A model generated the notes under the pieces. The model saw only the letters and a list, made by a program, of their open reading frames with translations, had not been told where the DNA came from and searched no databases. A stretch of 64,000 bases of DNA from UHGV virus genome UHGV-0294963. One strand, given 5' to 3'. Positions 1 through 64,000 of the stretch are shown here, in pieces. A program made the translations under genes and the position numbers. This stretch comes from a virus. The number at the start of each line of letters is the position of its first letter. Positions within the stretch are counted from its first letter, which is position 1.

Positions 1-8041: not shown

Positions 8042-8782
8042 TTAGTTTGCGTAATATACATCTACAGACACAACACCTGCCCAACTGAACTGACAGTTGC
8101 TGTTAGCACTGTAGAAGAAGTCAATAACGTCGGCACCGCTACAGTCATCCAGATAGTAGAGACCATTCATTTCAGGATAACCGTCAACACACAACCATAC
8201 GGTTGTTCGACCTCCGTTAGCATAATAACCAAGTAGGTTATATAGATAACCACTTGCGATACTGCCTTTAGCATAACCATCGCCACCATAATTGCAATCC
8301 ATTAAAGCACGACCGGAACCACCAGTTTCGGAGTATCCATTCCAATCACCTGGTGCATAGTAGGTACCTCGCATACCACTTTGGATAAGGTCACCAGGAG
8401 CTCCGTCCTGAGTAGTTTCATACGGTTCCGGCTCATCAGATTCATACTCTTCCACCACAGGTTCGACCGCTTCGATTACTGATTCTGTTTCGACGAATTC
8501 TGTAATCAACTCAGATTCTGTAGTCTGAGCTGTCGTCGTAATAGTGGTCGTCTTTGTCGATATAGTCGACGTGATTGACGTAGAAGTTGCTATTTCTTGT
8601 GTTGTAGACGTTGTAAATGTAAGGCGATTTGTTTCTAACCGAGTGCTACTCTCGGTACACACTTCTAAATCCTCGACCAGAACGTCCGATGCGTCCATAC
8701 CGCTCTGCGGTATATCCGCACCGCAACCTGTGAATGCCAATGTGGCAATCATAATGAATATTGCTGATTTTGTCTTTATCAT
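8042..8782 (-). CDS. lipoprotein with a Thr/Ser-rich linker and a C-terminal Gly/Tyr-rich domain
   Basis: Signal peptide plus lipobox (LAFTGC), a long T/S-rich low-complexity linker and an acidic stretch. Confidence 0.55.
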   Translation of the reverse strand: MIKTKSAIFIMIATLAFTGCGADIPQSGMDASDVLVEDLEVCTESSTRLETNRLTFTTSTTQEIATSTSITSTISTKTTTITTTAQTTESELITEFVETESVIEAVEPVVEEYESDEPEPYETTQDGAPGDLIQSGMRGTYYAPGDWNGYSETGGSGRALMDCNYGGDGYAKGSIASGYLYNLLGYYANGGRTTVWLCVDGYPEMNGLYYLDDCSGADVIDFFYSANSNCQFSWAGVVSVDVYYAN

Positions 8783-8827
8783 GTTCTTTCTCTCCTTCGT
8801 TATCTTTGTGGGCGTCTACAGTATCAA

Positions 8828-8861
8828 ATTATATACGTTCGTCAACTACGATAACGAAGTT
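8828..8861 (-). promoter_or_regulatory. promoter: AACTTCG - 21 nt - TATAAT upstream of the lipoprotein gene
   Basis: Minus-strand reading AACTTCGTTATCGTAGTTGACGAACGTATATAAT. Confidence 0.45.
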
Positions 8862-8999
8862 TGTACAAGAACACGCACGCTAAAGCATACCACGTGGTTG
8901 TATTTAACACATAAATTACATTGGTTTTATTATTACCACACGCAAATCGTACGCACAATACAAGCAGCAATATGATTTACACAATCTAATATATACAAC

Positions 9000-9046
9000 T
9001 ATAAAAACATACAGAAACGCTCTTGACACAAAGTTCAAGAGCGTTT
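9000..9046 (-). terminator. rho-independent terminator
   Basis: aaacgctcttga-cacaaagt-tcaagagcgttt followed on the transcript by CUGUAUGUUUUUAU, just downstream of the 9056 gene. Confidence 0.45.
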
Positions 9047-9055
9047 CGAAAGAAA

Positions 9056-9475
9056 TTATTTCTGATATGATATATACGACTCAATCTTAGCTTCAATCCA
9101 TTCCTCGATGTTGTCTTTGTCTTCTGCAAGAATCCCAAGCGTCTTCTGTGTCAGGTTGTTCTTGATATATTCCATACAATCTTGCAACGCTTTTGACTGA
9201 GTTGTTGAATCCCACGTACCATTATCTTTGGCAATTCGAACAAAAGTCTGCTCAATATAGCCGACACCATCCTCAAGAACTGACTGAAATTCCTGAAGTG
9301 CAAGCTGGGTACGCTCTGATTTGCACTTTGTTCCTACCCAAGCGATGCCTGAGCGAATAAGGCAAATCAATGCAGTTGCGAGTGCGGTGGCAATTATGTC
9401 CACCAGGATTTGTGTAATCTGATGTTCCATGGTATACCTTCCTTTCTTACTTAACTTCATCTGCAATAAAATCAA
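9056..9475 (-). CDS. membrane protein (holin-like candidate)
   Basis: 139 aa. One predicted transmembrane helix (ILVDIIATALATALICLIRSGIAWV) near the N-terminus. Confidence 0.4.
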   Translation of the reverse strand: MILLQMKLSKKGRYTMEHQITQILVDIIATALATALICLIRSGIAWVGTKCKSERTQLALQEFQSVLEDGVGYIEQTFVRIAKDNGTWDSTTQSKALQDCMEYIKNNLTQKTLGILAEDKDNIEEWIEAKIESYISYQK

Positions 9476-9875
9476 GCCATGCTAGTGATATTAACTCCGG
9501 CTTGAGTTCTCGGATTTCATTGTAGAGTTCTACATAAGCGGCATGAGTAGCGCCATTACCGCCCATTTCGAAGTAGTCCTCCATGTCGTCATGAAGCTCT
9601 GTGATATATAGCCTCAGCCGAGCGTCAGAAACATTCGGGTCTTCTAATTTATCTCTGACACAATTTATCGTCCGATTCAAATTGGCACGAAACAGCTTTT
9701 TCAGCATCCTCGCGTTTAACTCCTGCTGGGCTTTTTCTTTCTGAACTTCTTCAGAAGTCGCTCTTGCCTGAGCGTCTTTCTTATCGACAACAGACCAGTG
9801 CCTGTTCAAGAGGGTGCTAATTAGTCCGCTACTTAGAACGGCTACGACTATCGTAATAACATTTTCTGTACTCAT
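9447..9875 (-). CDS. membrane protein (holin/spanin-like candidate)
   Basis: 142 aa. N-terminal transmembrane helix (VITIVVAVLSSGLISTLL) followed by a charged, coiled-coil-like region. Confidence 0.4.
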   Translation of the reverse strand: MSTENVITIVVAVLSSGLISTLLNRHWSVVDKKDAQARATSEEVQKEKAQQELNARMLKKLFRANLNRTINCVRDKLEDPNVSDARLRLYITELHDDMEDYFEMGGNGATHAAYVELYNEIRELKPELISLAWLDFIADEVK

Positions 9876-9894
9876 TTGAATCTACCTACCTTAA

Positions 9895-10269
9895 TCAAAA
9901 TTCTTTGTCGATGTACGTTTCTCTAATTACACTCTCACCAAATAACTTACCGTCTATTCCCTCACGAACCTGAGTGTTATCAGGCGTACTCTCTAGATTA
10001 CCACCTCCGTCTATATTATCTATGTACCCGTCTTCTATCAGCTCGATGTAATCTATGTGCAGAAGAACAAGCCAATAAGACATTCGAGCACACATCTGAC
10101 GATACCATGACACTTCTGCTTCATTATAACACTCTATTCGAAAGACATCATGCAGATATCCTTGTTGCCTCTGACGTCTTTGGTATAGAGGAAAAGCAAC
10201 TTTTCTGCGTATGCCTATGTAGACATACGCATAGAGTGGCTTGTTACCATACATAATATCAGTGTTCAT
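9895..10269 (-). CDS. hypothetical protein
   Basis: 124 aa ORF in a gene-dense run. Confidence 0.35.
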   Translation of the reverse strand: MNTDIMYGNKPLYAYVYIGIRRKVAFPLYQRRQRQQGYLHDVFRIECYNEAEVSWYRQMCARMSYWLVLLHIDYIELIEDGYIDNIDGGGNLESTPDNTQVREGIDGKLFGESVIRETYIDKEF

Positions 10270-10285
10270 ACCGACACCTCAATTC

Positions 10286-12631
10286 TTAGGTTTGAGTAGC
10301 ACCGTTAGCATAGAAACTACCGAATAGACGAAGTGTAGACTCTGATTGAAGCTCCAATGTATTAGGTGCAACCTCAAGCTGACCTAGATTACCATTTATC
10401 CAGGATACATAAGGCGGGTCATTCATCTGTGTACCATAATATCCAGGCATACCTAGACCGTTCATGTTATGAAGGTAGACATAGAAGTAAACTTCTTGTG
10501 GGTCCAGATACTGCTGAGTTCCTCTATTAAAGGTGAATTCCTGCCAACCGATTTTGGTAATGCGTTCGGTATTACCCGCTGCAACCAGTGAACACTTTAT
10601 TATACCATAGTCATCGGGGTCGGGACCTATATATTTGTATATAGCAGGTATCACATACACATCATATTCTGGACTTGAAGGAAGCTGTGTAATAATAGCT
10701 TTGAACTTCATATCAGAAGTCAGATACACCATTTCAGGTACCTGAATCATCGTACCATGCGCCACCCAGTTATTCTGTGCACCTTGGTCGACAGACGAGT
10801 TACTTCCCAGTGCAACGGGAAATGTGCTAACGAGCACGTTACGTTTTAACAAATCTCCATAGCTAAGCAATGACCACCAACCGCTCTTATACGACCATAA
10901 GCAATGCGTAGACTCAACCATGTAGAGCTTGCTTTCGATAGGATTTTGCAACGCTAATCTTTCTGCATCATCGGCCAATATGATATAATCACCGATTCGA
11001 ATTCTATTACCATTGGTGTCTAGGTATAACTCCAAGGTATCTACTGCAACTCGAATCGTTCCGTCCGTGATAGTTACCGGCATGCTAGCTAAGGTAGTTT
11101 TCGAGTGAGCTACCGGGTCACCATCATTCCAAGCCTCAGCCGCTGCAGAACCGGCAGGTATGTTGATTGTTGTATCAGTCTTAGAATTAGTAGTGAATGT
11201 ACCTAAGGTAGTATTACCCTGCTTCAGCGTAATAGTAGCGTCACCAACATCTGATAACTGGGCATACTCAGACAAATCGATTGTAATAGTACCGTCTGTC
11301 TTAGAATTAGCTTTGAATGTACCTAAGGTAGTGTTACCTTGCTTAATTGTTAAAGTAGCATCCCCGATATCCGATTTCAATACATAATCAGACAAGTCAA
11401 CTTCAGGCACCACAATCTCTGCATCAGTCTTGGAATTAGCTGTAAATGTACCTAATACAGTATTGCCTAGCTTAATAGTCAGGGCGGCATCTCCAATATA
11501 TGATTTCAATGCGTAATCCGACAAGTCAACTTCAGGTACTGTGATTTCTGCATCGGTCTTAGAGTTAGCTTTGAATGTACCCAGTATAGTATCACCTAGC
11601 TTAATAGTCAGTGTAGCATCTCCGATGTCTGATTTCGATGCGTAATCCGACAAGTCAACTTCAGGTATGGTAATGTCGGCATCGGTTTTGGAGTTAGCTT
11701 TAAACGAACCTAAAATGGTGTTACCCAGTCTGACGGTCAATGTAGCGTCTCCAATGTCCATAAGACGAGCATAGCCGGTTAAATTAGGTTCTGGAATTGA
11801 AATTATCGCATCAGTCTTTGCATTAGCTTTGAATGTACCAAGAAGAGTATCTCCCTGCTTCAGAGTTAACGTAGCATCGCCTATGTCACCGGTTTGAGCA
11901 TAATCGGATAGGTCAATCGTAATGGTACTGTCAGTCTTAGCATTAGCTTTGAAAGTACCTAGGATAGTATTGCCAATCTTGATAGTTAGCGTTGCATCGC
12001 CAATATCAGTTTTCGAAGCATAATCAGATAAATCTGGTTCTGGTACAATGATTGTCTCGTTCGTCTTAGAGTTAGCCGTAAATGTACCTAAAGTAGTCTG
12101 ACCTTGCTTGATAGTTAGCGTTGCGTCTCCTATGTCGGTTTTTAATGCGTACGCAGTCAAATCAAGCGTGATAGTTGCGTCTGACTTAGCATTAGCATTG
12201 AAAGTACCTAAGGTAATGTCACCAACCTTGATTGTCAGAGTGGCGTTACCGATATCCGTCTTCTTCGCATAATCAGTCAAGTCTACCTGAGCTTTACCCA
12301 CTCGTTCCCAGGTTTGGCTCTGAACTACCCAGATATATTCAGTGAACAGGTCACCGGATTCTGAGTCTCCAGAAACGAGCACAACGTATAACGTCGTATC
12401 TGGATGAGCAGGAGGATTGACGGGTACTTCATTAGCAATCTGAACATCGATGTGTGTGATTCCTGAAAGCATATCTCGAACTGCTTTGATTTTTAGCAGA
12501 AGCTGCGTAACGAGATACTCGGTACTGTCCTGACCTAAGAAATCACCTACAGTATAGTCTGCCATGCGAACACCTCCTTTATACTCCCGGACTTTCTGAC
12601 TCGAGGTGGACTGTAAGTCCAGCTCCGTCAT
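10286..12631 (-). CDS. tail fibre / receptor-binding protein with about ten tandem 37-aa repeats
   Basis: The DIGDATLTIKxGNTxLGTFKANSKTDxxITxPEVDLSDYAxKS unit repeats through the middle. Sits in the tail block. Confidence 0.55.
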   Translation of the reverse strand: MTELDLQSTSSQKVREYKGGVRMADYTVGDFLGQDSTEYLVTQLLLKIKAVRDMLSGITHIDVQIANEVPVNPPAHPDTTLYVVLVSGDSESGDLFTEYIWVVQSQTWERVGKAQVDLTDYAKKTDIGNATLTIKVGDITLGTFNANAKSDATITLDLTAYALKTDIGDATLTIKQGQTTLGTFTANSKTNETIIVPEPDLSDYASKTDIGDATLTIKIGNTILGTFKANAKTDSTITIDLSDYAQTGDIGDATLTLKQGDTLLGTFKANAKTDAIISIPEPNLTGYARLMDIGDATLTVRLGNTILGSFKANSKTDADITIPEVDLSDYASKSDIGDATLTIKLGDTILGTFKANSKTDAEITVPEVDLSDYALKSYIGDAALTIKLGNTVLGTFTANSKTDAEIVVPEVDLSDYVLKSDIGDATLTIKQGNTTLGTFKANSKTDGTITIDLSEYAQLSDVGDATITLKQGNTTLGTFTTNSKTDTTINIPAGSAAAEAWNDGDPVAHSKTTLASMPVTITDGTIRVAVDTLELYLDTNGNRIRIGDYIILADDAERLALQNPIESKLYMVESTHCLWSYKSGWWSLLSYGDLLKRNVLVSTFPVALGSNSSVDQGAQNNWVAHGTMIQVPEMVYLTSDMKFKAIITQLPSSPEYDVYVIPAIYKYIGPDPDDYGIIKCSLVAAGNTERITKIGWQEFTFNRGTQQYLDPQEVYFYVYLHNMNGLGMPGYYGTQMNDPPYVSWINGNLGQLEVAPNTLELQSESTLRLFGSFYANGATQT
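11150..12300. repeat. roughly 111 bp imperfect tandem DNA repeats (about 10 copies) inside the fibre gene
   Basis: Visible directly: ...gtcttagaattagc(t)ttgaatgtacctaaggtagt... recurring in phase. Confidence 0.7.
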
Positions 12632-13916
12632 AGGTTACCGAATCTTGTCTACCTATCGCTTGAAGTTGATTATTAACCGAGCTAATGTTCACGATTGTTG
12701 ATGTCTGGATATTAGGGTCATCACCTGACGTTGCGTAGATTACTAATCTAGAAGTGGTTTCGTCATTACCGATTGTAAGTAATCCCGTAGAACTGATATT
12801 AGTGCTCGCGGATTCATTACCCTCAACTCTCCACCAGAATACACCAGGAGCACGCTCACCAACACCGGTGGTAGCTATGTACTGAATATGATGTAGGTCG
12901 ATTACCCTACCACGAAGTAAAATACCCATGGGTACGTCATCAAGACTTCCTATACGTTCATTCGGCATAATAGCACGGACAGACACACGCCACTCGATTA
13001 AGATTACTTCACCGTCTGAGACGTAGACGATGTCGTCCTCTGTCGGTACTCGGAATCCTGCAAGCATAGTATCTAAACCGTGAGGGTCGGTATTATTCTT
13101 TTCATACAGACCAAATTCGGATACAGCCATTATATCGAGTTGTGGTCCAACCGAGTCTACTCTCCAGGTACCTTTACCTTGAGCTGCTTTTTCAGGGTCA
13201 GAGTCTGGTACCCAGGTTTTCTTAGTAGGATTTAATAGATTATGAACCCACTCCACCGAAGCGTAACCATAGAAAATAGCCTGTGAACAATACCCATCTA
13301 CGCCGTAATCCCAATCAGCAGGACAATCAGACAGAACATCTGCTCTTAAAATCGGAATACGACCGATAAGGTCCCAACCATCCTGCTCAGAGGGGCTAAC
13401 GTCATGATTAGGAATACGACTGGTACATAACTCACCTTGGAATATAGGCTCGTCAGACGTCGCACCAGTGAATCCATTTTTGCCCCAGCCCTTCTCTGCA
13501 TCCCAATAGTGCTGACTTATGCCGCGTTCATCAGGGTTCTTAGGACCGCAGACATCGGTAAGTGCAAGCGACGTAGACTCAAACCAAGGTCGAGTAGTCA
13601 CCCCCTCGACAAAGTTCTTGTTCTCAAATCCGTCTTCAACCTCAGCTTTATTATTAGTACCCCAGGGCTGCTTTACGATACCCATCGTACCTATACCCAT
13701 ATAGTTAGGACGACCTTTACCTCGCTTGTATGTATTTTCAGCACCAGTTAGGTAGTTACATATAGACTCCGTCATTAGTCGAGTTGCGGTGTTCTTAAAT
13801 CTACGGTCAGTTCTTACCTGGATTCTGCCGTCAGCGTCTGGTTTACCTACGACTACCCGGACATTCAAGATAACCTTTGCTTGTGATGCTAGAATATTTT
13901 CTGACATCCGACCCAC
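12579..13916 (-). CDS. hypothetical structural protein (445 aa)
   Basis: Long ORF in the tail block. Confidence 0.45.
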   Translation of the reverse strand: MGRMSENILASQAKVILNVRVVVGKPDADGRIQVRTDRRFKNTATRLMTESICNYLTGAENTYKRGKGRPNYMGIGTMGIVKQPWGTNNKAEVEDGFENKNFVEGVTTRPWFESTSLALTDVCGPKNPDERGISQHYWDAEKGWGKNGFTGATSDEPIFQGELCTSRIPNHDVSPSEQDGWDLIGRIPILRADVLSDCPADWDYGVDGYCSQAIFYGYASVEWVHNLLNPTKKTWVPDSDPEKAAQGKGTWRVDSVGPQLDIMAVSEFGLYEKNNTDPHGLDTMLAGFRVPTEDDIVYVSDGEVILIEWRVSVRAIMPNERIGSLDDVPMGILLRGRVIDLHHIQYIATTGVGERAPGVFWWRVEGNESASTNISSTGLLTIGNDETTSRLVIYATSGDDPNIQTSTIVNISSVNNQLQAIGRQDSVTYDGAGLTVHLESESPGV

Positions 13917-13939
13917 CTCCTTTCATTACCATAATCATA

Positions 13940-15298
13940 TCACTTACCGAGTTTCTGATTGATTTCCTGAACCTGTTTCAGAATCTGTTCGAATACGTCC
14001 ATAGCTTCTTCTGGTGTAGGAGTCTCGGGATTATTCGGCTTAACAGCAGGGTCTTTCGGCTTCTCGTCAGGAGTGTCAGGGTCCGGTGTGTAATTAGATG
14101 CATCCCAACCATTGAAACCCTTTTCCTTGATAACTGCAAAATCGGTGTAAGCATAGTCCTTATCGACATTACCAGAAATACCAGGAACAGAACCAGTAGC
14201 AGAATACTGCCAGAGAACTTTGTCACCAGAGTAGCCACAAGAACCTCGCCAGTCAGCAACCCATTGGACATAACGCTGCTTATTCTGGTCGTTCAGATAA
14301 TTGTCATAGCCGTTCGGATTGCAGTAGACACCGACGTAATAGCCGTTCTGTTCGAGGGTTGAACAAAATGCAGGAACGATTTCATTGATAAGAGCAGATA
14401 CAGTAGTACCCTTCTCTTCAGCTGCTTGCTGAAGAATAGGAATATGGTCGTCTTCCAGGATGTCATAGAATACAGGGAGTTCAAGCTGCTTGCCTTTTAA
14501 CGCCTTGAGGAACACAGCAGCTTCTCTCTTAGCATCTTCAGCACAATCAGCATAACAATACCAATAAGCACCGACTGCAGTACCTTGCTTCTTGAAGCCC
14601 TTATAGTTCTTCTCCCAATTTTCGTCAATCTGATAATCCTCTCTGCCATAACCTGCTCTGATTACAACAAAGTCGATTGTTTCTGCTGCTGTAGCAAAAT
14701 CAATATCTCCCTGCCATCTAGACACGTCGATACCTTTCAATTCAACTGTCTCAGCATTCGACTTGTTAGTCTTAGGAGATAAGCCATAATATGACCAGAA
14801 GTCGCTGGTTACAGTACCGTTACCATAGACTTCGTTGCCATACCATTTATACGACTGTCTGTAAGCATCTTTGCGGTCTTTAGTGTCGCAGTGCGTATAG
14901 ATATAAGCACTGGTAATATTCGCAATACCGCGAAAGCCGATTTCCTGTGCTGCACAGCAAACAATCTTACTGCTAACAGGAGAACCCTGCTTATCATAGA
15001 CAATGAAATCAGCGGCATAGCCATCAACGTGAGGTCCAGAACCCGAACCGCCAACTGCTTTATCGTGCGTAGGGCAGCGATAACCAGAAGTCAGACAAAT
15101 TTTAGATACTTCAACGCCGAACAGCTGCGGAATAACCGTGAAGAGTTTTTCCAGATTTTGGACAAGTTCATCATCGATTTTGTATTCGTGTTGGGAATCA
15201 TGACTGTCGTCAGGTTTGCAGCGGAACTCAGAAGAATTAAAATGCTCCGTGAGCTGAATGGCATCACCGTACTGATAAGTCTTTACCATACAAATCAT
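13940..15298 (-). CDS. two-domain cell-wall lysin (endolysin): N-terminal M15-family peptidase plus central GH25 muramidase
   Basis: SGYRCPTHDKAVGGSGSGPHVDGYAADF is the peptidase M15 (VanY-like) zinc motif. GIDVSRWQGDIDF ... VVIRAGYG is the GH25 lysozyme signature. Pro/Asp/Lys-rich C-terminal tail. Confidence 0.75.
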   Translation of the reverse strand: MICMVKTYQYGDAIQLTEHFNSSEFRCKPDDSHDSQHEYKIDDELVQNLEKLFTVIPQLFGVEVSKICLTSGYRCPTHDKAVGGSGSGPHVDGYAADFIVYDKQGSPVSSKIVCCAAQEIGFRGIANITSAYIYTHCDTKDRKDAYRQSYKWYGNEVYGNGTVTSDFWSYYGLSPKTNKSNAETVELKGIDVSRWQGDIDFATAAETIDFVVIRAGYGREDYQIDENWEKNYKGFKKQGTAVGAYWYCYADCAEDAKREAAVFLKALKGKQLELPVFYDILEDDHIPILQQAAEEKGTTVSALINEIVPAFCSTLEQNGYYVGVYCNPNGYDNYLNDQNKQRYVQWVADWRGSCGYSGDKVLWQYSATGSVPGISGNVDKDYAYTDFAVIKEKGFNGWDASNYTPDPDTPDEKPKDPAVKPNNPETPTPEEAMDVFEQILKQVQEINQKLGK

Positions 15299-15475
15299 CC
15301 TTTCTAAAATTCAGGCTCTCACCTGTTACCCTATTATATTATGAGCCATCAATGACCCGTAGTGCTGAGAAATAAACGGTTTTGCTTAAATGCAGCAATA
15401 TGAGGTAACACTTTATACGTTACAACACCGTGCATTTAAGCAAAACCAAAAGAAATATAATGATTTGTAAGCGAA

Positions 15476-17023
15476 TTATGGAGTGTATTCTGTCGGGTCG
15501 TCTTCACCCTCAGAATTCTTCGTAGTCCAGAACGCGTCGTCACCTGTAGGTCCACCGTTCGTCTCTGCATCATATGGTACAGGGTTTCTAGGTACCGGTT
15601 CTTTACCTGCGATAACAACATCATCAGCACCAGTCCAAGTCGATTCGTTATCAGCATCAACCTGAAATAGATTTATCATCAGGTTCTTGTTGGTACCGTC
15701 ATCACCATCACCGGGTGTATCAAGCGTAGGCATATGAGTACCGGTATAAGTGTCAACCAGATAACCGGGTCTATGACTTGCATAACGCTGTGCGTCTTGA
15801 TAAATCGGATACTCTTCATCTGGACTTGTTTCTATCGGTAATTTAAGCCCGTTACCGAGGATATCAACATTCTCCTTAGTTCTAGGAGTCGGGAAGCCGA
15901 CATGGTCAGGATACTGCAAAGGCGCACTGGTCAGTACAGCTTTACCTGCTTCCTGAAGCGTTTCTGGCTCTGCTGCGTCGGTAGCTTCCGGTCCGTAATT
16001 GTATGATTGCTGAGCTCTATACGCATTTGGATTATACAAAGAATCACCTATTTTCATACCGGACATACCAGGCACATTCTGCTGTATTTCACTATAGATG
16101 CTAAGAAGTTCATCGTGGTCATAATACAGAAATTTACCCTCGATATGATATACCGGTTTAGTATAATATTCGTGCTTTAGCTTACCGGCGAGCTGTGAAT
16201 GGTAAAGCGTCCTAAGCCAAGGCTCAACCGACAGCTCATCGGTTGGGTTCTCTACCTTAGCAAACAGCATACGGTCATATTCATGAACCATGGACGAATT
16301 CGGTGTACCAGTAGCGCCGTTCCTCGATGTGCGTTCAGATTCAGGAATAACAACCGCCTTTACTGTCAAGTCAGTATAAGGATTAGCTTTTTGAGCAACC
16401 ATCGGTAATAGATACATACCTACAGGTCGTACATATTCCTGCAAGTAAGCTAAATCCAGAAGCCTACGCATTCTTTCCTCATATACTGCCTGCTTCTCTG
16501 CATCAGGCATTCCAACTGTAATTTTAGGGAAGTAATCGCTCGCAATTACGAATAGATAAATTATGCCAGCATCGTGGTCTACATCCAACCAGATTTTTGA
16601 TATATCGATGGATTCATGAAAATTCATAGGTATCTGCTTTCCAGCATCAGGGTCTGGAACTTGTTCAACACCCTGCGCTGTGTATCGATAATAATACTCG
16701 GGATAGGTCTGTCGATATCTAATATCAATTGCCGCTGCATTACCAATACCAGTAGCACTGCCTCGATAGCGTATCATATTCTTGATGAAATTCTTTAGAA
16801 CAACTCGATTATACATAACAGTCTTGAGTTCTTGATAATCAAAACCGATATGCTCTGCGAGCTCAGGAAGAAGAGCCCTAGGACAATGTTCAGGTGAATA
16901 GCAATCTAATATATGATTGGTGTAATATTCAAGAATCTCGTGCTCGATATCGAACAGTCGGCACACGGTCCTCATATCAAAACTCTGTTCATAGATATTA
17001 GGTATCATTCGTTCTGATTTCAT
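15476..17023 (-). CDS. baseplate or tail-fibre-associated protein (515 aa)
   Basis: Position in the tail block. No specific motif. Confidence 0.4.
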   Translation of the reverse strand: MKSERMIPNIYEQSFDMRTVCRLFDIEHEILEYYTNHILDCYSPEHCPRALLPELAEHIGFDYQELKTVMYNRVVLKNFIKNMIRYRGSATGIGNAAAIDIRYRQTYPEYYYRYTAQGVEQVPDPDAGKQIPMNFHESIDISKIWLDVDHDAGIIYLFVIASDYFPKITVGMPDAEKQAVYEERMRRLLDLAYLQEYVRPVGMYLLPMVAQKANPYTDLTVKAVVIPESERTSRNGATGTPNSSMVHEYDRMLFAKVENPTDELSVEPWLRTLYHSQLAGKLKHEYYTKPVYHIEGKFLYYDHDELLSIYSEIQQNVPGMSGMKIGDSLYNPNAYRAQQSYNYGPEATDAAEPETLQEAGKAVLTSAPLQYPDHVGFPTPRTKENVDILGNGLKLPIETSPDEEYPIYQDAQRYASHRPGYLVDTYTGTHMPTLDTPGDGDDGTNKNLMINLFQVDADNESTWTGADDVVIAGKEPVPRNPVPYDAETNGGPTGDDAFWTTKNSEGEDDPTEYTP

Positions 17024-17035
17024 AGCTACACCTCC

Positions 17036-19036
17036 TTAATCTTTAAGAATACACTCCTTAGCAACACTAATCTGTGATACAGGAGAGTTAGCGTAATGCT
17101 CTGTATCTCCGTCGATGAATCGAGCAAAACTGATGGCATTGAAATATGCTATATCGTAGGTTACATTAGAGTCAGTAATTTTTCCTTCAGCATCACGAAC
17201 AGGTCCCCAATTTATCATGGGCTTGTTTAAAAGACCGGCATCAAAGTAACGAATGCGGGAATCACATTGCTGAACGCAATCGACGATGTCCATCATTCTA
17301 GGCAGTACTCCTATCTCCATATTAGCTGCGTGGAAACGAATACGAAGTGCCTTCAGAACTATCTGTACAAGGTTGTCTGCTTCAGATTGTGTTACCGGTT
17401 CATTAGTCCAGATTATGCCGTTAACTGACCACTCGAACACCCTTACCCAACCGAAATCAATGTCACAGGTTAGATTATAGGTTCTGAGATATTGCTCGGT
17501 AATCATCGCTCTGATTGTTTCAGAAGGTCTATACCTGCGATATGGATGCTCAGTGCTTACCATCTCGGTGCTCCACTCAGATGTATCTCCTTCCCATTCA
17601 GAGGCTCCACCAATCATACACTGCTTTCCTTCTTCATTGATAAGACCTGTGCTCCAGTTTTCAAGGAAGTTATTGAATATGCAGAAGAACAGAAGTTTAT
17701 TTATTCTGAACTTATGAGGGAATTCATAAGACTTACCGCCGATAGTATACATCGTACCTTTCAACGGGTCATAGGGGTCTGAAGCTATCCAGCCAGGAAA
17801 ATCATATCCCTGGTTTACATCTGGACCTGGCATGATATACTTCTTAGGTTTAAGTTCTTCAGCCATATCCTCGTCGAACTTATATGCCCAGTTCACTTCA
17901 AGTGCTTTCTGACAGTCAACAGCGATTCCTGCGTCAATACCAGGCTGTCTTCGTATCCAAGCGGTAAAGTTCCTCAGCGTAATAATCGAGTCATTGGTGT
18001 TGACATAATTCTTTGCTTCTGCTGCAGCTTCAGGAGCAGTAAGAGGTGTCTTACCTGTGAGGGCAGAACGGTCAGGCATGTCCAAGGTATTAGCAGGATG
18101 CGTCACTTTAAGTACCTGAGCTACCGCACTGTCGACAGTTGATAGCGAGATGACATTCTGAGAAACCTCACCTGCTACACCGTAAGTCTCGACATAGAAT
18201 ACCCTGATAAGTCGATTATACTGAATTACATCATTGATGAACTTATTGAACACGATTATCAGATTGTTATAGTCATCGACAGCAATCTGATATCGTCTTT
18301 GAGTGGAATCAACGAAATCATTTTTTGTATCGCGAGTCCAAGGTTTCTCCGGATTCTGAAACTTAATCGGGTCGAGTGTAGAAGTCAACTCTTGTACCCA
18401 AATCAACTCTCCATCTACGTTCTGAGCCGGTAATCTATAGGTTAAGGTGTTGACACCCTTTGTTCCTGTTACCATCATTCTTGGATTTACGATAACAGAT
18501 TTTAGAGTTCCTTGAGCAACCTGACGAGTTGCGACATCCTTTCTATTCTGATAAACGTCCACAGAACCCTTGGGTTGAAGCGTAACCACGTCGTTGTCTG
18601 TGATATCGCCATACTCAGCATTTGGCTTAGGTATAACGAAATACGGAATAGATGTCAAGTCCTCTAGAGCATTAGTGGCAGCATAACAGATATTATTAGC
18701 AGCATCTGGTAGCGTAAAGTCTAACGATACCACTGCGTCCTCAGACATATTCTCGATTGTCAAGGTAGTTCTTGGTGCTCGATACCAACCCGGTACATAG
18801 CCGTTAGCCACACCAAGTCTACGGATACTTTTAATCTGTGTAGCCGACTGCATATACATCTCGTCAACCTGTGTGTCTAGATTGAATGAGAGCAAGTCAA
18901 CATTAGATGCGAGTGCTTTTAATAGAATCATACCAGGGTCAGCTTCTGAACCAGGATTCCAGATGTGAGTACCTGCCCTGACATCCTCAACCAGATTCTG
19001 GATATTAGACTGAGCATCTCGGCTGGTGTATTTCAT
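17036..19036 (-). CDS. baseplate protein (gpJ/gp6-like candidate, 666 aa)
   Basis: Position directly after a gp25/gpW-like small protein. Typical size. Confidence 0.4.
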   Translation of the reverse strand: MKYTSRDAQSNIQNLVEDVRAGTHIWNPGSEADPGMILLKALASNVDLLSFNLDTQVDEMYMQSATQIKSIRRLGVANGYVPGWYRAPRTTLTIENMSEDAVVSLDFTLPDAANNICYAATNALEDLTSIPYFVIPKPNAEYGDITDNDVVTLQPKGSVDVYQNRKDVATRQVAQGTLKSVIVNPRMMVTGTKGVNTLTYRLPAQNVDGELIWVQELTSTLDPIKFQNPEKPWTRDTKNDFVDSTQRRYQIAVDDYNNLIIVFNKFINDVIQYNRLIRVFYVETYGVAGEVSQNVISLSTVDSAVAQVLKVTHPANTLDMPDRSALTGKTPLTAPEAAAEAKNYVNTNDSIITLRNFTAWIRRQPGIDAGIAVDCQKALEVNWAYKFDEDMAEELKPKKYIMPGPDVNQGYDFPGWIASDPYDPLKGTMYTIGGKSYEFPHKFRINKLLFFCIFNNFLENWSTGLINEEGKQCMIGGASEWEGDTSEWSTEMVSTEHPYRRYRPSETIRAMITEQYLRTYNLTCDIDFGWVRVFEWSVNGIIWTNEPVTQSEADNLVQIVLKALRIRFHAANMEIGVLPRMMDIVDCVQQCDSRIRYFDAGLLNKPMINWGPVRDAEGKITDSNVTYDIAYFNAISFARFIDGDTEHYANSPVSQISVAKECILKD

Positions 19037-19431
19037 TGAATTGTCCCTCCTTGCGTTTCATCCCACGACCACTCTATAGTACCCGCTATCTCCTCATAGT
19101 TCTTATCGAGGACAAGAACCACCTGGAGTTTAACGTGATTTGCCTCAGATTGGTCATTGATTTTAATCTGACGAGAGTCTACATAAGGTTCGAACTCTGC
19201 TATAGCATTCTTAATATTCTCTTTAGCTTTTTCGATAACAGTCGCTGTATTGTAGCTCAGAAGAATATCAGGAAAATAGGAACCAAAGTTCGGAAACATA
19301 AACTCCTCTTTCTTATACGACCTAATCAACAGGCCTACTCGATTAACTATGCTGGCATAGTCTTCTTTCAAATCGCAGTTGCCTGTAGCTGCATTGAATA
19401 GATTAGGGTATGCGAATGAATTGGTAAACAC
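19033..19431 (-). CDS. baseplate wedge protein (gpW/gp25-like candidate, 132 aa)
   Basis: Size and position between the spike-like gene and the J-like gene. Confidence 0.35.
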   Translation of the reverse strand: MFTNSFAYPNLFNAATGNCDLKEDYASIVNRVGLLIRSYKKEEFMFPNFGSYFPDILLSYNTATVIEKAKENIKNAIAEFEPYVDSRQIKINDQSEANHVKLQVVLVLDKNYEEIAGTIEWSWDETQGGTIQ

Positions 19432-19433
19432 GC

Positions 19434-19718
19434 TTATCCCTCCTCATAGACACCACCATAGAATCCTACGATAGTGAATTTATCGTTCGGGTCTTCTGAA
19501 TCTAGCACATAGACCACATCGTGTACTCTAAGCCCCTGCATATGATACGGTATGTCTGCATCTTCAAGAGATTCTGTGCTAGGTCGATTTGGTAACAAAA
19601 GTCGCATAAAATCTGGTTTATATTCTGATATACCTAATCCGTCCAGATTAGGTATACGCACCTTACAGGTATTTTCTTTCCAGTCGATTTCCTCGACATA
19701 ACCGATATACCTAATCAT
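19434..19718 (-). CDS. small tail/baseplate protein (94 aa)
   Basis: Translationally coupled in the tail operon. Confidence 0.35.
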   Translation of the reverse strand: MIRYIGYVEEIDWKENTCKVRIPNLDGLGISEYKPDFMRLLLPNRPSTESLEDADIPYHMQGLRVHDVVYVLDSEDPNDKFTIVGFYGGVYEEG

Positions 19719-21142
19719 AATTTACCTCTCTTTAAGATATTGATAATATGCTGGAACGGTTGACCGAGATTAAGCGTCTGCTTAGCACAAGCAGCTGCTT
19801 GCACATTATTCTTTCTTGACGTTGTAGTGTATCCTGCTAATGAAGTAGCCGTATCGTTAGCAGTAATTAAGTCCAATCTTTGTACCGTTAAGGTGGTTGT
19901 ATACGACGTACCGTTTATATTATGTGCTACTTTAATTATACGATACACACCGGTAATCGGATTCAAGGTTCCACCGGTATACACCACAACTCGTACAGCA
20001 TCCGCAACCTGAAACACTTTCGGTTTACCGACGATTGTAATCTGAACATTGGTATTGAATTGTGTAGAAATAGCATTCAGGTTGTTCAGAACATTGCCCG
20101 CAGAATACATACTCTGCAGCGTCGCATTATAAGAGTTTTGTCTATTTGACTGTGTCGTTAGCGACTCACCTTTCAGGGTTATTCCCATACCGGTTTGTAC
20201 TGTCGCACCAGAACCAAGCAACGTCTGAGTTACACCTTGATATGTAGCTGAAATACTTAAGATATTGGTATATAATCCACCCCACATCAGAACATCCTCT
20301 GCTACATAATTAGCGAGGTTGACGTTGTTCTTATACCGGATTACACCACGGGTATGGAACGTCGGCTCTGTTATACTAAAGGTATAACTCGATGCTGAGC
20401 GTTGTGTTTGTGCTACAGGAGAACCCATGATTTTGTGTATCTCCGCTTTCGTATAACCAGCTCTTAGGTAGGTATCTGTTGACCTATTCTTCGGTAATCC
20501 ATAGGCACAACTCTTCGAGCCTTCGCAGTATGATTGCTGAATTAGACCCTGCTGCGTGCTACTTCCGTTGATGTACTCACCCAGACTGGTGACACAAGAA
20601 GCTTTCGAAATAGGCACGACTTCATCATCATGGTCTATATCATAATCAAAGACATCATCTGCGTGAACATAATTCAGCACTGCTTCGGCTACATCAGACG
20701 GTCGATAGTTACCCCTTATAGCTGGTACTGCAATACCTCGGATTGTTGCAGTATTGGTGAAGTTACCAATACCTTCTAGAATATATTCTGTATAACCGGT
20801 ATGTACCGTTGACGTAAATTGAATAAAAATTCCTTGAATAGATAATGACTCTATGATACCGGTTTCATCACACCAACCCATTTCTAGATAACAAGGCGTG
20901 GTTGAGTCGCCCCTCATCTGGGCGAATTCATACAACATCATTTCGAATGAGCCGACGTGCGCCTGCTTACGCATATCACCTAGAACTTGTATCGTTACCT
21001 TGAAGTTCGTTTGAATTCCGGACTCAGAGTTAGTCAGGCTGATGCTAACCAAAGGAGAAGGTGTCTTAAAGCCGAGACTCCTCAATGCTATGTTCTGGAT
21101 AACGAACTGCATATACGGCTGTTTATGTGGCATAAAAGTCAC
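19715..21142 (-). CDS. tail protein (gpD/baseplate-hub-like candidate, 475 aa)
   Basis: Follows the gpX-like LysM protein, as in P2/Mu-like tail modules. Confidence 0.4.
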   Translation of the reverse strand: MTFMPHKQPYMQFVIQNIALRSLGFKTPSPLVSISLTNSESGIQTNFKVTIQVLGDMRKQAHVGSFEMMLYEFAQMRGDSTTPCYLEMGWCDETGIIESLSIQGIFIQFTSTVHTGYTEYILEGIGNFTNTATIRGIAVPAIRGNYRPSDVAEAVLNYVHADDVFDYDIDHDDEVVPISKASCVTSLGEYINGSSTQQGLIQQSYCEGSKSCAYGLPKNRSTDTYLRAGYTKAEIHKIMGSPVAQTQRSASSYTFSITEPTFHTRGVIRYKNNVNLANYVAEDVLMWGGLYTNILSISATYQGVTQTLLGSGATVQTGMGITLKGESLTTQSNRQNSYNATLQSMYSAGNVLNNLNAISTQFNTNVQITIVGKPKVFQVADAVRVVVYTGGTLNPITGVYRIIKVAHNINGTSYTTTLTVQRLDLITANDTATSLAGYTTTSRKNNVQAAACAKQTLNLGQPFQHIINILKRGKL

Positions 21143-21561
21143 TCCTCTCCTAGATTAAGATATACATAAGACAGCGGTTCGAGAACTCTTCCTTCTGTCA
21201 TAAGTGAGTCATAAGGTGGAATTTGCAATACGGTGTCTGCAGGTACAACCTCAAATTCGGTTATATCGTTCTGTTTCGCGATATACCACCAAAGTGACGC
21301 ATCACCATAGAACTTATCAGCAATTAAGTCAAGCCGATTTATGAACAGTCCCGTAACCTTGAACAACTGACAGCTTGACACATCCACCTTAGGTGTGGCG
21401 TTTACCACTTCGTGATAGGACTTTTCAACTCCGTCACGCTTGATAGTTCTTAGCTTAGCGTACCTAGACGTTCTCGTGTAGTTATAAGGATTTAAATAAC
21501 GTATCATGACATCACCTCCAACCAGCAAGTCCGCTTCTGACCGCTTCCGTGCTGAGAACAT
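21139..21561 (-). CDS. LysM-like tail protein X (P2 gpX-like)
   Basis: RLDLIADKFYGDASLWWYIAKQN resembles the gpX LysM core. 140 aa. Confidence 0.45.
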   Translation of the reverse strand: MFSARKRSEADLLVGGDVMIRYLNPYNYTRTSRYAKLRTIKRDGVEKSYHEVVNATPKVDVSSCQLFKVTGLFINRLDLIADKFYGDASLWWYIAKQNDITEFEVVPADTVLQIPPYDSLMTEGRVLEPLSYVYLNLGEE

Positions 21562-22498
21562 TATCAGACTCTTCTGTTATCGATATACTGATGTCTACGC
21601 AGTCATACTTATTATCTGGACCTATCGGTCCACTATATGTGGTTTCCATGGTGGTCAGAATACCAACAATTCTTACCGACTTACCTATAATCAGAGTTAC
21701 TCGAGGCGGCTCACTCGCTTGCGTATCATAATCAGGATAACAAGCAGACTGCATATACGCCACCAATTCTTCTGATTTACCTGAATCCTGATTTCCGTCC
21801 CACATAGCTCGGTGAATCTTAAAAGTGCAAGAAACAACGCGAGGTCCTGATTTGTTGTAAGTGTTCTGTGGTTCGTAATGCTGATATGTTGTCATTTCCT
21901 GAGACCACGTTGCTGAAGTACTGTCGTTGACACTTTCAGGAAAGCACGGAATCTCCAGTGGAGCTTCACCTTCAACCTGAATTGTAACATCACCAGTTGG
22001 TTTCCAATACCAGTTGTCTTGCGTCTCACCGAAATCAGAATCAATCCGAGGAAATTCAAGTTCGGTCATATCGGCTCTTAAATCCTTACGAACCTCAGAC
22101 AAGCGAAAGTCACGTAGAACAGCTTGCTGGGTGTGTCCTGATACTGGTTTTACATCATCGACAAACTCTGCCGGTACGATTAGACAACCAGGTACACTAC
22201 CGAGTACGCTGTAACGGGTGAATTCTGCAGGCGTGAATTCTGCAACAACATTCGCCATATCACGGTCATTAAGTTGAGCCTGAACTCCCTTAACCTGCTT
22301 CGTTTCAGAATATTCAAGACTCACACTCAACCTCGTCATAGCCTGATAATCATTATTATATAGCTGATTAGCAACCGTACTGTAAGGACAGGTAGGATTC
22401 GGGAGATTATTGGCACGAAGAATAGCTTCTGCTTTGGAATTCTGTCTTCTAAAGGTATCGATAGTTAGAGTGTCATCAACAGGAATTATCGATTTCAC
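21512..22498 (-). CDS. tail protein (328 aa)
   Basis: Lies between the tape-measure candidate and the gpX-like gene. Confidence 0.4.
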   Translation of the reverse strand: MKSIIPVDDTLTIDTFRRQNSKAEAILRANNLPNPTCPYSTVANQLYNNDYQAMTRLSVSLEYSETKQVKGVQAQLNDRDMANVVAEFTPAEFTRYSVLGSVPGCLIVPAEFVDDVKPVSGHTQQAVLRDFRLSEVRKDLRADMTELEFPRIDSDFGETQDNWYWKPTGDVTIQVEGEAPLEIPCFPESVNDSTSATWSQEMTTYQHYEPQNTYNKSGPRVVSCTFKIHRAMWDGNQDSGKSEELVAYMQSACYPDYDTQASEPPRVTLIIGKSVRIVGILTTMETTYSGPIGPDNKYDCVDISISITEESDNVLSTEAVRSGLAGWR

Positions 22499-23019
22499 TT
22501 GTCAACACCTCCCTCAAGCAAACGCAAACGTTTGAATGTTTCAGGACACGCATATCCGGTTACATTCTCTATATAGGAGTTATTAGCCTGGAATTTTATC
22601 AATGCTGATTCTAATTCTGGTGACCACTCCTCATTGGTGGGTAACCGAAGTAGTTCGTTAGCATAGGCTATATCTCGTGTGCAGCTATTAGGACCTACTG
22701 TAAAACCAAGCCACCAAGAGTAATTATAAATTACCGTTAGCAGCTCGTCAGGCGTTGTGTCTTCATCTTGAAAAGTTAGCGTGAGATATAGATAAGTATT
22801 GTTATCTTTTAGATTTGGGTACAGATAATCGATTGTGGTTCTGCAATAACCTATTAGCTCATCCATAGTCAACGTAGTAAGACTTTCATGCCAGAAGTTT
22901 GCTGCCCTGACTTTAAGAATTAAATCAAGACAACCATAACCGGTATCTGTCCTAGCAGCTTCGAGTAACTCTTCTGGTAATGTTTTTGGTATTTTAGCAT
23001 ACGTATCATAACAGCTCAT
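22495..23019 (-). CDS. tail protein (174 aa)
   Basis: Immediately downstream of the tape-measure candidate. Confidence 0.4.
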   Translation of the reverse strand: MSCYDTYAKIPKTLPEELLEAARTDTGYGCLDLILKVRAANFWHESLTTLTMDELIGYCRTTIDYLYPNLKDNNTYLYLTLTFQDEDTTPDELLTVIYNYSWWLGFTVGPNSCTRDIAYANELLRLPTNEEWSPELESALIKFQANNSYIENVTGYACPETFKRLRLLEGGVDK

Positions 23020-23031
23020 CTAGACACCTCC

Positions 23032-25884
23032 TTAAAAGAATGGAGTAACACTATTGGTTACATAACCGTTATCCATAATGCGAGTACGCTCGTCATAAGA
23101 TATAGTAGAAGCAAACTCAGGACTTTGAACCATGTTCCACTCAATGATAGTGCTAACTAATCCGACAAGCTCGTCTACCTGCTTCTTCATATCGGTAAGT
23201 TGTTCGGTGTGGGTCCTATGCTCTGCTAGAATTGGTTCTAGATACTCACTCATGTCTAAACCATCTAATGCATCTTTGATAATCACAATGTTGTCATGAT
23301 TTTCGATGTTACGCAGTTCTTCAGCTTCTTGCTGAGCTCGTTGCTGCTCTCTAGCAGCGGCTTTCTCTTCCTCATACTGATTGTTCTGGTCTTGAGCTTC
23401 TTGCTGTTTCTGCTGGTATTCAGAAGAATTCCGTGCTTCTTGCTCCATAGATGCATAACTGATTGCGTTAGATTCGGCTTGATTATTAGCAATAGCAGCC
23501 TGAGCTTGCTTACTTGCTGTTGCGTAGTCTAACATCATATGCTCAAATGTCGGTGACACGCCGCTATTCTCAACTGCAAATACCATCGCATCGGTACTTT
23601 TGGTTTCAGAAGCAGCAATTACAGCAGCAGCACCGCCTATAGTCTTAGCGAACGCATTAGAAGCACCTTCTATGTCGCTTGTTACCGATGAACCTATATT
23701 AGACATCGCTGCTGTCACTGCGTACCGCTCAGCGTCTATCGCAGTAGAGGTAACTGCATTTATCTTGGTTGTGAACATATCGAACAGACCAAGTGGGTCA
23801 AGTATCGACATGATTAAATCAGAAATCTTGGTGAAGAAGTCTAATGTATTCTGTGCGAGTTCAACGGACTGAACTGCTTGCACTGAATACACCATACGCT
23901 CCATATTCAGCTCATTCTGCTCCAATTTCCGCATCAATTTATTATCGATACTCGACGCTATCTCATTGGTAGCCAGGAGCTGATTTGTGGTATTAGCTAC
24001 CAATTGTTCTTCAAGCGAAGTGGTTTCACCTGAACGCACTAGATTTTCAGCATCGGTTAATGCTGCCATATTAGTCGAGGTATTTACCTGAGCTATTAGA
24101 TTAGACACACCGCCGAAATCAATCTGTGCCAGTTTAGAACCTTGAACGCCGAATACAGATTCCATAGCGTGTAGAAATTCCTGTCTAGACGCTTCGTTCT
24201 CATTCTGGTCGATAAACTTCTGAATAGCAGCAAACGCTGTACTCAAGGTTCCCTGAGTGTCTTGCATAAACGACTGCATAAAGCTGGTTGCACTCACACC
24301 GATATTAGAGTCGATGTCGTTCATAATCGCTCTAAGCGACACCGCGGTAGCATCGTTATTGTTCATTAGCACGCTAACCAGCTCATTAGTGAATCCGCTA
24401 AGTTGAGGTGCTACTGATGTAATAGCCGCTTCTGATGCCATCATCTGCGTAGTCAAATCAGCTATCTGGTCAGCGTTACCGCCTGCAATGTTGACAACTT
24501 CTGTCGCTTTGGTTAAGAGTGAACCTGTCTGCTTTAAGAACTGATTGTTGCCTTCTGTAACGGACTCTAATGCTTTTGCAGCACCAGCAATCTCATTCAT
24601 AGCAGCAATCATCGTCTCCTCGCCAGTACCAGTCTGTTTATTAGCTTGAGCGTAGATAGCTGCAAATTCAGCTGCACTCTGCGACAAGTCGATTTCAGGT
24701 ACAGCCTTCTGCAAAATTAGGTTCTGAGCCGAAAATGCCTCTGCGAGCTGACCACCTAAGTTAGCATTTAATGTATTAGCAAGCTGGTCTAGATACTGCG
24801 ATGCGTCGATTGTAGTACCGTAACCTTCTGCTTTAAGTCTTTGCGCAACAGAATCCTGGAGTGAATTAAGAGCCTCTTTGGTATAACCTTGCGTAGCTGT
24901 AATCTGCGATAAGTTCTTATCCCAAGCGGCATAGATATTTTTAGTCGACGTTTCGTAAATTTCGATAGAGTACGTTGCCATGTCCTTGACATCTTGACTA
25001 ATCTTGTCAAAACCAGCTTTGAGTATCTCATCACGAGATTTCTTAGAATGATTAGCAAGATAATCAAGCCTGTCACCTATTAAAGTGGTAAGGGCTTCAA
25101 TCTTACTGCCCACAAGGTCGCCGATAATACCACCAACAACGGTACCTACAGGACCGCCTATAGCTGTGCCTATAGCAGCACCGACTTCACTTCCTACGAG
25201 TGTACCACCGATAGCACCTGCAGCCTCAACCGTAGCTGAAGCAGTAGTATTCATCCCTGTCTGCGCATTGTAAGTGTCACCGGACGAGAATTTAGATATG
25301 AAGCTGCTAAGAATATCACCAACTTTGCCTACAGTTTGCAGGTGTGCAATAGACTCTTCTAAGACATGTTCTTGTTGAAAGAACTCAGCATCACTAATAC
25401 CATTATTATCATGAGCTCTTCGCAACTCCTCAAGTTCTCGTCTTTCATTTGCTAGACGAGAATCTATATCTGATACTGCAGGGTTCTGATTTCCTGAATT
25501 ACTACCGTTACCATTACTCTGACCTGGAATACCATCATCACGAATATGCCCCAGAGCTTCTAGAATTTTTCTTAGATTCGTATCGACAGAGGTCAGAGCT
25601 GCAACCGAACTCTTAGTATCAGACTTGATAGACGAAAGCGTCGAATTCATGCTATCTAGTGTCTTGCTGCCTTGAATAAACAGCTTATATTCTTTAGTCA
25701 TTGCTTTATCGATACTGGTCATCATTCTATACATCTTGAGCTCTAGCTTATAGATGTTTGAACTGTTCGCTGACTCAGATTTAAGCTGCTCTAGAATATC
25801 ACCAGCAGACGCGTCTTGAGTATCGTCCTGACCAAATCCTTCTGTATTCTGATTATTCTGGTTGTTCGTATCATTGGTAGGCAT
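23032..25884 (-). CDS. tape measure protein candidate (950 aa)
   Basis: Long coiled-coil-like and low-complexity protein. It has a Gly-rich hydrophobic segment (GAIGGTLVGSEVGAAIGTAIGGPVGTVVGGIIGDLVG) and is followed by tail/baseplate genes. Confidence 0.45.
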   Translation of the reverse strand: MPTNDTNNQNNQNTEGFGQDDTQDASAGDILEQLKSESANSSNIYKLELKMYRMMTSIDKAMTKEYKLFIQGSKTLDSMNSTLSSIKSDTKSSVAALTSVDTNLRKILEALGHIRDDGIPGQSNGNGSNSGNQNPAVSDIDSRLANERRELEELRRAHDNNGISDAEFFQQEHVLEESIAHLQTVGKVGDILSSFISKFSSGDTYNAQTGMNTTASATVEAAGAIGGTLVGSEVGAAIGTAIGGPVGTVVGGIIGDLVGSKIEALTTLIGDRLDYLANHSKKSRDEILKAGFDKISQDVKDMATYSIEIYETSTKNIYAAWDKNLSQITATQGYTKEALNSLQDSVAQRLKAEGYGTTIDASQYLDQLANTLNANLGGQLAEAFSAQNLILQKAVPEIDLSQSAAEFAAIYAQANKQTGTGEETMIAAMNEIAGAAKALESVTEGNNQFLKQTGSLLTKATEVVNIAGGNADQIADLTTQMMASEAAITSVAPQLSGFTNELVSVLMNNNDATAVSLRAIMNDIDSNIGVSATSFMQSFMQDTQGTLSTAFAAIQKFIDQNENEASRQEFLHAMESVFGVQGSKLAQIDFGGVSNLIAQVNTSTNMAALTDAENLVRSGETTSLEEQLVANTTNQLLATNEIASSIDNKLMRKLEQNELNMERMVYSVQAVQSVELAQNTLDFFTKISDLIMSILDPLGLFDMFTTKINAVTSTAIDAERYAVTAAMSNIGSSVTSDIEGASNAFAKTIGGAAAVIAASETKSTDAMVFAVENSGVSPTFEHMMLDYATASKQAQAAIANNQAESNAISYASMEQEARNSSEYQQKQQEAQDQNNQYEEEKAAAREQQRAQQEAEELRNIENHDNIVIIKDALDGLDMSEYLEPILAEHRTHTEQLTDMKKQVDELVGLVSTIIEWNMVQSPEFASTISYDERTRIMDNGYVTNSVTPFF

Positions 25885-25984
25885 AGATAATCCCTCCTTT
25901 CATATTATTATACGCATATATGTCAATGATTGACCTTGTAAAGTCGTGTGTGCTGCTACGATTTGCGTGTGGTTGTGTAAACCG

Positions 25985-26038
25985 TGTAACTTGTACACCG
26001 TATAACACAACCACACGCAAAACAAACGCACAACAGTA
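25985..26038 (-). terminator. hairpin plus U-rich tract downstream of nrdG
   Basis: caaacgcacaacag-agtagcaaaac-cgttgtacgtttg (near-perfect stem). The transcript continues UUUUGC. Confidence 0.35.
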
Positions 26039-26081
26039 GCAAAACCGTTGTACGTTTGTTATAAGGAGTATAAAATGAAAA

Positions 26082-26612
26082 TTAGGATTTGTCGTATTTA
26101 TCTTCCCAGCTTATTGCCTTTCCTTGTCGAAGACTGCCCTGAACATCAATTATCCTCTGATTAGTCGAACCTCGGAATTTTAATGCAAGGTTTTTCTGTT
26201 CCAATATGAAAGGACCGTCAACCAGAACATCTATCAGTCTTAGCATCTCATCAGTATACGGCGTGGTGATACCAGAATATAATATCTGTTCGAAAGTATA
26301 CCCAGTGAAGCACCAGATGTCCTTATCTGGTACGGACTGTTTGACCGAACGCATAAGAAGAAGCACATCCTTTTGATTTTTAGGTTCGAAAGGTTCTCCA
26401 CCCAAGACTGATAATCCTGAAATTCTAGGATTTAGCATTAGGTTAATTATTTTAATTATGGTCTCGTCATCGAACTGCTCACCATAATCAAAGTCCCAAG
26501 CTACAGCATTAAAACAACCCTTGCACATCCGGGTACAACCAGAAACGAAAACGCTGACACGGCAGCCGGGTCCGTTCGCGATATCAAGGTTTTTGATTTG
26601 AGCTATGTTCAT
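26082..26612 (-). CDS. nrdG: anaerobic ribonucleoside-triphosphate reductase activating protein (radical SAM)
   Basis: CRVSVFVSGCTRMCKGCFN cluster. 176 aa. Overlaps nrdD. Confidence 0.8.
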   Translation of the reverse strand: MNIAQIKNLDIANGPGCRVSVFVSGCTRMCKGCFNAVAWDFDYGEQFDDETIIKIINLMLNPRISGLSVLGGEPFEPKNQKDVLLLMRSVKQSVPDKDIWCFTGYTFEQILYSGITTPYTDEMLRLIDVLVDGPFILEQKNLALKFRGSTNQRIIDVQGSLRQGKAISWEDKYDKS

Positions 26613-28792
26613 AGATGCTCCACCCTATCCTTTATCTCTTGAGTACGTCCTTGATTCCAGAATTGAGTACCGATATAACCACAGGTGCGACGAGCAACAG
26701 ACATCTTGGTCTGGTCTCTGTTACCACACTGCGGGCACTCCCAAAGAAGCTTACCTTCTTCTTCGATAACAGCAATCTCACCGTCATAGCCACACTCACA
26801 GCAGTAATCGCTCTTGGTATTCAACTCTGCATACATTATGTTATCATATATGAACTTGACAACTTCCAATACAGCTGGGATATTGTTCGTCATATTCGGA
26901 ACTTCAATGTATGAAATAGCACCACCAGGTGACAGTCTCTGGAATGCAGACTCAAAAGTCAGCTTGGTAAACGCATCAATCTTCTCGGTAACGTGAACAT
27001 GATAAGAATTCGTGATATAATTCTTATCTGTAATGCCTTCGATAATTCCGAAACGCTTCTGCAGTGCTTTAGCAAATTTGTATGTGGTAGATTCAAGCGG
27101 AGTACCATACACAGAATAAGCGATATTCTCAGCTGCTTTCCACTCAGCACACTTATCATTGAGACGCTGCATAACTGCAAGAGCAAAATCCTTAGCTTCG
27201 GGGTCTGTATGTGAATGACCAGTCATCGCTTTGACACATTCATACAACCCTGCATACCCAAGCGAAATTGTAGAGTAGCCGCCATAGAGTAGTTTATCGA
27301 TTTTCTCACCCTTCTTAAGCCGTGCGATTGCACCATACTGCCAGAGAATAGGAGCGACATCAGATGTAGTTCCAAGCAAACGTTCGTGACGAATACGAAG
27401 TGCTCGATGACAGAGCTCGAGCTTATCATCGAGAACACGCCAGAATTTATCAAAGTCACCTCTTGCCGTCAAACCGACTGCAGGTAGGTTAATAGTAACC
27501 ACACCTTGATTGAATCTACCGTAATATTTCGGATTACCGTCCTCGTCAACATACGGTGTGAGGAATGAACGACAACCCATACAGGGGTAGCACTGAGGAT
27601 TACCGTTCTGGTCAATCTTATACTCAAGCATTTTCTTTTCAGAAATGTAATCAGGAACCATGCGTTTAGCAGTACACTGTGCTGCCAACTCGGTAAGATA
27701 CCAGTAGGGAGTAGTTTCATTACAGTTATTTGTATCAAGAATATACAAAAGTTTCGGAAATGCTGGTGTAACCCAGACACCCTTCTCATTCTTAACACCT
27801 TGAATACGCTGACGTAAGATTTCTTCGATAACAAGAGCTAAATCATGTTGCTCCTGAAGTGTTCTGGCTTCATTCAGATAAAGACAAAGACTCAAAAATG
27901 GAGCCTGACCATTGGTAGTCATCAAGGTGATTACCTGATATTGAATTGTCTGCACGCCATCACGGATTTCCTTAGCTAAACGCTTATTAAGAATAACCTC
28001 TGCTTGTCTTTCTGAAAGCATAACACCGGCTTCGGCACACTCCTCAAAAATCTGTTTCCTAATCTGCTGTCTGCTTCTGTCGACGAATGGGGCGAGATGA
28101 GCAACCGAAATAGTCTGACCACCATACTGATTAGAAGCTACCTGTGCGATAATCTGTGTAGCGATGTTGCAAGCTGTCGAGAATGAGTGGGGAGTATCGA
28201 TACCGGTACCTGAAATAACAGTGCTGACGTCACCTCTTTCCAGCATATCTCGCAGATTAATCAGACAGCAGTTATACATAGGCTGAGCAAAATAATCAGC
28301 ATCATGGAAATGAATATCACCTATCCTGTTCGCTTCCTTAATGTCTTCAGGAAGTAATTGAGAATAAGTAATTGTCTTGGACACTTCACCTGCCATATAG
28401 TCACGTTGTACCGAATTGATTAAAGTGTTCTTGTTCGAATTTTCTTCTTTGAGAACGGCATTTTTGTTCTGAATCAGAGTCATGATATTGTCTGACATGC
28501 TGTCTGACTTGCGCACAAGAGCTCGTTCATAACGATATGTGATATACTCTTTAGCCAACTTGGGAAGGTTGTGAGCAATCAACTCCTGTTCAACAAAGTC
28601 TTGCACGTCCTCTACAGACACGATACTTGTCTGCTGTTCACAACGAAAGATTACAGCTTGGGTTATCTCGTCTATCTGAGCCTTGGTGAGCTTATTTTCT
28701 TCACTCATTTTGGCATTAGCCTTCGATATTGCGATAGAAATTTTACTACCGTCGAACCCTACTTCTGTTCCATCACGTTTGATAATGTGCAT
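26609..28792 (-). CDS. nrdD: anaerobic ribonucleoside-triphosphate reductase
   Basis: 727 aa. C-terminal zinc ribbon (CCECGYDG...CPQCGN) and glycyl-radical motif (RRTCGYIG). Confidence 0.85.
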   Translation of the reverse strand: MHIIKRDGTEVGFDGSKISIAISKANAKMSEENKLTKAQIDEITQAVIFRCEQQTSIVSVEDVQDFVEQELIAHNLPKLAKEYITYRYERALVRKSDSMSDNIMTLIQNKNAVLKEENSNKNTLINSVQRDYMAGEVSKTITYSQLLPEDIKEANRIGDIHFHDADYFAQPMYNCCLINLRDMLERGDVSTVISGTGIDTPHSFSTACNIATQIIAQVASNQYGGQTISVAHLAPFVDRSRQQIRKQIFEECAEAGVMLSERQAEVILNKRLAKEIRDGVQTIQYQVITLMTTNGQAPFLSLCLYLNEARTLQEQHDLALVIEEILRQRIQGVKNEKGVWVTPAFPKLLYILDTNNCNETTPYWYLTELAAQCTAKRMVPDYISEKKMLEYKIDQNGNPQCYPCMGCRSFLTPYVDEDGNPKYYGRFNQGVVTINLPAVGLTARGDFDKFWRVLDDKLELCHRALRIRHERLLGTTSDVAPILWQYGAIARLKKGEKIDKLLYGGYSTISLGYAGLYECVKAMTGHSHTDPEAKDFALAVMQRLNDKCAEWKAAENIAYSVYGTPLESTTYKFAKALQKRFGIIEGITDKNYITNSYHVHVTEKIDAFTKLTFESAFQRLSPGGAISYIEVPNMTNNIPAVLEVVKFIYDNIMYAELNTKSDYCCECGYDGEIAVIEEEGKLLWECPQCGNRDQTKMSVARRTCGYIGTQFWNQGRTQEIKDRVEHL

Positions 28793-28843
28793 AGTTATTC
28801 ACTCCTTTCTGAATAAGAGGCACACGGAGCCTCTTTATCTATT

Positions 28844-29215
28844 TTATGTCGCGGTATCATTGTTCTGCGACCCAAGGTGAGGAGTGGTATCTTTCAGCAT
28901 TATGGTAGAAAGGTGGTATTCTATAGCACACTGGTGCTCAATTCGACATCCTTTAGAGTTCTCCCAACCAGGCACGAACACAACGACATTACAGGTGGAC
29001 ATAATCTTAATGCAGTCACCTAGGCTCTCTAAGGGATTTCTATGTTCTTCGAACGCTGCTTCATCGAATGAATCTGCTACCTCGACAGTATCTCCAACTG
29101 TTCTAAGTCCCTCATCAATCTGCTGCATTATAGCAATGACATCTTCTCTTTCACGCTTCACTTCCTCAAGCGTACGTCCTGTCATCGGCTGTGAAATAAA
29201 TACACGATGTTTCAC
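28844..29215 (-). CDS. DUF4406-like protein (nucleoside 2-deoxyribosyltransferase-like Rossmann fold)
   Basis: VFISQPMTG ... VVFVPGWENSKGCRIEHQCAIEY pattern. 123 aa. Confidence 0.4.
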   Translation of the reverse strand: MKHRVFISQPMTGRTLEEVKREREDVIAIMQQIDEGLRTVGDTVEVADSFDEAAFEEHRNPLESLGDCIKIMSTCNVVVFVPGWENSKGCRIEHQCAIEYHLSTIMLKDTTPHLGSQNNDTAT

Positions 29216-29235
29216 TTTGTTCTACCTCCATTTTC

Positions 29236-30198
29236 TTATTCTGTCGATATTGTCCAACTTGGTTTGTCAACGAAGTAGTTAATCAAGTCTGCTACGTCTT
29301 CTGAAGTTTCCCAATCCCAGTGCTTAGTAGCAGCATAGATATCTGGAAGATTTCGAGACTCATCATCAGTAAGGTCGAAGCCACGACCATACGTCCAATA
29401 CGCATTGGACAGAGGTATATAGGACTGAATGGTTACACGAGGGTCTTCGAACAAGTCCACCTCGCGGCTACAGATTGTTCTATAAAGTGAGAAGAAGTAG
29501 ACATGGGATGCTCCAGCAGACAGAATATGCTCGATAACTGCGTTTGCCGTTCTTCCGCTAGAAATGAGGTCATCAATCACAATCACTTTTTTACCTGTGA
29601 TGTCGATATCTCTATCTTGAACAACAGTTACCAGGTTGTCGTCCTGAGTGTTCGTAGTTTGGTCATAATGCTGAGCAGCGTAAACAACCGCAGAAGTTAT
29701 GCCCAGCCTATCAGCCAGCATTTTACCTGCAACTGCAACCGATGCGTAGATACAAGTACCGTCGTCTGGAGCTTGAACCATCGTCTTGAATGTGCTTTCA
29801 AGAAGCACAGCTTGCGCAGAAGTGATATACGGCGTATCAGATTTCGCCCTAGGAAACGACCATGAACCTGCATCAATGAGGTCAAGAATTGCATTGAGAA
29901 TTTTACCACAGTTTTCTGGACGAATACACTTACCGTTCTCTCGTTCGAACACACTGACTTCCAGGTCGATGCATCCTGGTGTTGCAGAGACGAAAGCGTG
30001 GTCAGGATTTTGCTGGTCGGTACAGAAAATATCTACGTCAGGTGCGGTTTGCAAAAAATAGACCGGTACCGGCTTATCTGGATACTCACGGCTGGTATCA
30101 GGAACCAGTACGCAGCATTTAGCTTCCTCATTCTGCCAATAATATTTCGACCTCGATATGGTCTGTGTACCGAAGTCTGATGGATGAAAATCAAACAT
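29236..30198 (-). CDS. phosphoribosyltransferase (type I PRTase domain) with a roughly 180 aa N-terminal extension
   Basis: KKVIVIDDLISSGRTANAV is the PRPP-binding motif of type I PRTases. Confidence 0.55.
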   Translation of the reverse strand: MFDFHPSDFGTQTISRSKYYWQNEEAKCCVLVPDTSREYPDKPVPVYFLQTAPDVDIFCTDQQNPDHAFVSATPGCIDLEVSVFERENGKCIRPENCGKILNAILDLIDAGSWSFPRAKSDTPYITSAQAVLLESTFKTMVQAPDDGTCIYASVAVAGKMLADRLGITSAVVYAAQHYDQTTNTQDDNLVTVVQDRDIDITGKKVIVIDDLISSGRTANAVIEHILSAGASHVYFFSLYRTICSREVDLFEDPRVTIQSYIPLSNAYWTYGRGFDLTDDESRNLPDIYAATKHWDWETSEDVADLINYFVDKPSWTISTE

Positions 30199-30230
30199 AG
30201 AAGTAACCTCCTAAATAGTATTATATCAAC

Positions 30231-30263
30231 ATTATAACATACTTTACCTACAGAAACGAAGTT
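30231..30263 (-). promoter_or_regulatory. promoter: AACTTCG - 20 nt - TGTTATAAT
   Basis: AACTTCGTTTCTGTAGGTAAAGTATGTTATAAT on the minus strand, upstream of the PRTase gene. Confidence 0.45.
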
Positions 30264-30355
30264 TCATAATAAACGGTACTACTTAATTGCTGTACCGTTG
30301 CGTATATAATTACACAACCAGTAACCGTGCATTTAAGCAGTACCGGAAAAAAATA

Positions 30356-30937
30356 TTAGCCGTTGCGAACCAGACTATAGAACTCGTTACGGAGGTCTGA
30401 GTCGGTTTTGAATACTCCTCTCAGAGTTGCTGTTCGAGTCTTGGTACCTGGCTTCTTAACTCCGCGAGCTGTCATACAAGAATGCTCTCCCTCGATTACG
30501 ACAATAATGTCTTCTGTATCGAGTACTTTTTCGAGAACATCAGCAATGTCTGCTCCAATACGTTCCTGAAGCTGCAGTCGCTTACCTACCATATCAGCAA
30601 TACGAGCTACCTTGCTCAATCCGATTACCTTACCCTTCGGGAGATAGCCGACATGAACCTTCATATTATACATCAAAGCGATATGATGCTCGCAGTAGCT
30701 GAAGATTGGAATATCAGCGATAGTGACAAGGTCACCGGTTGCACCTTCCTCGAAGCACTTATTGAACTTCTTTGCGATTTCATCGTTGGTATAGCACATA
30801 CCCTCGAATACTTCTGCGTACATCTTAGCTACACGCTTAGGTGTGTCCTTGAGTCCTTCTCTTTCAGGGTCATCACCGAGGGCAACCAGTATATCTTTAA
30901 TTGCTCTCTTGATGGCTTCTGTATCTATATTTTTCAT
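30356..30937 (-). CDS. folE: GTP cyclohydrolase I
   Basis: CEHH motif, GLSK. 193 aa. Confidence 0.85.
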
Positions 30938-30940
30938 CTG

Positions 30941-31675
30941 TTATACACCTCTCATGTCTGGGTCCCAAATCAGCTTATGAAGCTGAAGCTGCACCTTAAC
31001 ATACACCAACTTATTCTCAAGCAGATATGCTACGATATCAGCAGGGTCAATTTTACCCCATACAGGGCTGACATAAATTTGAGCATCAATCTCAGGATTA
31101 TCTTCCAGCACCTGCTTCATCTGGTCAAGGTCTTCCTGACTGCCTACAACAAACTTCAACACGTCAGTAGTCTCAAGCAGTTCCAGATTAGACTTGAGCA
31201 TCTTATCAGACTCACCTGAACTGATAGATTTCCAATCCATGGTAAAGAAGTAGTCCATAGGACCCTTCTTTGGCTCTGGCTGACTATCGATGATTTTACC
31301 AAGGTCGATTGAGCCGTTGGTTTCGATGTTTACCCAGTAGCCACGCTCTCTAAGCTCGAATATGAGTTTACCTACATCTTTATGGATGAGCGGCTCACCG
31401 CCTGTAAGCGTAATGCATCTACAGGGGTCGAAACGTTCGATGCTGCAAAGAATTCTGTCGAGGTCCATGCTGTCAAAACCTATAGTATTATCACGGTCAG
31501 CAAAATCCGCCTTACACGCATACTGCGAATCGCAGTAGGTACAGTCTAGATTGCAACCGAAAAGACGAATAAAGATTGTAGGTGCACCGGTACGAGCACC
31601 TTCACCGTCTATACTATAGAAAATTTCAGATACAGGCAGTTTCATCAAAGGACACCTCCGTCGATTGTGCAACAA
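30941..31675 (-). CDS. queE: 7-carboxy-7-deazaguanine synthase (radical SAM)
   Basis: CNLDCTYCDSQY cluster. N-terminal similarity to Bacillus QueE. Confidence 0.85.
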   Translation of the reverse strand: MLHNRRRCPLMKLPVSEIFYSIDGEGARTGAPTIFIRLFGCNLDCTYCDSQYACKADFADRDNTIGFDSMDLDRILCSIERFDPCRCITLTGGEPLIHKDVGKLIFELRERGYWVNIETNGSIDLGKIIDSQPEPKKGPMDYFFTMDWKSISSGESDKMLKSNLELLETTDVLKFVVGSQEDLDQMKQVLEDNPEIDAQIYVSPVWGKIDPADIVAYLLENKLVYVKVQLQLHKLIWDPDMRGV

Positions 31676-32040
31676 GCAACATTACCTTCAGATTCTTGAA
31701 CAGTTACTTTATAGCACTCACTATCAGATCCGTCAGCTTTGTTCACCTCACGCAGCTCATCATTCACTCGGTCAAGTATCCAAGCCGCCATATTCTCAGC
31801 GGTCGGATTTACCGAAACTACATCATTGATGTACATATGGTCAAGTCTGCTATGGATTGCTGTATTGATTTTCTTAAAATCAACAACCATACCGACATGA
31901 TTTAGCACATTCGCCCGACAGTATACAGTAACTATCCAATTATGTCCATGCAAATTTCTACACCTAGATTCATAATCGAGAGATAGCTGGTGAGCACCAG
32001 CTATCTCCATTCTTTTAGAAATAGAGTATTTGTAATCCAT
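31645..32040 (-). CDS. queD: 6-carboxy-5,6,7,8-tetrahydropterin synthase
   Basis: CRNLHGHNW (Cx5HGH) motif. 131 aa. Confidence 0.8.
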   Translation of the reverse strand: MDYKYSISKRMEIAGAHQLSLDYESRCRNLHGHNWIVTVYCRANVLNHVGMVVDFKKINTAIHSRLDHMYINDVVSVNPTAENMAAWILDRVNDELREVNKADGSDSECYKVTVQESEGNVACCTIDGGVL

Positions 32041-32041
32041 C

Positions 32042-32749
32042 TTATACCTCCTGATTAATCGCAGGGTCTGCTACACCGTTAGCTTCGAATGCTTTCGCTC
32101 TGTCGATGCAGGTACCGCACTTACCACAGGGTCCGGCTTCACCACCATTATAACAGCTCCAGGTATATTCATAAGGAACTCTAAGTTCAAGTCCCTTCTT
32201 TACAACTTCAGCCTTGCTAGAACCCGCAAAGGGAGCGACCAGTGAAACTTTGTCATAAGTTCCGATACCGATTGCATCATTCATTGAGTCGATAAATTCC
32301 TGAGAGCAGTCTGCGTACGCATTACCAGCCGCGTCATCTGCGTGAGCACCGATATACACGAGCACTTCCTCATCAGGATAGAGAGAAGCTGCCAAAGAAG
32401 CTGCTGTCGAAAGGAACAGACCGTTTCTGAACGGAACGTAGGTCGCCACCATACCGTTAGCACTCTTGTCAATCTGGTCAGCATAATCTCCCTCAGGTAC
32501 ATCATCAGTAGAGTGCTGAAGCAGCGGACAGTTGCTATGCTTAAAGATAACAGAAAGGTCGAGTTCAATGTGCTTTACGTTGTAATGTTCGGCGACCGTA
32601 GCGGCGGCTTCAAGCTCACGCTTGTGCTTCTGACCATAGTACATAGATACAGACGTCACATTAGCAGCACCATGTTCATATACGGCAAGACCTAGACAAG
32701 TAGTGCTATCAACACCACCAGAGCTTAATACAATAGCTTTAGGCATCAT
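32042..32749 (-). CDS. queC: 7-cyano-7-deazaguanine synthase
   Basis: [12 protein letters not shown]-loop-like motif and a C-terminal zinc site (CGKCGTC). Confidence 0.85.
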
Positions 32750-33248
32750 AAGTCACCTTCCTTTCTGCTGCTGACTGCATAACAGCCAGTCTTCTTGCAG
32801 TTTCAAATTCCTTGTACTCAGGATGTTCAGGGTGAACATATGTGGAGAACGGGAAGATTGCGATACCGCCTCTAGGTGCAAAGATACCACGTACCTCAAG
32901 GTACTTAGGTTCCATCAGCTTAACAAGGTCTTTCATGATAATATTGACACAATCTTCATGGAAGTCCCCGTGGTTACGGAAGCTGAACAGATAGAGTTTG
33001 AGTGACTTGGACTCGACCATTTTCTCGTTCGGGATATAACTGATGATAATCTTTGCGAGGTCAGGCTGCCCAGTCTTAGGGCAGAGTGACGTGAACTCGT
33101 AAGCATCAAAGGTTACGACATAATCATTGTCCGGATGCTTGTTTACGAATGTTTCGAGTACGCTGGGGTCGTAGTCGTACTTATACTTAGTATTCTGATT
33201 ACCCAGCAGGCTAACGCCCTGAAGCTCTTCAGCATTTCTACCTGTCAT
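32739..33248 (-). CDS. queF: NADPH-dependent 7-cyano-7-deazaguanine reductase (type I QueF)
   Basis: [13 protein letters not shown] and [32 protein letters not shown] are nearly identical to Bacillus-type QueF. Confidence 0.85.
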
Positions 33249-33250
33249 GA

Positions 33251-34486
33251 TTACGCCCCCTCACCTTTGAATTCGCCGTCTTCGAGATAATCCGTCCAAC
33301 TATGTCTCTTGATGAGCATACCATCACCGAAGCTCATGAATCGATACCTCTTATCTACTGCATGCTTATATGCTGTCATGATTTCATCATAACCAGCAAC
33401 AACAGATACAAGCATCATAAGGGTCGTCTCTGGTGCATGGAAGTTGGTGATAAGACCGTCGATACAGTTCACACGGTCAGCTGTTTCAGAACCGGGATAT
33501 ATGAAGATGCTGGTGTCCGTAGAAAAATCTGTAGGATTCTCCCAAACCTCAGGAGGAATAGAAGCGAGGGTGCGGAGTGATGTTGTACCAACCGCTACGA
33601 CATTGCGTCCTTCAGCGTGAGCCTGCTTGATGTCCTTGATTACGTTTACAGGACAGAAGCAATGCTCAGTGTGCATAGCATGATTTCTGAGGTCCTTGAC
33701 AACAACAGGCTTGAAAGTACCAAGACCAACGTCGAGTGTAACCTCCCTCACCTTTACACCCTTGTCCTTGAGTGCTTGAAGTAGTTCAGGAGTGAAGTGA
33801 AGTCCTGCTGTCGGTGCTGCGCAAGAAGTTCTTTCCTTAGCGTAGACAGTATTGTACATTTCAGAAATGTAAGCCTCTGAATGACCTCTACCCTGAATAT
33901 AAGGAGGAAGAGGAGTCTCACCTATCTTGTCGAGAACATCCCAACCGTTAGAATTAGCGAAATCAAGGAATACTTCTCCTTCATCATCGCAGCTCTTGAT
34001 AGTGAGTTCTGCATCGTCAGCACCATTAAGAATAAGAACAGTACCTTCTTCCTGAGGCTTGCTAATCATCGCCTTCCAGGTAGATCCGCCCTGATACTGA
34101 ACAAACAGAATCTCGACAGTATTATCTTCATCCGGCTGTGTACCTTTCTTATAAGCAAACGCTCTTGCTGGAATAACCTTCGTGTTATTGAGAACAAGCA
34201 CGTCACCAGCGTTGAAATAGTCACAGATGTCTGTGAAGTGCTTGTCATCGAGTGCTACAGCTACTCCATTCCTGTCTGCCTCAACGGTTGTGTCAACGAT
34301 AAGACATCTAGCACTCGCCCTATCCGGAAGCGGTTCCTGAGCGATAAGTTCCTGTGGAAGGTCGTAGCGATAATGAGCAGAAGAATACTGCTCCTCAGCA
34401 GGGGCTGTATCAAGTCCCTTTGCTGTTACGGTTTTAGATGTACTAAAAATATCAGGCACACCAGTTTCCATTTTTTCGTTGTTCAT
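33251..34486 (-). CDS. queA: S-adenosylmethionine:tRNA ribosyltransferase-isomerase homologue
   Basis: [69 protein letters not shown] and [13 protein letters not shown] are all QueA hallmarks. It has a 35 aa N-terminal extension. Confidence 0.85.
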
Positions 34487-34507
34487 AGTTAATCGTCCTT
34501 TCGTGTA

Positions 34508-35410
34508 TTATGATTCTATGCGTTTTCTTACCTGGGTTGAAATCATATAAGATACGGGAGACAACAGCGCTTCTACTGTAATCTGAAATGCAATGCCGAG
34601 CAAGAAATTGCCAGCTATACTCTTTGCGTCCATACCCCAGCAGTCCATACCTAACGCGGAGCAGAAGCTCGGGATTGAGAATGGAATCATTACCAGGAGT
34701 GTGAACAGACCCAAGTCAGCAGTCTTACCTAAGATACTCGAACCTATTGAGCGGAGCGAGTAGCTTGAAAAACCTTCACCGGGTTTCTTTTTCTTAATGA
34801 AAGCAAATAGCTTATCATTTAAGAAATCACCTACAGCGTAAATCAGGATACCAACGATAGTAACATAGATACCTCCACCGTAGATGAAATCAAATGCGGA
34901 TTCATTCACTTCTGCATACTCAGGCACGGGAATACCGGTAAATGCTTTCGCGATTAGAGCTGCAACGACAGCAAAAATAGCTGAAGTGTTGCCTGATAAT
35001 CTCGAGGCTTTATAACCGAACACTTCTGAGAATACGTCAGAGACGATATATGTTGCGATAAAAAATAGAGAATCGCCTGTTGCAGTTGCCATGACAGTAG
35101 GTCCTGGTATAAACAAGACATCTACAGCGTCAAGTGCGCACAGCACAATTCCCGTCAGACTGAGAAGAGCACCGAAAGCATACCCAACACCTTTGTGCTT
35201 CTTTTCACCAAGCTTGCCTGCTAACAGCATACCAAGAACGGTAAGTATCAGCATACCCAGAATTGAAAAGATACTGGTTTCTTTTGCTTCCAGAATCTTC
35301 ACCATCATCGGTACACACAAAGCATAGCTGGCGACATTGATAGCCATAAGCACAGCAAATAATGCAGGGGCTTTACTCCACGACTCTTCTGGTTTACTTT
35401 TCAGTTTCAT
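34508..35410 (-). CDS. polytopic membrane protein; candidate 7-deazaguanine precursor transporter (YhhQ/VUT-like?)
   Basis: About seven predicted transmembrane helices. Assignment is by genomic context only. Confidence 0.3.
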   Translation of the reverse strand: MKLKSKPEESWSKAPALFAVLMAINVASYALCVPMMVKILEAKETSIFSILGMLILTVLGMLLAGKLGEKKHKGVGYAFGALLSLTGIVLCALDAVDVLFIPGPTVMATATGDSLFFIATYIVSDVFSEVFGYKASRLSGNTSAIFAVVAALIAKAFTGIPVPEYAEVNESAFDFIYGGGIYVTIVGILIYAVGDFLNDKLFAFIKKKKPGEGFSSYSLRSIGSSILGKTADLGLFTLLVMIPFSIPSFCSALGMDCWGMDAKSIAGNFLLGIAFQITVEALLSPVSYMISTQVRKRIES

Positions 35411-35683
35411 GGTTAATTATTCCTTTCGTATCAATTTTGACTTTAGCAAGGGGATACCTTACTCACTGTTCCCGTTTTATCGAGGGGGAACTCTACTCAC
35501 TGTTTATACACCCATATGAACATCACCACACACGTAGCACGCTAACGCATGCTGTACGTTTATATTTTATATATAATGTTACAACCACACACGATATCAC
35601 AAGCAAAACCACTGCACATAGTACGCAATACGTGTGTGCTGTATAACATAATTATATACGATGTAAACCACAATAAACGAAGT

Positions 35684-36001
35684 TTACGTTCTCTTAGCTG
35701 CTCCTGAACCGTCTTTACCTTTCTGGTCGTCTTCGATGAATTTCTTTATCAGCTTTGTTCTGAATAGCACCGGTTGGTCTTCTACATAGTCAGCTGTGTA
35801 TCCCTGACATCTTGCTAGAATACAACGTATCTCAGCATCAACCTGGTCATACTTACTTCTTAGGAGCTGCCAATAGAGTTTTCCATTCTTTGAGGTCTTC
35901 TTCGGTCGGTCGAAAGTAGTAGTCGTTAACTGGTACGTATGCCCACGCACGACCTCCACATTTCGGACACTTGAACTCAACCCGCTTCTGAAGTCCGACA
36001 T
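35684..36001 (-). CDS. small ORF overlapping the 3' end of 35853..36653; possibly the +1-frame continuation of that gene
   Basis: The protein-like part (YDQVDAEIRCILARCQGYTADYVEDQPVLFRTKLIKKFIEDDQKGKDG) has no start of its own downstream of the upstream gene's stop. Confidence 0.3.
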   Translation of the reverse strand: MSDFRSGLSSSVRNVEVVRGHTYQLTTTTFDRPKKTSKNGKLYWQLLRSKYDQVDAEIRCILARCQGYTADYVEDQPVLFRTKLIKKFIEDDQKGKDGSGAAKRT

Positions 36002-36653
36002 TGAACTCTTCTTTGTAACGACGCTCGATGAGTTCTTCGTCGACCGCCATGAGGTTACCGAGCCACTCGCAAGCTTCTGATATATCAACAAAGTCAGTAT
36101 CAGAAACAGATGCAATAGCAGCGCCGAGTGCTCTGAATTCCTCGTCACCCTTATCAACCTTTGCTGTGTAGAACAGCATATCTTGACACCGATTAAGATG
36201 CATCTTAACCTCGGCATTACAGAACATAAACTCTTCCGGTTTAATCACGAATGCCTTCTTGAGCTCTTCACCTTTATCAGGACGCAGAACTCCGATTGTA
36301 GTGAGGTCAATCTGTCTAGGCTCGGTGTAGAACTTACCTTTAGAACCAGCTTCATTTATACAGTCGGTACATATCCAGTTCTGGGCTGTCCAAAAAGGTC
36401 CCCAGGTAAGAATACGCAGATGTCTCAACAGAAGGAAATAATCAGGCTCATATAATTTCCGCACATCAATCTTGGGCTCAATTACCTGAGGTAAAATGTG
36501 CTTAATCATAGCCTGATGTAGATTGTCAGAAGATAATCTGAGTTTCTCCATTCGACTGGTATAACCACTGACAGTGACTGTCTGCGGAATTCCCACATCA
36601 GAATAATCATATAAGAACTCATGGTCTTCATTCATTAGTGCCATTAAACTCAC
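35853..36653 (-). CDS. hypothetical protein with a C-terminal zinc ribbon (KCPKCGG)
   Basis: 266 aa ORF. The promoter motif is at about 36715..36750. Confidence 0.45.
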   Translation of the reverse strand: MSLMALMNEDHEFLYDYSDVGIPQTVTVSGYTSRMEKLRLSSDNLHQAMIKHILPQVIEPKIDVRKLYEPDYFLLLRHLRILTWGPFWTAQNWICTDCINEAGSKGKFYTEPRQIDLTTIGVLRPDKGEELKKAFVIKPEEFMFCNAEVKMHLNRCQDMLFYTAKVDKGDEEFRALGAAIASVSDTDFVDISEACEWLGNLMAVDEELIERRYKEEFNVGLQKRVEFKCPKCGGRAWAYVPVNDYYFRPTEEDLKEWKTLLAAPKK

Positions 36654-36750
36654 ACCTTTCTTTGATTTGGTAGAAAATGCGTGTGCAGTGGTAGTATCTT
36701 ACTTACATTCTAAGTATAACATAGTCAGCACACGCATTTCGAAGTTTCTC

Positions 36751-39700
36751 TTAATTCAGTGATTTATCAACCGAACCGTAAAGCTGTTCATAAGGAACCG
36801 TCTCAGACATAGAATTATTATCAAGTCTGATAATCTGTACAGGGGCTCTGAATCTCAGGTTTGAGAAGTTCTGTTTCTTGATGTCTACAGACGGATTCTT
36901 CATGTACAGGTTAAGATAAACCTTACCTGCCCTTGTCTTCGCTGATGAAGGATTTCCATTCCACTCCCAGTTCATATTGACAAGAAGATTTCCATTAGGA
37001 ACAAAATCAGAGTTATTATCATCCCAACCCTGATGTACACCAGCAGTACCGGAAATTTTCAAATTGAGGTTATCAGGTATACGAATAATCGTATTCTGGT
37101 TGATAGGACCTCGGGATTCCACTTCTGGTGCTGTCTCACCTTCGTTGACTGTTACCTCTTCTGCTTCTTGTTCAAGATTATACTCAAAGAACAATGGTGG
37201 GAAATTCACATAACCAAGGGACGACCACACTCTATCGATTCCTCCGTTATAATCTTCCCAACCTTGATACTTAACCCAAACATCAAGCATTGCAGAGCAT
37301 ACACCATTCTCACCCATAGTAATGCTAGAAAATCTACAGGACAAGCTGTTGCCTTTATCTTCATCATCACTATTGATTGCTTTGGTGAATATCTGAGGAA
37401 TCATCATCCAAGGTAAGTCAAGCTCGATTGTGTTACCGCCGCTTACAAAAGAGGAATACTTCCACTCACCGATATTAGTAAAAAAGGGCTTGTTCACCTG
37501 ACAGTGATTTACACCGAATAAGCAGGTTTCTGTAGACTTATGACCTGTAGGCGTATCTACCTGAAGATTATCCCCTTTAAGAGTTAGATAATCGATGTCT
37601 TCGAGGTGAAGCAATAAGCCGTCTGAACGAATACCATCCTCGATTACTGCAGAAAAGTCTAAAGTAACATCACCTCGAATATGAGCAAGGGTACCGGTAG
37701 AATCTAATGCAGCTCTCCATTCAGAAGCATTACCTGTCATCTGGAATGTAACTCCATTCGGATAATAGCAATATTGATATTGAGTCAAATCGACACCTGG
37801 AAGAATAGGAATAAGCGTATCTGGCATTTCCTTGAAACCACCATGCTTTATAAAACCAAGCAGAGTGTCTGTGATTCTTAGTCTTTGAGTATTCTGGTCA
37901 TTGATTACATCAGTCAACTCAGAACCAGTACCGACCTTAACCACGCCGTAGCAATTGGGAGTTGCAGGCACGGCGAAACCACGCTCAACAGCCTCAACCG
38001 CAAACAGAACTGATTGATACAACCCAGGTGAATTCTGGTCCTGCCGGAATGAGCGAGAGTCACCAGGGTCGAGTATCGTATAGGCATCAGCATCGATATA
38101 AGCGAATTTGATATTACCTTTGTGAGAGTCACCCCGGATATCTACGTCAGCTATCGCGCCACTTTCATAAGCTACGGTGCCAACCTGAATAGGATTAGAA
38201 TTTGGTGTTAGTCGAGTCCATAACTTACCTATCAAACCTAAACCGACGGTGTTGCGTTCAATACCTTCATCATAGATAGCAGTAGACACATTCCGTGGAA
38301 TATTGTTATACTTACAACTAATAGGATAACCGGACTCAGGAGTGATTAGCAAAGAACCAGGAATAATACTCTTACCGATGTAATGGGTAGTAGTGAATGC
38401 TCCATTATACGCAGCTTCATCCATCGAAATTGCATGAGCAAATCGCCACCAGCCATCTGCGCCAGCCGAACTCGCATAGCGGCAGACATAACGAGCAGAA
38501 ACATTCTGAGTAAATGAATCTAATGTACCAGTTACCGTACCGGTTACGGTAGCGTTAATCGTACCCTGAGCTGTACCATTTACTGAGCCTTCTACAGGAT
38601 ACTCCCGATTATTAACAGTGACGTTACCAGTCACCGAACCTGTAACATTAGCTTCTAGCTTAGATTGCTTTGCTGTACCAGTTACAGTGCCAGAAACAGT
38701 GCCATACTTGGTTACGATATTCTCAACGGTATTACCGTTAGCACGCTCAGTACCACCAGCTTCAGCAATATCATTGATTACCCAGAAGTAATCGCCTACC
38801 GCGACTGTCGGTGTGTGCGCCTCGAACCAATTTTTAGCATCGTCCAGTGTAAGGAAAGGACCGAACTGTCTTCCTCTAGCATGACCAGAACTCCTACGAT
38901 TTGCGTAATCAGAGAATACCAACTCTAGCATAGTCAACTGCTGAGTAGTCAAAATACCGTCTACTCCGTGTAGATTAGCAAGTACAGGGAAAGACACCTG
39001 GGAGTCATAAATCGGTTTCTTAATTGTGGGGTCGCTGGACGGTGAATTATAGGATGGACTCAAATCTGTAACACCTGCATTTAAGGACGCATACGGAAGA
39101 TACAGAGCTCGATGGTCTATTACATCTGCACCCGTCTTGCCAGGTACCTGAGCTTGATGCCAAGACATTCTAGCAAAAGCTGCTAGGGTTTTCGCATCAA
39201 TTCTACGCAGACAATTGAAATTATCTACAACCGGGTCGTCACCTGTATACGGAGCTTCATCAGAAACGATAATACCACGAGTAGGTTCATCCTGAGCATT
39301 ACCAGCTGTTTCTGCGTTAGTCGACATACTCCTAAGCAGCATGCCTAGGTTAGACTCGAAGGCAATCCACAACCACTTATCGATATCGATAAGATTAGTG
39401 ACCTCACCGTCAGAGCTACCTCCGGTTTCGCCGAACTTTATGCCGTAGATATGGTCATCATCAACCGCCGACAGTAAGTCCTTATAATTCTCAGCACCCT
39501 GAACGCCATCCAGAGGAATTATTCTGGTTTTATAAGGGTTCTCAGTCAACAGATAGTGTCCTTGAGAATCACAAGTGATAGTTCCTAGCAGCAGTTCATT
39601 GCCGTAAGGAAGTTCGTCGTTAATAACGATAGCAGCACCTTGATAAACACCATTAAGCGGCGGAATTAAACGCTCATCATGACGTGCAGCGCTAGGTGCG

Positions 39701-40284
39701 GTATATTGTACAGCTAACTTTATGAACTTGGTATAGCATGGATTCTCAGGATTCTGACCGGGATTGGTTGCTACATCTGCAATTTCAGGAACAGAAATTG
39801 CGTCTGCCTTATAAATCTTGGTTTCATCATGAGCATCTACATAATAGCCATATACCAGAGCTACACCGCTTGATATAGCAAGTCTACCGTCATCTTGAGC
39901 GATAGACAATTTATAATCATCTTCGTCACGACAACCAGTAGCATAAGCTGTGACATGCCAGTTAGCTTTATTATGCACAAGCGGATTCTTAAATGACCGT
40001 AAGCCAGGACCTTGCATTGAAGTAGCACCCGTGGTCTGGTCAGTTTCGACAGGAACGCCGAACGCATTGTTCACTGCTTCTGCCACTATATCAGCATAGC
40101 CAGACAAGTCTACTTCCCGTTTGAGCAGCGTGTTCAACGCTGCTCTCTGGTTAAATTCGGTGATAAGTTCACCACCATGCGTGTCTGTACTATACGGAGT
40201 TATATACGAGTTGGCAGAGGAATAGACAAGAAAACGATGGTCGTCAGCTTCCTGAAGGTCGTACAGTCTGTCATCTGTTGCCAT
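36751..40284 (-). CDS. large fibre/adhesin-like structural protein (1177 aa)
   Basis: GT/TG-rich repeats (TVTGTAKQ...VTGSVTGNVTV...TVTGTVTGTL). Confidence 0.45.
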   Translation of the reverse strand: MATDDRLYDLQEADDHRFLVYSSANSYITPYSTDTHGGELITEFNQRAALNTLLKREVDLSGYADIVAEAVNNAFGVPVETDQTTGATSMQGPGLRSFKNPLVHNKANWHVTAYATGCRDEDDYKLSIAQDDGRLAISSGVALVYGYYVDAHDETKIYKADAISVPEIADVATNPGQNPENPCYTKFIKLAVQYTAPSAARHDERLIPPLNGVYQGAAIVINDELPYGNELLLGTITCDSQGHYLLTENPYKTRIIPLDGVQGAENYKDLLSAVDDDHIYGIKFGETGGSSDGEVTNLIDIDKWLWIAFESNLGMLLRSMSTNAETAGNAQDEPTRGIIVSDEAPYTGDDPVVDNFNCLRRIDAKTLAAFARMSWHQAQVPGKTGADVIDHRALYLPYASLNAGVTDLSPSYNSPSSDPTIKKPIYDSQVSFPVLANLHGVDGILTTQQLTMLELVFSDYANRRSSGHARGRQFGPFLTLDDAKNWFEAHTPTVAVGDYFWVINDIAEAGGTERANGNTVENIVTKYGTVSGTVTGTAKQSKLEANVTGSVTGNVTVNNREYPVEGSVNGTAQGTINATVTGTVTGTLDSFTQNVSARYVCRYASSAGADGWWRFAHAISMDEAAYNGAFTTTHYIGKSIIPGSLLITPESGYPISCKYNNIPRNVSTAIYDEGIERNTVGLGLIGKLWTRLTPNSNPIQVGTVAYESGAIADVDIRGDSHKGNIKFAYIDADAYTILDPGDSRSFRQDQNSPGLYQSVLFAVEAVERGFAVPATPNCYGVVKVGTGSELTDVINDQNTQRLRITDTLLGFIKHGGFKEMPDTLIPILPGVDLTQYQYCYYPNGVTFQMTGNASEWRAALDSTGTLAHIRGDVTLDFSAVIEDGIRSDGLLLHLEDIDYLTLKGDNLQVDTPTGHKSTETCLFGVNHCQVNKPFFTNIGEWKYSSFVSGGNTIELDLPWMMIPQIFTKAINSDDEDKGNSLSCRFSSITMGENGVCSAMLDVWVKYQGWEDYNGGIDRVWSSLGYVNFPPLFFEYNLEQEAEEVTVNEGETAPEVESRGPINQNTIIRIPDNLNLKISGTAGVHQGWDDNNSDFVPNGNLLVNMNWEWNGNPSSAKTRAGKVYLNLYMKNPSVDIKKQNFSNLRFRAPVQIIRLDNNSMSETVPYEQLYGSVDKSLN

Positions 40285-40289
40285 AGGTA

Positions 40290-40670
40290 TTAACCTCCTT
40301 CACTGTCAGAACCAGAACCTATACCGTTGGTTTCCTCCTGAGAAATCACCATGGTGTACATATCAGAAGTAACGGTACTGTTCATAGCGACCTGAAAGCC
40401 GATGTAATACTGCTCACCTTCGGTTCTACCGAGATTCTTACCGTCGATATAATTCTTGGTAATGGTATATCCCCTCGCTTCTACTTTAGCTTTCTCAGCA
40501 TCACTAATTCCGTTCGGGAAAGTACAATACTGCTGTCCGCCACCGCATCTCTTCTCTACCTCAGCGAGGACCTCGGTTGCTAGAATATTCGGCATAGAAG
40601 GCTGAAAGTATGCCTGAACCTGAGCATCATACTCAGTATTCGAAGGATGATTAGTAGTTCTGATATTCAT
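40290..40670 (-). CDS. hypothetical protein (126 aa)
   Basis: ORF tightly packed after the large gene. Confidence 0.4.
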   Translation of the reverse strand: MNIRTTNHPSNTEYDAQVQAYFQPSMPNILATEVLAEVEKRCGGGQQYCTFPNGISDAEKAKVEARGYTITKNYIDGKNLGRTEGEQYYIGFQVAMNSTVTSDMYTMVISQEETNGIGSGSDSEGG

Positions 40671-40681
40671 TTTATATCACC

Positions 40682-41743
40682 TCACTGAAAATCTGTGATA
40701 GGTTTGAGCTCCTTATTGAACTCCTTGCTGAGATTGCGTGCGTCCTTGGACACTGCCAGCTTAGACTTTACCAAGATGCAGTCTGCGTCGTCGATTTCAT
40801 CGACAATCTGAATCTTGCCTGCGATGGCGAGCTCATCAACATCAGCTGCATCCACCTTCTTGATGTCCACATAGCACTTCAGAGGCTGCGTAACTGCCGC
40901 TTCCTCGTCTGTGTCATTGATGTCCTCAGTCTCAGCAGTTTCAGCTGCCGATGACTGCTCATCTGCAATCACATCGTCTGCTTCATTTACAATAGGCTGC
41001 TTCGTAGCTTCATCAGACTCACCAGCAACGGGCTGCTCGATTTTCTCCGTCTCAGGCTCAATCGGTGTATCCTGGTCCTCATCAAGCACAAGCTGGTCAC
41101 AGAAACTGCTGGTACACTTATAGAACATAGGAAGGTCAGGATAAATCTGAATACGCTTGAGCGGATTGTTACACTTAGGGCAGAACTGAGGAATCGGAGC
41201 AACAACAGGTGCTGTGTTCATCGGCTGAAGTTCACCATTCCAAACCTTTGCGGTACAGCCAGGCTGAAAGTAAGCAATCAACTTCATGTCAATTACTTCG
41301 AACTCGCCTTTATCTGTAGTGCAGACCAGAGTTAAAGTCTTATCTGGTGCCATCACATACTTTACTGAATTGATGTGTGCCAACTCAGGAACCTTGAACT
41401 CGTTTCCACTTGGAAGACTAATCCAATAAGCATCATACATCGAGTACTGATTCTTGAGGGTAATGAGCTGATTGCCCTGACCACTCTCGTTCTCAAAATA
41501 AGGAACTGTCTTGAAGCCGAGAGAGGTTAGGAGAGCGAGCTGCTCAGTCACGGTAAACTTTCTTGCAGAAGAATACAAGGAATATGCCAGGAAGTCATTC
41601 TTAGACACATATCCCGTAATCTCGAAAGGAAGACTATAATTCTTTATCTGATTCGGTGTGTGTTCAACTGGACTGCCAAGCAGAGCTCCTGTTTCATTGT
41701 AAGACACGGTCGCTTCAGGCAGATTAAGTTTAAGTCTAATCAT
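40682..41743 (-). CDS. hypothetical protein with a zinc ribbon and an acidic C-terminus
   Basis: CPKCNN...CTSSFC. D/E-rich tail. Overlaps the upstream sigma factor gene by 8 nt. Confidence 0.4.
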   Translation of the reverse strand: MIRLKLNLPEATVSYNETGALLGSPVEHTPNQIKNYSLPFEITGYVSKNDFLAYSLYSSARKFTVTEQLALLTSLGFKTVPYFENESGQGNQLITLKNQYSMYDAYWISLPSGNEFKVPELAHINSVKYVMAPDKTLTLVCTTDKGEFEVIDMKLIAYFQPGCTAKVWNGELQPMNTAPVVAPIPQFCPKCNNPLKRIQIYPDLPMFYKCTSSFCDQLVLDEDQDTPIEPETEKIEQPVAGESDEATKQPIVNEADDVIADEQSSAAETAETEDINDTDEEAAVTQPLKCYVDIKKVDAADVDELAIAGKIQIVDEIDDADCILVKSKLAVSKDARNLSKEFNKELKPITDFQ

Positions 41744-42347
41744 CTGATAACACTCCTTTACATTTTCTTAGGTACCATTGTACGCACGGCACCGATAATT
41801 TGGTTAAACCAGATTTATATAAATCAGTAACTTCTTTCGCCGGCATGTGAAGTTCCTTTGCGATTTCATTCACGCTCCATGGCGGTTCATCAGAAGTTCT
41901 GTTTATAACGTGAAGAACATTGATTTCTTTTGGAGTAAGGAGCTTCTCGACCACTTTCGAGATGTCCATCTGTTTCTGGTCGAATTCATATTTATCTTCT
42001 ATCTGTTCTTCCATTGGAATATCAGCGTCCTCGCATTCAAATTCCGAGAACGTCATTTCAGGATTTACCAGCTTATTCATCTGGTTCCTTATATAAGGAA
42101 AAGCATATGTGCTCAAGACTGTATATGTATCAGCGTCGAATCTGTCTATAGCTATCATCAATCCCATAACTCCAGCAGATACGAGCTCTTCGCTGTCGCT
42201 CTCACTCGGAAAGCGACTTGCGAAGTACATCTGATAGCATCTATGCACGAGACCCATATTGTTCAAAACCAACTTGTTTCTTACCTCAGGGTCTCTGGTT
42301 CTAGCATATTCCTTGAGCAATTCCTGATTTTGCTGTCCCCTGCTCAT
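41736..42347 (-). CDS. sigma-70 family sigma factor (second phage-encoded copy)
   Basis: LSTYAFPYIRNQM (region 2.x) and VNEIAKELHMPAKEVTDLYKSGLTKL (region 4 helix-turn-helix). Confidence 0.55.
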   Translation of the reverse strand: MSRGQQNQELLKEYARTRDPEVRNKLVLNNMGLVHRCYQMYFASRFPSESDSEELVSAGVMGLMIAIDRFDADTYTVLSTYAFPYIRNQMNKLVNPEMTFSEFECEDADIPMEEQIEDKYEFDQKQMDISKVVEKLLTPKEINVLHVINRTSDEPPWSVNEIAKELHMPAKEVTDLYKSGLTKLSVPCVQWYLRKCKGVLSDD

Positions 42348-42389
42348 ATAACCCTCCTCAGTCTTTCAATACTATAATATTGATGTGCG

Positions 42390-43922
42390 TCATGATTTAT
42401 CAACCCAGCCTCCGTTAGAGCGCTCCTTCGGTGGCATTTCATCCCAGGTATGCGATGAAGCCTTGTACTTCCTGACATTCAGCTTTTTAACCCAGATTCC
42501 GTTCTCTCTAACCCAGATGGTAGCAGACTTCTTCCAGACAGCGTAATACTTATTCTGATTATCATCAGAATTAACTTTACACGCTCTGAGGTCTAAGCAG
42601 GTACAATCTTGACCTGCTTCTAATATATGATATTGTCTGTCTTTCCGCCAGCCGTAGAACACCAGAGGGTCAGCTGACTCAGCCAGAACAGTACGAATGT
42701 TGTCCATAACATCTCTATAGACATTTATGCCCGCGACGTGCATATACTCATGTTCATCATAACAAGGTATTCCAAGTCGTATTCTATTTTCTGGATACTC
42801 GTAGTGTGGTGGCGGGTCTGCAAGTAGAGGCCCTTCATGATCACCTACAGAACTACCGGCAGAAGCCACACCATGACCTAGAAGCTCATCATCCTGTGCA
42901 GTGAGATTTTGATAGAAATATATATTAGGAATTGCCCATTGCGCATAGAAATTCCTATTAGCATTTATTGTCTGCTCCTGCTCTTGCTGTGGTGTATAAG
43001 GAGTTCCTCCTCTACTTCCTGACCAACCTATGAATTGTGGTGTTTCGGTTACGCCATCGCCACTGGCGTTAATCCAGGTTGGATTTGTGTGGGGCTTCGC
43101 GTTAGCGAGAGTAGTACCTATATTTACCTGACCGCTCTGGATTATTCGATTGTCGTCTGATTTCTGATTACGATAAAAGGTAGCAGTTACCGTACTCTGT
43201 CTCCATTGGGCAGTATAGGTTAAATCTTGCTGAACATTCTTCCAATTCTCATCGTTAGGTGACCACCCATCAAAATCAAAACCAGATTTCGTTACAGGAC
43301 CGGGCGGGTCAACTCTACCACCTTGAACAACAGTTTTAGAATAATCAGAAGTCGAACCTGCATAAGAACCACCATTCAGTTTATAGGTTACCGTATAACT
43401 CGGAAGCACCGTAACCGTATCATAGCTAGATATCTGAATACAATTCTCACCAGGACCTGAAGTAAACCAGGCTTGGAAATGCACATAGTAAGTACTGTTA
43501 GGAGCAAGTGGTACAATATCATCGAAAACGAATTTATACGCAGGACCTGGGCGTGGTTCCCAATAAGACTCTCCCGGTCTGGAATCATAATGAAAAACCA
43601 GATTCGGGTCTTTCACAATCCAAGAAGTACCATAATAGGTTCTGCCACCTGCGGATATCGACACCTGCATCGTGCAGTTATTACCACCTGCTATGTGGTC
43701 AGAACCACCATCAGAAGGAAAGGACTGACCTTCAGAATCTGCTATCTGGAACGTGAACGTAAATCCGCCAAGGTATGCAGTAGTATTACCTGTGTTCTCA
43801 ACCTTGATAACAAAATCATCAATGCTGTCATTGTTCCAGTACGGGTTTTCGAAAAACCATGAGCCGTCTGCGGGGGTAAAGTCACCATTCGTCATGGAAC
43901 CTTTTGTCAATACAATAGCCAT
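42390..43922 (-). CDS. protein with Listeria/Bacteroides-type (InlB B-repeat-like) surface-binding repeats
   Basis: SGFDFDGWSPN and PQFIGWSGS repeat units ending in W. Confidence 0.4.
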   Translation of the reverse strand: MAIVLTKGSMTNGDFTPADGSWFFENPYWNNDSIDDFVIKVENTGNTTAYLGGFTFTFQIADSEGQSFPSDGGSDHIAGGNNCTMQVSISAGGRTYYGTSWIVKDPNLVFHYDSRPGESYWEPRPGPAYKFVFDDIVPLAPNSTYYVHFQAWFTSGPGENCIQISSYDTVTVLPSYTVTYKLNGGSYAGSTSDYSKTVVQGGRVDPPGPVTKSGFDFDGWSPNDENWKNVQQDLTYTAQWRQSTVTATFYRNQKSDDNRIIQSGQVNIGTTLANAKPHTNPTWINASGDGVTETPQFIGWSGSRGGTPYTPQQEQEQTINANRNFYAQWAIPNIYFYQNLTAQDDELLGHGVASAGSSVGDHEGPLLADPPPHYEYPENRIRLGIPCYDEHEYMHVAGINVYRDVMDNIRTVLAESADPLVFYGWRKDRQYHILEAGQDCTCLDLRACKVNSDDNQNKYYAVWKKSATIWVRENGIWVKKLNVRKYKASSHTWDEMPPKERSNGGWVDKS

Positions 43923-43927
43923 CTAAG

Positions 43928-46813
43928 TCACCAACCTATTCCGATTGAACCGTCCGGTATAGTTTCACCTGCTCCTGGTGTAGGTTCGGTTGTCGAGATG
44001 TAAAGACGAGTGCCATCAGCGGTAATAAGATAATTGCAGTCAGAAGCCATACGACGTATTATCATACCATGCAGCAAATCGAGTGCTTGACCAGAACCCA
44101 AGCCAACCAGCAAATCAAGCCACGTTATTTTATCAGCTTCAATCGTACCCAGGCCACCGCCGAATTCGAGTAAAGTACCTTCACCGTCTACAAGAGATAA
44201 GCTGGTGGTCTCCTCACCGAACCGAGATTTAGCGATAGTTGCCCAAATAGGCTTATCAGGGTCGTTAATGTTTAGCACGTCACCCGCGGCGTTCTTTGCT
44301 GTGTAATAAGCCGTAGCAAAGAAGTCACCTGAAATCTTAGCAGCTATCCGAGTAGAAGCGGCAATCGGGTTTTGCTCCGTCGGTTGAGGGAAAACAGACC
44401 CTGGTGTATAGTTCAGGTCAGATTTTGAGTAGAACGAATAGGACTCACCGAGCGTAGCGGCTACCAACGTATTTTTCGCAGGCGGTACAGTCAGTGTAGT
44501 GCGAATTACGCACTCTTGCAGAAATTTACCAAGTGACAATCCCTGAAATGCAGGGTCGACATAATCTGCTATATTGAACCCGAGCTCTGCAAAGAACTGG
44601 CGAGCTGTAATGTGAGCCAAAGCCGACCGCATAGAATACTCCCAGCTTGCGGGTATTTCTGTATCATATTGGTGATATCTAGGTACAGCAGAATCGTATT
44701 TACCAGCAATTCCAGTTACTGATAACAAAGTTGGGTCCGCAGTATATACCTGAGTAGAAGCAAGTCTTACATAATTATTATTGTTATCCACGCTCAATAT
44801 CGTATAACAATACTCCTTACCGTTACCGTAAACATTGTTCTGATTATGTGTAACCTCGATAATGCAACCAGGAGAAATCTCAGATTCAGTCGTGAACGTG
44901 TCAGTGCTCTTAGTGTTACCGTTCTTATATGTGTATGTTCGACTTTCACGCAACGCTGTAGTCAGATTACTTAACCCTACTCGAATTATCGACGACTGTA
45001 CAGTTGATTGGTCGGTTATAGTACCACCGATGGTAACCACTGGTCTAACAGAACCTGGTTTTCTTATTAAGAACGGTTGATTATTCTTAATAGTGGCTAG
45101 AGCAATCGTTACTGACCAAGGGTATACCCGAGGATAACCGTCAGATAGAACATCACTGTCTCGAGTTAGAACAAGTTCATTAGGATACACTCGATTACCT
45201 TGAACCGTGAATACACCGTTCGTTATCGTCGCCGCGGCTACAGCAACCTCGTCCAGAAAATTTTTATCGCCATCTGGCCACAAAGCATACTGGTGAACCC
45301 ACTCTGGTGTGAACGTAGGTATATAAGCACCTCTTCTATTAAGTATAGAATATTTATGAGGGTTAGTTGCGGTAGCGTCATAGTCCTCAGAAGCAGTGCA
45401 GAAATAGACTCCATTCTGTTTCGAGTCAGAGCGATGCCAGATTATGACCAGGTCACCTTTCTGAAAAATATTGTTCTTAACCTTAAACCAAGACTGCCTG
45501 CCTTCATCATGAAATTCTGCATCAGATAACGCAGTATCCTCTGCAGACGCACTGTCACCCCTGAACAGCATATAATTCTGACCTTCATATATGCAAGCCG
45601 CTTTATCCGGTGCTGTTTTACCCCAGTAAGAACCTAGATACTCTGCCGTAACTTTATCCTTAAGATACAGCACAGCATTCTTCGTGCCGGTATTCAGTAT
45701 CTTAGTAAACGTCAGATTTTTCTTGAATTTTCCTTTGGTCGTAATACCGACGTCCGAGAAGTCACCTACTGCGATGCGACCGTCATCCTTCCTGACGGGG
45801 AAGACATAGATAGGACGTCCGGACGTAGGATAATCAGTGAACTTAGGGTCACCGTAGATTAGATATACATAATCATCACGCTGCTGCTCAGGAATTACAT
45901 CATAACCGGTAGCGTATATCTGGAACGGCTTACCAGTACCTAAGAAATCATGTTCGAGTTCTGATTTAGTCAAGCCGTAAACACCATTCCCTGCATACGC
46001 ACCAACACCGTTAACCCAATTCATATCGACATAACCAGCGGTGGTTACAAGAACAATACCGGAAGGATTAACCATGTTACGAAAGTCTGTACCGTGATTT
46101 AGAAGACCCCAAGAGTTTCCTCCGATGTCAAACCACAAGTAACCAGAAGCAGCCAAAGCAAGTCCGGATATATCAACCGTCTTGTGCATACAATCTTCTA
46201 TCAAACCGTTGCCTGCGAACAACAATCCCTGCGGACCATAATAAAGCGTATCTACATCAAGGTCCTTCATGCTTAAGCCTCGAACAATAAGCTGCAATCC
46301 CCCGAACTCTATATCATATGCTTGCATTTCCTCAAGAAAATCTAATATATCAGGATAAGCAGCGAATGTTAGATAACCATCTGCACCTACCGACGACTGA
46401 GTTCTCTTTCCGTTCACATCAGACACATAGCAGGTAAATATATTACCTACTGCTTTTTCAAGAGCTTCTTTGTCGTAGGCTTCTTCAGGCTTGGCTTCTT
46501 TGTAGTTACCATCACCTCCGACATAGAATTTATCAATGTAGGTATCATAATGAATACCAACAATCGGTATGGCACCCCAAGACGCACCAGGTACTCTAAT
46601 CGTAGTAGTGTAGAACGTCGTAGTGTCAGTAGAATGCTGCTTCCACTTCGTTCTATCAGCCGGTAGAGTAACAATTCTGGTTACACCGTACGTCACGAGT
46701 GTCTGGTAGATATAGTTCGTAATGACATCAGGGTCTGCACCAGTTTCTTTTAGAAACTCTTCATAAGATGACCAACCTACAACTCGGCCGGTGTTATAGG
46801 TTTTCTCTGCCAT
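43928..46813 (-). CDS. large hypothetical protein (961 aa)
   Basis: Long uninterrupted ORF. Confidence 0.45.
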   Translation of the reverse strand: MAEKTYNTGRVVGWSSYEEFLKETGADPDVITNYIYQTLVTYGVTRIVTLPADRTKWKQHSTDTTTFYTTTIRVPGASWGAIPIVGIHYDTYIDKFYVGGDGNYKEAKPEEAYDKEALEKAVGNIFTCYVSDVNGKRTQSSVGADGYLTFAAYPDILDFLEEMQAYDIEFGGLQLIVRGLSMKDLDVDTLYYGPQGLLFAGNGLIEDCMHKTVDISGLALAASGYLWFDIGGNSWGLLNHGTDFRNMVNPSGIVLVTTAGYVDMNWVNGVGAYAGNGVYGLTKSELEHDFLGTGKPFQIYATGYDVIPEQQRDDYVYLIYGDPKFTDYPTSGRPIYVFPVRKDDGRIAVGDFSDVGITTKGKFKKNLTFTKILNTGTKNAVLYLKDKVTAEYLGSYWGKTAPDKAACIYEGQNYMLFRGDSASAEDTALSDAEFHDEGRQSWFKVKNNIFQKGDLVIIWHRSDSKQNGVYFCTASEDYDATATNPHKYSILNRRGAYIPTFTPEWVHQYALWPDGDKNFLDEVAVAAATITNGVFTVQGNRVYPNELVLTRDSDVLSDGYPRVYPWSVTIALATIKNNQPFLIRKPGSVRPVVTIGGTITDQSTVQSSIIRVGLSNLTTALRESRTYTYKNGNTKSTDTFTTESEISPGCIIEVTHNQNNVYGNGKEYCYTILSVDNNNNYVRLASTQVYTADPTLLSVTGIAGKYDSAVPRYHQYDTEIPASWEYSMRSALAHITARQFFAELGFNIADYVDPAFQGLSLGKFLQECVIRTTLTVPPAKNTLVAATLGESYSFYSKSDLNYTPGSVFPQPTEQNPIAASTRIAAKISGDFFATAYYTAKNAAGDVLNINDPDKPIWATIAKSRFGEETTSLSLVDGEGTLLEFGGGLGTIEADKITWLDLLVGLGSGQALDLLHGMIIRRMASDCNYLITADGTRLYISTTEPTPGAGETIPDGSIGIGW

Positions 46814-46817
46814 AAAA

Positions 46818-47702
46818 TCACTTCCTTTTTAAAATCTGAACAACAGTACATCTGCTTTTCTTCTCGAGCTCCCAGCGGTTGTCGCCGTAGAAGATATGCT
46901 CACCGTGCTCATTATAAGCATCAAGATACCAGTATGTATCATCTTCGTCCTCAACACCTGCTACGAGTGTACCGCCGGTAAGGTGTCTTGCAATAAGAAC
47001 AGTATCAAAGCTAAGAAGTAGCACCTGGGCTTGCTTCAATAAAGCGGCTTTTCGGATTGAAACTGCCTCATTGATTTTGTCTTCGAACATATCTGGTGTA
47101 ATATGTTCTTTGAATTCGTAGATTACTCTATTATCATATTTTGGGAATCGATACTGCGCATTGTGAACCTTTCCGCCGATGTATTCGACCATTTCCCAAT
47201 ATTCACCTCTGTCGAAGGTAAGTCTGCACATACGATAATCGTTCTTTACTCGAACAACCCACCACGTTTCCTCAGTGATTGCTCTCAGCTTTGAACGAGT
47301 TTGCGTGGTAGCTGCTGTGGTTTGTGTCTGCACCTGTGTATTAGGCTGTATGGTAAGAACCTTAGGCTTGCTGTTGATTACAGGTAAGCATAACTTGCGT
47401 TCTTTCACAATGTAGAACTGGTCGAAATATGACTGAAGACAATGTAGAACGCTGAACGGAACTGTATCAAGCGGGTTGTTCTCTACCAACTCATCTCTGC
47501 ACGTACCCATATCACGCTTAATGAACGGAAACAGGTTCATCACCCTATCTAACAATTCCATCACTGTCTGCTTCGCATTCGGAGTCCAGGATTTTAGAGC
47601 TGTAGAAATTCTGTAAGAACAAGAGCACAGCTCCTTACGCTGGTCTACATCCATTGCTAAATATAAAGGTCTTACAAATGCGTACATCAAACCGCCTCCC
47701 AT
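46818..47702 (-). CDS. hypothetical protein (294 aa)
   Basis: ORF with a promoter motif (AACTTCG, 21 nt, TATAAT) at 47725..47758. Confidence 0.45.
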   Translation of the reverse strand: MGGGLMYAFVRPLYLAMDVDQRKELCSCSYRISTALKSWTPNAKQTVMELLDRVMNLFPFIKRDMGTCRDELVENNPLDTVPFSVLHCLQSYFDQFYIVKERKLCLPVINSKPKVLTIQPNTQVQTQTTAATTQTRSKLRAITEETWWVVRVKNDYRMCRLTFDRGEYWEMVEYIGGKVHNAQYRFPKYDNRVIYEFKEHITPDMFEDKINEAVSIRKAALLKQAQVLLLSFDTVLIARHLTGGTLVAGVEDEDDTYWYLDAYNEHGEHIFYGDNRWELEKKSRCTVVQILKRK

Positions 47703-47838
47703 AATATTTTCTTGTTACATACACATTATACAAGAAAACACCGAGGGCTTTCGAAGTTAAAGAACACCTCGCACTGCTTAACTGCTACCAGGTTTCACAA
47801 ACAAATACACAAAGTAAACCACTGCATTTAAGCAAAAC

Positions 47839-48396
47839 CTACTCTGGTACATTCGCTTCTGCGTGCTCCAGAATTGCATCTATATCAGCAGTGGTAAACT
47901 CCAGCATATTCACCTGATTAAAGTAGCCAACCAAGAATTTTGCTGATTGTTCAGGTTCAACCCAGCTTAGCTTAAATGCCACGCCTATAGGAACGTCGTT
48001 CGCATCCAAAATAGCGGCACAGCTGTACCTGCCAGCATCGACGTCAGTAGGAGCAATACCGTCAGATGTTATCATGTCTGCATACGGTACTGTAACCACG
48101 TCGCCTTGAGACCAACCAGTCTGATGTCTGATACACAGAATACTACCTGTTTGCGGCATACCAGCACCGTTCGGGTTAATAAGAATGGGTCTTCCAGAAG
48201 CGTCACCGATGTAGAACTCACCGGTGTCCAGTATAATCGCTGGCTCACCTGGGTAAAGTTTCATCAGATTTCTATTCTGAGAAAACCCACGTTTAATCTG
48301 TATCAGGTCATAGCCTTCTTCATTCCTTGCCAACGACAACAACCAGGTACAACCCTTGCAGCACTTCTTGCCTGCTGTAGACAGAAAGTATTTCAT
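47839..48396 (-). CDS. hypothetical protein (185 aa)
   Basis: ORF downstream of the primase gene. Confidence 0.4.
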   Translation of the reverse strand: MKYFLSTAGKKCCKGCTWLLSLARNEEGYDLIQIKRGFSQNRNLMKLYPGEPAIILDTGEFYIGDASGRPILINPNGAGMPQTGSILCIRHQTGWSQGDVVTVPYADMITSDGIAPTDVDAGRYSCAAILDANDVPIGVAFKLSWVEPEQSAKFLVGYFNQVNMLEFTTADIDAILEHAEANVPE

Positions 48397-48441
48397 AACA
48401 TCACCTCCTATTTATTCTAATATAGGTGATGAAATCAACTG

Positions 48442-49482
48442 TTATCGCTTGAGAGTATATAACACTCGCATAACATATTCACTCAGGTCATTCACATCCT
48501 TCTTAGGGAGCATTGGAATAATCGAGGTACGAGACTTCAGAGCTTGTTGAAGTTTAATTGCACCTTTCATACCTGCGTTGTCTCCGTCCATACAAATCAG
48601 AAACTCACGAATGTCCGTTGTATTTAGAAAATCTATCTGGGTACCCGAACCCGTACCTAGTAATGCCCACGCTGGTATACCATGACCCCAGAACGTCTGC
48701 GCATTGATAATAGACTCCACCAGTACTACTCGTTTAGCAAAGATACTATTATTCGGAACAATCTTATTAAACTCAAACACACCATAGACGGGTTTATCCA
48801 CACCGAGTGGATAGTTATACCATTTCTTATCCACAGCACGTCTTACGACAAATGCTACAGAACCGTCAGGTCTTTTCACAGGGAAGGTTACTGAATTGGT
48901 AACTGGGTCAAACCCCGTATCGAACACACGCTGAATAATAGGTTTGATATGACGAACGTCAGTTAGATAAGGAACCGAAGTAGTGCGATAAGACATCAAT
49001 TCTACCTCGGTGACTTCAGGAGGCTTAATCGGTGTTCTAGGAGCAAGTGTTATGTTGCCTGACCTGTCGACAAACTCTATATCAGATATAGTCTGTATAA
49101 AATCGAGTCCATATCTATCACTCGCTTCATGATTTGTGAGGTGATTTACCAGTGATATGATTGTGCCCTTAGCATCACAAGCAAAACAGTGATATTTACC
49201 ATAATGCGGATTGGCACGGTTGTGACATATTCCGAACGAGGGGTGCTGTTCATTACCCATACCGTGAAATGGACATTGAGTTAAGATATCATCACCGGAC
49301 TCGTTCCAGATACGAAAGAACGAAGTTGACGCCCGGAGAGCGTCGAACACGGCGTCTACATCAATTGACCTTAAATCAACCTGCTGCTGCATTACCAAAG
49401 AAAGCACCTCCCTGTCCTGAATCACCGCGAGATTGGATATAACCATGGTCAGGGTCCCAGGTATATGTAAAGTGTTCACCAA
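48442..49482 (-). CDS. DnaG-like DNA primase (zinc-binding domain plus TOPRIM)
   Basis: CPFHG...HPSF...CFAC zinc finger. TOPRIM-like VVLVES...ICMDGDNAG. The start may be an internal Met (about 49392) given the 107 nt overlap with the helicase gene. Confidence 0.65.
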   Translation of the reverse strand: MVNTLHIPGTLTMVISNLAVIQDREVLSLVMQQQVDLRSIDVDAVFDALRASTSFFRIWNESGDDILTQCPFHGMGNEQHPSFGICHNRANPHYGKYHCFACDAKGTIISLVNHLTNHEASDRYGLDFIQTISDIEFVDRSGNITLAPRTPIKPPEVTEVELMSYRTTSVPYLTDVRHIKPIIQRVFDTGFDPVTNSVTFPVKRPDGSVAFVVRRAVDKKWYNYPLGVDKPVYGVFEFNKIVPNNSIFAKRVVLVESIINAQTFWGHGIPAWALLGTGSGTQIDFLNTTDIREFLICMDGDNAGMKGAIKLQQALKSRTSIIPMLPKKDVNDLSEYVMRVLYTLKR

Positions 49483-50641
49483 ACCTGCAGTTACGTCCTT
49501 TACCTATCTCAAGCTGAATTACCTGATGTGAATCCTCCGGATAAGCAATCGACATAACGAATGATGCGTGTATGTTCAAACCATCACCACCGCGAGCAGT
49601 TGATACATCAGGGTTCTGTGACGTATCTGAACCACCCCTGTTCGCCTGCTGAGTCACACCTATAGGACAACCTGTCTCTACGCTAACAGACATCAAGTCT
49701 TCAGCTACATCAGCAGTCGTACTGGTTTCGCTCTTATAAGCCGCATTGATACGCTCATTCTCGACATAAGTAATACCGTCAAGTAGTAACAAATCTAAAT
49801 TAGCAGTTTCAATCCAAGTTCTAAGTTTAGACGGAGTAATATGACCATTAAACTCCTTTCGGGACCTTATCAGAATACCCTCTTTTCCTTGCATTTCTTG
49901 AACGTAGCTGTTATAGGCGTTCATGTCTACAGCATCACCACGACGGAGTGCTGAATTGGAAATGCCTGACAAGAACGTGTCTATACGATAACCGATTGCG
50001 TCTTGACTCATCTCGATGGACGCGATTCCAACACGAAAACCGGCTCTCCAAGCAGCAACTGCTGTATAGATAAGAATCCAAGTCTTACCCATACCCAGTC
50101 TAGCAAGTATCGAGAACAGTTCACCAGATTTAGCCCAACCTCCAATAAGGGCGTCAATTTCAGGAAATCCAGTTGGAATGAACGCATTCGGGTCATTTGC
50201 TGTCTTAAGATACTTTTCTTGTCTATTACCTATCTGCTTAATCGCATCATAATCAGCATGCGTTGGAATTATAGCTCTGAGTTCATTTATCTTATCTTCC
50301 ACCAAACCCATAAGCTGAATACCATCATCTGGAAATCGTTGCTGACCTTCCTCGATTGCTCTAGATAGCTCATTCCATACATAATTCTCTTTAATCTTGT
50401 AAACAAGAAACTCACAGTCCTGAGAAACCTCATTCAGATTAGAACAAGGAAAATTCGGGAACTGTGACATCAGCTCACCTAAAGTTACAGAACCATACTG
50501 AAGATAACGAGTACGAACAAATTCAAGATATCGATAACTTACTCCGAAAAATTTATAGGTACATACATCTTGGTACTCAAAATACTGAATACACTGGTTG
50601 TTCATAACCATATTGATTATGATTTGTTCTGGTACAGTCAT
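49376..50641 (-). CDS. DnaB-like replicative helicase
   Basis: RecA-like domain with Walker A (ARLGMGKT), DnaB-like organisation and a Gly-rich C-terminus. Confidence 0.65.
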   Translation of the reverse strand: MTVPEQIIINMVMNNQCIQYFEYQDVCTYKFFGVSYRYLEFVRTRYLQYGSVTLGELMSQFPNFPCSNLNEVSQDCEFLVYKIKENYVWNELSRAIEEGQQRFPDDGIQLMGLVEDKINELRAIIPTHADYDAIKQIGNRQEKYLKTANDPNAFIPTGFPEIDALIGGWAKSGELFSILARLGMGKTWILIYTAVAAWRAGFRVGIASIEMSQDAIGYRIDTFLSGISNSALRRGDAVDMNAYNSYVQEMQGKEGILIRSRKEFNGHITPSKLRTWIETANLDLLLLDGITYVENERINAAYKSETSTTADVAEDLMSVSVETGCPIGVTQQANRGGSDTSQNPDVSTARGGDGLNIHASFVMSIAYPEDSHQVIQLEIGKGRNCRFGEHFTYTWDPDHGYIQSRGDSGQGGAFFGNAAAG

Positions 50642-50661
50642 CTAAACACCTCCTTCATGAC

Positions 50662-51831
50662 TTAGCCTAACGCGATTAGTACAGACTCCTTGGCACGAGT
50701 TATAGCCGTATAAATCGCCGACTTCTTCATGAAAGAGCACTGCTGATAGATAACGTTCTGCCACTCAGAGCCCTGACTCAGGTGTACAGTAAGTGCGTAT
50801 CCGTATTCAATCTTAGGCGGACGTACTGCTGCAGGAAAAAGTTCAGGACGAGTTGTACCTACGAAACTGAACGTACCTATATCCGGCGTCTCCATAACCA
50901 TATCAACAAGAGAATAGTTATGATTGTTGTGCTTAATCTTGCTGATTACACCTTGAGCACCATTCGTAAGTACAAATCCTTCTGAGGATGTGATGTTCGT
51001 ATTCGTACGGCAAATTACTCTATCGCCTACACTAAGCGGCTTAGACCTCTGTCTAAAGTCTAATGCAAGACTTCTCATTCGGCTGTTTAGCTCAGTTCTA
51101 GAAACATTTGTATCGGTTAAGACAATGTCTGCGTAGCAAAGTTCCTCATCAGAAACCGGTCCCTTACGAACCATACACGAACCATAACTACCTACCTTAA
51201 GTCGTCCTTGAAGAACTTCTTGCGACAGGTATATCACAGGACTACCTTGTGCCTGACGCACAATCTCGGTCAGATAATAATCACAGGTTTTGAACACTGA
51301 TGCGTCATTTACAGGAGGAAGCTGGTTTGGGTCACCCACCAGAAGTGTAGGGATACCGAACGACAACACGTCATTCAGGAGATTACCTCCAACCATACTA
51401 CCCTCATCGATAATAATGCACTTTACTCGGGCATCAAGCTCTTCCTTCAAAATGAAACGAGCTTCATCAGAACCGAAATCCCAACCTCGGTTCATACTCT
51501 GCTCAATAATATTAGCCAGATTCTTAAATTCACTTTCACCTGACGTTTCGAAGTCGATTGCTCCATCCTCAGAATTTTCTGACTGGACGTGATAAATCTG
51601 AGAATGAATTGTACGAGCCGGAAGAGCTGCTTTGATAAGATTGTTCGCAGCTTTACCTGTAGGTGTAATAAGAAGACAATTGTCAACACCGATTGCTTCT
51701 GCAACAAGAGCTATAAGATAACTCTTACCGCTACCTGCGGGCCCTCCGAGCTTAAACACATCAGATTCACGGTTTTCATACCAAGACATAATTCGCTTAT
51801 ACGCAACTTCCTGGCTTGCTGTAAGTGCCAT
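50662..51831 (-). CDS. superfamily I helicase (Dda/RecD-like)
   Basis: GGPAGSGKS Walker A, VGDPNQLPPV motif. 389 aa. Confidence 0.7.
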   Translation of the reverse strand: MALTASQEVAYKRIMSWYENRESDVFKLGGPAGSGKSYLIALVAEAIGVDNCLLITPTGKAANNLIKAALPARTIHSQIYHVQSENSEDGAIDFETSGESEFKNLANIIEQSMNRGWDFGSDEARFILKEELDARVKCIIIDEGSMVGGNLLNDVLSFGIPTLLVGDPNQLPPVNDASVFKTCDYYLTEIVRQAQGSPVIYLSQEVLQGRLKVGSYGSCMVRKGPVSDEELCYADIVLTDTNVSRTELNSRMRSLALDFRQRSKPLSVGDRVICRTNTNITSSEGFVLTNGAQGVISKIKHNNHNYSLVDMVMETPDIGTFSFVGTTRPELFPAAVRPPKIEYGYALTVHLSQGSEWQNVIYQQCSFMKKSAIYTAITRAKESVLIALG

Positions 51832-52382
51832 TAGAATTCCTCCTTTATCTTTGCATCTCTTGCAATTCTATACATAATACTGCCTGCACAATTCAACGGG
51901 TCAGTCATAGACGTCGTTACAACGGTGATACAAGACTTATTCTGCCTAGCATCGTAGATAGCCTGAAGCATCAGGTCATCAATCTGAGTCAGATAAGAAA
52001 ACAGACCGTCAAGTACCAGACAACGAGCTCGAACTGCTCTTTGAACCATAGCCTGAACTGCATTGTCTCTCGCATATCTGTCTTGCGTTCGATTTTGATA
52101 GCACAGCTGATTAACTGAAATGTATAAACCAACGTCCTGAGTGTCAACGATGTATCTACGTGAATTTAGATAAGACATAAGTATAGCAGCTGCATTTGTA
52201 GTCTTACCTCTCTTCAGGCCGCTCAGCAAGACTACACCGTCAAATGTCTGAATATTATTACAGAGCTCGATGATATTCGGACGAATATATTCTTTAGAAA
52301 TGTTATTCATATCCTGAAATTTCTCAGGTACTTCTGCCTTACGCAACAACGTAGGAAACACGTCTACTACTGGATTATTCAT
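51831..52382 (-). CDS. P-loop NTPase (DnaC-like loader or dNMP-kinase-like)
   Basis: Walker A LSGLKRGKTT. 183 aa. Confidence 0.35.
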   Translation of the reverse strand: MNNPVVDVFPTLLRKAEVPEKFQDMNNISKEYIRPNIIELCNNIQTFDGVVLLSGLKRGKTTNAAAILMSYLNSRRYIVDTQDVGLYISVNQLCYQNRTQDRYARDNAVQAMVQRAVRARCLVLDGLFSYLTQIDDLMLQAIYDARQNKSCITVVTTSMTDPLNCAGSIMYRIARDAKIKEEF

Positions 52383-52806
52383 TGTCGTCTAACTCCTCTC
52401 TCAATACTGCAAGCATATCAGGATTATTCTTTGTATCATTCCAATATGGGTCTTGGTAATAAGATATATTCGCATACATCCTATCTTGCTCAGATGTGAA
52501 CACGATGTGATTCCACTTTCTTGCTGTAGCTGTAAGAAACAGATAAGTCAGTTCTGGGATGGTTATCGTGCCTTTAGCAGCAATCTTTCTCACACGAGAC
52601 TGCTTATTAGAATCAGCAATATCATATACCTTAAGCACTTCATCTAGACAAGCATCCCATTCATTTATACTCAACTCCTTATTCTTCTTAACCCTCATTT
52701 CGAGATAACCAGCAGCAGCGTCGAGTAAACTCTGGTCTTTAGGAAACCGACTCAGAACATGCGACCAATAAGGCTGTGGCAGATTATTTCTCATAGTAAT
52801 ACGCAC
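52375..52806 (-). CDS. hypothetical protein (143 aa)
   Basis: ORF coupled to its neighbours. Confidence 0.4.
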   Translation of the reverse strand: MRITMRNNLPQPYWSHVLSRFPKDQSLLDAAAGYLEMRVKKNKELSINEWDACLDEVLKVYDIADSNKQSRVRKIAAKGTITIPELTYLFLTATARKWNHIVFTSEQDRMYANISYYQDPYWNDTKNNPDMLAVLREELDDNE

Positions 52807-52977
52807 CCCTTATGTATAACCTTTATTTTGCTTACGTTGTGCTGTGGTTTTGCGTGTGGAACCATATTATAGCACATACAGTTATTAAACACACAACCAC
52901 GTAGCAAAACCACGCACAAGTGGTGACAATAAATGTCACATTATAATTATATAATAACCGACTAACGATACACGAAG

Positions 52978-53967
52978 TTATTTATAACGTGGTGTTGGAT
53001 ACCAATATCCATGTACCACAGGACTAACCTTAGAATTACCAACTCTTCTAAACCCACCGGTTTTTGTATAGACAATGGGAACACCGTCGGCGTAAAGCTG
53101 AACTCCCAATGCGAGTAGATACTCAAGAGGAACCGCGGTATATCCCGGTACAATCATTTCCTGCTGTTTCTTGTAAGCACTGTTCTGAGGGTTATTCACC
53201 ATCTGTTTAGCTACCGATAACGGCATTATCATATTCGTAGTTCTCATCAGCATAATGTTCGGCTTACCAGTACCAGTCATCTCTAAACGGTTATCAACAG
53301 TTTCCACAAGGTTTTCAACATTATTCTGAACCAGTTCTGTGTGGTTTTCAACACTCTCAACAGGATTTTCAACAATAGGTGAAATCGGTTCTTGAATATA
53401 CCCCTTCTTGAGGTCTTTCGGTATAGAACCCATACGCTTGGTCACATCTTTTATAGCCTTCTCAATCTTAGGTATAACGCTGTAGGTTATATTAGAATAC
53501 TCAGCTGAGCCAGCATCTGATTCTGGATTAAGACAATGCTGCTTCCATAGCTCATCGCGACGTGCATTAGCTATATCTAAATCTCGCTTCAACTGGCTTT
53601 GCTCACGGATTGCCATACCGGTTTCTATAAGACTATCAACTGTCTGGACAGCATCAGACCGATATTGATTTTTCGCCCAATTAAATATCTCTTCATCAGA
53701 AGCATCCTGGAACATATAGGTAGTTCTCTGCTTAACTAACGTACCCTGCATAGCATTCTCAATGTAGTTTTCCAGAAGTTTTTCTAAATCAGGTAAAGAA
53801 TCCTCTACTGGATTTATTACCACGATAGGACGATTTTCTATCCCCTGTTGCTCGAAAACGTGTAGCAGTTGATTAAGGGTATCCGCATGCGTTACTGGAC
53901 TGCCTAATGTGAACACCTTATTCTGTATCTGAATCTGCGTCTGACCTTCTAGGTTCACTCTGCTCAC
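52978..53967 (-). CDS. hypothetical protein (329 aa)
   Basis: ORF. The C-terminal half contains VENxVE repeats. Confidence 0.4.
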   Translation of the reverse strand: MSRVNLEGQTQIQIQNKVFTLGSPVTHADTLNQLLHVFEQQGIENRPIVVINPVEDSLPDLEKLLENYIENAMQGTLVKQRTTYMFQDASDEEIFNWAKNQYRSDAVQTVDSLIETGMAIREQSQLKRDLDIANARRDELWKQHCLNPESDAGSAEYSNITYSVIPKIEKAIKDVTKRMGSIPKDLKKGYIQEPISPIVENPVESVENHTELVQNNVENLVETVDNRLEMTGTGKPNIMLMRTTNMIMPLSVAKQMVNNPQNSAYKKQQEMIVPGYTAVPLEYLLALGVQLYADGVPIVYTKTGGFRRVGNSKVSPVVHGYWYPTPRYK

Positions 53968-54133
53968 CTCTCTTTTCTCCTATCTTGCGAACACGACTTC
54001 TCCTGTGCTTAGCCATACACACATCACCAGCTTCTTGGTTTATAGAGCCATGATTTTTCAGCGGACGCCCACAGTACCTGCAGTATCCGGTATTATTATT
54101 CTGTTGTCCAGAAGGGTTCGTAAAATGGTACAT
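53918..54133 (-). CDS. small zinc-ribbon protein
   Basis: CRYCGRP...H...C. Overlaps its neighbours at both ends. Confidence 0.3.
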   Translation of the reverse strand: MYHFTNPSGQQNNNTGYCRYCGRPLKNHGSINQEAGDVCMAKHRRSRVRKIGEKRGEQSEPRRSDADSDTE

Positions 54134-55002
54134 ACATACACCTCCAGTCCGGTTAACGCATCACGTTCACTTACCTTTATCTGCCGCCTCGATTGTAGAC
54201 CGAGCTTGTATAGATATATCCATTCTACCCATGGAATATTATGCAAACCACGACCCTGAAAATTCGTGTAAACAGCTTTTACCAAACCACCTTTTTCCCA
54301 ATAATCCTTACCGCAAGACACAAATCTCATTATCTGCTCGAGCCATCTGAATATCGAGGCGTAAACAAAGAACTCATTTCCCTTCTGTGCTTCTAGATAG
54401 GTAAAGATGAACGTAAAATCGCCATCTAATATGGCATCACAGAACGGTCCGGGTTCTTCGCTTATGTCAGATTGCATCCAAGGCTTATAGTAGGTATTAA
54501 ATACCTCAATATCAGACACACCAAGTTCAGATGCCATATCAAGAATCTGAAGCCCGAATAATCGCATCGTGCAGGGCTTATCTACATTCTTCTTCATATG
54601 GTCGATTATACTCTGACTCAACTTCTTCTTAGACAATATGTTACCAGCTTGTGCCCAAGTTAAATCTTCTATTACCAGAACATTGTTATCAAAGAACTCC
54701 AGAGTATTCTGCGAAACCTTTTTGATAGAAGTATATAGATAGACAATCTTACGATTGGTATTCTTATATTCCGGCTTTGGATTGTTAAGAACATCCATAT
54801 CATCGGTAAGAACAAATACCTGGTTATTACCAAGAACTCTACCCTTAGACTTCCAATCTATAGAGTCTACATAAGTCGGTGTTGCTTGGTGAGCCTTACA
54901 GAATTGTTTCAGGTATAGCGTTCTGAGGTCATAATCATTAGCCATGATTACGAACACGTTCGGCGGTGATTTTACGACTTCCTTGAACTGTGCAAGATTC
55001 AT
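54058..55002 (-). CDS. clamp-loader-associated protein (delta / HolA-like candidate)
   Basis: Position directly downstream of the delta-prime-like and tau/gamma genes. 314 aa. No motif. Confidence 0.3.
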   Translation of the reverse strand: MNLAQFKEVVKSPPNVFVIMANDYDLRTLYLKQFCKAHQATPTYVDSIDWKSKGRVLGNNQVFVLTDDMDVLNNPKPEYKNTNRKIVYLYTSIKKVSQNTLEFFDNNVLVIEDLTWAQAGNILSKKKLSQSIIDHMKKNVDKPCTMRLFGLQILDMASELGVSDIEVFNTYYKPWMQSDISEEPGPFCDAILDGDFTFIFTYLEAQKGNEFFVYASIFRWLEQIMRFVSCGKDYWEKGGLVKAVYTNFQGRGLHNIPWVEWIYLYKLGLQSRRQIKVSERDALTGLEVYVCTILRTLLDNRIIIPDTAGTVGVR

Positions 55003-55769
55003 TTACAAGCTACCTCCTTCCATAACTCAGCATAGAAATAGCACATAATATAACGGTCAAGGTCATAAAAATTCTGAGACAAAATCGAGAAACTATCCAT
55101 ATCAGAATAGAAACCCTTAGCAAGAAGATAGAAGTAATAGAAGTCCACATCATTCTCCTTCATATACCTACTTAACATATTTGCCTTATTCAAAACCACC
55201 GCTATTGGTTGTGTGAGCGAGTTTTTCAAATCACCCATCTGCTGTATCATATCCGGTAATGCTTGATACCCCTGCCAACCTATCAGATGTTGCAACTGAC
55301 CAGGAGTTTCTACTGCATAACTGATAACATTGATATACTGCTGCACCTGAGCCCTTTCAGAATCTGCACAGATTTCCATAATCTGCTCTGGTGTATAGGA
55401 TTCCATAGAGTAGCAAATACATCTTGATTTTATGGTGGGCAATATCGAGTTGCTAGCAGTGAGACAAAATCTAGCTTTCATTGGTGGCTCTTCTAAAACC
55501 TTGAGAAGCAAATTCTGAATACCTGGATGAAGTCTATCAACATCTGGTATCAGATACATAATCGGATTGGTCTGTGTCTTGATAAAATCCAGAGTTTCAC
55601 GAAACTCTGAAACTGTACCAGACACCTCATACACATATAATCCGAGGTCCTTATAAACCTGACGTATAAGCGTTTTCTTACCTGCATGAAAAGGTCCCTG
55701 AATAAGAATTGCACGAGCGTTAGTTCTAGATAAATTATCGATTAGAGTTTCCTGACCTATAAACTTCAT
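54999..55769 (-). CDS. clamp loader subunit (delta-prime / AAA+-like)
   Basis: IQGPFHAGKKTL Walker A-like, LLKVLEEPP motif. Confidence 0.55.
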   Translation of the reverse strand: MKFIGQETLIDNLSRTNARAILIQGPFHAGKKTLIRQVYKDLGLYVYEVSGTVSEFRETLDFIKTQTNPIMYLIPDVDRLHPGIQNLLLKVLEEPPMKARFCLTASNSILPTIKSRCICYSMESYTPEQIMEICADSERAQVQQYINVISYAVETPGQLQHLIGWQGYQALPDMIQQMGDLKNSLTQPIAVVLNKANMLSRYMKENDVDFYYFYLLAKGFYSDMDSFSILSQNFYDLDRYIMCYFYAELWKEVACK

Positions 55770-56770
55770 TAGAACTCACCTGCAATCTTTAAGAAATTCA
55801 CCTTCACCAGCGTATAAGGGTCCGGCTCCATCAGAATCAGCTGAACTAGACTATCCAGATTAGACAGAGTTTGAAACAGACGACCGTCTTGTGGTAACGT
55901 CAGAAGCTCCTTGCTAACCTCAAGAGGGAGTGCAACGTCTTCTGGTTTTACACCAAGCTGAAGCTCTACAGCCTGAAGTACAAATCTACGAAAATCCTGT
56001 ACCCAGGTTTTGAAGTCGATACCGTTTCGGTTACACTCGTCCAGGACCTCGATTACGCCCTTAAAGTCGTGAGCATAGAACGTCTTAAGAATCTTTGTCG
56101 GAATATCAAATCCAACCAGTCCTAAAGCAGTATTGATTACATCAAAATCAATCGCAACACCGTAACCTAAGACTTTATCCATCATCGTGATGGCATCACG
56201 CATACCACCGTTGGCAAGCTGCGCGATATACCTCAACGGTTCTCTAGCAACTCCCGTTACCCCTTCTTGCTCAAGAATCCAGAGCAGTCTATCTGTAACA
56301 TCATCGACATTGATACGAGCGAAGTCAAGACGAAGCACACGAGAAGTGATTGTGCTAGGAATCTTACGAGGGTCAGTCGTACAGAACAGGAGTACAACAG
56401 ATTCTGGTGGTTCCTCGACAAGTTTCAGTAACGCATTCCAAGCCTGAACGGTTAGCATATGACACTCGTCTAGAATAAAAATCTTATACTTAGTACCTAT
56501 AGGTTTATGTCTAGCATCAGAAATAATCTTACGAACACCTTCAACACCTGTATTATCAGCAGCATTGATTTCGTAGATATTTGCAGTACCATTCAATTCA
56601 TGAGCAAAGATGCGAGCACAGGTCGTCTTACCAGTGCCGGCTGAGCCTACAAACAAATAACCTGATTTGGGTTTAGCTTGTAAATGATTCCGAAGTACCT
56701 TCTTTGGGTTTTCTTGCCCTACAACGTCATCAAGTCTTGTAGGACGATAAACAGCAGCTAAATTTCGCAT
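55769..56770 (-). CDS. dnaX: DNA polymerase III gamma/tau-like clamp loader ATPase
   Basis: GSAGTGKTT Walker A, FILDECHML (Walker B DExx), LLKLVEEPP, SRV (arginine finger region). Confidence 0.8.
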   Translation of the reverse strand: MRNLAAVYRPTRLDDVVGQENPKKVLRNHLQAKPKSGYLFVGSAGTGKTTCARIFAHELNGTANIYEINAADNTGVEGVRKIISDARHKPIGTKYKIFILDECHMLTVQAWNALLKLVEEPPESVVLLFCTTDPRKIPSTITSRVLRLDFARINVDDVTDRLLWILEQEGVTGVAREPLRYIAQLANGGMRDAITMMDKVLGYGVAIDFDVINTALGLVGFDIPTKILKTFYAHDFKGVIEVLDECNRNGIDFKTWVQDFRRFVLQAVELQLGVKPEDVALPLEVSKELLTLPQDGRLFQTLSNLDSLVQLILMEPDPYTLVKVNFLKIAGEF

Positions 56771-56801
56771 AGCACACCTCCGTAGTTTTATTTACAAATA
56801 T

Positions 56802-56835
56802 ATTATACAACATTTAGCAACACATTACCGAAGTA
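56802..56835 (-). promoter_or_regulatory. promoter: TACTTCG - 21 nt - TATAAT upstream of dnaX
   Basis: ACTTCGGTAATGTGTTGCTAAATGTTGTATAAT on the minus strand. Confidence 0.45.
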
Positions 56836-56911
56836 ACGTAAATGCTTAAATACACTGATTTCATATAACCATTTGTACTGCGCAGCAAGCAGCAATTAAG
56901 CAACACCGGAA

Positions 56912-56948
56912 GATAAAAACACAGGTGAACTGTATTAGTTCACCTGTG
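56912..56948 (-). terminator. rho-independent terminator (11 bp perfect stem, then UUUUUAUCUU)
   Basis: cacaggtgaac-tgtatta-gttcacctgtg overlapping the stop codon of the 56935 gene, followed by an A-run on the plus strand. Confidence 0.55.

Positions 56949-64000: not shown

Follow-up and report, generated by a model that had tools for sequence, protein, structure and literature searches.

Streptococcus phage Dp-1 carries DpdA1 together with FolE, QueD, QueE, QueC and QueF, and its DNA contains dPreQ1 at 3389 per 10^6 nt (PMC6884629). In that survey the viruses analysed yielded no homologue of QueA, QueG or QueH, and dQ was undetected (Hutinet 2019, PMC6884629), which agrees with a preliminary description of the locus reported here, in which known phage dpdA modules were held to lack queA. 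The same study proposed that DpdA-less phages carrying preQ0 genes may raise Q levels in aid of translation. Phage dPreQ1 is further tailored by DpdM (methyl) and DpdN (formyl) to mdPreQ1 and fdPreQ1 (Cui, Hutinet et al. 2023, PMC10516641), and QueA is absent from the text of that paper. Outside phages, the phosphoribosyltransferases ToyH (toyocamycin) and TubE (tubercidin) join a 7-deazaguanine to PRPP (PMC6112128). Our search of the literature from 2023 onward found no paper joining DpdA, QueA and phage. To our knowledge, the sole known substrate of QueA is preQ1 at tRNA position 34.

A preQ1 block with QueA and a DpdA-type transglycosylase

We analyzed a 64-kb stretch (the window) of the ~160-kb phage genome UHGV-0294963. 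The block consists of nine open reading frames, all on the minus strand, and adjoins nrdDG as the preliminary description had stated. Features are listed below with scores against cut-offs where available.

34508-35410, minus strand: membrane protein of the Vut_1/YhhQ queuosine-precursor transporter family, first gene of the block (Pfam Vut_1 68.9 vs 27.2, 8.4e-19)
33251-34486, minus strand: QueA, SAM ribosyltransferase-isomerase, 411 aa (NF001140 366 vs 324; TIGR00113 337 vs 267)
32739-33248, minus strand: QueF, unimodular NADPH-dependent preQ0 reductase (TIGR03139 163 vs 87, 1.8e-48)
32042-32749, minus strand: QueC, preQ0 synthase (PF06508 2.7e-55; TIGR00364 162 vs 150)
31645-32040, minus strand: QueD, 6-carboxytetrahydropterin synthase (PF01242 7.8e-29; TIGR03367 89.6 vs 89.25)
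30941-31675, minus strand: QueE, radical-SAM 7-carboxy-7-deazaguanine synthase, clostridial type (TIGR03963 1.8e-66; Radical_SAM 1.2e-12)
30356-30937, minus strand: FolE, GTP cyclohydrolase I (PF01227 1.7e-66; NF006826 245 vs 162)
29236-30198, minus strand: two-domain type I phosphoribosyltransferase, PRT (PF00156 45.7 vs 26.3)
28844-29215, minus strand: DUF4406 protein, nucleoside 2-deoxyribosyltransferase-like (PF14359 32.5 vs 22 bits, 1.2e-7; phrog_355 5.3e-15)
26609-28792, minus strand: NrdD, anaerobic ribonucleoside-triphosphate reductase, adjoining the block (PF13597 5.5e-187)
26082-26612, minus strand: NrdG, NrdD activase, adjoining the block (Fer4_12 4.9e-48)
59557-60570, minus strand: DpdA-type DNA-guanine transglycosylase, in the replication module

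Genes of the block overlap or are separated by 0-51 nt, except for 157 nt between FolE and PRT. Profile searches of the ORFs upheld all gene assignments made in the preliminary description, including queA and DpdA. Two scores fell under their equivalog cut-offs, namely YhhQ by TIGR00697 (36.9 bits, NCBIfam cut-off 50.95) and QueE by TIGR03963 (224 bits, cut-off 260). The true start of QueE is uncertain because the listed TTG start overlaps QueD. QueF carries the catalytic Cys motif and the NADPH motif ESKSLKLY and is therefore genuine, indicating that preQ1 is made. The sequences support a predicted pathway from GTP to the free base preQ1 through FolE, QueD, QueE, QueC and QueF, and likewise the assignment of YhhQ to a family that imports preQ0/preQ1.

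Sequence analysis also supports the prediction that the product of 59557-60570 is the DNA-guanine transglycosylase DpdA. Its nearest structural neighbor is the solved DNA preQ0 insertase, and Dp-1 provides the nearest characterized relative of both DpdA and the clamp loader. The two phages share the DpdA subfamily (38% identity over 98% of the length), a related replication module, the full route from GTP to preQ1 including a true QueF, and a likely Gram-positive Bacillota host. In contrast, Dp-1 has no QueA, PRT match or adjacent NrdDG, its genome is 56 kb compared with ~160 kb, and its end product is dPreQ1. All lineages seen contained DpdA, and its catalytic-type motifs were invariant. GATC occurred 4 times compared with ~260 expected, and GGCC and GCGC were also depleted. 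These deficits argue that most G is unprotected, suggesting partial, motif-specific modification; total G replacement is less likely because GATC avoidance would then lack selection.

QueA, its companion proteins and their linkage

Phage QueA was found in >100 protein clusters, on contigs of up to ~162 kb, and persists to ~50% identity across three architectures. Its dN/dS was 0.04-0.06 with near-saturated synonymous sites, and NrdD and FolE had a similar dN/dS. The QueA module is not a single occurrence, nor is it decaying. Structure matches were PDB 1yy3 at 1.7e-74, with 1yy3 and 1vky at E ~1e-73. Like the bacterial enzyme that converts preQ1-tRNA to epoxyqueuosine-tRNA, the phage protein is a full-length QueA scoring over the equivalog cut-offs, and it keeps 74 positions that are invariant in bacterial QueA. 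It differs in a conserved N-terminal extension of ~36 aa with the motif DDIFS...D..P and in two fixed core-motif changes, G to T220 and H to D252 (G and H in 17 bacterial QueAs). A conserved core with phage-specific features is the pattern expected if the chemistry is kept while the substrate or partner has changed. Moreover, the phage copy lies beside, or is co-inherited with, a DNA transglycosylase, whereas the TGT, QueG and QueH of the bacterial pathway did not accompany it in the sequence examined. Among cellular QueAs, those of Lachnospiraceae are nearest (45-47% identity), suggesting that Q is used by the likely host group.

The C-terminal domain of PRT has the HGPRT fold and the PRPP motif VIVIDDLISSGRT, and its N-terminal domain (~115 aa) gave no match to anything known. 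The family comprises 11 clusters only; no member was found in the GenBank phages searched, QueA-less Dp-1-like phages included, and the family appears confined to these QueA-bearing phages. In a low-identity alignment, all members have Ser at the position of the Asp that contacts purine N7 in HGPRTs (D137 in the human enzyme), which would fit a base whose position 7 is a carbon. The Lys that reads the 6-oxo group in HGPRTs aligns, again at low identity, to an invariant Thr, making a guanine-like substrate itself uncertain. The DUF4406 protein has a Glu within GWENSKGCRIEHQ that may be the catalytic nucleophile of the NDT fold. Its homologues are common in phages without deazaguanine genes, such as small gut siphophages and, as MazG fusions, mycobacteriophages. 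ToyH and TubE (PMC6112128) are likewise type I enzymes encoded beside FolE, QueD and QueE(-QueC), a likeness of gene context. They differ from the phage PRT, which has its own N-terminal domain and 11-cluster family and is encoded by a DpdA-bearing virus rather than an actinomycete secondary-metabolite cluster.

Neighborhood comparison bore out the earlier view that QueA, PRT and DUF4406 belong to the module and are not chance neighbors, as diverged lineages carry them again, in varied arrangements, together with DpdA, YhhQ and the preQ1 genes. The order in the window clade is YhhQ-QueA-QueF, followed by the other genes, with 24 kb between QueA and DpdA. Locus L027 has DpdA-QueA-YhhQ within the replication module, and L042 has DpdA-QueF-QueC-QueD-QueE-FolE-DUF4406-YhhQ with QueA (L011) on the same 41.5-kb contig. 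In L009 and L011, QueA lies away from both DpdA and the preQ1 genes. YhhQ adjoins QueA in L002 and L004-L008 and is also kept in L027 and L042, and NrdD adjoins the module in L001, L002 and L004-L008 but not in L003. DUF4406 lies within the module in two further arrangements, in the FolE/YhhQ interval of L042 and just upstream of QueA in L003. It is not beside the module in L001 and L004, nor is PRT in L003; the presence of DUF4406, PRT, YhhQ and NrdDG beside the module differs among close relatives.

All seven IMG/VR QueA contigs of >100 kb encode DpdA as well. Contig sizes of 117176, 110556, 41483 and 150909 were each common to two or more of the hit lists for QueA, PRT and DpdA, with 117176 in every list, suggesting shared contigs. 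Identities step down in similar jumps, from 80-99% to ~50% for QueA and through 83-90%, 57-69% and 50-54% for DpdA, which fits long co-inheritance. The companions of QueA were PRT, an NDT-like protein, a T7 gp1.7-like nucleotide kinase, an HD hydrolase and NrdDG, with no translation gene among them.

A candidate elaborated base in phage DNA

Judged from sequence, the known DNA preQ1 system has gained QueA and a new PRT in a large group of phages of ~160 kb, all uncultivated. Our preferred reading, with a probability of roughly 0.5, is that DpdA would place preQ1 in DNA and QueA would then make an epoxyqueuosine-type base. At the same even odds, the block would be the biosynthetic arm of a DNA 7-deazaguanine system of the Dp-1/DpdA1 kind with one tailoring step added. 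DpdA would swap a subset of phage-DNA guanines for preQ1, and QueA with SAM would build an epoxy-dihydroxycyclopentyl group onto the 7-aminomethyl nitrogen, giving a 2'-deoxy-epoxyqueuosine-type DNA base that may block host nucleases. Neither QueG nor QueH was seen within the 64-kb window of the ~160-kb genome, and the pathway may accordingly end at the epoxide form. PRT and DUF4406 might handle bases or nucleotides around the pathway, perhaps recycling the guanine freed by DpdA and the adenine freed by QueA; alternatively, PRT would make a preQ1 mononucleotide for QueA and the DUF4406 protein would then free the elaborated base for DpdA. As with DpdM and DpdN, a DpdA and preQ1 core would be joined by one enzyme decorating the 7-aminomethyl nitrogen, and in both cases tailoring may take place either on DNA or on the free base. 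However, QueA, recruited from tRNA queuosine biosynthesis, would attach an epoxy-diol ring of five carbons where DpdM and DpdN attach a single-carbon group. If this reading is true, phage DNA carries a queuosine-type base, a type never reported in DNA.

This reading is favored because QueF is genuine and DpdA is nearest to a DNA preQ0 insertase, because the relative Dp-1 has dPreQ1 in its DNA, and because the contextual linkage of QueA and DpdA spans deep divergence. The strong purifying selection on a QueA with phage-specific features, its nucleotide and DNA companion genes and the lack of PRT in GenBank phages argue in the same direction. It is weakened by the conserved catalytic core of QueA, whose known substrate is tRNA, by the distance from DpdA in the window clade and the separation in L009 and L011, and by DUF4406 and PRT, which are missing beside the module in some loci, with DUF4406 common elsewhere.

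The main alternative, a role in tRNA, would leave nothing past dPreQ1 in DNA: DpdA would modify DNA with preQ0/preQ1 as in Dp-1, host TGT would put extra preQ1 in host or phage tRNA, phage QueA would relieve the next bottleneck, and host QueG/QueH would finish Q. We consider this rather unlikely, although QueA, which retains its 74 universally invariant residues, exceeds the curated cut-offs of the tRNA enzyme, four Rfam-confirmed tRNA genes in the window reflect investment in translation, the Lachnospiraceae-like QueA suggests Q-using hosts, and the missing QueG/QueH are no obstacle if host-supplied. A Q boost has also been proposed for DpdA-less phages with preQ0 genes (Hutinet 2019). However, bacterial-type TGT was found neither in the window nor in any phage locus retrieved, and a TGT-alignment scan of IMG/VR matched 0 QueA contigs, a weak negative with narrow patterns. 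None of the four confirmed tRNAs has a GUN anticodon; Rfam did not recognize the ARAGORN call of tRNA-Tyr(GTA) as a tRNA, even with a threshold of E<=10. Hosts with TGT normally encode their own QueA, so that a phage queA would be redundant there, yet it is constrained like NrdD. QueA is also directly beside DpdA in the L027 replication module and co-occurs with a private PRT family and nucleotide enzymes foreign to tRNA modification.

Action at the nucleotide level, raised in the preliminary description, now seems improbable as a wholesale route. PRT would join preQ1/preQ0 to PRPP like ToyH/TubE, QueA may act on the nucleotide, kinases would give the triphosphate, NrdD would reduce it, and the polymerase would use it in place of dGTP, with DpdA secondary. 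The purine-PRT fold of PRT with Ser, by that low-identity alignment, at the N7-contact position, the location of PRT between FolE and NrdD in the window, the gp1.7-like kinase and HD phosphohydrolase flanking QueA in relatives, and the existence of 7-deazaguanine-accepting enzymes (TubE uses PRPP and CDG; PMC6112128) are consistent with it. However, DpdA retention in every lineage seen is hard to explain if a polymerase route sufficed, and the depletion of GATC, GGCC and GCGC argues that most G is unprotected. The window yielded no dGTP-depleting enzyme, PRT is not beside the module in L003, and the invariant Thr, as placed by a low-identity alignment, makes a guanine-like substrate uncertain. 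Finally, the system may comprise FolE, QueD, QueE, QueC, QueF, YhhQ and DpdA, ending at dPreQ1, with PRT, DUF4406 and NrdDG as ordinary salvage genes alongside and QueA a captured host gene of little or no role. The breadth of DUF4406 homologues and the variable gene presence among close relatives fit this account, as do promoter and terminator scans of the block, neither of which exceeded shuffled controls. It is very improbable in view of the selection on QueA and its retention in >100 clusters and three architectures, the repeated position of DUF4406 inside the module in L042 and L003, and a PRT family essentially private to QueA-bearing phages.

The 7-deazaguanine gene block and its setting

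The genes between positions 26082 and 35410 of the window all lie on the minus strand and are tightly packed, as judged from ORF coordinates. Pfam and NCBIfam searches assigned them as follows.

Genes of the module in order of transcription, from first to ninth and beyond
34508-35410, minus strand, Vut_1/YhhQ queuosine-precursor transporter (Pfam Vut_1)
33251-34486, minus strand, QueA (Pfam/NCBIfam, 366 bits against a cut-off of 324)
32739-33248, minus strand, QueF (Pfam/NCBIfam)
32042-32749, minus strand, QueC (Pfam/NCBIfam)
31645-32040, minus strand, QueD (Pfam/NCBIfam)
30941-31675, minus strand, QueE (Pfam/NCBIfam)
30356-30937, minus strand, FolE (Pfam/NCBIfam)
29236-30198, minus strand, type I phosphoribosyltransferase, PRT (Pfam)
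28844-29215, minus strand, DUF4406 protein (Pfam)
after the DUF4406 gene, minus strand, NrdD and then NrdG (Pfam)

The genes and positions named in the preliminary description agreed with the Pfam and NCBIfam results in every particular, and its polytopic membrane protein could be given a name, that of a YhhQ-family transporter. This protein scored 68.9 bits with Pfam Vut_1, above the cut-off of 27.2, and 36.9 with NCBIfam TIGR00697, below the cut-off of 50.95; about 100 residues at its N-terminus lie outside the Vut_1 domain. All five enzymes of preQ1 biosynthesis (FolE, QueD, QueE, QueC, and QueF) were present with family-level scores. FolE, QueD, QueC, and QueF exceeded their NCBIfam cut-offs, and QueE, at 224 against an equivalog cut-off of 260, fell short of it, although it is plainly a radical-SAM enzyme of the QueE type. 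In QueF, the catalytic Cys motif is present together with the NADPH motif ESKSLKLY; these motifs distinguish true QueF from QueF-like amidinotransferases (QueF-L), and the pathway therefore ends in preQ1. From sequence, the phage is predicted to make preQ1 and to encode a transporter of the preQ0/preQ1 family, as well as a DNA transglycosylase from the family with members that insert preQ0 or preQ1 into phage DNA.

Two relatives carried enlarged pathway genes. The QueF ORF of one, from IMG/VR (L002:11239-12741), is 500 aa long, with an intein-like insert exactly at the catalytic Cys (SLC/VTGDTLID...VVIHN/CPKTGQPD), and the His-rich middle region of the insert may hold a homing endonuclease. 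In another (L042, 6024-7295), the FolE ORF of 423 aa matched both Pfam HNH and GTP_cyclohydroI.

The contents of the window are those of a phage, with baseplate and tail genes, an endolysin, two sigma-factor-like proteins, tRNAs, and a replication module of primase, DnaB, SF1 helicase, clamp loader, RecU, clamp, and SSB. Searched by megablast, GenBank phages gave no match to the module, and that collection contains no isolate of this phage group. No preQ1 or other riboswitch was detected in the module at E<=1, and promoter and terminator scans of it gave no operon signals above those of shuffled controls.

QueA and its association with DpdA across phage lineages

The assignment of queA held, with 366.3 bits for NF001140 (cut-off 324) and 337.2 for TIGR00113 (cut-off 267.45). 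The PF02547 match (8.1e-105) covers residues 38-392, and the protein is full-length and above the curated equivalog score; a QueA-like family in PHROGs, phrog_28663, is labelled 'unknown function'. More than 100 relatives (90% clusters) were found at 80-99% identity on contigs of up to ~162 kb, followed by a sharp drop to ~50%. The same module is present on eight IMG/VR contigs of 77-166 kb, and dN/dS of QueA against six of these eight was 0.04-0.06, with synonymous sites near saturation. By this measure, QueA is constrained like NrdD and FolE and more strongly than QueD, QueE, and PRT. The relatives at ~50% identity likewise lie in phage context, with SbcCD, a sigma factor, and tail genes. 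QueA is strongly constrained and an ancient possession of a large group of phages.

Phage QueAs differ from bacterial QueAs in a few features. An N-terminal extension of ~36 residues before the canonical start, with the motif DDIFS...D..P, is conserved in all phage QueAs, whose diversity equals that of the bacterial sample (minimum 46% identity). When 14 phage and 17 bacterial sequences were compared, 74 columns were invariant in both, and two columns invariant in the 17 bacterial sequences were fixed otherwise in the phages (G to T220, and H to D252 in LHVGxGTF). Retained chemistry with a few fixed changes and a new appendage would be expected after a change of substrate or partner, and proves nothing. 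Matches at ~40% identity in GenBank 'phage' records and at the IMG/VR loci L012-L026 were rejected as phage QueAs: the extension is missing, and most are in fragmentary unannotated records or at or within ~3 kb of contig ends, so they are probably contamination or host genes from the edges of prophages. The nearest cellular QueAs, at 45-47% identity, belong to genomes of Lachnospiraceae from the rumen and thereby hint at a setting in the rumen or gut.

The case for linking QueA with DpdA, the putative DNA transglycosylase encoded at 59557-60570, is supported most strongly by gene context across lineages. In the clade of the window, the order is YhhQ-QueA-QueF-QueC-QueD-QueE-FolE-PRT-DUF4406-NrdDG with DpdA 24 kb away, and DpdA was also present on all seven of the IMG/VR QueA contigs longer than 100 kb (7/7). 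A 110-kb contig (L027) has the order DpdA-QueA-YhhQ-SSB-clamp-RecU-PRT-clamp loader, DpdA and QueA being directly adjacent within the replication module; identity to the window is ~50% for DpdA, QueA, and YhhQ and 35% for PRT, and no preQ1 synthesis genes were found within 10 kb. A 41.5-kb contig (loci L042 and L011) carries DpdA-QueF-QueC-QueD-QueE-FolE-DUF4406-YhhQ within its replication module, with PRT and QueA further along. DpdA and the preQ0/preQ1 synthesis genes thus occur together in one phage genome, both in the window and on shared IMG/VR contigs, and in L042 they are direct neighbours. The recurrence of contig sizes across match lists indicates that QueA, PRT, and DpdA share contigs. 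Across diverged arrangements (the window clade, L027, and L042/L011), QueA is genetically tied to the DNA transglycosylase. That the genes form merely a loose neighbourhood is very improbable.

At L009, one locus of the ~50% lineage, the neighbours of QueA are a T7 gp1.7-like nucleotide kinase (phrog_236, 8e-26) on one side and an HD phosphohydrolase on the other. The DUF3310/T7 gp1.7-like kinase and HD metal-dependent phosphohydrolase genes that flank ~50% QueAs were located at L009:9268-9975, L009:11182-11817, and L011:11933-12553. This flanking hints at possible nucleotide handling around QueA.

DpdA, the phosphoribosyltransferase, and the DUF4406 protein

The DpdA ORF matched PHROG 887 (1e-47) and, over 98% of its length, shared 38% identity with the protein annotated as a transglycosylase in Streptococcus phage Dp-1. 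The protein is modelled as a TGT-type TIM-barrel fold, nearer to DpdA than to tRNA TGTs. The assignment made in the preliminary description thus stood on PHROG 887, on homology to Dp-1, and on the fold, but not on the other searches: Pfam TGT PF01702 gave no match to the ORF at E<=1e-3, and neither phmmer nor a 24-sequence profile recovered a solved TGT or DpdA from the PDB. Structure prediction was needed because this sequence-profile link to solved structures failed. Two Asp residues, D56 in DSGAFS and D217 in DSTTW, are invariant; DSGAFS resembles the DSGGFQ of bacterial TGTs, a resemblance of motifs from which catalytic equivalence may be proposed. By family membership, DpdA putatively inserts a 7-deazaguanine base into DNA, an activity that experiments have demonstrated for DpdA of phage 9g and of phage CAjan (PMC6884629). 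Dp-1 DNA contains 3389 dPreQ1 per 10^6 nt, with 1.7% of G modified (PMC6884629). The nearest isolates of the clamp loader are Dp-1, MS1, Clostridium phage phiCTP1, and Bacillus phage Flasso, and the relatives of DpdA and the clamp loader place the replication module, DpdA included, with those of the Bacillota-phage type. In other phages, DpdA homologues (41% identity) occur on their own.

Directly upstream of DpdA is a 536-aa ORF (60564-62174) without a Pfam or PHROG match. An ORF with 35% identity occupies the same position in L027, and ORFs of similar size are upstream of DpdA in L042 and L043. The GC skew switches sign at ~62-64 kb of the window; past that position, the relative L038 has its genes on the other strand.

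PRT has the HGPRT fold and the PRPP-binding motif. Its best NCBIfam HGPRT model scored 39.7 bits against a cut-off of 181. In a pairwise alignment with the HPRT 3o7m, which is uncertain at this low identity, the Asp of DiiDsG is replaced by Ser and the Lys of LLDK by the invariant Thr241; we take the Asp of the HGPRT motif to contact purine N7 and the Lys to read O6. Because of these low equivalog scores and the Ser and Thr at the Asp and Lys positions, PRT was rejected as a standard HGPRT. Searched exhaustively with a profile, 1.84 billion representatives yielded only 11 clusters at E<1e-30, the next matches (~1e-7) being ordinary proteins of HGPRT size, and no PRT was found in GenBank phages. 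The family looks private to QueA-bearing phages, judging from these matches. A second, shorter PRT paralogue is encoded at L027:16274-17194, ~5 kb downstream of the first, with 31% identity to the window PRT over the C-terminal 210 residues.

The DUF4406 protein scored 32.5 bits with PF14359 (cut-off 22) and matched phrog_355 (5.3e-15), and appears to be nucleoside 2-deoxyribosyltransferase (NDT)-like. The Glu in GWENSKGCRIEHQ is a candidate for the catalytic nucleophile. Homologues are common in unrelated small phages. Even so, the gene recurs inside the module in a total of three arrangements, those of the window, of L042, and of L003 (just upstream of QueA); it does not adjoin the module in L001 and L004.

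Proposed DNA modification and alternative readings

The reading that we favour, at a probability of about 0.5, is that the phage carries a QueA-dependent DNA base installed through DpdA. QueA would put the SAM-derived epoxy-dihydroxycyclopentyl group on the aminomethyl nitrogen, giving an epoxyqueuosine-type deoxynucleoside. The epoxide may be final because QueG and QueH were not seen; neither they nor a TGT were found in the window and the fetched loci (10-kb flanks; genomes of ~160 kb). The substrate of QueA would be either dPreQ1 already within DNA or a mononucleotide produced by PRT, in which case the DUF4406 protein could release the base for DpdA; alternatively, PRT might salvage the guanine set free by DpdA or the adenine set free by QueA. 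Product and QueA substrate are wholly inferred; for the substrate, the surrounding genes point towards DNA or nucleotide metabolism. It is rather unlikely that the four proteins work in concert as an assembly line for a queuosine-family DNA base at the base or nucleotide level. In such a scheme, the private PRT would turn preQ1 into a mononucleotide, QueA with its N-terminal extension and two core substitutions would build the epoxy-cyclopentanediol on that mononucleotide or on DNA-embedded dPreQ1, the NDT-like DUF4406 protein would free or transfer the elaborated base, and DpdA would install it at specific motifs.

Restriction-site frequencies bear on the extent of modification. GATC occurs 4 times in the window against ~260 expected (maximal-order Markov model, z about -20), and GGCC (9 against 49 expected) and GCGC (34 against 79) are also depleted. 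This depletion indicates strong selection against GATC-type restriction, so that at least these G positions are probably unprotected by modification, and a partial, motif-specific modification as in Dp-1 fits better than masking of every G. A route through the nucleotide pool, by way of PRT, kinases, and NrdD, is quite unlikely: avoidance of GATC would not persist with every G masked, GGCC and GCGC are avoided as well, and DpdA is kept throughout.

The substrate of QueA in tRNA modification is preQ1 at position 34, and a tRNA role for the phage enzyme is doubtful, though conceivable. A bacterial-type TGT is absent from the window and from every fetched phage locus, QueA would be redundant in a host with TGT, and it is accompanied by DNA and nucleotide genes. 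Scanning IMG/VR with narrow peptide patterns from a TGT alignment gave a weak negative. Nor was a GUN tRNA confirmed among the window tRNAs. The ARAGORN call of a tRNA-Tyr(GTA) at 4665-4762 (minus strand) was rejected as a Q substrate, being without Rfam support even at E<=10; it is 98 nt long with a good T-arm, its fold is no better than those of shuffles, and it is possibly the remnant of a tRNA or a non-canonical one. Four tRNAs nearby (Met, Leu-CAA, Pro-UGG, and Leu-UAG; 3140-7671) were confirmed.

The working scheme of the favoured, DpdA-installed base is like that of the Dp-1/DpdA1 dPreQ1 systems, and its logic resembles that of the DpdM/DpdN systems, which methylate or formylate dPreQ1 (PMC10516641); unlike either, QueA, a private PRT, and an NDT-like protein are recruited here. 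Of the eight 7-deazaguanine derivatives known from phage DNA (PMC10516641), none lies beyond preQ1 on the queuosine branch. The preliminary description had stated that phage modules of this kind are typically without queA, in agreement with Hutinet et al. 2019, who found no QueA, QueG, or QueH homologues in the viruses analysed and did not detect dQ (PMC6884629). In the literature searched, 'deoxyqueuosine' occurred only in that paper and in one chemistry review, and nothing from 2023 onward combined DpdA, QueA, and phage. The module predicts a specific, testable new DNA base. If QueA acts on DNA, a tRNA-modification enzyme has been retargeted to DNA, and a bulky, chemically reactive epoxide base joins the known DNA hypermodifications; new enzymes (the QueA variant, PRT, and DpdA) would become available for site-specific DNA labelling. 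Were the assembly line real, a queuosine-type base would be documented in DNA for the first time, and this QueA would be the first with a substrate other than tRNA.

Among the tRNAs of the window are three candidates of counter-defence or toxin type (111-548, 2026-2934, and 5856-6320): a NADAR domain protein, a 302-aa ORF that is PemK/MazF-like at its N-terminus, and a Tad2-like protein (anti-Thoeris sponge family). The two sigma-70 region-2 proteins (1440-2078 and 41736-42347) are probably phage late-transcription factors; the latter is first in a conserved series of unknown ORFs (40290-41743), and L003, L009, and L011 show synteny with this block.
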